This document shows, piece after piece, positions 1 to 64,000 of a stretch of 64,000 nucleotides of DNA (positions are counted from its first letter, which is position 1; every line of letters begins with the position of its first letter). The stretch is from NCBI GenBank assembly GCA_964019335.1, contig OZ025745.1, forward strand, positions 303,314 to 367,313, read 5' to 3'. The DNA comes from Diplonema japonicum. Taxonomy: Eukaryota; Protista; Euglenozoa: Diplonemea. The translations under genes were made by a program, and so were the position numbers. The notes beneath the pieces were generated by a model, which saw nothing but the letters and a program-made list of their open reading frames with translations, had not been told where the DNA came from and did not search any database.

Positions 1-1053
1 GATGAGCTGCGATTCGAGTTCCATAAACCATCGTTTTTCATTGTCGACAAATGATTCGAGCTTTTCAAGGAGTAGAAAAACGAGACGGTGGATCCGTGTT
101 TTATCAGCGTCGCTGCGGGTCGCTTCTAACTGTTCGGGCGAGAGCGACATTTTAGCACGCATGGCGGTGGCGTCGAGTTGGTTAAGAACCTCAAGATCGC
201 CGATTTCTTCCTTCAAAACCCCTTTTCCGAACAGCCTGTTTAACGATGTTTTCATCAGCGCCGCCTCGTTGTTGTCCTCCGTCTTCCCGTTTTCGTCGTA
301 AGTTTTTCGTTTCGCATCGTCGCCGAGAACCTCGTACGCGGCAGCAAGATTTTTGAACTTTTTCTCCGCAACGGGGTTATTCGGGTTCTTGTCGGGGTGG
401 TACCGCAGGGCGAGCTTTCTGTAGCTTCTCTTTATCTCTTGTTGCGTGGCGTTTGGTTTCACATTCAGAAGTTTGTAATATTCATCATCCGCAACCTGTA
501 CCTCTTCCTTATCATTTCCGGTGTCAGGTTCATCGTCAAACTGTTCCTCTGGAAGATCCTTCGTTTTGTCCTCAATACAAAAAACAAACTCGTTACCAAC
601 ATTGCTCCTGTAACCTGTTACGTATAAAACTGGATTGTCCGCTGGTGATTTTCTTGGTTTCCCGGTTGGTTTTCCTGTGGCGCTGGCAGGATCAGCGCCT
701 TTTTCTAGTACATCTATGATTGGGGAGGAACACCCGAATACACTGTGGGATACCGCGATCAGTAATTCGTAGTTTGTGTCGCCTATCTCGTAAAGAACAT
801 GGCCTGCGGTGCCAGCGGGGACCCATGGTTTGCCTGTTAGGCTTAACCACATGATTCCCATTGGGGCTATGTAGTCAGGGGGGGGACGCCCCCAAACACC
901 CCATTTGCACACGGATTTCTTCAGCATTAAAGGTTCCGTGCTGAAATTCTTAACCACCACCGGCGTGACGTGCCATCGTTCCTCCGCAGCGCATTTATCC
1001 CGAAGCTCCCGTAGATGGTTCCCCCGCCTGTCCGGCAGCTTGGCTGGACCCAT
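1..1053 (-). CDS. DnaJ/Hsp40 J-domain protein (3' end runs off the window); N-terminal beta-rich domain, acidic linker, J domain
   Basis: Manual translation from ATG at 1053 is open through the J domain: MGPAKLPD...[64 protein letters not shown] (HPD motif). Absent from the ORF track because the stop lies outside the window. Confidence 0.85.
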
Positions 1054-1264
1054 TTTTTTTTTTTTGTGTGTTTGTGTTTCTCTTTTTTTTTTTTTTTTTT
1101 GTCTGGTAATTAGTGGGAACGTGAATATAATTGAAACGGGTGGGGGTGGGGGGGGTAGATATGGGTTGGTAAGTGGAGAATATTGAAGGGGTTCTTTTTT
1201 TTTTTTTTCCCCTTCTTTTTTTTTTTTCCCGTGGGTATCCCTTTCTCCTTTTTTCCCTCCCTTC

Positions 1265-1299
<35 letters not shown>

Positions 1300-1430
1300 G
1301 GTTTTAAATATTGGGTTGCAGCTTCGCACCCCTTTCCCCCCTCAGCTCAATGAACCACCTCTCTGAAGATCTTAGGGTGCGAAGATGGGATGTTCTGTGT
1401 GAGTTTTAAAAAAAAAGATTTTTTATTTCT

Positions 1431-2228
1431 TCATCTTTCACATACCGAGCCACGGTTGTACGAAGTCTGTTTCTGAAAAGTCTGGGTGCGTGGGGTATGT
1501 GGTGGGGTGCGCTGCCGAGGACGGCCACCAGAGGGTCTCCCACCACCAAAGAATCTCCCACCACCACCACCAGAGAGTCTCCCACCACCACCAGAAGGTC
1601 TTCCGTCAAAAGAAGAGAAAGGCCGGCCGGCAGGCCGGCCGGGGCGGGGGTTGGGGTGGGGGTGATGCCGTGAGAACGAACTCCTTCCACGGACACCACC
1701 GTTGTTGCTGTTGTGGCTGCGGCTGTTGTAGGTGCTGTTGGTACTAATTCTGTCAGGGTGGCGACCCAATGATCTCCCTCGTGGAGCCGAGGCGGACCGT
1801 GGCCTTGGTCGGTAAGGCTCGTAACGGTTCCTGCTTCGGCTCCGTTCCCTATCGCGGCCTCTGCCTCTTTGAACAGAGTTAGACCTGCTCCTGCCCTTCC
1901 CACCTCCTTTCCCGTTTTGTACAGGGTTATGCCCGAACCTGCCCCGTCCGAGGTCGTTCGGGCTGATTCGGGAAAGTTCAGCTCTGCATATTTTATTACC
2001 CACGTCAGCCCCATTGAACACTGTTACTGACTCCCTTGCTACCGACGATTTCTGATATACCACCAACACTCTTCCCATGCCGCCGATTGCCTCCAGCAGC
2101 GTGAACGTTTTTATGCTCCCGCAGTGACTGAAAATGTCTCGAAAATCTTGCTCACCCCAGTCGGTCGGCAGTTCGGAAAACAGCACTGTTTTATTCGCAT
2201 GCGTTTCATCGTCGTCTTTGCTAAACAT
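1431..2228 (-). CDS. RRM RNA-binding protein with RS/RGG-rich low-complexity tail
   Basis: N-terminal RRM-like pattern (TVLFSELP...FSHCGSI...GRVLVVY...FNGADVGNKICRAE) followed by RS- and RGG/GGGR-rich sequence. Confidence 0.75.
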   Translation of the reverse strand: MFSKDDDETHANKTVLFSELPTDWGEQDFRDIFSHCGSIKTFTLLEAIGGMGRVLVVYQKSSVARESVTVFNGADVGNKICRAELSRISPNDLGRGRFGHNPVQNGKGGGKGRSRSNSVQRGRGRDRERSRSRNRYEPYRPRPRSASAPRGRSLGRHPDRISTNSTYNSRSHNSNNGGVRGRSSFSRHHPHPNPRPGRPAGRPFSSFDGRPSGGGGRLSGGGGGRFFGGGRPSGGRPRQRTPPHTPRTQTFQKQTSYNRGSVCER

Positions 2229-3023
2229 TTTTTTTCTTATATTACCACTCCCCTCCCCTCTTTATTATTTTCTCCCCCCCCCCGAAAAAAATGGACTCAG
2301 CAAGACTTCCTTTTTTTTCTATTGGCCAGCACACGTTTCAAGAAGAATACCGGTGGTATAATGAAACATCCACAACAAAAAAAAGAGAAGAGGGGGGAGA
2401 TATAAAAAAAAAAAGGAAAAACGCGGAGGTGCGGGGAGGGAGGGGGTAAAAAAATAAAAGAAAAGGGAGGGGGTAAAAATAAAATAAAAAAGAGAAATGC
2501 ATGGTGTGGTGGGGACTGGAAGCGGAGGGGGGGAGGCGTGAGGATCTCTCTCTTTCTTCTTCTTTTTTTTTCTTCCCTTCCTCTTTCTACCTCTTTCTTT
2601 ATATTCTTTTAAATAAGAGGGCCTTCGTGTGCTACGTGCGGGGGGAAGGGGGGGGGGGGGAGAACAAAAAAGGGGAAAACAAGAAAAAAATGTAGTCATG
2701 AAATCGGAAGAGATTAAAAAAAAAAACACAATAAGAACACCGCAACACACCCTCTTGAGGCACACATCTTTTTTTTTTTTTTCCAAAGAGGTTTTCCTGA
2801 GAAACAAATATAAAAAAAAAAGGAGAGGGGGGGAAAAAAAAAAGAGGACCCCACTGGGGAGAGAGGGGAGGAGAGGGGGAAGTACAGAGTTTTTTTTAAA
2901 AAAAAAAAGGGGGGGGAATACAAAAAAAAGGAACAATAAAAAACTACACTGAGCAAAAAAAAATACCCCCCCCCCCGCTTTTATCTCGCACTATGAAAAA
3001 TGACATTTTCTCCCAACTTTCTT

Positions 3024-4111
3024 CTAATGAGTAATCCGACGAGGGGTAACGCTGTACCTCGGGGTACGGGGAGTTGCTGCCCTGCTCACCGGACGAGGGG
3101 AGATTGAACGCCTTGGAGATGTCATAGGCCGGGGAGAAAGCCTTCCGTGACCAATGGTGAATTTATTAGAGAGAGGTGGAATCGACTTGTTAGCCTTTGC
3201 CACCTTACTGGCGCCGACGGTGCCCAGCTGCATCTGCAGTTTCTCGATTAGGCTTGAAAAGTCAGTGCAGATAGTTTCCAGCTCACAACGCTCCTGCCCC
3301 AACAAAGATCTTTCTTTATGAATGTCGTTGAACTGTCTTCTAAGCTTGGCGGTGTCGGTGAGGCAGTCCTTCTGGGCTCTCTTCAAATCGTTTGCAAGGT
3401 CCTTCTGCGATCTCTTCAGCCTCTGGATTTCTGAAGAGAGTTCAACAGCGTCGTCACGTTTTCTTCTGGAATCTTCTGCGAGTTTTACAGATTCGAAATC
3501 ATCGTCAAATCGAGCGGTTCCTTTGTCAGCTTTCGCTGCGGCCCAGGTTTGTTTGTAATTTGTGCCTCTTTTAGTGTGGTAAGCGAGTTCGCGGTTTTTG
3601 GCTTCCAAACCCATGTAGATGTTCTCCAGTGCGGCAAGTTCTTTTTGACAGTCGACAATCATTTGGTGTTTTGTCTTTTCGCATTCGTCCCTGATTCGAG
3701 GAAGGGAGAACAGGGTTTTGTTTTGGAGGTCTGTGAGCGAGGCAGTGAGGACACCGTCGTCCGCTCTTGATGCCTCGGTTTGGACTTCGATGATGTCGAG
3801 GCCTTCTTCTCTTTCTTTCTCAATGTCTTGGAGGACTTCGAGGGTTTCGGGGACGCAGATTTGGTTAGCGGACTCGGCTCGCGATTTGTTTTCCGTCACC
3901 ATGCCTACCAGCTCCCCGACCATCTCCTTCAGCACCGTGCTGAAGTACGACTGCCTCTTCTCCAGGTCGCACGTTATCTTCTTGAACCTCTCCAGCTCCT
4001 TTATCTTCTGGTCCCTTGTGAACGACGCCATCCTCGCCTCCTCGATCTTCAGAACCGCTTCTTGCGCCATCGTGATGACCTCTGACTTTGACGGCCCGTT
4101 GCGGGACAGTT

Positions 4112-4151
<40 letters not shown>

Positions 4152-4771
4152 ATACATGGCTTTTTCCTTGTCCATCACGGAGTAGCGTCTTTCTTGTTCC
4201 GCTTTGTCGCCTTCCTGGTATGAATAAGAAGATTTTTTTTTTTTCTTTTTTTGTTTTCTAATACACACCGTGATGGCCCTCACGAGATTGGGGTCTGTCA
4301 CATCTGCGGACTTGATCTCTATCATGATGGACCATGCGGATCGGTCCTTCGGCAGTTTTGCGTCGTCGGTCATTTCGTGCAGGACATGCCACGCGCCTTT
4401 TAAGATTTTTTTTTTTAAAATTATTATTATTGTTTTGTTTTGTGTTGTGTACCGTCTTTCTCGATGGATCCTTCAAGGAGCCAGTGCTTGGGGTCCGTGT
4501 TCGGATCGTCGCACGAGGTGCGCATCCTGTACCCCATGAGTGCCGCGGGTTCCTGCAGTTCCAGGATCACGGGGCGGTGTTTCTCATCTCTCCATGCCGT
4601 GCTCGCTTTGCTGTCAATGATGTGCTCTGGCTTGATCTGAGGGGGGGGGGGTGTTGTTGCGGGGAAGGGGGGGAAAAAGTACGCTACCGAGCTGCTCCAT
4701 GTGTTGCACCATGCGTCCCTGAACTTGGCCTCTGTGCCGTCGAGTTGCATGAGCTGGGAATTTTTTTTAAA

Positions 4772-4822
<51 letters not shown>

Positions 4823-5069
4823 CCTGAATCCCAGAGACCGCAGGCTTAGTCAGCGCATTGTTGTCACGGGTTTCCCTCACTGTCAGTCGGATGTACTGAA
4901 CAATGTCCACGTCTCCCACCTTTTTTTTTTTTTTTTTTTTTTTTTTGAAATTGTTTTTTTTTTTTTTTTTTTTTAAACACACCTGGTCTATAAGTTCTTT
5001 CTCCTCAATGCACAGGTCCTCATATTTCCTTCTCAGCTCTGCTACCTCCTGCTCTGGTTCCAACTCCAT
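3024..5069 (-). CDS. 7-exon gene: galactose-binding/discoidin-like N-terminal domain plus long coiled coil
   Basis: Three ORF-track fragments join in frame via six GT-AG introns (4920-4982, 4754-4823, 4637-4687, 4397-4452, 4215-4268, 4114-4155) from ATG 5069. GYRMRTSCDDPNTDPKHWLLEGS...WHVLHE resembles discoidin-like domains; the C-terminus is heptad-rich. Confidence 0.75.
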
Positions 5070-5986
5070 GTATTGAAATGGCCCCTGTCCCCCTTTTTTT
5101 TTCTCTTTTTTTTTTTCCAAGACGCATAGAGGGAGGGGGGGACATGACGACGAAGAAAAAAAAAAAAAGCGGGTGGGGGAGATGCGGAGACTAACAAAAA
5201 GCGGCAAACGGAAAGGGGGGGGAGTGAACAAAAAAATCATGACCTGTTATCTTTTCTTTTTTCCCCTCCCCAATTTTACTCAATTTTAATTTTACTTCAT
5301 TCACACTACCATTCCAGAAAATTCAATTTCTCCGACATATGTCGGGTTGGACGTGCCGCTGGGGTAAGAAGCGCGTACCTCATACAAAAAAAAAAAAAAA
5401 AAAAAAAATTGCCGGGCAAACTCCCTGAGGAATATCTTCTTTGTTGTATTTCTTTTTTAAACCCCCCCGGCAAGGGGGAAAAGCTTCACCCTTTCCCCGT
5501 TGGCAGGGTGCCCCCCCCCCCCCCCCCCCCCCCCTCTATTCTCCACTGACTGAAAAGCTATAAAGAGAATTTTTGATGCCGGAGTCCGGCATTTTTTTTG
5601 TTTTACAGCAGCTTTTTTTCTTCTGTTTAGGATGCGGACGAGGTACTTTTAAAAGGGGGGGGAGAAGAGAGCAAAAGGGCTGATGGCGATCAAAGTAAAA
5701 AAATGGGGGGGGGACGCTCTTTCTTACAAGGGCCTCTTCGAACATTCGACCTATGACACGCAGCGCAAACCCATGGATTGGGTGAGAGTGTTCTCTTTGA
5801 GGAACCAGGCTTATCTACACCACTGAAAAGAGTCTCCCGTTTGTTTCCTAAAAGAGGAAAAAAAAAAAGAGGGGAAAAAAAAAACCTTTTCTTCTCTCTT
5901 AGAAGGTCCTGGTTTTTCTTCTACATAAAAGAAGCAACTCTCTTCTCCTCTTTGTCCACTCCAAAAGAACTGATATTTATCAGTGT

Positions 5987-6018
<32 letters not shown>

Positions 6019-6524
6019 AGGAAAAAAAAAAGGACAAAGAATTTCTTTTTCATTAATTTGTGTTGTCCCCCCCACCCCGTATTTTGCCCATCTTAAGATA
6101 AGGTGATCAATCTCAAAAAAAAAAAAAACTCGTTTTTCTTTTCTCTCTTTTTTTCTTTTTTTTTCTTTTTTTTTTTTTTTTTGCTTATGGTCAGCAGTTA
6201 TCTCGTTGTTGAAAATGGAAAAGAAAAAAATATAAAAAAAAAAGGGGGAGCGAAATAAAATTTAAAAAGAAAAAGAGAAAAAAGGGGGGGGGGGGGCGGG
6301 GACCCCCTCTTGTTTGCGTTAAGAAACCTTAACTCACAAAAAAAAGTTTTTTTTTTGTTGCCCCCTTTCCTCTTGAGGGGATAGAGGGAAGGGGTCCGCC
6401 CGACGGGGAAAGAATTAAAAAAAAAAAAAGAACAAAAAAAAAAAAAAACTAGACAATTTAATTTTTAGGGCGCTTTTTTTTTTTTTTTTTCTCTCTTCTT
6501 TTTTTTCTTCTGTCTTCCATATAT

Positions 6525-8867
6525 TCACTTTGAAGTACGGATATACTTCCTCCCCTTCACCAAAATGAGAACTGCAACGATACCAATAGCAAGCAGCTGC
6601 CACGGGAACGGCTCGGGTTGCATGTTCCTCCGGATGCGATTGGCCGCCTTCTCCTCATTGGTGAGCCTTCTCAAGTGGGTCTTATCACCATTGTCGTCGC
6701 TTTCGCAGAACTCTGGGAAGTCCGGACAGCAGTCGTTTCGCTGACGGCACCCAACACTGCAAGAGCAACCTTTGCACGCGGCTGTTGTCCCACAACTGTC
6801 TGCACACGTGCAGGTTTCTAGAGTAGCAACGCCACCGCAGGATGCGACCTTATCATGGCAACAACTGTTGTCGAGAGCGCAGAACTGTTGGCAGCTGCAC
6901 GAGAATGCTGTTAGTTCAGAGCATGCACCGGAGCACTGGGGAACGGCCTTGGGGCCTGTTGTCTTAAATGGAGTAGGTGAGCTGCCAGCAGAGCTCTTCT
7001 CGTCGTCATCCGACGGCGCCCCGCAGTCCGCCTCCACGGTGTCACAGCACCTAGAGCATTCAATGGGGTCTATCTGTTCTGGAGGCAGGACCCCACACAT
7101 GCGGCACTCCATAGAACATGAGCATCCACATGTCGGGTGCACCTTCTTCCCGCAGTGTTCTGTTTCACACTTGCAGTCTGTGTTCATTTCCAAGCATGCG
7201 CCGTAGTCGTGGCAGCAAGGGATCCCTTCGCCTCCGTTTTCCATGCACGTTGATGAACATGAACACTGGCAGCCGAACGTGGACTCTTCCCCTTCGTTGC
7301 ACCTGCTCGCGCACATGCATTCTTCTTCCTCTCTGTTGGAGGTGCACTGGGCGGCGTATTCATCTGAGGTGGGCGCGCAGCACACTTCACCAAAATCGCC
7401 CCCGAAGATGCACACGCTGTTGTCGCACGTGCAGCCGCATTTTTCAACGTCCTTTGAAGGCAGGTTTTCAGCGCAGTGGCCTTCGCATGTCGGCTTGCAT
7501 GTTTCTGCTTCGTCTTTGATGCAGCATGCGTCTTTCATGTCCCACCTGTAAGGTTGGGTGGACACAGGCCACACATCTGAGATAGCAGCGTGGAGTTTGC
7601 TGCAGCTTCCTAATGCACCACATTTCAATCCTTTGCCGCAAGTGTTGCTTTCGGAGCAGTCACCGTCACCTTCACCGAGCTCCCCGCCGCAGTTGTCCCT
7701 CCCAAGGCACATGCCCTTGCAGACACCGGCTTTGCATGTGTCGTGCTGTGTCAGGATGTTGTTGTCGTCGCAGAGCGTGCCGTCGTCCAACGGTACATGG
7801 GTGCACTTCCCGTCTTCGCACTTCGGTGCCTTGCATGGCGTTGCAGTGCAAGGTTCCCCACCGCACTGCAAGCTCCCCAAACATATGCCTGCTATGCACA
7901 TATCTTCTGTTGTTTCATCGCTGCCGTCATCACAGGACTTGCGGTCGGGTTTGTTGATGTAGCTGCAGAGGCCGGCCTTGGGGCTGGGGGGTTCGATGCA
8001 TGATCCTAATTCGCGGCACTGTCCGTGGTTGTCGCAGGACAGCCCGTCGCACGGGGACACCCCCCTGCACGTACCCGCTTTGCACATGTCGTTGAAGGTA
8101 GCTGGGTTGCCGTCATCACACAGCGTGTCGTCTATCCTGTTCTCTTTCACGCACTTCTTCTTGCCGTCGATCTCGATGCAGAGAGGCCACTCGCATTGCG
8201 GTGCTGTGCACACCTCTTCACCGCAAGGGACGCGGACGTCGCAGAAATCCCAGTCGTTCTTCTCCGGCCCGGTGCGGCACCAGATGCTCCGTCTGCCATT
8301 CGCGTTCCTGCAGTAGTTTTTTCCAGCACGCACCCCGAACCCAGGGATGCTGGCATTCCAGTTGATGCACGCCTTTCCGGTTTGTGTTATGTTGGTGCAT
8401 CCCCTGTAGTCCATGCCGTCCTTCGATTTTGGCTTCGGTGGCGAGGCAACGCAGTAGTTGGTGACAGTGACCTGGCGGGGTGGAGGAGGTGGTGGTGTCT
8501 CGTCTTGATTTTGGGATTCGTCAGTAGCGGGTTTGGATTCGTCAGTAGCGGGTTTGGATTCGTCAGTAGCGGGTTTGGATTCGTCAGTAGCGGGTTTGGA
8601 TTCGTCAGTAGCGGGTTTGGATTCGTCAGTAGCGGGTTTGGATTCGTCAGTAGCGGGTTTGGATTCGTCAGTAGCGGGTTTGGATTCGTCAGTAGCGGGT
8701 TTGGATTCGTCAGTAGCGGGTTTGGATTCGTCAGTAGCGGGTTTGGATCCGTCAGTTTCAATTTTTTCGTTTTTCTTTGTAGTGGGCTCCTCCATGTCAC
8801 TTCCTTGATTCATGGGGTCCTGTGCCATCGATGCACAGATGCAAAGCAGTAAAAAAACCACCCTCAT
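6525..8867 (-). CDS. Type I membrane/surface protein: signal peptide, KPATDES repeats, kringle domain, Cys-rich repeats, somatomedin-B-like modules, C-terminal TM helix
   Basis: Kringle signature DYRG...TQTGKACINW...KNYCRN...IWC...WDFCDV; three CDDxx..T..D.C.AG.C repeats; SMB-like CSC...C....CC.D modules; hydrophobic WQLLAIGIVAVLILV followed by a basic tail. Confidence 0.85.
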   Translation of the reverse strand: MRVVFLLLCICASMAQDPMNQGSDMEEPTTKKNEKIETDGSKPATDESKPATDESKPATDESKPATDESKPATDESKPATDESKPATDESKPATDESKPATDESKPATDESKPATDESQNQDETPPPPPPRQVTVTNYCVASPPKPKSKDGMDYRGCTNITQTGKACINWNASIPGFGVRAGKNYCRNANGRRSIWCRTGPEKNDWDFCDVRVPCGEEVCTAPQCEWPLCIEIDGKKKCVKENRIDDTLCDDGNPATFNDMCKAGTCRGVSPCDGLSCDNHGQCRELGSCIEPPSPKAGLCSYINKPDRKSCDDGSDETTEDMCIAGICLGSLQCGGEPCTATPCKAPKCEDGKCTHVPLDDGTLCDDNNILTQHDTCKAGVCKGMCLGRDNCGGELGEGDGDCSESNTCGKGLKCGALGSCSKLHAAISDVWPVSTQPYRWDMKDACCIKDEAETCKPTCEGHCAENLPSKDVEKCGCTCDNSVCIFGGDFGEVCCAPTSDEYAAQCTSNREEEECMCASRCNEGEESTFGCQCSCSSTCMENGGEGIPCCHDYGACLEMNTDCKCETEHCGKKVHPTCGCSCSMECRMCGVLPPEQIDPIECSRCCDTVEADCGAPSDDDEKSSAGSSPTPFKTTGPKAVPQCSGACSELTAFSCSCQQFCALDNSCCHDKVASCGGVATLETCTCADSCGTTAACKGCSCSVGCRQRNDCCPDFPEFCESDDNGDKTHLRRLTNEEKAANRIRRNMQPEPFPWQLLAIGIVAVLILVKGRKYIRTSK
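8514..8744. repeat. Coding minisatellite, 11 perfect 21-bp units (GGATTCGTCAGTAGCGGGTTT; encodes KPATDES)
   Basis: Directly visible perfect tandem array followed by one variant partial unit. Confidence 0.97.
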
Positions 8868-9940
8868 CCCTATTCGTGTGAAGAAAAAAAAAGATCAAGC
8901 CCTGTGGTGATGTTTGTTTTGTGTGTGATTTTAAATCCTTTTTAGTTTTCTTTTTTTTTTTTCTATTCTTTTTTTTTTTTTTTTTTTGTACAGGAATAAC
9001 AAAAAAGAAGAAAGGGAAAAAAAAAAGAAGAAAGAAAAAAAGGGGGAAAAAAAAGAAGAAAAAAACAGGAGGTCCCTTCAGGGCAGCAAAAACATCTATT
9101 GGGGAAGACTGTATCCGGTGCCCACCTGGCTACTAGGTCCTTTTTTTTCTTTTTTTTTTTTTTTTTTTTGCTTAGATGGAACCCAGGCCTCCCCGTATAG
9201 TGACAGGTTTTTGGTGGGCAGGTTTACGGGCCTTATTCTGAAATTGCTTGTTCACACCCCCCCTTTTTATTTTTGCTGCATTTATTTGTATACTGCCCTG
9301 CCTGAATCGGCACGATTTACCCCTCCTTTGCTACCTCGTGAGATACGAAGACGAAGGTAAGGGCAAAAGGGAACAAGGGGGTGCCAGAGACAGGGGGCAT
9401 ACAGAAAGAACAAAGAGAGAGAAGAAAAGGAAGATGAAGATAATTTTTCCCGAATCCCCCCCCCCCCCCCCTCGCTTTCTTGAAACAAAGAAAAGTTCAC
9501 ATAAACGGAGGTGGGGGGGGGGGGGGGGGGGGTGAGAGGTAAAAAGACGAAGGTCACAGGGGGAGGGGAAATATAGCGGGAAAGGAAGACGGGGGGAGGA
9601 GGGACGAGAATATAAAAAGGGGAAAAGAAGAAGAAAAAAAAAGGGGGAAAGAACAGGGTTCTCCTTCTTATTCTTTCTTTTTTTTTTCTCCCCCTTGACC
9701 TCCCCTCCTTTCTATGTTGGTTCTCTTTTTTTTGTTTGTATTTAAAAATACCCCTGCCCCCTTTGTTGATCCTATTTTTTTCTTGGGTTTCCTCCCCCCC
9801 CCCCCCTTCCTTCTTTTTCCACCTTCTGGGTTTCTGATAGGGGGGGGGGGGGGGGAACAATAAGTTTTAAAATGGTTTTTCATCGAACTGGGGGGGGAGA
9901 GAGACAGGGGAGGGGGGAGAAGAAGAAAAACAAGATCAAT

Positions 9941-10164
9941 TCAACTCTCGGGGCGCATTGGGCTGAATGCGGTGGGAACAAAGGGGGAATCACCCAGAGA
10001 AAGCTCTTCGGGACTTCGCTTTGGGGTGGTAGAAGAGGGAATGGGGGCAGCAACATAGAACATCTGCGGTGTTGCAAAATCAACTTCACATTGACCACTA
10101 GCCCTATAGCACTTGATCGCCGCAACAGAGGCAGCCAGTATGACAGAACGATAAGCAAGCTCCT

Positions 10165-10199
<35 letters not shown>

Positions 10200-10330
10200 C
10201 TCTTCTTCTTCTTCCCTCGTTTCCACACCTGTCGCAACTCTGTCCTTGCAGCCATCAACAATAACCCGTACATGTTCAGCCCAGTATTGTTCGGACCAGT
10301 ACCCCAGTATATCGCTGACATGTTGTCCTG

Positions 10331-10363
<33 letters not shown>

Positions 10364-13300
10364 CCACACCTCCTTGTCGTCCAGCAAGAGGTACGTGTCA
10401 CCAGTCAGCAACAAAGCCCTGTGGTGCTGATGGAACCCGTTACGTAAACTAAACTTCAGCATGATCGCCTCGATCATGACCTTGGTACGGACCTGCATTA
10501 ATTTTCCCTTTTTCTTTTTTTTCCTTTTTTTTTTTGTTCGCAACACACACCTGCAGGGGTTCTTCTAGTGCGTCAATGATCTTAATGTACGCAGGAGGGA
10601 GGCCATCAGGTTTCACGGGTTCTTCCCAGTCCGGCCTCATTGGAGGTTTTGCGGTCCTGTCTTGCCCAAGCTTCAGTGCCTGTAAGTGCGTTGGCGCGTT
10701 GATGATGGCGGTACGGAGTTCGGACGGTGGGAACTTGTGAGCCTGATAGTAATGTTCGGTGCTGTTGAACTTCTCGTTGTCGAGCAGCATTGCGGGCACC
10801 ACGGCCGATGAAGGCGCCAGTGACATCCACTTGTAACTATAGAAGTGTGTGACGGCAGAAAGCCTAACCACTTCCCCGCAGTCGCAAGTCACGCTGGTAT
10901 TCGAAACACCCTTAACTAGCTTCTGGCACGCTTCGCAGAACGTCTTGACCTCCAACGCAGGCTGCAAGTGCTGCCATATCATCTCAGGATAGCCTTCCAC
11001 GATCACCTGCACCACGCCAGAAATTGGTGACACAGTGGTCACGACACCCTGGTGCCAGTTTTCATTCGGGCTGTTGCGCACAAGAACGTGCTCGCCCTTG
11101 GCCACGATTGTTTCGTTCGAGCGTAGCGAGATCTGCACCATCAGGACAGCAATCGCCGCTGCCACAAAAGGCTCAGAGATGATCTGGATCCTCAGCTCTC
11201 TCCTCATGAGCATCAAGAGCTTTCCGTAGATGTTCTCGCCTTCCAGCACGCCTTCGTCGTTGGCCTTCAGACTCCAGTGTCTATCGAACATCACCTCACC
11301 CTGGTCCACAGCGAGCAGCAGTTTCTCCCCTGTTGACAGGAGCTGCTCGTGATGGCGGTTGACCCCGTGGTGTAGCGTGAACTTCGCCCTGATACCCATC
11401 ATCATGTACTCATCTCTGATGGCATCCCAGTTGGGGGCAATGGGTGGTCCGGACCTTGACTGTCCTAGCTGTGTTGCCTTGGCGGCGGTACGTGCTTCGA
11501 TGATACGGCGTTTGTACTCTAACCTCTCCTCCCTTCGATCGTCTTTGATATCGGGGTACTTACTGCTCTGGTAGTAATGGTCAGTAGTGGGGTACTCCGT
11601 GCCGCCGACGACGAACGGGACGTAAGATGACGAGGGCAGCAGTCCAAGGCGCCCGTAGTGGCTTTCAAGAACGAGCTCTTCGGCTTTTTTCCAGCAGTTC
11701 ACGGGGATTTCTACCACCACCTGCGTGTACTTGTGCCTCACCAACGCCTTATACCCGACGTATACCGCAACCTTCGGCGACAGAAGAACGCCGGGCATTT
11801 CCTTGTCCCAGTCAGGCTCCCCGTCTTCGTCGAGTGCTTCAGTGTACACGATCTCTTCGTCCTGAATAACACATCCCCACCACGGCCATGGGGTCCCGAT
11901 GTACTCGTTGTGGATCAGCTTGGCTTTCTGCCACTGATTGGACACGAGGTGCGGGAACTTGTGCTGGATCTGCTGCCTGGTGCGATCGACGCCAGACCTA
12001 AACCAGATTTGCCTGATGCACCACTGGAGGCGGTTCTTGGCTCGCGTGTTGGTTTTCTGAAGGCAGTCCTCGTAGAGGAAGTTGGGGCACCTCATCATGC
12101 TCCTGATGGGGAACCACGACAAGCTGTGCTGTTTCTCCACCAGACTGCAGAACACGAGGACCTCTATCCTACCATTAACTTCGCGCTTGTCGACGACCCA
12201 CCCCTTGCGGGCTGTGTTGTAAGAGTTCTCAGACAGCAGAAGCTGTTTGATCAGTGAGGGATCAACGTTGGCGCCGAGGGGTCTTGTCAGGTTCCACTGC
12301 TCGGCGGTTTCCTTGAACTTTGGCAGCTTCGAGGCCCTGATGCAGCAGGCGTCGTTGAGGCCCAGGTCTGAGTCATCGCCGTCTGAGCTCATGACAGACA
12401 TATGGATTGTTCTGTTCTTGTTTAGGACCACGTTGCAGAAGGGGCTTTGTTCCTGTGCGATGCTTCCTGCTCGTTGTTCGCCGTCGATCATCACAAAGGA
12501 TAAGGGCTCTTCGACGCTGTCCGCTTCGTTGTGGTGCTTGTCACGTGTGGACATCGCCTGCAGGTCTGAGATGAACTTGATCTCCCAGAAGGTTCTCTTG
12601 TTGATGATTTGAGTGCTCTCCATCTCGTGCATCATGTGTTCCAGTGTGTGCCAATCGGGGAGCTTCATATCGCCGTATGCCTCGTTGCGCGACCTCAGCA
12701 CCAGGTGTTCCATGCGCTTCGCGGGACTGCCGAGCAGCTGGTTGTCGAAGAATGGCTTCAGCTTGTTCCTGATTGCACGCAGCATACGCTGCGAGTCAGC
12801 ATCAGTCAAGAGGCCCGCCTCAACGCAGTGCTCTGTTGATTCTGTCATCTGCACGACCAGCAGCCTGTGGATGAAGTCTTCGTGCACAGAGGCGATCATC
12901 CCCCTTGTGTCCGGAACCACTTCGGCAAGCCTTCTGATCACCTCGTCTGCCTTGGAGTAACACCATTTCAGATCATCTTCCTCCTCTTGCATGGTTTTAA
13001 CTTCGTCGCTGCCTTCGAGCAAGGCACCCCACATTTCTTGGATGTTGTTCCACGCCTGTTGGTGAGCAGCTTTGTAGAACATGAGGGCGTGCAAGGCGAG
13101 ACGCAGCTTGTGGTGCAAGTACGCTCTTGTCACAGAGTCTTCACCGAAGATCATCTCCAGCCCCTTGAATCCCACCGCTTGGATCCTTCCGACGATGTCT
13201 TTCCTTCCAGCCCAGTAGTCCACCACATCCTCGCTTTCATTTACAGGTTCCATTGCGAAGCCTAACGGGCCGCCCTTGCACAAACCGACAGCTTCCAGAA

Positions 13301-15563
13301 TCCTGGAGAATTCTGATTTCAGGTCGTACCTGCCGCGTACTTCCCATGCATAGCCTGTGCTCGAGACCCACAGGTGGTCTTCATCTTCCACGAACAAGGT
13401 TGCCTCTTCAAGGATGCCGTACACGTCCGGTCTGATGATACGCTTCTCACTCCACTGTTCGTAGTGATGCTGCACGCTGACGATGATGATCCTCCGCAGG
13501 TCTTCACGCACGTCGTGCAAAAGCGGGCGTTTGAGGAGCCGTTCCTCTTTGTCCTCCTCGAAGAGCTTCTGGAAACCAGACGGTTTGTGCTTTGAGAGGA
13601 TGTGGCTGAAGTCAGGGTACCAAAACAGCTTCTTTTTCTCAAGCCTTCCAAGCTTGCCGTGCGTGTCGACGGTGTCGGGGTGGTAGGGCTTGGCTGAGTC
13701 GATCGTACCATCAACGGTGGTGAATATGAGGAACTCAGTTGTCCTTGCGTCCTTCGACTTGATGTTAGGCTGCAGTGGGGGAGGCCACACGCCGCCTAGT
13801 TCCGGCATGTGTGTGAAGCATGATGTGAAGGATGTCTCGCTCACCTTTACGGCGCATGAAACCCGCTCCACCCTTCTGCCTGCGTTCTCTGGCTGGCTGT
13901 CGAACCACGTCACAACCATCCTTTTCATCCTTTCAACTTCCGTGTAGTTTGCCTCGGTTACTTTGCCGCCCGTGGCTTTGTGCGGTCTGTAGGTGGTCAG
14001 CTGTTCCACTTCGCGTTGGATGTCCTTCTGCACAAGATTCCCCCAGAAGTCCAACGACTTCATCTTGTCTGCAAGCGTGTCGCTGTTGCTCTCAACATAG
14101 TCAACAGAAAGCTTCAGCGTGGCGCTGTGTCCTTTTGTTGACTCGGCTAGCCCAAGCTTTGTGTAAAGGAAGCTAGCAGTTGTTCCGTTGATACCGATAG
14201 TCATGGCAACGAGGCCCGCTACCAGGAACTGGATCCTGGCACGGTCGATCTCCTCAATGCCCTCCTCGTGCGACACAAGCAGAGCAAGAACAAGCCCGAC
14301 GGCACCACGCAGACCCCCGTACCACAAGACTATACCTCGCGGGACAGACATCCCATAACCCAGTTTGCTGATTGCGGGCCACATCGTGATGATGGTGACC
14401 GCTCTGGTGACGTGCACGATGATGTAAAGCACGAGCAAGTACCCCCAATCGGTGAGCTCAATGTGCTCGTTGCTGACGAGGTTGTAGGTGAAGGCACCCG
14501 AGAGCACGAAGATAATGGTATTAGCTACGTGGCTGAGAAAGTGCCACACGTGATGGAGGTACTCGTGGATCTCCGGTGATATATTTTGCTTCCCGAAGGC
14601 CCCCATGTACACCCCGAGGAAGACCACCGTGAGGACACCTGAACTTTTAACCTCTTCATACTCGGCGGTCCAGAATGCCATATAAGCGGAAGTGACTGTT
14701 AGAGAGATCTCGACGGTGGGATCGTTGATGCAGAAGCGGAGGAGGAGAGTGTTGAATAGGTAACCGAAGAGGATGCCGAGGATAGGCCCGCCGACAGCCA
14801 TTTTCAAAGTTGTTTCTATTACGTCGGCGGCGTCGGTTTCCTTGCCTTTCGCGAAGTCTTGAAGGATGAGGAAGAGCACAAAGGCGGAACCATCGTTCAT
14901 AAGAGACTCGGCTTCAATGACGGTGGAGAGAGGCTTCGGGGCGTTGAGCTCAGTGAGCAGCGCAACCACTGCAACAGGATCGGTTGCACTGACCATCGCG
15001 CCAAACATGAAAGCCAATGTCCACGACCATTCATAATCAAACCACGCATGGCACAGCACTCCGGTCAGACCTGTTGCCACCATGACACCCGGTATGGCGA
15101 GAATCACAGCCTGTGGAAAGCACTTTGCGAAGACGTGGGGCGTCATCCCAAATGCACTCTCAAACAGCAACGGAGGCAGGAACACATGAAGGATAAGGTG
15201 CGGGTCCATGTTTGCCATCCCATTCGTGGCATGGCTGAGCGTATCTAAGTGATCATAGCTCGTAAGCGCACCCATTCCCATTCCAATTAGGAAGAGGACT
15301 ACGGTGTAAGGGGGTTTTGGGTAGTGTGATGGGAGGCGGTTTAGAATCAACTGCACCACCGCGCCGGTCAGCAACGTGAAGGAAATGAACAGAATAGGGT
15401 CGTTGGCATCCGCGACAGCATAGGTGACGACCCTCTCGTGCTCAACGGCGGACCCTTCCTCTGCACCGGTTGTCGCAACACTGCTCCCCTTCACGCCAGT
15501 GATGCACCACGTTGCACACACGCAGAGCCACGTGGCCGTGTTTCGTGCTATGATACTCCCCAT
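9941..15563 (-). CDS. CPA1-family Na+/H+ antiporter (SOS1/SLC9C-like membrane domain) with a long cytosolic tail containing two NADAR (YbiA-like) domains; 4 exons
   Basis: CPA1 motifs FLPPLLFESA, SATDPVAVV, IEAESLMNDG, SSGVL, GGLRGAVGL. NADAR motifs YPTTDHYYQSSKY...AKF...LLSTG...GENIYGKLLMLMR and FNSTEHYYQAHKF...LKF...LLLTGD...YWGTG...GLNMYGLLLMAAR. Introns 10493-10550, 10328-10369 and 10163-10228 restore the second NADAR in frame. ATG at 15563. Confidence 0.88.
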
Positions 15564-15679
15564 GTTTTTTTTTTTTTTTTTTTTTTTTGTTCTCCCCAAT
15601 TCTTTATTTTATTTTTTGTTTTTGTTCCCCCCCCCCCGAAGAAGAAGACAAAATAAATAAAAGGGAAAAGGGTAAGAGG

Positions 15680-15715
<36 letters not shown>

Positions 15716-16072
15716 ACTCACTACAACTCGTTACTGTGTTTGTACCTTCAGATGGTTGTATAATGTGTTCTTTATCCAACCAATACCATAGGGCTGTGAT
15801 TGGGGGGGTTTTTTTTTTCTTTTTTTTTTTTCCCCCTGTTTAATTTAATACCTCATAACCCTTTTTATCTTGGTTATACCGGAGCAGAGAAAAATCCTCA
15901 AATGAGTCTAAAAAGTTGAAGAGATCTGTGTGGTGTGTATGAAAGGGAGGACAGGGGGGAGAGGGTACCTGCCACGTCATAGGTAATATCGGCCGTGGAG
16001 GGACGGTCGTTTTTCAGCCTCATCTCGAACATGCGGCACATTCCTTGCATGCACAGTTCCTAAGTGGGGGAG

Positions 16073-16109
<37 letters not shown>

Positions 16110-16477
16110 CCATCCCTCTTTAACACACCAAAGATTCAAAATCGCTAAATGTCCGGGAGCTTAATTTGCTAGTAGGCTGGTACATCAGTATTGTGTGTGA
16201 CATTATTATTACTATTTTTTTTTTCCCTCTAAAATTCAAATTCTCTCTTTTTTTTCTTCTCTCTCCTCTTTTTTCCTCCCTTTTTTTTTCCCTCCTATTT
16301 TTTTTTTTTTTTTATTTGAAAGCGCAAAATTAAAAAAAAACAAATAAATAAAAAACCACCTTACAAAAAAAAAAAAAAAAAAAAAAAAAACTTCTTTTCT
16401 TCACCAGTAATGGTGAGTTTCTTCCACCCCCGTTCCCTTTCTTTTCTTTCTTTTCTTTTCTTATTATTTTTTTTTTT

Positions 16478-19400
16478 TTATCGCACTGGTGTGGGTGCCT
16501 TGGAGACCCACGGAAGAGGGGAGGGAGTACGGTGCATCAGCCTACCAAGCGCAACCTTCGAAGCCCGTTTTTTAATGTCCCTGATGGTTGCTGCATGGTA
16601 ATGGGTGTAAAGAGGAGGGTGCTGTGGAAGGCTGATATCAGGCAGAGGGGACCGAGGATGACCTGGTGATTTCAGAGGGCTCAAACAGTGTGTTTTCACA
16701 GGCACCCTGGGGAGGAATATCGAGACAACAGCACCACCTTTCTTGCTGTTGGTTGCAATTCGGTCTTGTAGTTCTGTCGTTTCCCGTAGAATTCTGTCCT
16801 TCCGCTCTTTCCGTTCTCGCAGCATGCGGCGCCTCGCCATCTCCACTTTGAGGTGTTCCTTGTCCCTTTTGTACGCGTCTCTCATCACCGCACCCTTCCA
16901 GTGGCTTTGGATCACGATTGCCGCCCCTTCTCGCAAGCATCTTTCTTCTTCTTCGTTGCCCGTGTGTCGGAGGTACTCTTTTTGGATGGTCTTCGCCTTC
17001 TGGTCCTTTTCCCTTCTTGTGTCCCGCCACCCTTTGGTCGTGTCCTGCCTTGTCTGGTGTCCCCTTACGTTCTTCTGGATCACCACCGCCGCTTTTTGCC
17101 GTCGCATCCTTTTTTTAAAAATTTTTTTTCTTAATTATTTGTTGCAACACACCAACGTCGCGACCCGTGCCCCTTGTGGCACGCCTGGATACGACGGCAA
17201 GCCACCTGTTCCCTGTCGTACTCGTATTGCAGGGTCACGATGTCCGTTTCCTTCTTTGTGTACACACTGTGATGGGTGGTATTTCTTCTTTTTTTTTTTT
17301 CTGTTGTGGTATACTTCTTTCTTGCGGAGAGGGCCGATTGTGTCTCCGTTCTTGAAGCATGTCCCCTGTACACTCTTTGTATCTCGCGTGCTGCGGTGGC
17401 TTCGTCGATTTTTTTGTCGGGCTCTACTTTGCGCAGGAGGAGCATGGCTTTCCTTGCCCTGTGGCCCAAGGCCGTCCTGTGCAGCACCTCGGTGGCGTGC
17501 CTCATCCTTTCCTGCAGTGCGGCAACGCTGCCCCTGCCTGCTCTCCCACGCTGCACGGCTTGAAGTTTTGTTGCTGCCGTGTGATGTCTTTGTGACTGCA
17601 CCGCAACCCGTGCTGTGTGCCCCTTCCCTACACGCTGCACTGTAATCACATTCTCCACTTCAGGCTCCGCTTTGAGTTCTTTTTCCACCGGGGATTCTTC
17701 TACCACTGGCGGCTCTTCAGGCTCGGGTTCCATCTTTTGTGGCTCCTCTTCCTTCATTGGGGGCTCTTCCTCTTCGGGTTCGGGTTCGGGTTCTGTGCTG
17801 GGTGGCTCTTCTTTAACTTGTGGGGGTTCCATTTCCTCCTTGGGTGGCTCTTCTTGAACGGTCACTTCCTCCTTCGGCGGTTCTACCACAGGCGGTGATT
17901 CTATTTCTTTTGGTTCCTCTTCTTCCGGCTTGTTAACTTCGTGTTGCTCTTCTTCGGGTTGTACTGGCTCTTCTTCGGGTTGTGCTGGCTCTTCTTTAGG
18001 CTGTGCCGCTTCTTCTTTGGGTTTTGCCGGTTCTTCTTCGGGTTGTGGCTCTTCTTTAGGCTCTTCGAGTTTTGCTGGCTCTTCTTCGGGTTGTGCTGGT
18101 GCTGGTTCTTCTTCGAGTTTTGCCGGTTCTTCTTCGGGTTGTGCTGGTTCTTCTTCAGGTTGTACCGGCTCTTCTTCGAGTAGTGTTGGTTCTTCTTCGG
18201 GTTCTTCTACAAGTGGTATTGGTTCCTCTTCGGGTTTTTCCGGCTCTTCTTCAGGTTGTGCTGGTGTTGGCTCTTCTTCGAGTTTTGCTGGCTCTTCTTC
18301 GGGTTGTGCTGGCGCTGGCTCTTCTTCGGGTGATACAGCTTGAGGCTCATCATCAGGCTCTTCTTTAACTTCTTCTGTTTCCTTTTCTTCAAGGCCTTCT
18401 TGGACCTCTTCTTCTGGGGTTTCTTCTTCCTTTGCCTCTTCTTCGGCGTGTGTCTTCATACATTTCGCAGCAATCCTCCCCGCCATCCCCCTGCCTGTCT
18501 TTTGCAAGACAGCCGTGCTCCGTGCAATGGTTTCGCCAATCTTTTTTTGGGTTTCTTGTTGCAGAAGTAGTCTTGACGTGTAGCCACGGCCGCAGCGCTG
18601 GATTGTTGCGGCTTCACGCGCGCGTGCTTGGTGGGATGCGAGGCTGAGGGCAAGACGGGATGCGAGCCCTCGAGAGGCTTTGCACAGCAAGCTTGACGCT
18701 ATGAGGAGCTGCTGCGTGTGGGAAACTACTGAAACGACAGCTGCCACAGCACGGAAGCCATACTTCCTTTTGTTGACAGTTTTACGAGTTTGGTAACTGC
18801 GCACATAAGCTTGTATCTTGATGGATGCGAGGATACGCTTCCGTCCGTTGATGTTGGTGAGCGTGCGCTTTGCTGCAACAACATCAGGGTGTCCCTCGTC
18901 GAACAGCCGTTTACCCTCGTCGATGGACCTGAGGCATATGGGCAGGGCTTCTTGCACGTTCCCCAGCAAGAGTTCCACATTCGCCAATGAGGTCAGCGCG
19001 TTGACCAGGACGCTCTCGTCACCGCCAGCAGAGTTAAGCATCTCCATCGGCATTGTTACGATCCTTGTGAAGGACGCCTTGGCAAGCTCGCAGAGCGGTG
19101 CGAAGTCCTTCAACTTTGCGCCCCTCATCCTGGCTGCTTTCCGTGCTGTGTTGTACTCCAAACAGGCCAGGTTGTTCAACGCTGTGGCTGTGTAGATGTG
19201 ATTGTCACCATAGATTTTGCTGTAAATATCCACCGCCATGCGGAACTCCTCTGCCGCGCTGTCCATGTTGCCCAGGCTCATCTTTGCATGGCCCAGCTCT
19301 GTGGCTGCCACTGCTAGATCCTCAGAGGTATCGCCTTTCAACATTATGACAAGTTTCTTCGCCTCTTTGCTGAAAGGCAGTGCCGATTCATATTCCTCGA

Positions 19401-21000
19401 GAGCCTGATGTCCTTTTGACAGGCACTGCGTGATCAAGGCCCCCTCAGCGCATGACCAGCTCTCATGAAGGAACCCCTGAGCGAGGCAGTCACGCCATAG
19501 TTGATGCGCCTGCAACAGATGGGTTTTCACTTCGTTAAAGTGGTGGTCACCCTTCACGCTCAGGTATGTTGCGCTGTACGAACGGAGGGCCAGCAGCTTC
19601 TCTGTCAGCTCCCAGGGTCCGCTGCGGGTCCCGCTCACCATGTCCACCGCTTGCTTCAGATATTGCAACGCGTCGTGCTTGTCGAGAAGAGCAGATGTGC
19701 GGAGCAGGTCGGCGACGGTGAGCTGCATCTTGAGAAGGTCGGACATGAAGAACAGAACGTCTGCCTCATGCTGCAGCGCGTCGGCGGTATCGGGAGTGAG
19801 GTGCAGGACATGCGTGAGGGTGCCGGTGAGGGGGAGGAGCGCAGATTTATCGCTGCTCTGCCTGCTGTTCTCAACGCGCCGCTTGAGCATCTTAACATCT
19901 GTCGTATAACTAGGCCCCGTGAACCTCGGTGTGGTTGGGGTGAACGTGTCGGCAACCTTCCCAGAAGAGATGGTCGTGCCTAAAAGCTTGCAGAGCCTCT
20001 GGGCGATGGTGGTGTGCATGGTTTTCGTGGGTGTTTTGGTGAAGACCGAGGCAGACACGTCATAATACTTGCACAGCAGGGGAACGACAAGGTTTTCCCA
20101 GTCGCCAGGGGACAGTGCGTGGTGGAAGACCCTGTTCAACCCGTTGGCGGGGGCATCGCAACCGAGCGAGCTGCGTGCAACCTTCTTCATTACCTGCGAG
20201 ACAAGCTCCGCTGTGACCACGTCGCTGCCCTCAGCAGTGCAGAGACAGCCCATTCTACGGATGCTCACCCCATGCGATTTACAGCGATGCCGTACATTAC
20301 TCGGCGTAGTCAGTTCTGTGCTGTTCAAGACCTGCACTGCGGCCTCTGTGTAGAAGGTATTGTTCGGCTCAGACTCAGTAGGACTCAGGTGCTTGATAAG
20401 GTCTAACCGGGAGTCGGCGACAACAGGTACAGGGATGAAGATACTAGTCCCATCGAGGGCAAGGTAAGTATCACCAGCGGCCTCCGCAGCACCAAGTGAG
20501 TATGGCATTGTGTGTGGAGATCTGTACGGCCGTTTGGACGACTCGCGTGTGAGGGGGACAAGCAGCGTTGCGAGCACAACCCTCCCAGCGTATGAGAAGA
20601 CAGCGTGGACGAGCTGTTGGACTGAAGGGTCGCACGAGGCAGCCAACGAAACAATCTTATGAACAAGCGAAGGATACGAGGGCTCGGGGGACGTGAAGAA
20701 ACAGACACCGCCCTTCACGGCGGCATGCTCACCGACCGCCTTGTGGTCCCCGTTGCCCTCTTGCATGTCTAGATACAGGCTGACGGTGTTTTTCCGGAAA
20801 TTTTCAAAGGGTGTGGGTAAAGGGCCGTCCCCCAAGCCTTCACATGCTTGGAGAAAGGCCTTTAGCCATGTGCCATGGGTCTTCTCGATCTCTTCTTTGC
20901 TCGGCTGTTCTAGCAGCTTTGCCCACTCCTCAAGGCTCGGTTTCTCGAGATTTGTGTATGTAAATGCCATTGCGCCATCAGAAGTGTCGCTTCGCGTCAT
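16478..21000 (-). CDS. Large protein with CLU-central-like region, TPRs, multiple IQ motifs and an E/P-rich repeat region; 3 exons
   Basis: Kinesin-light-chain-type TPRs (YGDNHIYTATALNNLA; FDEGHPDV); IQ motifs (KIQAYVRSY, KLQAVQRG, EIQRVYRGH, VIQKNVRGH). Introns 17267-17314 and 17109-17152 join the two ORF-track entries. Confidence 0.8.
17650..18450 (-). repeat. Degenerate coding repeats (PEEEPAQ/PAKLEEE) in the E/P-rich region
   Basis: Repeated TCTTCTTCGGGTTGTGCTGG-like units on the plus strand; boundaries approximate. Confidence 0.85.
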
Positions 21001-22307
21001 AGTTGCACACCACTCGCCAGTTCCCCTTCCCCCCCCCCCCCTTTTTCTTTTTAAAGACGCCCCTTTGACTTAGCTGAGCTCTTCTTGTTCAGCTGCTTTG
21101 GGGAGCACAGGTGAACATAGTGGAGGTTTCCGTTTCCCTCACACGGCCGTAGAGCTGCAGAGAGGTTACGAATAATAATGAAGGGGACAATGCTAAATAT
21201 AAAAAAAAAGGAGCGCAAAAGAGGATCGTTGAAACACACCACACAAAAGAAAAAAGGGAAGGGGGGGCAAGGAGAGAATGAGAGCGAGAGGGGGTGAGGC
21301 AAACTCTTTTTTTAAAATTCTTATATTTAATTTATTTTTTATACATGGATGGGACATTCACGCACGTGTTTTTTTTTTTTTTTTTGCTAGATCGTGATCG
21401 AATGTGGGAACTTCACAGAAGTGTCGGGGGGGGGGGGGGGTCTCTTTTCTTCTTCTCCCCTCCCTCACTCCCCCTTTCCCTCTGTAGGAAGTACTTAAGA
21501 AGGCACCTGCTGTAGGAATAAAGAAATCACGCCAGAAAACATTTTTTTCTTCCCCTCGACACGCAAAATGAAATTCTTTTTTTTTTCCTCATTATTTTCG
21601 TTTTTTTTTTCTTTTTTTTCTCGTTCGCTTCTTTTTTTTTTCGTGACAAAAAAAAGGGGGGTGGGTTGCTAGGAGGGGGGCGTAGCACGCACAGTTCAAC
21701 CTATTAATGGACTACCACAGTGGCTTGTACTTTTCTTTTTCTCACTCCTGAAAGGCATGGGGAAGACTGAGATGATATCACCATCGATTTTTTTTTTTTT
21801 TTGGTTGCCGATCAAGAGCCTTTTTCTTTTTTTTTTTATATTTTTTTTTATTATTGCGAGAGTGGAATCATCGTAAAAAAAAAAATATACAAAACAATTG
21901 CACTGGGCCAACGCTATTTTTTTTTCTTCTTCTTATTCTATTAGAAAAGAGGAGCCCACATGTAAAGCAGGGATCTTTGTAGATTTTTCTTCTTAATTTC
22001 AAGGCCTATATATGTGGGTCTGTTAATGGTTTTCTTTTTTGTTAGAAAAAAAAAATAAAGAAAAGTTCAAAGGAACTATACTAGGGTTTTAAAAAATAAA
22101 AGGGGGGGGTGGTTTTATTAATTTTTTCTTGAAACCAAGAAATGCCCCCTCACGCACGCTACAAAAAGGGGGAGGAAAAAAAAAGTAGAAACCATGTGTG
22201 GATAATAAATAAAAGAAAGGTATCGCTACGTTCGCCAAAAAAGAAATGGCGCTTGGGACGTTGATAAAGTCACTCTGGAATAAAATATGTAAATGAAGGG
22301 GTGGGGA

Positions 22308-22360
22308 GGGGTCATATTAGCCTTAAAAACATCGATAAAGTCACTTTTTTTCAGTTTTGC

Positions 22361-22400
<40 letters not shown>

Positions 22401-22744
22401 TTTCTATGCGTTTTCGACCAGACAATCGTGTTCACAGGCCCAAGAAAATAGGTTTTTGTGTGGTTTAGGCGACTTTTTTTTTTTTTGGGACTTTATTGTG
22501 GCCAGAAAGCAAGCTTAGGTTTGCCCCTATGCCATCTTCACAGGCAAGGAAAAGAAAATCTTTTTTTTCCCCTCGATTTTGTCGTTTCAGGGTAAATAAA
22601 GTGCCAAACACCAGAGAAACCACTCAATCCGATGTTTTTTTTTTTTTTTTTTTTTAAACCCAGAAGGCTGTTAGACACATTCTTTTGGCAAAACTGAAAA
22701 AAAAAAAAAAAAAAAAAGCGACTTTATCGACCACGTATGACCCC
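22308..22744. mobile_element. Decayed non-autonomous TIR element (MITE-like)
   Basis: Outer inverted ends GGGGTCATA (22308-22316) and TATGACCCC (22736-22744). Subterminal inverted arms 22332-22365 and 22683-22730 match apart from homopolymer length and one substitution. Confidence 0.6.
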
Positions 22745-22864
22745 CCCCTGGGCTATGTTGGCAAAGAAACGCGTTTTCCAAGCTTTTTTTTCTTTTTTTT
22801 TTGAAAATCGGGAAACAGATACGGAAACGTTTTCTCTGTTTCTTGGCAACATAGCCCTGGGGGG
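22741..22864. repeat. Short imperfect inverted repeat (~25-bp arms)
   Basis: GGGCTATGTTGGCAAAGAAAC (to 22770) versus GTTTCTTGGCAACATAGCCC (from 22838), flanked by a C run and a G run. Confidence 0.6.
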
Positions 22865-23910
22865 GGGGGGGGGGGGGGGGGACTCAATATACCCGATAAT
22901 TGCTTGTAAACTCAGTAATTTAGGTATTGTAATGAATCGAATGGGGTAGGGCAAAAAATGAGCTTCACAGTCCCCCACCCCACGGAGTGGATGAAATTTC
23001 TGAAAAGCGGTTTTTTTTTTTTTGTTGAACCCTTTGCAGTCAAAACAAGGGGTAGCTTTTTTTTTTTTTTTCTTTTTTTTTTTCAACGCCAATCGGTTTA
23101 GCATAAAAAAAAAGAAAAGTTTCATTGTTTTCCCTTTGCCCCCCCCCCCCCCCCCCAATTCAACACAAGCTATGTACTTGCTTTAATCTACACACGAGTT
23201 TTTTTTTTTTTTTTCCCTTTGAAAAAAGGCCTTTGGTTAGAAATGAGAAAGCCTGGGGATTTTTTTCCCCCCCCCCCTCCATTCCGCAAACCCGAAGGAC
23301 TTGTTTGATTCCTTATGATAGTTCGATTTCTTTTTTTTTTCTTCCATTCTACTTTCGGAGAAAGAAAAAAAAAGGGGGGGGGGGAGAGAAAGCGCGTCCT
23401 GTCGTCACCGCATAATTTCCTACAATTTTGTGCCGTACCAGTGGAGGCATAACAAAACGGGGAAACAACAAAAGAAGAAGAAAAAAGGGGGGGGGGGGGA
23501 GAAACCAATTCTTGAACATTCCCCCCCCCCCTCTCCTATCTTGCGCTGAAGCGAGATAACAAAGTAACGCAAGAAAAAAAAATTCACTATGATAGGAACG
23601 AAGTGGTTAGCAACGGCCCGCCAAAAAAAAAAAAGAAAAAAAAACTTGGAGGGGAAGGCCACACATCCCCCACTCCTCACACAAGAAACTTTTTCAAAAA
23701 AAAAAAAGAAGAAAAATAAAAAAAAATAACGCGGAATAATAATAACAATAAATCTTAAGAAGGGTGGGGGGAGGGGGGGGGGGAGGGAATAATAAAAATA
23801 AAATTATAAAAAAAAAAAAAAAAGACTAACAAGGCACACGCAAACAGAAAGCTATGGCCCTATGGTAAGCAAAGAACACGAGACGTTTTTTTTTTTTTTT
23901 CTTTCCCCCC

Positions 23911-25374
23911 CTACTCCTGCCCCAGAACAAGTCTGAGGTTACTTGTGAGTGCAGCAATGTCGAGGTCACCATCGTCAGAGTGCCCCGGGCTGCAAGGCCG
24001 TCCCTCGTATGAAGTAACATCTTCAACTGACCAGAGGGACTTGCCTGAGGTGGACTTAGCGGAATGAAGAAGCGATATAGGTATAGGTTGTGCGGCTGCA
24101 GGGTTCGGAGTCAATGGAATGCCCACCACCTGTGGCTGTTGGGGCACCATGCAAGGAATGTATGCCACAGGGACCACCACAGGGGCAGCTTGCGGGAAAC
24201 GAAGCTTGTTAGGAGGGACCTTCTTGATGAACTTGGCGCCCTGTACGGAGACCCTGTCCCGTGACACATCCACGGCTGTCACACTGCACCCCATCCACGA
24301 CCCGTCGGACCTCAGTGTCTCGACGCGATCCCCTACTTTGAACCCTCCAAGTTCTGTTTGTTGTGCCCGTTCACTACCACCTTCTGACCTTTGCCATAGA
24401 GGTTGGTGGGATATGATAGTTGACAGTGCTGTGTGGGAGTCCCGTCTGGGGTCGAATTGTCTCAAAGCAATGTGGCATGATAGAATGTGAGCCCTGATTT
24501 GCCGCAGTCTGGTGCACGAACCCGTCAGGTTGCCTCCCGACACCGACACCACAGAGATCTCACCGTCGTGTACCTTCGGCAACGGTGCAGCAGTATCTCC
24601 TGATATCGATAGTTCCTTCAGGTTGATCTCCTTCCCGAACCCTTCAAAGAATGCGAGCAGTACTTCGCCTGCGTCCGTGGGCACAAGACACATCCTGCAG
24701 ATCTGGATGATCATGACTAACAACGCGAAGGGGGTGATGCCGCCTTTTCGGCTGTTGATGAGGTCCGCGCAGGCCTGCGCCAGCACGTGTCGCACCACGG
24801 CGACAACAACAGAGGCAGCGGGGAACTCGGCTTGCCAGTTTTTCGCTGCGGCGATTTTCAATTTCTCCTCCGAGTCCGTGTTTTGTACGAAAATGAGTGT
24901 CGCTGCTATGCCGTTGGGTGCCATGACCCGGACGGTGTCCCTGCCCTCTTCCGTCTTCGCGGGGACTTCAAGAGCACCCAACACCGACAGCGACGAGAGC
25001 ACACCTTCTGTGAGGGGGTCGCCGCCTGCGTTCTCGACGAGTACGTCCACACCTGATGTAGGGGTGCTGATGCCGTAGGCAAAGGAGCCCACGGTCATCA
25101 CCTCCGATTTCGGCATGATCCTCTGCACGACAGATACGATGCTCTGCAGCAGTGCTTCCCTTGCGCCCCTCTCCTTCCCATTCATGGCCACTAGCTCAGC
25201 GAACGCATTCAGCTCATCGGCGAGTGACATCGATGGCGGGACGCCCATAGGGTGCCAGGGCGTCTTGGCCCTCTCCATCTCGCCTCTTCCGTTCCTTCTC
25301 TTCTTCGAGCTATGGCTGTTCACGCTTCCATTGCTGGTGAAGGAGCTTAGTGCAGAGCTTGAGCCCCCCGGCAT
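23911..25374 (-). CDS. TRF4/PAP-like nucleotidyltransferase-fold protein, probably inactive, with a C-terminal Tudor/SH3-like module
   Basis: SLADELNAF...VMTVGSFAYGISTPTSGVDV (GS motif, DxD degenerate), KGGITPFALLVM, GEVLLAFFEGFG; C-terminal FKVGDRVETLRSDGSW. First ATG at 25374. Confidence 0.7.
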   Translation of the reverse strand: MPGGSSSALSSFTSNGSVNSHSSKKRRNGRGEMERAKTPWHPMGVPPSMSLADELNAFAELVAMNGKERGAREALLQSIVSVVQRIMPKSEVMTVGSFAYGISTPTSGVDVLVENAGGDPLTEGVLSSLSVLGALEVPAKTEEGRDTVRVMAPNGIAATLIFVQNTDSEEKLKIAAAKNWQAEFPAASVVVAVVRHVLAQACADLINSRKGGITPFALLVMIIQICRMCLVPTDAGEVLLAFFEGFGKEINLKELSISGDTAAPLPKVHDGEISVVSVSGGNLTGSCTRLRQIRAHILSCHIALRQFDPRRDSHTALSTIISHQPLWQRSEGGSERAQQTELGGFKVGDRVETLRSDGSWMGCSVTAVDVSRDRVSVQGAKFIKKVPPNKLRFPQAAPVVVPVAYIPCMVPQQPQVVGIPLTPNPAAAQPIPISLLHSAKSTSGKSLWSVEDVTSYEGRPCSPGHSDDGDLDIAALTSNLRLVLGQE

Positions 25375-25449
25375 GATGAGTCCTGCGATGTTGGTGATCT
25401 GGTGCAAAAGGTTTTATTGTTGAAAATAAGGAGTGTGTAATTGTGTAAA

Positions 25450-26205
25450 TCATCCGTGCAGCCTCTTCCATTCAGAGATTTTGAGGGCGTGCTCGTTGGC
25501 ACGTTGCGCCCCTACCGCAGCACCGGTGCCCCCTCCCACAGCAGCGCCAGCTATGAGGGCAGTGGGTGCAGACGAGGAGGTGACGACTGCGACGGCGGGG
25601 GTTGTGGCTGCTGCGGCGGTGGCCGTTTGAAAAGCGGAAGTGGCTGCAAGGAGGGCTTCTGAAGCGGCTGTGGTATTGGCTGCCGATGTGGCTGCTGCGA
25701 TGGGAGAGAGGCCTGCAGGTGGTGCGGCTAAAGTGGTGGTGGCTGCAAGGGCCGCTTCGTGCGTAGAAGCATGTGCCGCTGCGTGAGTTGCTGTGACCGC
25801 CGCCCTAGTGAGGCCAGGTATACTCGTACCGGTGGTGACCGACCCCTTCGCGAGGGGGATCACAGTTGTGGTACTCAGCAGACTCTTCCCCACGGCCCAC
25901 CCCACGCAGCCTCCAAAAAGAATCCCAGCCAACATCCCAGCCGCAACGAACTTAAGAGGGCTCGCCTCTTCGTCTCGTCGTCCATCTTCTGTTAAACTTG
26001 CGGCGCTCTCTTGGTACGCCCGCTTCCCTCTTCGCTTCTTCTTTAGTGCCACGGAACCCATTACAGTTTCAGTCTCCTCCTCCCCTCGAATGCCTCCCTC
26101 TTCCCTCACTGGCGTCTGCACAGGTGACCTCGCAGAGCAAGACGTCACTGTAGCAGGACTGCCCACCCGCTCCGCGGGCTGCAGCTTGTACTTCTCATCC
26201 CACAT
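25450..26205 (-). CDS. Hypothetical membrane protein with Ala/Thr-rich region
   Basis: ORF from ATG 26205 with a hydrophobic GxxxG-rich helix (FVAAGMLAGILFGGCVGWAVG); no family recognised. Confidence 0.6.
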   Translation of the reverse strand: MWDEKYKLQPAERVGSPATVTSCSARSPVQTPVREEGGIRGEEETETVMGSVALKKKRRGKRAYQESAASLTEDGRRDEEASPLKFVAAGMLAGILFGGCVGWAVGKSLLSTTTVIPLAKGSVTTGTSIPGLTRAAVTATHAAAHASTHEAALAATTTLAAPPAGLSPIAAATSAANTTAASEALLAATSAFQTATAAAATTPAVAVVTSSSAPTALIAGAAVGGGTGAAVGAQRANEHALKISEWKRLHG

Positions 26206-26389
26206 GCGGCCTGAGATACCTGATGAGGTGATAAACGACGCAATTATACAAAAGGAATGAGAATATACTTTCACTCTTCACATTCTAAGGAAGAAAAGGG
26301 TTGTGCAGGGAAGAGGGACTTAAAAAAACAAAAAAGAGGGGGGGGGGGGAAAGTGGGGAAATAATCTATATTCTTCATATTCTACGACT

Positions 26390-29267
26390 CTATGGGTAAG
26401 GGGTTCGCGGAATGGGTTGCGGGGTGCCTGCCTCGTCGGTGAACTCCTCGCGGATCCACTGCGGCGTCTCGTTGGGGTTTGCCTGCACCCTTTTCCATTT
26501 GACGACCTTACTGGGGTCCTGAGGGAAGCGGGGTTGCTGGGAAGGGTTATTATGAGGAGTAACGGGAGCAGAGGATTGCATGTCCCAATCACGAGGGGAC
26601 GTATGTGTAGGGGGGACGACCTCAAAGTGCCGTGTGACACGCCCTGTGCTAGGGTTGAGGGCTTTTTGAGCTTGAGTCAACTGAGGGGGACGTTCGCTGG
26701 GTTTTTGCCATTTCACCCCAACGACGATTGGCATCCCAGTCCCTTCCCCCGCGGGTATCCTGGACCATCCAGTGCCGTGAATGGCATCGGCGAGGGTTCG
26801 CTGCTCTTCAACATGTTTTAGCCTGACCAGGTTGTGTCGCAGAGTGGCCTCTTCGTCCTTCATCCTGTCTCTCTGTGCCTTTTCCGACCTGAATATCTCC
26901 CTCAGCTGGGTTTCAACAGACTCTAGCGTTGCCCTCCTCCTCATGTCATCCATCATCTCTTCAAGCTTCTTCCTCCGCTCGTCCGCTTCCTTCCTTTCTT
27001 CTTCTCTTTGCTGCATCATTTTTTCGTTGTTGGCAGCGGCCGCGGCTATCGCGTCCTCATGAGCAAGGCCCAGGTCTCTGGCGAGGGTCCGCGTTCGCTC
27101 CTTTGCTTCGCACAGCCTCGGGTCGTCCTCACCGGATGACTGTTTTGAGTTATTATGTTGAAGTGTTGTGTGCATACCTCAGGCGCTCCGAGGTGGAAAA
27201 CAGCCTTTTTAAAGTCCACTGGGCGATTGGTCGAGATACATGCAGTGTACTGATCGGAGGTCATAGCACCCTTCAAGCTAAGCATCAGCCTACGATACGT
27301 GGGAGTCCTGTTCCTGTTTGGTTTGGGTGTCTTGCAGCTTTTCCATGTTCATTCATACCCAGCAGTGGCTGTCACAAAACCATGTGTGATGTTAGAAGGT
27401 GGCTCGGGGCCCTGCATGGGAGTGTCGCGCATGGTGCTGATCTGCACGATGTGTGCGGAAGCAGAGTTGGTGTGGCCTTCCGTCACTCGGAAGCTGTTGT
27501 CGGGGTTTGCAAACATCTTGAAGGGCAGCGACTGTGGTGTGATATTCGTGTGTTGAAAACAACGCTTCTGCATACTATAGCCTGTCCGCTGGGGAAACAG
27601 TCGATAAGCAAGGTGAGCTTTACCCCTGGGGGGAGTGCCGTCACAATTGCCGTTACAGTGCTGTTTGGGATGGGGCCTGTCTGCTCGAAATCGCTTGGCA
27701 GTAAATCAGACCCATCGCCGCCTTCCAAAGACGGCTGCGCCCTCCCACAGTAGTAGAAGAACAAGCACTGCCCGGGACGTGCGTCCTCCACGAGCCACCT
27801 GACCGCCGTTAAAATGTTTGTGTGGTTCGGCTGCGCTTCGGGAGACGGGAGGTCGTCACATAACGCGAGCTGCTGGCCAAAGAAGCCTTGCTCCAGGAGG
27901 TACGCCTTCATCCTGTCTACTTTCATTGTTGATTCGGTGATTTCATGGGGAGTGCCCCTGTAACCAATACCGACCAAAAGTGACTTTGCGGACCCATGGA
28001 TGGCCTGAGGTGCCACCTGTTTCACAGGGCCCTCGTCCTCCACCTCCATGTCGTAGCCATCGTCGGCTATGTCGCGAACGATGAACTCCGTGTTCCCCAA
28101 GTACGTCCGGCCCTCTTCGAGGTGTCCCCTGTGCACTGACCCAACGGGCACCCTTGTGGGGTCCACGGCAGTGGGTATCCCCAGGTTGGTGTTCTTGATG
28201 AAGGGGTCAAGTTTAGCAGCCCTGTGCGACATTGCCTGATTGTTGCGTCAGCACATACCTTTGTAAGTGTGCGGCACGAACAGGATCACCCCCGTGCTTG
28301 GCGTAGTCCTGTAACAAGATGAGCATAACATTGGTGCGCATACCCCAAAAGCTATGTCTTGGTTTGTGTTGTAGTAGTTCTCGAGCGCCTTCCTCCTGAT
28401 GTCGAGGCCGTCGAGCTTCTCGTTGAGCAGGTCCCGTGCAGCACGTGCCAGTTCCTTGTTCTCCACCTCTGCTACTATAGCAGCAGGGTCCCTCAAGCCA
28501 TTCGGTCTCATTGGAGGCGTTCTCGGAGGGCTAACATCGACCTTCTCGGGATGCATAGACACCTCCCCAGGGTTCCGGGAGTTGTAGCTGCTGACCAAGC
28601 GATGGAGGTCGTCGTTCCCGAGGTGAGCGAGGTCGTTGCGGGTGAGCTGCTGTGTGACAGGGTCCGAGGGAGGTCTGTAGCCAGTATTTCTGCCAAGGAA
28701 AGGGTCCATGGCCTCGAGAAGGGGGTCCTGTTCTCGCTGCAGGGCAAGCAGGGCAGAGGTGTTCATGTTATTCGCCAGGTTAGTCTGATAGCTCTGGAGG
28801 TGTGTGCTGCCTTGTTGCGGTGCTACTGCGGGCATGGCGTGGCCGTAAGGCTGGGTGGCTGGGAAGAATGTCTGGTGGACTTGTTGTGGCTTAGGAGGGG
28901 GCGCGTACTGCTGCGGCGGGAGGGGTGCATAGGTAGGTAAGTTGTTTGTGGGCACAGCAGTAGGTGCCGCAGATACTTGAGGGAAGGGATCTACTACAGG
29001 AGCTGACGGCGGCGTTTGCGGGGGGAGCACAGGCGTTCCTCGTGCCCCGTCGCCTCCTGCCGAGACGCTTCCCTTTCTCATCGGCCGGTCAGCTTGCGAC
29101 GGTGCCCGAAGCCCCCCAGGACCGCTACCACCAGAGGGCCTCGACCCCAACCCCGACGAAGACATCCTCAGGCCTCTTAAAGACGACCCCCCAGGTCCCC
29201 CCACCGTACTATTATTCATTAACTCGCTTTCATCTCGCTGGATCTCTTCTCTTGTCAGGTCGGACAT
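26390..29267 (-). CDS. Metacaspase-like (C14 fold) protein, catalytically dead; Pro-rich N-terminus, coiled-coil C-terminus; 6 exons
   Basis: Five introns (28309-28343, 28222-28258, 27532-27575, 27314-27358, 27140-27177) join five ORF-track fragments in frame. Metacaspase pattern KSLLVGIGY...NILTAVRWLV...PGQCLFFYYCGRA...LLPSDF...LPPGVKLTLLIDCFPSG. Confidence 0.8.
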
Positions 29268-29468
29268 CGCATGTTATTATGGCAGAAGACGAGAAGAAGA
29301 GGGGGCAGGAAAAATTAATAAAGGAACAAAAGACCCCCCAACTGTTTGGAGTATAAAACAGGGCTGCACTACCGGGGGGGGGGGGGGGGGGGGAAGAACT
29401 AACAAGAATTCTCGAAAGATGTTTTTTTTGGGGATGGGAAAAGTGACACAGATGATGAGTCATGTTAA

Positions 29469-31629
29469 CTACATTCGCTTAATGGACATTTCCATGGTTG
29501 CAAGGGAGCCTATGGCGTGTAGGGTATAAAAGGCAACGAGGGTAACTATCTTATAAAGACCGAAGAGCAGGGCAGGCCAGACCACATCGCGAAGCCCTGG
29601 TGTGGGGTAGAAGGCTTTTGCGTGTTTCCAAACCTGTGATATTTTTTTCACACCCCCCCTTTTTCTTCTCCCATACAATTTTCTCGACATCCGGACGTTC
29701 TTTAAGGCTCTTCGCAGCAGCGACATGGTCACGGAGGTGAGGGTACTCACTACTCACGTCTGCAGCGTACCTAAGGTAGTTGGTTTGATAAAAAAAGCAT
29801 CTACCATACCCTTTCTGTTGCACCACCAAGAATGGTCCCGACACCCTCGGTTCCCACCCGAAACACATCACAAAGAGGTAGTCTACAATGTCAGGAGTGA
29901 CCCATTCGATCTTCTCTATCACCGTTAATATTTGTTCGCACAGCGTGCAGATGAAGCGCTTTGTCTTCTCAGAAGGGTTTGCCGTCGACACCGGCTGTCC
30001 CTCCCCGTTCTCTATAATGAATGTCTCTGGCTTCAAGTTCAGTGCTTTCGCCAGCGTTCTCGGCTCCAGCCCTGCTGTCAGTACGATCCTTGCAACGAGG
30101 CCCTCTATAATATTCACAATCCCCTCCTTCGTTGCTACCACCACGCTTCCCATCTGTGACAGCTTCTCTTGCAGCAATTCATGGCTGTCGTCCAGTACCA
30201 GGTCCGCCACCACGCCAGTCTTCCCAACATAGAAAGCACCGGTGAAGGAGAACTTTGTGCACGGGGTTTGGATTCCCTTCGGTGCCATCCACAGCCAGTT
30301 GTCCTTGTCGCTGCTGTTGGCAAGCGTCTTCATTTCCTCTTCGGGCACATTCCCATCCTCCGCAATCAGGATGACCACCACGTCGTACCCCGAAGGTGTC
30401 GGCACTCCTGAGTCCGCGAAGGTCCCCGTGTGCTGGAGCCTCGAGAGGTACTTCTCCGATTTCTTCCCTAGGGTCTCCTCCAAGTGGTCGACCGTGAGGA
30501 TGCGCTCCACGGGCTGCCCGCATATCAGGCAAAAGGTGTTTTCTTTCTTCAAGGCTAGGGACAGCACAGCAGCAGCCCCCGACGGCTTGCACACGACCAC
30601 CAACCCCTTCCCCTCGCAGCTCTGCTTTTTCATCATCTTCCCCACATCACGGTTTGCCTTCCACAGCCTCATGAAGGCCTTGGCGTCGGAACCCACGGCA
30701 AGCGCAGCAGTCGCGTCGACCATCTTCTGCCGTGCCACTTCAGGGCCGCAGTACCTGCATGCTAGAAGGGTGCTCAGAGCCACGTAGGGCGCAGCGAATC
30801 TTTGTTTCACCTGTTTGTCAATAGCCTGTTTTGAAAACCATTGCAACCCCCCGATGCCCACAACGGTTGACTCCAGCCAGTCGTCCCGCTTGGTGCAGCC
30901 CCTGCGGAGGACCACTGTGGGCGACCTCTCAATGATATCCCACGCCAGCTGGTCGAGCTCCAGGTAGGCAGCGGAGGACGTGCGGTCGGGGAGGAGGAAG
31001 TCGGCCATGCGGTTCTCGTAGGCAGCCATGCCTGGGAGGACGGTGCCCTTGAGGATAAGGTCGGCGGCGGTTGCTAGACCGAGAAGCTGGGGGAGCTTTA
31101 TAACACCGCCGGCCCCAGGGATGAGACCGAGCTTTACTTCGGGGAGGCCAATAGAGGTGTTCTTTCTGGAGATGCAGCGGATCGTGGTGTGGAGGGCGAG
31201 CTCGTAGCCGCCGCCGAGGCAGGCACCGTGAAGCACCGACAAGGTAGGGATCCCAGCGTTTTCAAGCGCCTCAAAGGCGGTGACAGCCTTCAGGAGCGAG
31301 GCTCGCATTTTAGTGTAGTCCATAGCTTCGTACACCAGATCGATGTCGGCACCCACACAGAAGCCTTCCTTCTCACTCAAAACCACTATGAGGTCCACCT
31401 TGTCGCACACTGAAGCTTCGACCGCTGCTTGCAGCTCGTCAGAGAACACATCGTCCACCACGTTAGCCCTCCGCCCCTTCCTGTTTAAAACAATCCATGC
31501 TACCCTCCCCTCCTTCGCACCAGGCAGGTCTCCTCCCCTTGGGTTCCTCGCTGTGCTTACGTACCTGCAGATCGCTTCACCATTCGACACCCTCGTGGAG
31601 TCGTTACAATGGACAGGGAGGTACGCCAT
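29469..31629 (-). CDS. Enoyl-CoA hydratase/multifunctional beta-oxidation enzyme alpha-like protein with diverged C-terminal half and hydrophobic tail; 3 exons
   Basis: Crotonase motifs FCVGADI, GACLGGGYELAL, GLPEVKLGLIPGAGG. Introns 29771-29809 and 29634-29676; the last exon encodes VVWPALLFGLYKIVTLVAFYTL. ATG at 31629. Confidence 0.8.
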
Positions 31630-32006
31630 AGCCTGTGAGGTTGCGGGAAGGGGAAGAATGGGAAAAAAAAAAGAAAAAAAAGAAGCTGAGATGGAATGGG
31701 AGGGGGTTTTTTTTTTCCTACTTACTTCCTCTTTATTTGTATTGAGAGGGTCTTCTAACTTTTGCGTTTGTTTCATGTTTCTTTTTTTTGTTCACCCCCC
31801 TCAGAAAAAAGAAGAGGGGGTATTAATATTATTTTTCCTTTGCCGTCACCCCCCCCCCGAGAGTTTCTCGGGAAAACACGACGTAAAGCTTATTTGTTGT
31901 TGTTTTTTTTTTTTTTTTTTTTTCATCTGGGAGAGAGAGAGGGTGTTTTTTTTTTTTTTTAAAAAAAAGTAACGACATCAATCGCCCGTTTTCTTTCCTT
32001 CCACCC

Positions 32007-33648
32007 TCACTCAGCAATGCATTGCAACTCCAGCGCAACGGGTGCAGCCTCGTGAATCGGCTCACCAACATACGGGACAAACCAACAATAGAAAACGCTT
32101 ACAAGCGGAGACAACGCAAGGGCCCAGCCCATGACAGTGACGGACGTCGGCTGCTCAATTCCGTGAGGGTTGGGAGACGGGTCGATCGTGTCAAAGAAAT
32201 TCATTACGATGAGTATCGAAAAGCATAAAGGACAAAACCACTTAATACACCCCCACCAGAAGGGCTGTATGTGCCGCTTGCAATGCCGCAAAAACTCCTG
32301 TGAACCGCTTATCCCCGTAAAGGTGTGCCACCGTGATACACTCAATCAGGACAACAAACATCAACGAGAAGGTGCTGCACCAGTGATCCAACCACTCGAA
32401 CCAGAACAATCCTGCATCGGTTGCAAAGATAAGCCCGCAGAAAAAACCCGCAATGCAGATAATACCTGCAAGGTGTTGCTGATTAATGGGAACCTTCATG
32501 TCCTTCACGAATGTGAGGATGACCTCAACAGTGGCGAATTCACTGTCGACGCCAAGGCAGAAAAGCATCAAGAAGAAACAGATGGAGAAAAACTGCGGAA
32601 CCGGGAGCAAGCTCAGCCCTGCTGGGTAAGCGATGAACGCCAGCCCCGTCGACCCGTCCGCCACCTCAGATACATCAACTCCACTCGCGTGAGCAAGATG
32701 CCCGAGAATCGAAAAAATAGCAAAACCCGCAAATATCGATGTGAACGAGTTGATCGCAGGCACCAAAATCGCATCTTGAACTACATTTTCCGTCTTTGGA
32801 TTGTACGATCCGTAAGCAATGAGAGACCCGAAACCGGTTCCTAGCGAATAAAATACTTGGTTTGCTGCTGCTGTCCAGACCCTTGTGTCGGCAAGCTTAC
32901 TCATGTCGGGTGTTAAGTAGAAACGTATCCCGTCGCTGGCACCTTCGAGCGTAACACCTCTGAAGAACAAAAGAACAAGAAGAACGTAAGGAAGCGTTGC
33001 TGTTACATAAACAACTTTGCTGCTGCTTTTTATCCCACGGTGGATGCACTCGTAGATGACGAGCCATGACAAGGCAAGACAGCCGACCAACGGCCAGTTG
33101 AACCTATTCACGTCGTAATATCCCATTGACTGGTCTGTCGCATCTTTCACCCAGAATTTCGTGGCGGTGGAAACCAGTTGGGTGGAGTCTGGAGAAGACC
33201 ATGGTAAAGGGTCCTTGAAGCAGTGGAAGAAATAGAAGAGTGACCAGGCGATGACAACATTGTAGTAAATACCCACTGTGGCAGAGAGGAACACAGCGAT
33301 GATGCCGATGGACCTTAGCTTCGGGTACATTTCTACACAGGAGTGGTATGTACCGCGTCGGAACCGCTGGCCGACAGCAAGTTCCAGCAGAAACACGGGT
33401 GCGCCGAGGAATACTAGAGCGAACAGGTACGGTATTAGGAATGACCCGCCCCCGTTTTTGTAGCACAAATACGGGAATCTCCATACATTTCCCACCCCCA
33501 CTGCGTATCCTACCGTCGTCAACAAGAATTCAATCCGTTTTCCAAACGTTTCCCTCTCGTCGCCTTCCTCTACTATGCTGGGTTTTCTTGTGAGTGTGTA
33601 TGGTGAGGCAGGTGACTCCGAGCCTTCTTCTTCTGCAGGGGGGTCCAT
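32007..33648 (-). CDS. Sodium:neurotransmitter symporter (NSS/SLC6) transporter, with an apparent frameshift near 32300
   Basis: Signature RETF...GYAVGVGNVWRFPYLCYKNGGGSFLIPY, QVFYSLG, GLAFIAYP, LGVDSEF; TM11-12 continue in a second frame (ORF 32007-32345). Confidence 0.88.
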
Positions 33649-34508
33649 TTATTTTTTAAACTTTTTTTTTGGGGGTGTGGTGAATAAGGTGTATAAAAAA
33701 TATTAAAAAAAAAGAACGGGGGAAGAAAAAAAAAAAAAGAAGGAAAAAAAAAAAAAAAGGGAGGGGTGAGAAATATAAGGGAAGAAAAAAAAAAAAAAAG
33801 GAGGCGGAGGGATGGGGTGGCAAAGAAGAAAAAAAAGAGACATTTAAAAAAAAAAAAAAAAAAATCGCCACCTTTTTTTTCCCCCTTTTTTTTTTTCTAT
33901 TATTCCCTCATCCTCGCCTTGCGCTGGCATCCTCCTGCAGACCCTTCAAAGAACAGCGGTATTATAGAATCCACTTATTTTTCCATTTTCTCAGCACACC
34001 GGGGGGGGGGGGGGGGGGCAGGTATGTCACCGGCAAAGGGCACAGAAATAGAATTCAGCTATCACAGCAATGAACGCCATCAAGGCGCGGTTGCCACTTT
34101 TTCTCCACACTCATTCAGTGTTTTCTCAAAAAAAAAAAGTGAGGGTGGGGGATAAAAAAAAAAAAAAGAGGGGGAGAGGTAAAGGTATGCTACTCTGTGT
34201 TCTTTTTCTGTTGTTTCACTATTTTTTTCCCCTGCCTCTTTCTTTTTTTTTAATTATTTCTGTTTTTTTTTTTTACCCCTCTACCTCCTTGCTGTTTTTC
34301 CTTCTTTTTTTTTTTTTATATTCTCCTCTTCTTCTTCAGGCTACCTGAGGTGTGTAAGCGAAGAGGAAAGAAAAACTTAAGGGGGACTCGAAAAAAAAAG
34401 AGGGAGGGAAATCACTTCTCAGGAAAGGGGGGAAGGGGAGGAAACGGAAAAAAAAGTTTTTTTTTAAAAAAAGGCGTAATGGAACTTGGACAAAGACGAA
34501 AAAACCGG

Positions 34509-34539
<31 letters not shown>

Positions 34540-34993
34540 TTGGTTGCTGCACCTTTCGCATCAAGTGTAGCGGGGCATAAAAAAGGGGGTGGAGGGGGAG
34601 GTGGTAGGAAAATAAATAAAAAAGTGTGTGCGTGTTTCAGAAGAGGGCATAACTGAATACACTTTTTTTTCTTGTTTATATTATTTTTATACCCCCCCTG
34701 GTTCATTTTCCTGTTCGTGCTCTACATATTCCACCTGTGTTTTTACCTTTCCCCCCCCTCCCCCCACCCCACCCCTCTTTTTTTTAAGTTGCCGATCAAT
34801 GCGTTTACACATGAACACTCCTTATTTTTTCTCTCTCCCCTTTCTCTTTTCTGTTTTTCTTGTTTTTTTTTTTAAATCCCCTCTTTATTTTCTCAGGGAT
34901 TTAATGCCCTCGGGAGGGGGGGTGGCTAGAGACAAAGAAAAAGGGTCGTTTTTTTTTTTTTTTTTTTTTGAATTTTTTTTTATTTATTGTACA

Positions 34994-35037
<44 letters not shown>

Positions 35038-35052
35038 ATCCCCTCTTCTCCC

Positions 35053-35105
35053 TTATTCCATGACCGATTTAAACCAAGTACAAAGGTCGACTTTATTCTC
35101 ATGCT

Positions 35106-35147
<42 letters not shown>

Positions 35148-36466
35148 CCCTTCTGAATTAACATACTTTCTTTATAAATTCATGTCCCATGAGCTCGGCA
35201 GCAGATGGCCGCTTCTCCGGCTTCTGTATCATGCATTGCCCAATAAAATCAAGGAACTCTGCACTGAAGTTTTTGTCCTTAGGCCACTGGATGATGGCTC
35301 TCTCCTCTGCGATGATGCAGCAGAGTTCAAACAGCGCAGTTCCCGTCTTCTGGTCGCCCGCTCCAATTGGGAAGTAGCCGCAGGCAAGCTCTGCTAACTG
35401 TTTTTTTTTTTTTTTTTCCTTTTTTTTTCTTTTTCCTTTACCGTTACTCCGACTGCCCAGATATCACATGCCGTAGTGTATCCATCCCCACGGACTCTCT
35501 CGGGCTGTTTTTTTTTTTTTTTTTCCTTTTTTTTTTTTTTCTCTTTCATACGCTCATATACGCTGTGGAGCCGACCGCTGTGAATGCCATTTTCTGTTGG
35601 TTCGACAAGAACGTTGCAACTCCGAAATCGGAGATTTTAACCTTTTTTTTTTTTTGTTTTCTTTTCTTTTTTTTTCCCCCCCTCCCTCTTTACCTGCCCC
35701 TCTGCGTTGACCAACAAATTCGAAGGTTTCAGGTCCCGGTGTATAATACCGTCACCCGTTCCACCACCGGTGTGGAGGTGGTTCAAGCCGGCCAGAATCT
35801 GTAAAAAAAAAAAAAAAAAAATCTTTTTTTTTAATAAAGTTCATACCTGAGCAGAGATTGCACTAAGCACTTCCTCTGGTATGGTCTTCCCTGTCTGTTG
35901 AGTTTTTTTGGCAACGTTCTGAAGTGTTCCGTATGACATGAATTCCATGAGCACCATCAGGAAGCCTTCTTTGAAGTAAGCTTCGAGACTCGCCACTAGG
36001 TTAGGGTGCTTGTCAACTCCATTCTGCGAGCACCTCGACAATTCTGTTTGCAGAACTTTACGAGTCATGTCCGGCCCGAAGGAGATGATCTTAAGGGCAA
36101 GGAGCTTCTTGGTGGGTATGTGCTTCACCTTTCGTACTGTTTTTTTTTTTTTTTTTATTTGAGATAAAAATTACCTTTTGCTTGACTCCCTTCACCGATC
36201 ACTTCTCCCATTTTCAAATCTTCAAACAAAAAAGCTTCTTTTTTGTTCTCCATCAAGGCCTCAACCACTCCACTCTTCTCCTTTTTTTCTGGTCGGGGAG
36301 CTGCCGGTTTGTCGGCTTCAATTTTCAACCCGCCTCTGCCCACCTGCGCCCGTTCTCCGTTTGGCATTTGGACCTGGAGTGTCAAACTGTCGGTGATATT
36401 GAACTCCTTCTCCTTCTCCACCGGCTGGAGCGAGATCGGCTTCTTCCCCTGTCTTTTGCTCGTCAT
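35053..36466 (-). CDS. MAP kinase kinase (STE7/MAP2K family); 7 exons
   Basis: Six introns (36137-36174, 35799-35846, 35642-35693, 35505-35551, 35398-35441, 35104-35166) give IGEGSQAKV...ALK...IIHRDLKPSNLL...VKISDFGVA...VGSTAYMSPERV...CDIWAVG, ending VME-stop. Confidence 0.92.
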
Positions 36467-36945
36467 TTTGTGTCTGTTTTTCTTTTTTTTTTCTCTTCTC
36501 TTTTTCCCCCCCTTTTTTTTATAACCTTTTCTTTTTTCTTCTTCTTCTCTTGTTTCGGTTCCCTCCCACCCCGCCCTCCTTTTTTTTAATTTGATCTTGA
36601 AGGGGGGGGGGGGGGGGTTGCAACATGTTTGCAAAGCAGCAGGGAAAAAAAAGAAGAATTTCTCTTATCCTTTGTTATTCGGGGGGGGGGGGGGGGGGGA
36701 ATCAAACAACAAAAAATCGAGACAAGAAAACAAAAGGAAGAATTGGGGGAGGGGGTGTACATCTAAAGTGGAAGGGGCAAAAGGGATCATCTACAACGGT
36801 GAAAAGAGAAGAAGGCAAGAAAAATCTTTTTTTTTTTTTACGACGTTTAGAAATACAACAATAATGAGGGGTTGGGGAGAAGGGGGGGGAAAGTTGACAG
36901 TAAGAAACTTTTATTTTTATTTTTTTTATGTACAAAATAATTGAC

Positions 36946-39900
36946 TCACCTGGCCCGCAATGCCTCCTGCTGCATTAAGTAGTGCAAGTTCCGCTGTGTG
37001 CGAGGGTCAGAAAGCTGCGGCTGGCTCTGGGGCACGGGGATGGGAACGTCATCAAGGATAGAAAGGATTTCTTGTGCAGCAATCCCTTCTTGTGATTTCG
37101 GGTATAAGTGCTGCTGCTGTTGCGTGCCAGAGCTGCTCTGTTGGCTGGGATGGGAAGGGAGTTGGCTTGGCAGTGCGAAAGGGAGGCTTGAAGTGCTCTC
37201 GTACCCAGAAGGAAACTCTTTAGGAGGACGTGAAGGGGGTCTCGGTGGAGACAAGCTCCTGGCTGCCGGCTGCTTCCTCGTCGCGCCTGTTGAGAATCTG
37301 CGCCTGATGTCCTCCCTCTCTAGCTCCCTCCTCTTCTCCGTATCTGTCATCACGTTCCACTCAAAATCCGACGGCATCACTGGAGCTGCCTTCTGCTCCA
37401 CGACGGCTGGCTCTTCCGCCACTTCCTGCACTTGTCCGTAGCTCTTCGGCAGGACCACTGCCCCCTTCTTTACACCTGCCAACCCAGCGGGCCTTCGGGT
37501 ATGTTTCACACCCCGCCTCACGCTCTGCGGTGTTGTCTTCTCTTTCGTCGGTGACTTCGCCCGTCTCACCGTCTTCCTCTTCCTCTTCGACAACCCATCC
37601 ACCTGTGCCTGCAGGTCCATCAGTGCCATTTCAATTGCGTCTTTAGGCTCCTTCATGGGCGACCTACGTGGGAGGGGCGACATGGCCTGTTCCACTAGGG
37701 GCATCAAGGGGGGTGGCGGTGAGGCGACAGATCCCAGACCGCCTACCTCCACACCCTCCACCTCCGCACCCACAGACCCCAATGCTAAGCTCAGAGGGTC
37801 CTGCGGCATCCTGCATCTCATCACTAACTCGCGGGCGACACGGTCCGCAGCAGGCACACCCACCACACGCATCCTGAGCACGGGACCGGCATCGAGAGAT
37901 ATGGGCAAGAGTTCTAAGTTGTGCTGATCAATATCCAGGAGCGGTGCGATGCTCATGAGGCAGGCCACAGGGTCCATGACAGGGTTGTACAGTGTGATGC
38001 GCACCACACCAGAGGGGGCGCTGTGCTCAGGTGCCTGCGACTGCGGGGCACTGAGGTGCAGCAGGTCCTGAACCAACGGGGACCCAGCACTGGACACCGC
38101 TGCTGCTGGCCACCAACACGTCCTTCCGTCGCTGAAGCCCACCTTCACGTTCCCTGCAGCGTCAGAGGTGGCCACAACGCCTGTGCTGCCGCAGTACGAT
38201 GCCATAGTGTCGTCCCACTGGATGGAGATGTTGGACTCAACGTAGGCACGCACTCGCCTAACGTCCTCATCGATTGTCACGCTGCTGCCAGGGGTATGCC
38301 CCACCTGCTCCTCAGCCGGCCAGGGCCAGTCCGGGTGCTTCTGTATTAACATCTTCAACAAGGCTGCTTCCCTCCCACGGTACTCTTCCACCATTTTGTT
38401 CACGTTGCCCAAAGCATGTGGTGCCCGTGCTGCGCAGAACGCTGCCAAAGCACTTCGTATTTTATTCGCAGCCTCCGACTCAGGGGGCATCGTGCCGACC
38501 CTGCTCACTCCGGCTGGAGCCAGAGACGTCTGCACCTGAACCTGGCTCACACCAGGGCTTTGACTCTGTCCTTCTTTCCATAGTGCATCTGTGCTACTAA
38601 AGTTCAAGGGCGTTGTTGGTGGAGGATACGTGCTTTGTTCAAGTTTTGCTAGTCTGGCAATGGAAGGTCCGTCCCCTGACTGTGCGGCAATGGTTAGGTA
38701 CTTGATGGCACCTGCTTCATCTTTTGGCAACCCGAAGTACCCGTCGAGCAGCCAGGAACCTACAGTGCCAGCTGCCGTCGCGTGGTTGGGGTGCAGGGGA
38801 TCGTCTGCTTGCTTGAAAGTCTCCCTGACAACGTCAGCGACTTCAGGTGGTAATTGGCTCAGAGCAGATGCAGGCGTCGAGTTTGGCTGCGATACAGGCG
38901 CCTCGTTCTGGGTTTGGGGTGTCTCGGGTGCTGCAGGTGTGGCCACTGGCGACGGGGGGGCATCATCCACAGGACCATGCACCCCAAAGGGTGCCCCGCC
39001 ACGCGTTGCCCTTGACGCTTGCACTTGCGGGGAAGGCGCGCCGACCCCGTGCACCTGACGGATCTCCCGCCCCATCTCTGCCAGCAGAACTCTGTACGAA
39101 GGCTGCCCGTGGCGCTGCATGGCGTTCAGGAAGGACCTCGTCAGCGTGCCCGCGTCGTACATGGCACCGCCCATGAGACCGAAGGTAACTAAGTCGGCTG
39201 CGTAAGCCTCGCCAGGCAGACCTGTACTCCTTTCGCCATTTTCGTTGAGTGCATTCTGCAAAGAAAGGAAGCTGCCTGCTGGGTTTGTGTCCATGAGCAT
39301 CACTAGCCGCACGCCGCTGGGAAGGTTTTTGAGGAGGGCTGCCGACACGTCACTGGGGCTCACCTTCGAGCCGTCGGGCAAGCTGAGCACCCCGTTGCTT
39401 GCTGCACCGCAGTAGGCGAACAGCAGAACATCGCCAGTGCGGCTGCCTTCGCCCAACCACCTCAAGCCTGTCACCACCGACCCGTACGTGGCCTGCTCTC
39501 TGTCATCGAGGTCCACGCTGCGCGTTTGGGGTGCAAGCTGCTCCTCGATCCATGCTTGCAGGCCGCGTGCCACATTGCCCTCTCCTACAATGAGCGCCCG
39601 AGCAGACCCGTAAATACGTACCTTCGGCTCAGGTTTGGGCGCAGGGCTGGGAGGACGCACGGGAGAAGGAGCTTCATGCGGCGTAGGAGGTACTTGTGGA
39701 GTGGACACAGTAGAAAGAGCGGGACGCGGCTGTTTAGGTGTGTCAGGTGCAGTGGTGGTGCGCATCCTTTCCAACAGCGACTCATACAGATCCTTTTCGG
39801 CACCGATGTACTGCTCGAGGATCTGCTGGATCTCAGCTTGCGTCTTCGTAGGGTCATGGACCTGGTACAGCGCTAATATTCTCTGGCGGTACTCAGAAGG

Positions 39901-42669
39901 TGAGGGATGCAGGGATGTGGACGCAGTTTCCTGCAGCGCCGGTGCCACCACAGGTTGCTGGACAGGCTGGATAACGGGCTGTATGATGGGCTGCTGTGGA
40001 GGTGCGGGTGAATGCGCTGGTTGCTGCGACAGCTGCTGGTTTGTGAGCTGCTGCTGGTGGAGGATTTGCTGCAGCATCATCTGATGCTTCAAGTCATGGA
40101 CTTGAGAAGCAAGCTCCGTCACTGCAGGCGAGGCGTGCTGCGGGGCCGCCTGAACGGTTTCCTGTTGCTGTGGATGGATCGGGAGAACAGAGGCACTGCC
40201 GAAAGGCCTGTCTATTCTGGGGGAGGTGCTCCTTCGTTCTACTGACCTGCCTCGTCGCACTGATAAGGGGACGCTCGGGTCGTCATCGTCCTCAGAAAGC
40301 TCGTAGGCCCCCTGCGACTCCACGGGGTTCCGCACCCGCCGCCCGTTGCGTATGACAGACCCCGACACGTTGGCTGAGATGCTACGCAGGGGGCTCCCTG
40401 CCATCGTGTGTATCCCTCCTTGTGCTGTGGGTGCCGGGGACGCAGTTCTGCTGCGCCTTGTAACTAAAGGAATCATGTCTGTCTTTAATAACCTCCACTT
40501 CGCTGGCTTCTGCAATTCCATCTTCCCTCTCAGATCAGTCGTGTTTCGCTTTTCGGACTCCCTGAGGGTGTCACCTCCGTTCAGATGCGCATAGATCTTC
40601 CGCAGCACCTTCCGTAGGTTCTCGGCATCTTTTGGAATCATCACTAGCAGCATGTCGAAGTTAGGAAACTTCAAGCCTATCCACACGTACTCACCCTCCT
40701 TGCAGCGCAGCACTTCTTTAATCTTTTTCACGTGCTCGAACCTCGTGAATTTCCCTTTCTCATCCAGCAGCGCCAGCCCGTTGTGCGTCACCATCAAGAT
40801 CCTCTTTGACGACGTGTGATACATGCTGTTCAGCTTGCGCACATAGGTTGCAAAGAAGATCACGCAATTCTTGAATATTTTCAAGGGGCCCATGCGTGCC
40901 AGCTCCGCAGGTAACACGTACTTGAGATTCAGTACGGGGTCCTCATCGGTTACCACAGACTGCTGGTGCCTGGTCATCGGTATTTGGTTGACCACCACTG
41001 AGGGCGACATGGAACGTGCCTCACGGACGACCAAAGGAACTTTGGTTTGCGGCGCTTCCTGGGACTGCGAGAATTGCGTGGGATACGATGCAAGTGCGGG
41101 GTAGCTTGCTGCTGGGTAAGGTACAGAAACATCAGAAGCTGGTGTTTGAGGTTCGTGGTACATAGGGTGGGCAAGAGGAGTTGGCTGCGGCAAAGGATTA
41201 TGGTGCGCGGCAAAAGGAGCAGCGGGGCTGGCGGTGGGGAACTGCGTGGACGGATGTGTCACAGGAACCCGTTGTGGAGCAGTGTCCTGGTGACTCGATG
41301 GAAGCGTCTGAGGAACTGATATTTGCGGCTGAGCGGGTGGTATTTGCGGGCTGCTGACCGCCACCGGTGGCTCCGCTACGGAAACAGGCGCAGGAGCAGG
41401 TGTCGGGGCAGGGACAGGAACAGGGACAGGTGTCGGGGCAGGGACAGGAACAGGGACAGGTGTCGGGGCAGGGACAGGAACAGGTGTTGGGGCGGGTGCA
41501 GGAGCCGGAGCCGGCACACGTGTTTGTGACGGTGCTGGTACAGATGGTGCAACCTTAGATACGGGAGCGGGGGTGACAGGGGTTGATGCTGGCGGTGGTG
41601 GCGGGGCGGCTTCTTTGACAACAGGGGGTGGCAACACCGCACCCGACGATGACGCTGAAACTTGCATCGGCGCACTAGGCTCTGGCTGGGGACCAGCAAT
41701 CAACTTGGCATTCCTAGGCCTCAGGTTCAACGTCTCGTTCTTCAACCTGGTATTGTACACCAGGGACCCGTCGGTGATGGCTGTGACTGCATTGATGATG
41801 CCCTGCTGCCCGTTGAGGTAGGACTTGCTCACAAGGCCCACCACCTCAATCGTGCTCTTCACCTCAAGGATCTTCACCTTCACCTCAGTAGGGTACACAA
41901 CTATTTCCTTCCCACGGACACGCACCTTTAAGCAATCAATAGTGTCCCGTGTAGTGTACCCCGACACGGGGATGGTCTCACCATTGTACTCTACAAGAAC
42001 CCCAAAACCGGGGCGTGGCTCACCGGTGCTCAGCAGTTTCGCGTTTTGGGGTTTTAAAGGCCAGAGCCCCAGATCGACCCTTGTTGGGTAATGCGTTCTG
42101 ATTTTTTCCTTGATAGAAGAGGTGAGGTATTTTTCCATAATACGCGCTTTGAGGAAGGCGGCGCTGTCCTTCTCCCCCCAGTCCACAACGGTCGCACGGG
42201 TTTTGTTGATGCAGGATAGGGTTTGGAGGCTGTGCAACTCGATGATGGAGTTGAGGGGGTACTTTTTGAGGCTTTCAGGGGGTTTGGGATTGTCTCTGCC
42301 ATAATGCTCGCTGGTGATTCTGACATGCAGGACACCTGCATCGATGGCCTTGGTGGGGTCTTTGGAGTTGGGGATAACGAGACGGAAATAGGACTCTAAA
42401 GGCACCTTGCGAATCATCTTTGAAATGTCCACCTTCCCTTCACCCATGACGTTGTCGGTCTTGTTTTTCACGGCGAACTTTATTCTGTCTGTGGAAGAGA
42501 CGCTGAACTCCAACGTTTGGTCCCACTTGGGGGAGAGGCCTTTCTCGGCTGCCTCGGTTTTCTTCGTTACATCGCCTATGGTAACGTGAGCCACGGCCGC
42601 GCTCTCCCTGTACCTGTTCGGCTCATGCAGGTCTGTTGCCTTGATGACCTTAACCTTGATGGTAGGCAT
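36946..42669 (-). CDS. 1907-aa multidomain scaffold: C2, SH3-like repeats, Pro-rich linker, PH-like domain, inactive metacaspase-like domain, SEL1-like repeat, MIB/SH3-like module
   Basis: N-terminal C2 (IKVKVIKATDL...PKWDQTLEF); PH-like FATYVRKLN...KRILMVT; ARALIVG...GLRWLGEGSRTGDVLLFAYCGAA...LPSGVRLVMLMDTNPAG; GYFGLPKDEAGAIKYLTIAA. Confidence 0.8.
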   Translation of the reverse strand: MPTIKVKVIKATDLHEPNRYRESAAVAHVTIGDVTKKTEAAEKGLSPKWDQTLEFSVSSTDRIKFAVKNKTDNVMGEGKVDISKMIRKVPLESYFRLVIPNSKDPTKAIDAGVLHVRITSEHYGRDNPKPPESLKKYPLNSIIELHSLQTLSCINKTRATVVDWGEKDSAAFLKARIMEKYLTSSIKEKIRTHYPTRVDLGLWPLKPQNAKLLSTGEPRPGFGVLVEYNGETIPVSGYTTRDTIDCLKVRVRGKEIVVYPTEVKVKILEVKSTIEVVGLVSKSYLNGQQGIINAVTAITDGSLVYNTRLKNETLNLRPRNAKLIAGPQPEPSAPMQVSASSSGAVLPPPVVKEAAPPPPPASTPVTPAPVSKVAPSVPAPSQTRVPAPAPAPAPTPVPVPAPTPVPVPVPAPTPVPVPVPAPTPAPAPVSVAEPPVAVSSPQIPPAQPQISVPQTLPSSHQDTAPQRVPVTHPSTQFPTASPAAPFAAHHNPLPQPTPLAHPMYHEPQTPASDVSVPYPAASYPALASYPTQFSQSQEAPQTKVPLVVREARSMSPSVVVNQIPMTRHQQSVVTDEDPVLNLKYVLPAELARMGPLKIFKNCVIFFATYVRKLNSMYHTSSKRILMVTHNGLALLDEKGKFTRFEHVKKIKEVLRCKEGEYVWIGLKFPNFDMLLVMIPKDAENLRKVLRKIYAHLNGGDTLRESEKRNTTDLRGKMELQKPAKWRLLKTDMIPLVTRRSRTASPAPTAQGGIHTMAGSPLRSISANVSGSVIRNGRRVRNPVESQGAYELSEDDDDPSVPLSVRRGRSVERRSTSPRIDRPFGSASVLPIHPQQQETVQAAPQHASPAVTELASQVHDLKHQMMLQQILHQQQLTNQQLSQQPAHSPAPPQQPIIQPVIQPVQQPVVAPALQETASTSLHPSPSEYRQRILALYQVHDPTKTQAEIQQILEQYIGAEKDLYESLLERMRTTTAPDTPKQPRPALSTVSTPQVPPTPHEAPSPVRPPSPAPKPEPKVRIYGSARALIVGEGNVARGLQAWIEEQLAPQTRSVDLDDREQATYGSVVTGLRWLGEGSRTGDVLLFAYCGAASNGVLSLPDGSKVSPSDVSAALLKNLPSGVRLVMLMDTNPAGSFLSLQNALNENGERSTGLPGEAYAADLVTFGLMGGAMYDAGTLTRSFLNAMQRHGQPSYRVLLAEMGREIRQVHGVGAPSPQVQASRATRGGAPFGVHGPVDDAPPSPVATPAAPETPQTQNEAPVSQPNSTPASALSQLPPEVADVVRETFKQADDPLHPNHATAAGTVGSWLLDGYFGLPKDEAGAIKYLTIAAQSGDGPSIARLAKLEQSTYPPPTTPLNFSSTDALWKEGQSQSPGVSQVQVQTSLAPAGVSRVGTMPPESEAANKIRSALAAFCAARAPHALGNVNKMVEEYRGREAALLKMLIQKHPDWPWPAEEQVGHTPGSSVTIDEDVRRVRAYVESNISIQWDDTMASYCGSTGVVATSDAAGNVKVGFSDGRTCWWPAAAVSSAGSPLVQDLLHLSAPQSQAPEHSAPSGVVRITLYNPVMDPVACLMSIAPLLDIDQHNLELLPISLDAGPVLRMRVVGVPAADRVARELVMRCRMPQDPLSLALGSVGAEVEGVEVGGLGSVASPPPPLMPLVEQAMSPLPRRSPMKEPKDAIEMALMDLQAQVDGLSKRKRKTVRRAKSPTKEKTTPQSVRRGVKHTRRPAGLAGVKKGAVVLPKSYGQVQEVAEEPAVVEQKAAPVMPSDFEWNVMTDTEKRRELEREDIRRRFSTGATRKQPAARSLSPPRPPSRPPKEFPSGYESTSSLPFALPSQLPSHPSQQSSSGTQQQQHLYPKSQEGIAAQEILSILDDVPIPVPQSQPQLSDPRTQRNLHYLMQQEALRAR

Positions 42670-43391
42670 GGGCCCTTCCCTTCCCTTCCCTGGTGGTTTT
42701 TGTTGTAAATGCGGTGAATGAACGGGGGGGGGGGGGTGAATTTAAAAAAAAGGGAGGGGTATAAAAAGAAAACATGGAAGGTAGGACCGAAAGCATAGGG
42801 CCTGAGCTATTAATATCCCAGTAACCATTTTTTTTTTTTGAAAAAGGGGACCTTTTTTTGTTTTCCTTCTTTTTTTTTTTGCAAAAAAAAAAACGGATTG
42901 TGCACTTTTCCCAGAGTTATGTTTCTGAGCACAAAAGTCCTGATTGCTAAAAAAAAAAAAGAAGAAGAAAAAAGGGGGGGGGTGAATGGGGAAAAGAAAG
43001 AGGGAGAGAGTGAAAGAAGTGGAATAAAAAAGAAGAAGAAAAAAGGGGGGGGGGTGAATGAATGGAAGCGAAAAAGAAGAGGGGAAAAAAAGAGGGGGAA
43101 ACAAAAAATTTGGAAGGAGGGAGACCACTGTAAACGCGACTGAGCAATTAAGTTGGTGGCCCATTTTTTTTTTGTTCTTTTGAAAACAGTTTACCGATGT
43201 TCTCCTCTTAGTTGTTAAGCAAGTCAAAAGACTCGTACTTGTAAAAAGAAGAAAATAAAAGAAAACACGTACTTTGACAGGAAAGAAGAAGGCAAACATA
43301 AAACGAAAAGAATATGGAAGAGAGGAGGAGAGAAAGAAGAAAACGGAAGACCAAAAAACTTCTTTTTTTTTTTTTTAAATAGGTTTGATCA

Positions 43392-43424
43392 TCTCTCAGA
43401 TCTCTAAACTTGAGATCTGAGAGA
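43392..43424. repeat. Perfect inverted repeat, 13-bp stem and 7-nt loop
   Basis: TCTCTCAGATCTC-TAAACTT-GAGATCTGAGAGA. Confidence 0.9.
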
Positions 43425-44367
43425 ACCCCCTTTTTTTATTATTATTATTTTTTTTTTTTTTTCCCTCTTCTTTTTTTTTTAACTTTTAACAATTAAAGGA
43501 TAAGTTTTTTCTTTTTTTTTCCCCCCTCTTTTTTTCTTTGACTGGGACAGGAAAGCTCCGATGCCAACTGGATGACTACTAATTGGTTTTTTTTCGCAAC
43601 TTTTCTGTCGCACTGCAAAAGAGGGAAAAAAAAAAGGATATGGCAAAGGCAGAGAATGGTTTGTGGAGGTTCCAAAAATCCCATCGGGCGGAGAGAAACA
43701 GCTTATGCAAACGACACTGATGGTGCTTAAAAGTGATATCTGGTATAAGAAAAGTCGCGCAACATAAAACCCTTCTCCGGCTTAACTAGATATCTAGCGC
43801 TTCGTCCTTTATCGGTTATTTCATTCATTCGTTTTTTTTTTTTCTTTTTTTTTTTTCCCTCTTTTCATCTTCTTTTTTTCTCATTCTTCTTCTTTGGTAA
43901 GGAACAAAAATAAGAAAGAGGGGGGGAAAAGAAATTTCATAAAGGGAAGAAGAAAAAAAAAGAGGGGAAAAAAAAAAGAAAAAAAAAAAACGAGAAACAA
44001 AAAAACAAAATAAAAATTGGTGTGCAGAGAGCGCTCACCCTTTTTTTTTAGAAAAAAAATACTTTCGGGTTTTTTCGGGGGGTGCGGGGGGGTTCTAAAT
44101 GTCTCCTTCCTCCCAAAAGCTGTAATGATTAAGCTTAAATGGGTGGTACAATTTCGCCATCAGTTCAGTAAACATAATATAAAAAAAAATTGTTTTATGA
44201 TTTTTTTTTTTTTAAAAAAAAGTTCGGGTTCAGTTCAGTTGCTTTTTTTTTTTTTTTTTTTTTTTTTTCTTCGTTCGAGAGAAAGGTAGCCTTTTAGTTT
44301 GTTCATTGAAAACCTGTCGTTACGATTCAAGTTCTTTTTTTTTTTTTTTTCAAATCCCCTCCCTTGT

Positions 44368-45183
44368 CTACAGTCCGGGGCTTTCCAACACTTCATCAGC
44401 AATCAATTTCTCCTCATCTTCCCATGTTTCAGAGGGACACCGCACTAATATAGCGTTCCTTGGCCACAGGTTCAAAACCACATCCTCAACCCCATCATCC
44501 AACTTCACCACATAAACAACAGCACCATCTGCGGCCACTGTGTGGGCTCTAATGACACCTTGCTTACCATTCCTCTCTGTTTCGTTTACCAGCCCTACAA
44601 CCTCTATCACGCTTTGCACCTCTAAAATATTTATCATAACCTGGGAAGGCGGCAGAGTTACCTCTGTACCGTGACTGTGCACTGTGAGCAGATCAGTTCC
44701 TTCCTGCAAAGTGTGGTCTATGACAGGGGTAATCTCCCCATCGTAATGAACCAAGACACCAGCGTGTGGAAGGGCGGTAGGCCATATTGAGGCACTGGGG
44801 GTATCCGATACGGGGCTTGAGTGCAGCTCAGTAATAACGCGTAGTTTTACGAATAAAAAACTTCGTTTACTACCAATACGTGTTTTGGCAGTCAGTGCCA
44901 CACGCTGCTCATAGGGAGAGAAGCAAATTATTTTTTTGATATCCATGACACCAGCGCCCATGACCTTGCCTTCGATATTCTTAACCTCGAACAAGACCTC
45001 TGTGTCGCCGGTGTCACCTGTAACCGGGAACTGCAACGCTGTGTTCCAAACTGGTTTCCCCCTTGCCGCCACCGTCCTCCTCGTCACCCCTCCCACCGTG
45101 ACATGAGCCACCGCCTTGCTCTTCCCGAACAATTTGGGTTCGTGAAGCCCCTCAGCTGTTATCAATTTAAGCTGAAGGTTCAT
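44368..45183 (-). CDS. C2-domain protein; short tandem paralog of the N-terminus of the 36946-42669 gene
   Basis: LHEP...AVAHVT.G.VT and GVLV.Y.GE...ILEV.S.IEVVGLV...NG.QG.I...DG..VY...LNL.PRNA are shared with the adjacent gene. ATG at 45183. Confidence 0.8.
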   Translation of the reverse strand: MNLQLKLITAEGLHEPKLFGKSKAVAHVTVGGVTRRTVAARGKPVWNTALQFPVTGDTGDTEVLFEVKNIEGKVMGAGVMDIKKIICFSPYEQRVALTAKTRIGSKRSFLFVKLRVITELHSSPVSDTPSASIWPTALPHAGVLVHYDGEITPVIDHTLQEGTDLLTVHSHGTEVTLPPSQVMINILEVQSVIEVVGLVNETERNGKQGVIRAHTVAADGAVVYVVKLDDGVEDVVLNLWPRNAILVRCPSETWEDEEKLIADEVLESPGL

Positions 45184-45435
45184 ATTGGTATACCACCTGT
45201 ACATATATGAAAGAAAGAAGAGAGATATATATAAAAAAAAGAGGGGGGGGGGAAAGCGAATCAATAAAAAAAAAAAGAAAAAGGTATTCCACCCGCTGAT
45301 CGGAGGAGAGGGGGAAAAGAAAAAAAAAAGAGGGGGGAAATATCATTTCATAAAAATAAAAAAAAAAAATAAAAATAAAAAAATGGGTGGATAATGTATA
45401 TTACAAGGGAAACCCTGCAAGAACAGCGCCCCTGT

Positions 45436-45565
45436 CTACAGGCAAAATACCAATAAGAGTGCTGCTATCAGCAATGTGTGGGGGGACAAGGTGGTGGCTG
45501 CGTTGTAGTGCAGCGGGCGCCTCGGGGGCCGTGTCTCAAGGGGGGTCTGCAATGTTGGAATGCGT

Positions 45566-45603
<38 letters not shown>

Positions 45604-48600
45604 CTTTTTTTTTTTTTTCCCCACGACATACCGTAAAGTCCGACAGCCTGAGCACTAGACACAAGTAGATGTTCTCTGTTATTGAAGTCCCACTGACAGC
45701 CTGCAGTGTCACGATGTCCACGTTGGCTGTGTGCCCTGCGATCTCCATTTCTGTTCCTCTCTCTGAGTCAAACTGCAGCACAGACCCCTTCCTGGCGGTC
45801 CCCCACGCCTGTCGTATCTTCAACTGCTCTGCCGTCTCCCTAAGCACCGGGTTCACACTGCTTGCCAGAATGTCTGGTGCTGTGGACCCATCAGACGCCG
45901 CAAGTAACTTGCCGCTCTCAGTGAAGGCAAAGACAGCACCATTGGCACCAAGCCCCTTCTGTGCTTGGAACAGCTTGTTGAACTCTACTGTGATTGGGAA
46001 CTCTATCGCCACCAAACCCTGGAAGTAGTCGCACACACCTGGCACGCTGTACCTCGAGTCCTGCCCCGAATCAGAGCACCTTGGTGTCGCCAGTTTGATG
46101 GATTGCCCTACAGAAAGATCAACCGCAGGCATCCACTTCGCGTCTAGGTTGGGGTTCTGTGCGGGCACGGTGTTCGTGTGCCACGACAAAACAGTGTAGT
46201 TCACCTCGCGCACCGAGAAGGGTACCCCGTAGTTGGGCCACCACAACCCCACCCCGGGCACGCTGCCCAGGTGGTACGTGTACTCTGACGTCGCGTGCTT
46301 CACAGTCACGTCACGCCCCATGACACTGTCCTTCTCGTACATCTTGCAGATGCATGTGTACATGTTCTCGCCTTCCGCAGAAGTGACGGTGTACTTCATT
46401 GATGGAAGCGGGCTGTCGCAGAGGCTCCATAGCATTAAGAGCAGCCTGTCGGTGTCGCCCTCAGTGGACGGGGACACAGCGGAAAGGTCGAGAGACAGCT
46501 TCACTGTGTTCAGCGAGTCACGTGCCGTTTCAAGCACGAACTTGAAAGAGCTGTTGATCTGGCTCTTGATGAGGCGTCTGAGGGTGTCCACGAAGTCGTC
46601 CCGGTACTGGTCTTGGTACAGAGCCATCACCACCTCCCAATCTTCAAATGCAGGTAGATCGGGTGGTGTTACCTGTACCCGTTCCACCCATACAGCTCTG
46701 TTGTCAACGGTGCCCGTTGTTGAGCTGCCTGTCATGCTGTCGCGTATCCCGCCCACTTGCTTGATCTCCGCTTCGCTTGAGTTTGTAACTTCCAGTGCCC
46801 CTGTTACATTTGTCACAGGTCCCTTGCTTGCAGCCAGAAGGGTTTTGTTGTTCCGGGCCACGTACGCAATACCAGAAGCACTGAAACTCTTAAGGTAGGT
46901 TTCAATGGCCGTCAAGTGCATGTCGCCAATAAGCCAACCCACGTTGTTGTCGCATACTGCTGACGTGGTGCTCTGCCCCAAGCTGTCCACGCAGTGGGGA
47001 CGCGTCAGCACTGAAGTGGCGATGTCCGTCCTAAGCACAGGAGCACGGGGGGCTGGATTAACTACTGTCGGGACCATCGTTGCGAACTGCGTGTTTGTGG
47101 ACTGGATGTTCGCCTGTGCCTTCTTGTACCAAGGTTCAGAGTCGGGCGTCCACAGCTCAGCATGTGCCAGCGGGCCATAACTATCCCAGACGTAAGTCGT
47201 AGTGCCGACAGCACCTGGGAGTTTGTCTAATTTGTACACAGACTGCTCTGCATTCGAGGTGTTCTGGACAGTGACCTCCCTACCCGCCGTGTTGGCGCAG
47301 GCTGTCTGAAGGAGGTTTCCCTCTGAGGAGGAAGTATAAAAGCTCTTAAACTGCGGGTGGTACTCGCACGCCCAGATCTCAGCAGCTACAACGTCGTCAG
47401 TGGTGCTTTTCTCCCGCAGGTTCACCCTTCTGTCGCTGAGGGACGAGCCCAGCCAGTCAAGTGCCTGCATCCCTTCGTCGACCACGCCGCTCATGAAGGT
47501 CCCCGCTGCGCGGGTAATAGTCTTGATATACTCTGAGGGAAGGCTTGTCGCCGGCAGATCACCGGAGAACAAGACCATAACTAATTTCCATTCAGGTGCC
47601 TTGATGCGCAGGGTCCCCGCTGCAGGCACCAAGTCCACCACATCGATCAGCATCGTGTCACCCGAGATGACCCCCGAGAGCTGCCGTGCCGTCCAATCAT
47701 TACTCAGGATGGCCACCGTCCTTTCTGTCGTGACGGAGGTGTCGGTATGTTTTCTCTTCGGCGACACTAGAAAAGCGTGTCCGTTTGCCATAAGCTCCGC
47801 ACTGTTGACGGCTGCGTGTAGGGCAGAGTCGTCCAGCTCTACAGACAGCAGGCCTTGGAACCTGGGGCAGTTCGGCTCGTCGAATTCCGTCTCGACACCA
47901 TTGTAGGCACAGCGTGGTTTGGTCAAAACGACGCCTTTGCCGCCTTGCAGGAGGTCCAAAGGCTCCGAGATAGTCACGGCGAGGGAGGGGTTGGCACTCG
48001 GCAGTCCAGACGTCCACCACGCTTGGGTGGTAGGGTCGTACGCCTGTTCCGTGGGGGTACCGTAGTTCGGCCACGCCTTGAGGGGCTGTGCCGCATTGAT
48101 GCTGTAAAGCAACAGGTTTTTATTTGCCTGGCTGGGGTTGCGCACGCCAAGGGTCATTGCGGTAGCACCTTTTGCAGGGCACAACGCGTAATACATGCTC
48201 CCAGCAGGCCCCGCAGCATGCACGGCCCGAACAGACCCTGCGTACAGCCTGCATACCTCGACAAGGTGTGCCACCACCTGGTCGGTGACACGCACATCCC
48301 TCCCGTTCTCCGACATGAGGGACAGGCCGGACGCCTCGAACAATTGCTCTAACTTTCCCAGTGCAGAGAGAGAGGTTTTGATGAGGTTCTGCCACTTGAG
48401 CTCGAGGTGCTTGCCCTTCATGGTTCTGGTGGCCGCCTCGTTCGTTGTGGGGGGCATCCCGACGGTCACCCACAAGGGCGAGCCCAACACCACAGTAGCG
48501 TGCGTGAAGGGCAGCACATAAATCCATCTATTGGTCTCTTGGATAAGCTCCTCCTGTGTCCACCCACGTAGGGTCATCAACGCTGCGATAGACTGCAGCT

Positions 48601-49456
48601 CGCCTGTAGCATTGACAGGGTACTGCACGTACCCGGAGGACGTTCCGAACGCAAGGCCAGTGCCTGTGGTCACCATGAGTGTGGAAGATGTGGTGGTGCT
48701 GAGCATTTTCAGATACTTAACAAGGTCGGTGGGGGGCGACTCGAGGCCGATGACACCGGAGAAGCGCTTACAATGTGTCGCGTCGTCGTAGGGGGTGGAC
48801 GTGGCACTCTGCGTGCTGTCCATGCACTGTGGCTTCGACACGTAAAAGAGACCATCGGGGTTGCCCAACACTGTGGGGATGAACAAGGTGGGAGCGAGGT
48901 TGGTGACAGGTGCTTGGGGGTACCAGATGTGCGATGATATGTTAAAGGTGGCCGTGCTCGTTGTGAACACACCGTAACGGGGCCAGCTGTACAACACCCC
49001 ACCAGGTGCTTCGTCCAGGATGTAGTACTCCAGCAGGGCAGGGGTGGTGGGGGTGTGAACAAATTTAACAGCTACTAAACGTCCGGAAGATTTCACGTTC
49101 CAATATCCCTCAGGGCCGACAGTGCTGCATGACACAATGATGCGCTCGTGATCTTTGGTGTTTGCCAGGGTTGACAGTTGCGTGAATACGCCCATTGTCC
49201 TGCAAACACTTTCCAAAACCCGCACTATTTTGTCCACGCTACCTCCGTCGTTCAAATGCAGACCTGTTGCTGTCACACCAAATTCTACAGCTGCCAGCAC
49301 CCCAGACGCCCTCACCAGTTCTCTCTCCACTCCATCTTTCAGTGTGCTCTGTATCACCTCACGAATCGCCACGTCCCCTTGGGTCGTCTCTGAACCCGCA
49401 GACCCCATTAACCCGAAGAGACACATAACAGTGCATGCCATATATATTGCTTTCAT
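45436..49456 (-). CDS. Predicted GPI-anchored surface protein with four dCache-like sensor repeats; 2 exons
   Basis: Signal peptide; four ~300-aa repeats, each with W(P)xYG and a YDPRxRPWY-like motif (FNISSHIWY, YDPTTQAWW, WTPDSEPWY, NYTVLSWH). Intron 45547-45631 adds the last exon TPLETRPPRRPLHYNAATTLSPHTLLIAALLLVFCL-stop. Confidence 0.7.
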
Positions 49457-50025
49457 GTTGAGATGTTTTTTTTTTTTTTTTTTTTTTTCTTTCCCCCTCT
49501 TCTTTTTTGTCGTTTGGCGACCACCCCCTCCTTTTTATTTTGTCATTGTATTTAATCTTTTATAATTCTTATGAAGCTGAGAAGAAAAAGAATTTTGGGG
49601 GGGTATAAAAGAAAACGTCGTGGGGGGGCGAAAAAAAGGAAGGGGGAAAACATGGGGTATGAGAAATAAAAGAAAAAAAGAAAAATAAAAGGGGTATGAA
49701 ATAAAAAAAAGGAAAGCCCCACCAATCCTTTGAACACTTGAAATAAAAAAATCGGCCAACCAGGAAAAAAAAAAGGGGGAAGGGTATCGGGAGGGGGATA
49801 AAGGCGGGGGAGGGGAGGGGGCCCAAATACTATTTTTTTTTAATTTTTCTTTTCTTCCAAAAAAAACCCTTTTTTTTTCATTCACCCTCTCTCACTTTTC
49901 AAAAGCAAAAAGCAAAAGAGAGTGAAGTAAAAAAAAAAAAAAAATGAAAATATAAAATAAAACCGCCTTTTTTTTTTTCTTCTTTTTTTTTTAAAGGATG
50001 GGGGTGCCTACCTCACTCCCTGTGC

Positions 50026-51274
50026 CTACGCCGAGGCGGACTTAAGAGTCTCCTGAGAGATAAAGTTAAGACCCAGGAGACCTTGCTTCTCAACAACTTC
50101 CTCACTGACATGGTACTTGGCCATCTCGGCCTCCTGGGCAAGGCGCGCGGCCTCAGCTTTGGCTTCCTTCTCTTCCTGGGACTCCTGAGTGTCCTTGCTA
50201 TCGTCTTCGGTACCAGAGGCACGGGACTGCAGGCGGATGATCTCCGCAAGCATCTGCGCCCTCCTGGAGTCGTCAGCACCCATCGTCGCACTGCCACCAG
50301 ACTTGGACATGGCCGCCTGCTGAGCGGCGTCCATGGTCTCGAGCACCTCCTCCTTCGTCTTCATCTTGATGTCAGCGTACCTCTTAAGCGTCTCCGCCAA
50401 CGACAGCCTTTCCTCACAGGTGAGCTCAACATGAGTCTCGTAGTTCAGCTCAGCAGCGTCACGCGCATCGGGGTTCCAGTCAGCGAACCTGGAGAAGGTC
50501 AGCTGGCCATCGATGTTCCTCTCGATGAGCTTGGACTGGATCACCTGCTTGGCAAGGAAAGGCCTGAACAGGTTCACCTGCTCCACAAGGCTGTCCAGAA
50601 GCTCAGCCTGCACGGGCTCTTTGAACGCCTTAAGCTCCGCCGCGATGGCCGCCTCGTCACGGTCGAAGGTCGTGTTGGCGATCTCGTCGTACCTGAGCCT
50701 CTTCTCGGCAACGACCTCTCTGTCGATGGCGGTGGCGTACTCCTTGGCCCAGTCGAACTCGGGGAGGGTGTTGCTGGGGCTGGAGGCCTTGAAGGCGTTG
50801 TACTTCTCGGTAAGCTCCTTCTCTCTCTTCAGCTTGTTGAACTCCATCTGGTCGGCGGCGGTGTAGACAAGCCACTTCTCCATGTCCTCCCATGAGCAGG
50901 CGTCCTCGTTCTTCTGGTAGGTGCACAGACCGTGTCTCAGGACACGCTCGATCACCTGCATCTGGGTCAGCTCTTCACCGTCAGCAAGGGCCATACCCTC
51001 GTTACCGCAGGCCGCAAGGATGGTGTCGACCTCAGACTTGATCTGCTCGAAGGTGGTGTCGAACTTGCGGGTGTAAGAGGCGGGCTTGTCGCCGAGCTGG
51101 GCGTGGATCATGGCGAGGGCCTTCACGGTGTTCTCAGCCTTCTGCAGTGTGTGTTCTTTCAGTGCTGTGTCAGCATACCTGGTCGGCGTTGGAGGCTGTG
51201 GAGGGGAAGTGCAGCACGGGAGCCACACCGGACAGCCCACGGACCTGCCTGCTCATTCTGCTAACCCTACGCAT
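50026..51274 (-). CDS. ATPTB2: Mitochondrial F1Fo ATP synthase subunit d, Euglenozoa type (ATPTB2); 2 exons
   Basis: Removing a 37-nt intron (51142-51178) gives MRRVSRMSRQVRGLSGVAPVLHFP..., a mitochondrial-type presequence. YTRK, ERVLRHGL, WLVYT, IDREVVAEKRLRYD and DWNPDARDAAEL match my recollection of T. brucei ATPTB2. Strong codon bias. Confidence 0.85.
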
Positions 51275-51513
51275 TTTGTTAATTTGTGATTAAGGTAGGC
51301 TGTGGTATGTAGTTGTGGTGCACGCTTGCCAGAAAATGCAAAAGAAATAAAGAAAAGGCACAGCGCAAAACTTAAACTCTGAACGATCAGCACACACTGC
51401 GGTTTCAATGCGCACTGACAGCGAGTTCACAAAGTCAAAGGGCGCAAGGCGGTACCCGACGTTCGTTGAAATCCCAAAATGGCGACGAAGATCTCGCAGT
51501 AAAGACACGTCGC

Positions 51514-52611
51514 TCACCAACCCCTGCAGGGCACCCACTTCTCTCCTGTAAGTTCACCGTTCTGCTTGATTAAAACCGAGCTGTGGAGTGCAGCTGCGGC
51601 ACAAGAGTGGTGTGGGGCCAGTTCGAGGACCATGCCGATTCGGTACTTCTCGTGATCGAGGGTACCCGACTTAGGGACCACTTCACCCGCTTCTTGCTTA
51701 AGTACCTTGACCTTGAGTTCGGGGTGGGAGGTGATACGGCCGTAGCCTGTGGCAGCGCCCTGCACAGAACACCCTGTCCACCCCATGTCCACGATCAGCA
51801 TGTTCCTCTCGGGGTAGATGCCCACGATGCGCGTCAGCACTCTTACAGCCACGTCCTCCACAGTGCACGATCCAATATCGCACTGCATCGAGTCGTAGGT
51901 GAGGTAGTTCCCAGGGTGCATCTCATTGACACCCTCCAACCCGTCCTCAGGCACGTGTGAGCACGTTGGAGTGCTCCCTACCCCAACAGTCCCAACTGCA
52001 ATACCCGCCTTCTGGAGCCTCTGGCTGAACTCCACCACCGCGTCTCTTTCCTGCACGGAGTATTTCAGGATCTCTTCCTTCCCCCGTGCGTCGTAACTGC
52101 CCCCACCATGTGTGTAAACCCCCTTCAGTGTCGTGGCGTCGCTTTGCGTTATCTTTTTTGCAAGATCCAGCGCAGACTGCGAGGAGGGGTCCACCCCGTC
52201 CCTGTGATAGCCGCAGTCCACCATGATGAAGACAGACCACTTGCAGTGGGGGTGGTCAAGGAGAGCTTCCAGCTGCTGCGTGTTATCTACCATCACATGG
52301 AAGGTGATCCTGCAACAGAGCTCCGCTGCTTCATCCAGCTTGTCGGGTGTGATGGGCACTGCGTACAAGATGTCGTCAAACCCACCAGCCGCGAAGTGCT
52401 GTGCTTCTTTCAGTGTGCTCACGACAATCTTGCTCTTTCTCCCCCCGGTCTGCAGAAGCGCCCCTTCCACAGTTTTGTGCGTCTTCACGTGAGGGCGCAG
52501 TTCGCAGCCTGCGTCTTCCGCCCTTTTCAGCATCCTTTGCGCGTTTCTCTTCGCGATGTCGACGTCCATCACATAGCAAGGTGTGCGAGGGATGGGGGTG
52601 GGGGTGGCCAT
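51514..52611 (-). CDS. Fold-type III PLP enzyme, D-serine dehydratase/D-threonine aldolase (DSD1-like) family
   Basis: TPCYVMD, LRPHVKTHK (PLP Lys), VDCGYHRDGV, GSTPT, EMHPGNY, PHHSC (metal ligands). Confidence 0.88.
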   Translation of the reverse strand: MATPTPIPRTPCYVMDVDIAKRNAQRMLKRAEDAGCELRPHVKTHKTVEGALLQTGGRKSKIVVSTLKEAQHFAAGGFDDILYAVPITPDKLDEAAELCCRITFHVMVDNTQQLEALLDHPHCKWSVFIMVDCGYHRDGVDPSSQSALDLAKKITQSDATTLKGVYTHGGGSYDARGKEEILKYSVQERDAVVEFSQRLQKAGIAVGTVGVGSTPTCSHVPEDGLEGVNEMHPGNYLTYDSMQCDIGSCTVEDVAVRVLTRIVGIYPERNMLIVDMGWTGCSVQGAATGYGRITSHPELKVKVLKQEAGEVVPKSGTLDHEKYRIGMVLELAPHHSCAAAALHSSVLIKQNGELTGEKWVPCRGW

Positions 52612-52683
52612 CTTTGTGCTGTCTCCTAAAAAAGGAATATTGTGGTGGGCATGCTAAGGTTGTATACACCGTCCAAAAGGTTC

Positions 52684-53076
52684 TTACTTCCTACTAGCCA
52701 AAAAGGCTTTCTCCCGTCTTTTCAGCTGGTCGCTGTGCGTCGCCTCGACCAACGCAGACAGGGCAACAACCACAGACCTGAAACCCATCATGAACACCAT
52801 CACCAGCGCAACACTCAGCACTTCCGTAGCCCCTGGTAGCAGGCTCTCCTTTACGAGCGGCAGTCCTATAAGACTCAGAGAGTCCCTGCTGAAGTACATA
52901 TGCCACGGTATTCTGACAGCAACCCACACGCCCAGCACTCTGTTTGCAAGCAGCACGAGGTACGCGCTCATCACGCACCCCATAGCCTTCAACACGTAGG
53001 CTTGCCCAGTTAGGTTGCACACATATACGGTACCCAACAGCATTATCGGTAGCACCAGACCCACAAACGCTTCCAT
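52684..53076 (-). CDS. Small hypothetical multi-pass membrane protein
   Basis: 130-aa ATG-initiated ORF with several hydrophobic segments, co-directional and tightly packed between two genes. Confidence 0.5.
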   Translation of the reverse strand: MEAFVGLVLPIMLLGTVYVCNLTGQAYVLKAMGCVMSAYLVLLANRVLGVWVAVRIPWHMYFSRDSLSLIGLPLVKESLLPGATEVLSVALVMVFMMGFRSVVVALSALVEATHSDQLKRREKAFLASRK

Positions 53077-53287
53077 AGTATATGCCCTTATCTATTGTCG
53101 GTGGTGGGTGCGCTGCGGTAGGGATACAATAAAAAATCAAGAAAAAAAAATCTTTGAAATCCTTTTTTCTTGCGTGCGTGCATCGCGTTGGCCCGGCGGC
53201 GCCTTTGAAAAGCAGAGGGAAGGACCCTTAAAGAGACATAACTACTAACAGATAAAAGAAAGAACAGAGTGGATCAGACCACTGTAA

Positions 53288-54622
53288 CTAAGGATAGTCG
53301 ACGGCGTTGTGATACAGCTTACACGTCTTGCAAGGGAACTGCTTGGTGAGCATCGGCTTGAACCACATGTTGGTTGCCAGGGTATAAGGGCCGGCTGAAT
53401 CGACCTCGTGCCACCAAAAGGACGGAACATAGAGGACATCACCAGGTGCGACAGGGCAGTGCAGCCGTGAGCGGTTGGCTGCCATAAAATACGGATATCT
53501 TACCAGCTCGCTAGGATCATCGATATGTACAGGCGACATGACCATCGAGGTGCTGTCGGGCAACCTGTCCCTGTGGAAGACGCCATTCTCATAACGTAGA
53601 AAGCCTTCCCTAACGTGGCCCTCGTACAACCTCTCGTTCAGGTGCGGGTGCATCAGAGTAAAGTTCTTGGCACCCTTGATGACCGTCATAAGGTTCTCGA
53701 AAGGGTCGAAGTGCAGCTTCCCCTTCGTGGCACCGCCCAGCCAAATATTCTTCTGTTCGAGAATGAGCTTCCTTGCGAAGGATGGAATGGTAACGTCTGC
53801 AGCAAGCTTTTTCAACCCTGCGAGGTTGGTGTACTCGAGATAGAACGCAGCACGTTCAGGATCCACCTTAGACAGCTCATCGACAAGCTGCGAAACAGTC
53901 ATCATTGCAGTAGCAGGGCGTGCGATCACACGGTCAGGAGACTCAAGACGAGAAAGGACATAAGGAGGGAGCGTAGAATTTGTCCATAAAGAAAGGCTTT
54001 CCGGACCTTCGAACACACCTCCTGGAGAGATCTTGACATGAAGAGCGTGGACACCGAGGTGTGCAGTGAGGGATTCAAGAGACCATGACATGGAGGGCCA
54101 TTCAACAGCTGCCTTCTTGATGACCACCGGGCGTGACTTCAATACGTACGTGTCGATGAAGGCCTTTTCTGTGATGGTGCCTTCGACCACATCGCAGTGC
54201 CCACCTGTTTCAGGAGGCCAGTAGAGATTGCTGGCTTTGCGCGAGGGCGCAGGTCGTTCCATGACCGATGCCACAAAGGCCTCGATTTCTTCAGCGGTTG
54301 TCCATACCGCAACTTGTAGCTGCTTCTCAACCTTTATGTCGCCGTGGCTTTCAGGCAGGATGCACTGCATGTGGTCCTTCCCTGTCTTCACTCTTGCTAC
54401 CAGGATGGAGTTGTCTTTCTGGTGTACTATTTGTGCTCTCCACACAAGGTCGCTGCCTTCACCGGGGGTGCTGAATGCCTCTTCTACCACATGCCACAGG
54501 GGCAGCAATATGTGCTCGTCTTCTTTTCTGTAGTTCAGCGTTGCCACCGCCTCTCGTTGCGTCTCGAACAAGCTACACACGCTGCCCACCAGTGTAAGCA
54601 GGGCTGCTGTGGAACAGAACAT
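53288..54622 (-). CDS. JmjC (cupin-8-type) 2-oxoglutarate/Fe(II) oxygenase with N-terminal signal peptide
   Basis: RPVVIK, KLHFDPFENL (HxD), GAKNFTL, PGDVLYVPSFWWHEV; N-terminus MFCSTAALLTLVGSVCS. Confidence 0.88.
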   Translation of the reverse strand: MFCSTAALLTLVGSVCSLFETQREAVATLNYRKEDEHILLPLWHVVEEAFSTPGEGSDLVWRAQIVHQKDNSILVARVKTGKDHMQCILPESHGDIKVEKQLQVAVWTTAEEIEAFVASVMERPAPSRKASNLYWPPETGGHCDVVEGTITEKAFIDTYVLKSRPVVIKKAAVEWPSMSWSLESLTAHLGVHALHVKISPGGVFEGPESLSLWTNSTLPPYVLSRLESPDRVIARPATAMMTVSQLVDELSKVDPERAAFYLEYTNLAGLKKLAADVTIPSFARKLILEQKNIWLGGATKGKLHFDPFENLMTVIKGAKNFTLMHPHLNERLYEGHVREGFLRYENGVFHRDRLPDSTSMVMSPVHIDDPSELVRYPYFMAANRSRLHCPVAPGDVLYVPSFWWHEVDSAGPYTLATNMWFKPMLTKQFPCKTCKLYHNAVDYP

Positions 54623-55334
54623 TTTTCTTTCTTTTGTCGCGGGGGTAGGGGGGGGGTTTCTTCTTTCCCTCTGTTATTTTCCTTTTTTTTTTCTTTTAAA
54701 CTTTCTTACGGTATTTACAAACAAAAAAATACGGGTTTTGAATTTTTTTTCACGTGGGAGGGTGGGGGAATCAGAGGGTGGGGGTTTAAAAAAAGGGGGA
54801 AGGGGGGAGGGGGAAAGAATGGAATAAAAAACAAAAAAAAGGGTATATGTGCAGGAGCAGAGAGGAAAAAGAAAATGTGGGTAGGGGCAAAGGGAGCTTA
54901 CGGGGGGGGGGGGGGGTTATAAGTAGTGAGCAGAAAGTGGAATAAAACATTTTTTTTTATTTTTTTTTAAAAGGGGTCCAAAAGAACTTCGCCGTGGCTT
55001 GAAGGTCAGGATCACACGGTGGGGTTCGCTACTGGGCGCAGTAGAGGATGGGGGTTGGGGATCAAAAAAAAAGCAGATAAAGGGGCCAATCATGGCCTTG
55101 CAGTCATAGTGTTCCCGACAAAAAAAAAGGGGGGGAAAGGAAACATAAAGGAGAAACCTATAACCCCTTTACTTTATTTTCACAATCTGTATTTTTTTTC
55201 TCTTCACCAAGGACATTAATGTTAACCTTTTTTTTTTTCTTTCTTCTTCCAACCACACCCCTCCCCCCCCCCCCCCCCCCCTTTCCGCAGACTAAATTAT
55301 GAGGGAAAAAAAAATCTTCTTTTTTTTTAAATAA

Positions 55335-56090
55335 CGCTCCATATTCGCTAAGTGACCCGCCCTATGTTATAGGGGGCTTTTGGGGAAAAAATGTCAAAAA
55401 TGCCCAAAGGTTTTTCAAAAAATCCATATCTCAGAGCAGACGGAGTAGAAGTGCCATAAGCAGGCAAAAACAAAGGATGGCACCCCAGCCTCATCTCAAG
55501 AAGCACAAGACCGAGGCAATGGGACTCGTACTAGACTTAGAGAACAGGGAAAGGGGTAGATAAGTAGAGATAAGTAGACAAGGACGTTCCAGAACGGGAA
55601 CCTCCTTTATCTCACCTCTTATTCTGTGTTTATTTCATCACAGTGTTGATGGCTGAGGCACGTCGTGAGTGTGTATCGCGAGGATATCTGGTGTGAAAAG
55701 AAGGGAACCTACTCCACCCACTAAGCCGGATGCGTGAGTAAAGATGGGGGGTCAGAGTTTTGAATTCCTGTGTGGTAGAGTGGTTACCGTGCTCACTTGT
55801 CAGGCCCCTTGTTCCAGGAGTCGCGGGTTCGAATCCCGACGCAGTGGTTTTTTCATCAGGGTTCGAACCCCACTTGTGCCGTGTTTTTTCCACCGGAGCT
55901 GCTTCATTTTGTATAGTACAAAGTAAGGCAAATCACCAAAAAAAATTTTATTACAAAAAAAAATTCCATATGTCGAACATTGGGCCCCGGACGCAAATAA
56001 ATCCATTCCAGCCCTAGAAAAAGCAATTAGAAATTTTTTTTAGCTCTTCAAAATGCGGGTTCTGGTGGGTCACTTAGCGAATATGGAGCG
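55335..56090. mobile_element. MITE (756 bp) with perfect 24-bp TIRs and TAA target-site duplication (PIF/Harbinger-like signature)
   Basis: CGCTCCATATTCGCTAAGTGACCC at 55335-55358 and its exact reverse complement at 56067-56090; TAA at 55332-55334 and 56091-56093; no transposase ORF. Confidence 0.85.
55766..55847 (+). pseudogene. tRNA-derived (Asp-GTC-like) sequence with Pol III A and B boxes, inside the MITE
   Basis: A box TGGTAGAGTGG, D stem GGTA/TACC, loop TTGTCAG, T arm CGGG-TTCGAAT-CCCG, then T6 at 55848-55853. The anticodon stem does not pair. Confidence 0.65.
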
Positions 56091-57216
56091 TAAAAAATTT
56101 AAGGGAAATAAAAAAAGAGGGGTGAAGACGATATTTGCGTGTGCTGAAAAAAAAAAGGGGTTTTTTCTTTAGTTTTAATTATTTCAGATATGTGCTGGGG
56201 TTCCCCCCCCCCCTTTTTTTTAATGGGGTAAAGGGGCAGGTTCGTGGTGAATGGAGAGGGGGAAAAAAAAAGGGGGGGAGGTGCATAAGGGACGGAACGC
56301 TCGCACATCTTTTTTTTTTTTAATTTTGAAAAAGAGAAGGGAAAGGAAAGGTGAAATCAAAAGAAAAAGGGGAAGAAAAAAAAAACAGGAAAAAAAAAAG
56401 AAAAAAAAAAGACTATTAGAGGTGAGGCGACGTTGCTGGGGGTAAAAAAAAATGGGGTTTTTTTTTGTTATTATTTAACTCTTTTATTAAACGCCTATCA
56501 CTAAAAACCCGTTTCGCAATCTTGAAATCCACCCAAAATATCCCCTCAGAGCAAATACAGGATTGACCAGACTGTTTTAGAGAAATAGGGCGTGAAAGGG
56601 TTTTTCTTTTTCTTTTCTTAAACCATCTTCTCTCTCTCCCATTTCTCCAATCGTTAAAAGTACAAAAAAAAAAAAAAGAAATAGGGGGAAAAATATAAAA
56701 GAATAGGAACTAAATGTCTTGCGGTGCAAAATTTGCATTTTTTTTTTAATTAGTTCTTTTTTTTTTCTTCCCCGCATTGAGTTTGTCATTTATTCTTTTT
56801 TTTTTCCTCTCCTTCTTTTTTTTACCCCCTCCCCTCACCCTGTTTTGTGTAATCGTCCCCCTCTTCTTTTTTTTTTCACCCTTTGTGTTGGTTTTGTTAC
56901 AATCCTTTTTTTCTCTCTCTTTTTTTTTTTTTTTTCCCTTCCACGGTGCCTTTTCTTTTTTTTTTTCTGCATCAATTATTTTTTTTTTTCCTCATTTTTT
57001 TTTTTTCCTCTCCCCCTCCCCCAATGGTGGTACAAACCATAACCCAAAAAAAAAAATTCTTTTTCTCGCCATAATGAGGAGAAGTTAGCACAAAAAAAAA
57101 CTAAACAACCAAAGGGGGAACACAAAAAAAAAAAAAAAGAAAAAAAAAAAACATTTAAGGTCGCCTTAAAAAAAAGATAACGTGATTTGGGGAAAGTTCT
57201 TTTTTTTTTTTTTTTT

Positions 57217-58173
57217 TCACTCTTCACTTTTTCTGTGCTTCCCCCGGGCCTTCTTCTTAGTGGCTGTAGTGGGGGTTGACCCCGAGGACCCCCCTGAGCT
57301 CCGTCGAAGGTTCTCAGCGGTACTGGACGCAGGGGTGGTGGGGGTTTCAGGTGCAGCCACTGCCTTCGGAACCGCTTCAGAAGGAAAATCGTGATCCTGG
57401 TCTGACGAATCCGAACCCAAATCCACACAGTCCCAAATGGAATGATCCTCGGCCATGTCACAAGGACCCTCTGTGGAGTCCAGCTCATAAAGGCACTGAT
57501 CTAAGTCAGGCTGAATCGAGAGCACGTCTTCAGGTGCAATGCGTTCTTTGTCGAGCAGTTGCCGCATTTTTTCAAGTTTTGCTTGGTGGTACCGGTGGGA
57601 CTGGACAAGGGTGCCTTCTGAAGCTGATCGGGAGAGGACATGCCCGTCCCCCAACCGGCCGCATTTGCCGTTGTAGACATCTCGTCCGCTTTTCTTTCGG
57701 TTGTTTCGTAGGACAGCTGAAGCAAGGGCGTGAAACTTTACGGTGGCCATGTTGAGCCATAGCCGTGCTTCTTTGTAAGAAGCGTCCCCGGCAGGGCCAT
57801 GGGAGGAACGGGTCTTTCTGGGGTATAGTGCCCGGATGAGCTTTACCCGGTTCTCGATTTCCTGGATAGCCATGTTGAGCTCATCGTTGTTTTCTTTCGA
57901 TTGCTTTTTCAGTGTGTCCAGAACTGTCTTACGCTTCAGCAGGACTGCAAAGGGCTCCCAACCTTTCATTACGTTAGGGTCCAACCACTCATCTACATCC
58001 ACCACGTCTTGGATACCTTCATCGAACCCGGCAAGCGCTGAGTCTAGTTGGTGCAGTGCCTTTTTTTTTTGTTTGTTTCGTGAATAAAAAAATTAAAAAA
58101 AAAAAGAAACCTGATCGATCTCTACCCGCCGTCTTCTGTTTGCGTCTCGCTCTTCCCGTTTATCCAGCGACAT
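57217..58173 (-). CDS. Hypothetical coiled-coil protein; 2 exons
   Basis: ATG 58173 (MSLDKREERDANRRRRVEIDQ) plus intron 58060-58110 joins ORF 57217-58005 in frame. Confidence 0.7.
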
Positions 58174-58580
58174 TGTAAAAAAAAGGGGGGGGGAGGGGGG
58201 CTTTTTTTTTAAAAAAGAATTATAAGAAAGAAATGAACGTTCAGGTTTGTTGGGTTTTTCTTCTTTTTTTATTCCCTCTTTTTTTTGTTTTCTTTTTTTT
58301 TTTTGTGTTTTTCAAAGGGGGAAAGTTGGGGGTTATGAACAAAAAGGAGAGAAGAAAAAAAAGAAAAAAAGAAACTGGGTGGAAAGAAGCAGAAGAAAAA
58401 AAAAGGGGGGGGGAAGACTTATCAAAGAAAAAGAGAAATAACAATAAAAAGTATTTATTCAAAAAAAAGAAAGTTTCCTTGTCTTTTCTTTTTTTTTTTA
58501 AACTACTCCAAGCCCTGTAGGACTGTTACCGGGTGCTCTCTCGCCCCCTCCCCTCCCCGGTCCCCTTCCTGTCAGAGTGT

Positions 58581-58612
<32 letters not shown>

Positions 58613-58722
58613 CTCTTGGAATGCAATAAAAAAAGGGGTGAAATCACAACTAGATGAAACCCAATCTATAACTACAGTCATCTCTAATACATCTATTTTT
58701 CATATCATCCCTCCAAAATTAT

Positions 58723-59652
58723 CTATTTCTTGCTTTTCTTCTTCGAACTGAGCGGCAAAGCCTCATCCGAGGACAAACTGTTGTCGGAGTCACCTGGGAC
58801 GTCGTCGAAGGTCAGTTTCAGAGAGTCTCGCTTCTTCCGTTTTGGGGTTTTTTCTTTGGGTTGTTTTTTTGTTTTTTTTTTGGGTTTTTCAGGTCCGCCA
58901 AGGGCCTTTTCCAGCCTCTCCTTCAGCACAGCCTTGGTACCGGTAATTATCATGTCTCTCGCAGACAGCTCTGCTCGTAGCTCTTTAACATTCAGTGTAT
59001 CGGTGTCCACGCTAACAGGCACCTTGTGGATCGTGAATGCCTGCTGAGCACTGTCCGTCCCTGTCCCCTCCAATGGCGCGGCCCTCAGTCTTTCTTTCAA
59101 TACAGATTCAGCCTCTTCCTTCTCTTGTTTTTCGTAGTCGAAGTCCGCTGTCCCCCACACATTGGAGGGGTTGCCTGGTTTGAACACTGCCGTTGCTGTT
59201 GGTTCCGTAACTAGTTTCACGCTTTTCTTCCCTTTCGTGGGGTGTACAGGTTTCACAGGTTCTGATACAGATGAGGTGTCGGGGCTGTCTTGCTTCTTGA
59301 CTATTTTAGCCCTTTTGGGGGTGGGTTTGACATGTTTTGCGGGTGCTTCTGATGAACTGTCATTGGAATCTGAGCTGTCTGTGTTCTGTACAACCTTTGC
59401 CCTCTTGGAGTTGGGTTTCTTCTTTGCAGGTTTCGCGGGTGCTTCTGATGAACTGTCGTTGGAATCGGAGCTGTCTTGTGTAACCCTGGCCCTCTTGGTG
59501 CCGGACTTTTTTGCAGGTTTCGCAGGGGTTTCCGACTGGTTGGATGAGGCACCGGAACTGTCATCGGAGCTGTCCTTGTATTGTGCCTTCCCTGCCTTGC
59601 TGCGACCCCCTCGTGCAGCTGCCTTCGTTGGCGCCTTCTTCTCGCGTTTGGA
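58723..59652 (-). CDS. SAP-domain, Lys/Ser-rich nuclear-type protein, 3' exon only (5' part not found in window)
   Basis: SAP motif LNVKELRAELSARDMIITGTKAVLKERL. The exon starts after a poly-A...CAG acceptor (59653-59655) and has no nearby in-frame ATG. Confidence 0.75.
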   Translation of the reverse strand, partial: SKREKKAPTKAAARGGRSKAGKAQYKDSSDDSSGASSNQSETPAKPAKKSGTKRARVTQDSSDSNDSSSEAPAKPAKKKPNSKRAKVVQNTDSSDSNDSSSEAPAKHVKPTPKRAKIVKKQDSPDTSSVSEPVKPVHPTKGKKSVKLVTEPTATAVFKPGNPSNVWGTADFDYEKQEKEEAESVLKERLRAAPLEGTGTDSAQQAFTIHKVPVSVDTDTLNVKELRAELSARDMIITGTKAVLKERLEKALGGPEKPKKKTKKQPKEKTPKRKKRDSLKLTFDDVPGDSDNSLSSDEALPLSSKKKSKK

Positions 59653-59654
59653 CT

Positions 59655-59706
<52 letters not shown>

Positions 59707-59804
59707 TTTTAACAATATTATTGTCGAGACTAAAAACTAGTTGATGGCAGCGTAATGAGCTATTTTATTAGGTAAAATTCCGCTCGTGCGCACAAACAAA
59801 GAAA

Positions 59805-60864
59805 ATGTCAAGGGACGACTTCGAACTAGGGAAGGTTAAGTGGACGGACGTCGAGACATCGACATATCCTCTTCGGCTACCCCCGCGAAACACGGTCACG
59901 ACTGTGTGTTCTTCCCCTCGTGCGATAGGGCCCATGATCTGGGTAACCATTGCGCGAGGTGCGGACGCGTGGGGGACCCCGAGTGCCTACGGGCAAAATG
60001 AAAACGAAGGCCCTACGGGTGCGCTTCGAGTTGCCCACGAGTTCAGAGGAGCTTTGGGTTTGCCCTCCGTGTTGCTGGGAAGTTGACAATGGGGCTGACT
60101 TAGTTGTCACCGACGAGGGGGCAGATCATGCGGAAGGGGAGGACGGGGAGCGCGAGGAAATGACGGACACTGGCGGGGTCGCTGAGGTAGACTTGCTGAC
60201 GGAGGCGGAAAGCCACGCTGACCCAACGGTACGCCGTTTGGTGCAGCTGATGATGGCGAGGAACGACGCGATGGCCCTGAAGCATGAAGCGCTGGAGGCC
60301 GAATTAACGGCTCTGCGCAAGGAGAAGAGGACCAGGGTCCCGTTTGACCTGGATCTTCGGCGGGTCGTGGAGTGGGTCCCCTACTTGGATTGCCCTTCGG
60401 GGGTGGACGCAATCCTGTCCGCGATCGCGTTGCGTTACGGTCCTTTCGTGGACAAGCCGGAGAGTGACGCCAATGCGGGTTGCCACGAATCTATGAGGAT
60501 CTGGCACTACCTACGGGTAGCTCGCGACAAGGAAGGCAAATGGTCTAAGGATCTACTTCCGACGCTGCACAGTTACATGCTACGGCTTGAAGCTCTGCGC
60601 GTGCTGACGGAGTGTGGCCAGAATTTCCGGCTCGGGATTCAGAAGGCCCGCGCTTACGAGGGGTATCTCTTCGGGTCACACTGGGAGGACTTCTCCGATA
60701 AAAAGCTACGGCTTACATTTAAGCACATGAACTCTACGGAGGCCGTGCTTGAGGTCTTGAAGAAGGATCGGGAGAGGGAGAGGGAAGCAGACAGGTTGAG
60801 AAACAGACAAGGTGGAACCCCTAAGAGGACTAGGTTGGGAAGTTTCTCGACTCCAAAAAAGTGA
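59805..60864 (+). CDS. Element ORF1 (Gag-like) with N-terminal PHD-like Cys cluster and coiled coil; two 1-nt frameshifts in homopolymers
   Basis: ATG 59805; adding one C (~59880) and one A (~59995) gives ...HDCVFFPSC...CARCGRVGDPECL...WVCPPCC...LEAELTALRKE. The second copy at 63693 reads in frame through the first site. Confidence 0.6.
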
Positions 60865-61059
60865 GCCGCGGCCTCACTCTCCCCGAAACCCAAACCCCTC
60901 CTTCCCCAATCAAAAAATCCCTCTCTTCCTTCCTCTCTTACGACTATAACGCTTTCCGATTCCCCATGGAGCGATCTTCTCCGTGGCGGAACCATCCGCA
61001 AGAAGGACTCTGTCGACGGGAGCGAAGTTCCAGAGCTACGGCAGAACACGCTAAAGACG

Positions 61060-61862
61060 ATGTCCACCGCTTACAAGGGTCAGGCTTTTCTCTCAGTGAT
61101 GCGAAGATCGGAGGCCTTCCGCGAGCAACTCCAGAGGATTCAGCCACACCTGTCAAAGGAGATGTGCTTTGCGATGTGGGTGCAGCGTCTACGCGACGAG
61201 AAGCGCCTCAGCCCGAGTTCGGCTCTGCAGTATATGACGTACTTCAGCCAGGCGGAGAGGTCCCCTTTTCAACTTCTTCGGCGATCCCTGAGTCGAAAAC
61301 TCTCGGACCACTCCGCGCACGAGGACAAGATGGCCCGGGTGCCGACCATGTCCGCAGTGAAGGAGGTGATCCCCAAGAGAGGCATCTTGGCGGGGGCCTT
61401 GAGCCTCCAGCTGGCTTCGGCGTGCCGGTGGGTCGACTTGAAGAATCTTCTAGTCAAGCACGTGGAGCAGGGACGCCACGACACCCCGAAAGGTTCGGTG
61501 ATGCTTACCTTTGTGGGGGCAAAACCGACCTGAGCAGTCGCGGCCAGAGCCTGGTTTTAAGTTCACAGAACAAACAGATCGACAAGTTCCTGTTGTGGAT
61601 GGACTCGCAACCGAGGTTGCCCGAACACCGGCTGTTTCAGGAGCTTTCCTACGGGGACTACAACTCCTTCGTGAAGCAGAGCCTCGGGGTGACAACAAGG
61701 TTCATCCGTCACGCGACCTTGAACGAAGTCGCCCTGACCCAAGGGGAGGAGGCCGCGAGGACACTTGGTCGGCATCGTCGCGTCGAGTCGACCAGACACT
61801 ACACCTCTCGAGGTACGTGGGGGGACGTGAAGGGGTCGGTCGACGTCTCGAGGAACCTCTAG
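61060..61862 (+). CDS. Tyrosine recombinase, split by a 1-nt deletion in the G5 run at 61515-61519
   Basis: ASACRWVDL (Arg), then after the shift GKTD (Lys), TRFIRH (HxxR-like), LGRH and STRHY (catalytic Tyr). Confidence 0.82.
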
Positions 61863-63427
61863 ATACTTTTTGGGAGGTTTTGTCCTGGTACGACTATGAC
61901 TGGGACTGGTGGAATCTGGAAGGAGACGTGCCTCGGATTCCTCGAGCGAGCTATGAGGGTCATGTGGCAGGCGCACCCCTAGAGCCCCTCGATGCTGCCT
62001 TGTTGCAGGAGGACTTCCCCTGTCTGGGGGAGAACTTCGAATGGATAAAGCCGTCTTTTCTTCGGCGGCACATCGGCAGCCGCGCTAAGGAGGTTGGTCC
62101 TCGCAATACGAGATTGGCTGTTCTTGTTGGTCAGATCACTGGAGGCAACATCGCTGTGAAAGCCCCGAGGAGCAGAGCCGGTTCATTTTTTCATTGCGCT
62201 TTTTGCGTTAAAAAGCGAAAGCCTGGACAGCTGCGTTTCATCCTCGCCTGCACAGGTCTGAACAAGAGTCTGAGCCACTTACCCTTGCCGCCGTGTAACT
62301 TCCCCTCCTATCGTGAGATAGTCGAGACCATGTTCCGAGGAGCCTACTTCATCGAGCACGATTTCAAATCATGGTTTTTCCAGTTTGAGCTGCACAAGGA
62401 ATCGCGGCCTTTCTTCTCGTTCAGAGCGGATGGGAATATCTTGCAGATGCAGCGGCTTGCAATGGGATACCGAGCCGCGCCGCAGCTGGGTCAAGCCGTC
62501 GCCAGATGTGTGGCTAACGAGTCTGTGAGAAATTCATCCGTTCTGGCTGTCGTCTGGCTGGACAACATCGTACTCATCGACAAAGACCTGGGTACGTTGA
62601 AGGAGGCTTCGCTCAGGTTCGAAGCTCTGTGCCGGAGGTACCGCATCGTGATCGGCGAGACGTCGGCTCCGTCACAGGTGGGTAGAGTCTTGGGTCTGGA
62701 GTGACCTCCAATGCAAGAGATGGAGGATGTGCAGCAAGTGGATCGAAGCCCTGAAACCGATACTGGAGGACTTCGTGTTTGACAGACCCCTACAGCTTCG
62801 GAGGTGGTGGAGGCTCTGCGGTCTTGTACTTTGGCGAGCTCATGCGCTGGCCCTCCCTCTTTTCAGGTTCAAGTCCATCCTTAGGTGGATGTCGGGTGTG
62901 TGCAAAGGCAAGGACCTCGATGCTGCTAGTCGAGCGGGTTTTTTGGGACTACACTCATAATGATACCAGCGTCGGTGCAACGTGCGTTGCGGGCCGCTTT
63001 CGAAGAGTTGAGACAGAACGAATGGAAGCGGTGGGCCGAGCGACCTACAGTAAGGCTCGAGGCCTTCACGGATGCCAGCTTGACGGGGTGGTGCTGCATG
63101 CTAATGCTCGACGGGAAGAAACACGTCAGGTGGGGACGTATACCGCAAGCCTTGGCGGGAGCGGCCATTGCTCGATTGGAGATGTATGCCCTGCTGGAAC
63201 TGCTAGAATTTGCTTTTCGGGTGTTGGGTCTCCGGAACGTGGTGCTTCACGTGGGTATCGACAGCACTGTCGTTCTTGGTGCTTGGCGGAAGGCCTACTC
63301 CGGTGACGAGGTCATGCTCGAGATGCTGTGCCGGGGCCGAGAGATCGCGGAGGAGGCGCAAAGCGAGGTGTCTGGGTTCTACGTGAGGTCCCGGGAGAAC
63401 CCGGCGGATGCGTACACTAGGTTGTGA
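61511..63427 (+). CDS. Reverse transcriptase-RNase H (pol), with frameshifts near 62702 and 62945
   Basis: RT: FCVKK...LRFILAC..LN, HDFKSWFFQF, RLAMGY..AP, VWLDNI, VLGL. RNase H: FTDAS, IARLE, GIDST, NPADAYTR. Confidence 0.88.
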
Positions 63428-63550
63428 CATGTTTTTTCCTTGGCACGAGCGCGCTGGCGGCCTACCCCACTCCTGGCCAAGGTTCGCTAAGACGAATCTG
63501 TGACCTAAGGGACACGCGGCGGGGAGGGGGAGGGCGTGTTCATAAGTGGA

Positions 63551-63571
63551 CCGCTCGTGCGCACAAACAAA
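63551..63571 (+). repeat. 21-bp direct repeat CCGCTCGTGCGCACAAACAAA (also at 59780-59800 and 63668-63688)
   Basis: Three exact copies bracketing the element's coding region. Confidence 0.95.
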
Positions 63572-63842
63572 TGGAGCGCCAAACTAGTTTTTTGTTTTAA
63601 CAATATTATTGTCGAGACTAAAAACTAGTTGATGGCAGCGTAATGATCTATTTTATTAGGTAAAATTCCGCTCGTGCGCACAAACAAAGAAAATGTCAAG
63701 GGACGACTTCGAACTAGGGAAGGTTAAGTGGACGGACGTCGAGACATCGACCCTTCGGCTACCCCCGAAACACGGTCACGACTGTGTGTTCTTCCCCTCG
63801 TGCGATTGGGCCCATGATCTGGGTAACCATTCATTTATTTTT

Positions 63843-63889
<47 letters not shown>

Positions 63890-64000
63890 GAAAAGAAGCA
63901 CAGGGCGCACACACACACACACACACACACACCGCAAAAAAAAAAAGAAGAAAGAAGAAAACATGCAGCTCAAACACTTAGAGCAAATGTCGGACGATGG

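What the first reader, a model, noticed from the sequence alone, without database searches (positions are those of the whole stretch)
60831..62704. YR retrotransposon with the recombinase gene nested inside the pol frame and a three-way junction A-AAA-AAG-TGA at the end of ORF1
Seen: ORF1 ends CCA AAA AAG TGA (60853-60864), a correctly phased X-XXY-YYZ heptamer directly before the stop. The -1 frame opens only after TAG 60831-60833. Restoring one G in the G5 run at 61515-61519 fixes two frames at once. (a) The -1 frame becomes continuous from 60861 into the RT (...AYLCGGQNRPEQ...WLDN). (b) The 0 frame after the TGA becomes a complete recombinase ending at 61862. About 1 kb is therefore dual-coding, with YR inside the pol frame and in the same frame as ORF1 behind a single TGA. 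Inferred expression routes: Gag-Pol by -1 frameshift; YR by UGA readthrough or by SL trans-splicing. The latter is suggested by an AG-free, pyrimidine-rich stretch (~60866-60969) ending at AG 60970-60971, whose first downstream ATG is the YR start at 61060. A small GTGAG...CTCAC hairpin overlaps the stop. Caveat: if A6 is really A7 (most other shifts here look like 1-nt homopolymer losses), ORF1 and pol form one polyprotein, still with a nested YR.
Basis: partly seen in the sequence, partly recalled or inferred. Interest (0 to 1): 0.82.

Follow-up and report, generated by a model that had tools for sequence, protein, structure and literature searches.

The report
Diplonemid VIPER-type retrotransposon, overprinted recombinase
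A jumping gene of a marine flagellate writes its recombinase gene entirely inside a second open reading frame that leads to its copying enzyme, the layout already tabulated for the VIPER elements of trypanosomes, and it likely reaches that enzyme by a ribosome slip at the end of its first gene, a step I found described in no paper searched.

Summary
Coordinates are all correct. The element (59700-63831) is a tyrosine-recombinase (YR) retrotransposon, with order ORF1-YR-RT/RNase H, in a diplonemid. The -1 frame over the YR has no stop where about 12 are expected, and diplonemid relatives keep this frame continuous. A6 is real in 6 of 6 runs laid. G5 is real too: it is the only form listed in 3 of 4 runs, and G6 shows only in a decayed contig. 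The layout is not new: a published table gives it for T. cruzi VIPER. What seems undescribed is the expression signal. Read by eye, 5 of 5 published VIPER elements carry an in-phase slippery heptamer 7-14 codons before a UGA. That favours Gag-Pol by -1 frameshift, but A_AAA_AAG here is the weakest eukaryotic type and lacks a downstream structure. The route to YR is open. The scan earlier noted like overlaps in Naegleria DIRS1 and a euglenid element, not this element.

The parts
59700..59951 (+). left terminal direct repeat (A1), running out of a poly-T tract
   Evidence: 95.6% to the right copy over 252 columns
59998..60864 (+). ORF1, gag-like by position, 288 aa from ATG 59998; no CCHC box seen
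   Evidence: no Pfam or PHROG match
60831..60833 (+). last stop in the -1 frame; leaves a 10-codon overlap with ORF1
60855..60861 (+). in-phase heptamer A_AAA_AAG, candidate -1 frameshift site
   Evidence: A6 in gap-free contigs of 6 of 6 runs
60860..60878 (+). small hairpin (-7.1 kcal/mol) that holds the UGA stop (60862-64) and overlaps the heptamer
   Evidence: 7 of 200 shuffles fold as well; no structure from 60867 on
60866..60971 (+). AG-free pyrimidine-rich tract ending at AG, candidate trans-splice acceptor
   Evidence: longest AG-free gap and most pyrimidine-rich stretch of the element; 36 of 500 shuffles give a gap as long
60966..60968 (+). first ATG behind the ORF1 stop, in the pol (-1) frame
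60834..61517 (+). pol N-terminal extension, first half (-1 frame over the linker and the YR N half)
61060..61533 (+). YR N half from ATG 61060, with the first catalytic Arg; ends at TGA 61531-33 because of the G5 shift
   Evidence: 31% identity over 138 aa to the N terminus of D. papillatum P0003, E 1e-15 in a 153-protein set, starts aligned
61515..61519 (+). G5 run: one-base shift that breaks YR and pol together; shared by most copies
61518..61862 (+). YR C half (Lys, x-x-x-Arg with Arg in place of the usual His, His, Tyr by inspection)
   Evidence: ESM Atlas 0.96 to Phage_integrase clusters, recognition 3041; no Pfam, PHROG or PDB sequence hit
61517..61864 (+). pol N-terminal extension, second half (-1 frame over the YR C half)
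61865..63427 (+). RT (WLDN) and RNase H; this copy has two shifts of its own (near 62702 and 62944) where the runs read otherwise
   Evidence: PF00078 E 4.5e-5; 37-54% to diplonemid-clade relatives; indel table
63551..63571 (+). 21-nt copy of a stretch inside the terminal repeats
   Evidence: family D7
63588..63831 (+). right terminal direct repeat (A2); a 49-nt inverted repeat spans its left edge (63582-63630)

Best explanation
This is a YR retrotransposon with the VIPER layout in a diplonemid, whose recombinase gene lies wholly inside a stop-free -1 frame that leads to the reverse transcriptase; in intact copies that frame is likely entered by a -1 ribosomal frameshift at A_AAA_AAG, and the copies seen here carry a one-base shift (G5) that breaks both enzymes. 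Shown: the layout, the lack of stops, A6 and G5 in public contigs, and a continuous pol frame in relatives. Inferred: most ribosomes stop at UGA and make Gag; a few slip and make Gag-Pol, in which the roughly 330 overprinted residues act mainly as a tether. Inferred with less support: YR is made from ATG 61060 on a shorter mRNA trans-spliced at AG 60970-71 (my odds for YR: trans-splicing 45%, UGA readthrough 35%, reinitiation 20%). Inferred: G5 copies spread with enzymes supplied in trans by rarer intact copies, or by duplication.
For: Stop avoidance in the window and in two distant intact relatives (L002 0 vs 9.1, L004 0 vs 9.4; 0 of 5000 draws each), both with ORF1, one stop, YR in frame, and pol opening before the stop. 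A hidden-frame alignment finds the window's YR in the +1 frame of the pol N-extension of 5 of 10 proteins tested (scores 71-163 against shuffle maxima 41-65, 15 shuffles each); in P0011, P0004 and P0172 it runs across the G5 break. T. cruzi VIPER: ORF1 1-1341, YR 1342-2359, RT/RH from 1218 (PMC6681497 Additional file 3). Read by eye from Additional file 10 (parts 1-3 of 6): 5 of 5 distinct elements have an in-phase heptamer (A_AAA_AAC twice, G_GGA_AAC twice, A_AAA_AAA once) 7-14 codons before a UGA; 3 of 5 have a clear stem 6-7 nt behind it. A_AAA_AAC and G_GGA_AAC are among the shiftiest sites for mammalian ribosomes (PMC5009743, passage). DIRS-1 RT acts in trans (PMC7192593, passages). YR start matches P0003.
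Against: X_XXA_AAG heptamers were the least efficient in eukaryotic assays (PMC4066793, passage). No structure folds 5-9 nt behind the site (z 0.59). L002 and L004 have no heptamer in the overlap. An in-frame ATG at 60966 could start Pol without any slip. No intact G6 copy was seen: the one G6 contig has two more indels within 35 nt. The extension's peptide is barely conserved: its first half beats shuffles in 0 of 10 relatives. The VIPER junctions were read by eye, not computed. Of 16 listed substitutions in the overlap and linker one makes a stop in the pol frame (minor contig in X7).
Confidence: 0.6

Rival explanations
1. Pol is started on its own at ATG 60966 (reinitiation after the ORF1 stop, or a spliced mRNA); the heptamer is a chance Pro-Lys-Lys end.
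For: 60966 is the first ATG behind the stop and in the pol frame. P0004 and P0172 begin with Met a similar distance before RT, though gene callers pick the first ATG. Weak heptamer, no stimulator. 2 of 5 VIPERs have AUGA over the stop (by eye); L002 has a pol-frame ATG 22 nt before its stop.
Against: Splicing at AG 60970-71 would remove this ATG. Heptamer in 5 of 5 VIPERs, AUGA in 2 of 5. Chance of the heptamer in the overlap about 0.04, and 0.017 given Pro-Lys-Lys and element codon use.
Confidence: 0.22
2. Full three-way junction: termination gives Gag, -1 slip gives Gag-Pol, UGA readthrough gives Gag-YR, all from one mRNA.
For: No second stop between UGA and the YR in the window, L002, L004 or the 5 VIPERs (by eye). 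In L002 the first in-frame Met is 30 codons into the YR frame. All 6 euglenozoan elements use UGA. The stop sits in a hairpin here and in L004.
Against: In the window an open 65-codon linker has probability 0.13 given the pol peptide. The linker is low-complexity and matches no relative. T. cruzi VIPER and L004 have ATG right behind the stop. The context is UGA-G, not the leaky UGA-C (recalled).
Confidence: 0.25
3. G5 is itself a programmed -1 shift site that serves both YR and Pol, so the majority form is functional.
For: G5 is the majority form in an otherwise nearly intact family; one -1 shift there would complete both proteins.
Against: No slippery heptamer in either frame there by inspection; no structure behind it (z 1.09); relatives are continuous at this place; a G6 form exists in X8.
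Confidence: 0.05
4. The open -1 frame is a by-product of YR codon use and is not translated; RT starts further down.
For: Low peptide conservation of the extension.
Against: 0 stops against about 12 expected, with normal controls; the first Met in the frame after G5 lies inside the RT domain; relatives keep the frame.
Confidence: 0.05

Closest known systems
VIPER (Trypanosoma cruzi, Crithidia fasciculata, Bodo saltans; PMC6681497: main text parts 1-2 of 9 and searched passages, Additional files 3 and 5 whole, file 10 parts 1-3 of 6)
   Same: Order gag-like, YR, RT/RH; short YR ORF behind the ORF1 stop in the same frame; RT/RH ORF in -1 opening before the stop and covering the YR (exact in the T. 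cruzi row); direct repeats at both ends; heptamer before a UGA (by eye).
   Different: Host is a diplonemid; heptamer abuts the stop and is A_AAA_AAG with no downstream stem; pyrimidine-rich 65-codon linker; no B1/B2 repeat pair found; no CCHC box; not all table rows fit the frame rule (some look off by one, some do not fit).
TATE (Leishmania braziliensis and others; PMC6681497 Additional file 5)
   Same: Same gene order; YR and RT/RH ORFs overlap.
   Different: TATE YR ORFs are mostly 1.9-3.6 kb and RT/RH starts late in them or after them; YR is not nested in the pol frame.
DIRS1-like elements with long ORF overlap (PMC3266345, passages)
   Same: A long stop-free second frame over an enzyme gene.
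   Different: Mirror image: there the YR ORF overlaps pol and the catalytic YR domain lies in the non-overlapping 3' end; ITR/ICR ends; methyltransferase. That paper says Viper does not usually have ORF overlaps, which later papers contradict.
Retroviral gag-pol -1 frameshifting (PMC5009743, PMC4066793, passages)
   Same: Heptamer in a short gag/pol overlap.
   Different: Retroviral sites have a downstream stimulator; the passages and term searches show no DIRS or VIPER case (0 hits in the first 300,000 of 449,034 characters).

Membership tests
VIPER | ORF order gag-like, YR, RT/RH | tested here: met
VIPER | tyrosine recombinase as integrase | tested here: met
   Atlas 0.96 to Phage_integrase clusters; catalytic residues by inspection, His of H-x-x-R replaced; Pfam, PHROGs, PDB blank for the half protein
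VIPER | short YR ORF overlapped by the RT/RH ORF | tested here: met
VIPER | split direct repeats A1 ... B1-A2-B2 | tested here: inconclusive
   A1/A2 found; only a 21-nt extra repeat; no B2 in the 169 nt left of the window behind A2
VIPER | RT groups with named VIPER/TATE RTs | not testable with these tools
   No named VIPER protein was returned. In a FastTree of 142 of 157 RT cores the window falls in a clade (support 0.99) with D. papillatum and Flectonema proteins
VIPER | no methyltransferase domain | tested here: met
   no Pfam match and no coding room after RNase H
VIPER | no target-site duplication | not testable with these tools
TATE | long YR ORF with only partial overlap to RT/RH | tested here: not met
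   YR about 267 aa and fully nested
DIRS1-like | inverted terminal repeats with internal complementary region; YR behind RT | tested here: not met
   direct repeats; YR before RT
Ngaro | order gag, RT/RH, YR (PMC8547959, passage) | tested here: not met
   YR lies before RT
canonical eukaryotic -1 frameshift signal | in-phase X_XXY_YYZ heptamer in the overlap | tested here: met
   but Z = G, the weak class
canonical eukaryotic -1 frameshift signal | stem or pseudoknot 5-9 nt downstream | tested here: not met
   (no pseudoknot-aware folding was run)

The most novel reading that the evidence does not exclude
VIPER-class retrotransposons across Euglenozoa decode one gag stop three ways (stop, -1 slip into a Pol frame overprinted on the whole catalytic recombinase, and UGA readthrough into the recombinase), an unrecognised double recoding in YR retrotransposons and in kinetoplastid and diplonemid nuclear translation.
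Probability: 0.25. Interest if true: 0.75.

Novelty: new member of a known kind. Interest (0 to 1): 0.45.

Why it matters
How YR retrotransposons express their overlapped enzyme genes is not addressed in the papers I could search ('translat' 0 and 'readthrough' 0 hits in PMC6681497). A heptamer at the gag end of this element and of published VIPERs gives a short cassette that a reporter can test. It would show programmed frameshifting on euglenozoan cytoplasmic ribosomes, and explain why about 1 kb over a whole recombinase is kept free of stops. The element also extends the VIPER layout to diplonemids. The genomic copy itself is defective and the layout is in print, which caps the interest.

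Tried and rejected
No own genome held, so no copy-by-copy count. No RNA holder listed; SL splicing and expression could not be tested. A7: not seen. G5 as an assembly error: rejected. Searches (protein 7; protein 1), 62 and 63/71 were run by mistake on the pol frame over the YR C half (start 61520) and say nothing about YR; repeated in the right frame. AlphaFold without alignment gave unusable models (pLDDT 43 and 57), so no fold search. YR C half against L002/L004 YR by pairwise alignment: not significant (58 and 257 of 500 shuffles). Homologue search with the YR N half: 0 of 507 candidates. Related loci: none in viral contigs (0 of 125) or prokaryote genomes (0 of 99); 4 of 595 in metagenomes, scan cut at 54 of 64 parts. 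Substitutions between copies (16) are too few for a selection test. Paper searches for VIPER or DIRS with ribosomal frameshift, slippery or frameshifting: 0 papers; with readthrough: 2 listed, one checked and irrelevant, one not opened. [quoted passage not shown] Of PMC6681497's 13 readable supplements I opened 3; five .fas files could not be read.

Full report
Observation. ORF1 (59998-60864) ends CCA AAA AAG TGA. The -1 frame opens after TAG 60831-33 and stays open to 61862. The frame behind the TGA is open to 61533, and a third frame runs 61502-62704 into the RT. The element is bounded by direct repeats at 59700-59951 and 63588-63831 (95.6%) and lies on the + strand among long ORFs that are on the - strand.

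What the proteins are. RT: PF00078, E 4.5e-5. The best named relatives are from Diplonema papillatum and Flectonema neradi, and in a FastTree of 142 of 157 RT cores (15 too short were left out; midpoint root) the window sits in a clade with them at support 0.99. The host is thus likely a diplonemid; all Euglenozoa trans-splice a spliced leader (PMC10161547, passages). YR: the N half matches the N terminus of D. papillatum P0003 (31%). The C half scores 0.96 to phage-integrase clusters in the ESM Atlas, while Pfam, PHROGs and PDB sequence searches are blank. Five earlier calls on this half used the wrong frame and are discarded (27 in part, 60, 61 in part, 62, 63/71).

Is the overlap selected? 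With the YR held fixed and synonymous codons redrawn 5000 times, the -1 frame should have 5.9 and 5.8 stops over the two halves and has none (7 of 5000 each). Controls behave normally except RNase H (2 vs 6.1). Two distant relatives from a metagenome (RT identity 23-24%), L002 and L004, are intact with the same layout: ORF1, one TAG, YR in frame, pol in -1 opening before the stop; 0 stops against 9.1 and 9.4. For relatives known only as proteins, I asked whether the N-extension of pol can hide the window's YR in its +1 frame. It can in 5 of 10 (P0011, P0004, P0172, P0006, P0002; scores 71-163 against shuffle maxima 41-65, 15 shuffles each). It cannot in P0001, whose extension is a peptide repeat, nor in four distant proteins. 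In three the match runs across the G5 break. The extension's own sequence is poorly kept: its first half beats 300 shuffles in 0 of 10 proteins, its second half clearly in 5 of 10, four of these from one cluster. So openness matters more than sequence.

A6 and G5. Twelve runs were listed; I laid 6, from 3 studies, all kept as contigs and of unrecorded kind; one may be the window's source. A6 stands in gap-free contigs in 6 of 6. G5 was read in 4 runs with a complete indel table: X1, X2 and X7 show only G5; X8 shows G5 (depth 9.4) and an extra G (7.4) in a contig with two more indels and four substitutions. The left anchors are 25-30 letters, just under the tool's bridging rule, and contigs drop rare variants, so intact G6 copies are not excluded. 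By contrast the window's shifts near 62702 and 62944 are read otherwise in the runs (4 of 4, and 3 of 3 that cover the place), so RT/RNase H is likely whole in most copies. Most copies therefore carry one lesion that breaks YR and pol together. Spread in trans is plausible: DIRS-1 RT acts in trans (PMC7192593, passages), and internally deleted derivatives exist here.

What is known. YR and RT/RH ORFs are 'frequently extensively overlapped' (PMC6681497), and VIPER and TATE have two overlapped ORFs (PMC12278014, passages). Additional file 3 of PMC6681497 gives for T. cruzi ORF1 1-1341, YR 1342-2359 and RT/RH from 1218: the same frames as here. Other rows also nest the YR; some look off by one and some do not fit. 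TATE differs. The main text never discusses translation. Reading Additional file 10 by eye (parts 1-3 of 6), the five distinct elements (one Bodo, three Crithidia, one T. cruzi family seen in two copies) each have an in-phase heptamer 7-14 codons before a UGA, with YR in frame behind it: A_AAA_AAC twice, G_GGA_AAC twice, A_AAA_AAA once. Three have a clear stem 6-7 nt downstream (10 base pairs in T. cruzi). This was not computed. Searches for a paper on this found none, but the original VIPER papers were not seen.

Mechanism. Pol: -1 frameshift is likeliest (about 65%), because the heptamer sits in a 10-codon overlap (chance about 0.04) and the family shows stronger versions. Against it, A_AAA_AAG is the weakest class in eukaryotes (PMC4066793), nothing folds behind it, L002 and L004 lack a heptamer, and ATG 60966 offers a plain start. 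YR: undecided. The AG-free tract is the longest in the element (36 of 500 shuffles reach it) and the ATG behind it matches the start of P0003, which favours trans-splicing here. The open linker (probability 0.13) and the lack of second stops in relatives keep readthrough alive. An unreviewed note on this genome proposes UGA readthrough in a LINE; I did not test it.

Verdict. Real, selected dual coding in an element with the VIPER layout, new for diplonemids as far as my searches go (PMC10161547 names only TATE-like ORFs). Membership in VIPER rests on layout; the tree test and the B repeats are open. The copy and most of its family are defective. The useful new point is the likely frameshift signal shared with published VIPERs. 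Novelty: new member of a known kind; interest 0.45.

Noticed in passing
window 60589 to 61745: Contigs in X6 and X8 join these places, with 8 other letters between in X6, removing the ORF1 end and most of YR. Loose ends also join 61154 and 61756 to about 63555-63570: internally deleted derivatives.
   Followed up: partly
L002:2575-3300, L004:2160-2900: Both distant relatives have an extra stretch in pol between the YR end and RT with an NPRFS motif; by eye like an adenine methyltransferase (label recalled; Pfam blank). In DIRS1 that domain follows RNase H.
   Followed up: no
L002:1557-1564, L004:1151-1159: Both have a run of 8-9 G in the short ORF1/pol overlap and TAG-G as the ORF1 stop; a possible non-canonical slip site.
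   Followed up: no
L002:5149-5907: Second copy of the ORF1 start (94.8% over 771 columns): tandem elements.
   Followed up: no
window 63582-63630: 49-nt inverted repeat at the left edge of A2; the left copy starts inside it at the poly-T tract. Candidate recombination site.
   Followed up: no
window 58726-59736 (-): SAP-domain ORF (PF02037, E 4e-7) with about 90-nt repeats runs up to the poly-T tract and into the left end of the element.
   Followed up: no
protein P0003: The D. papillatum gene model joins the YR N half to RT and skips the catalytic YR half; likely an annotation artefact of this overlap.
   Followed up: partly
protein P0001: Closest RT relative (53%) has an N-extension of about 25-residue repeats that does not hide a YR.
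   Followed up: partly
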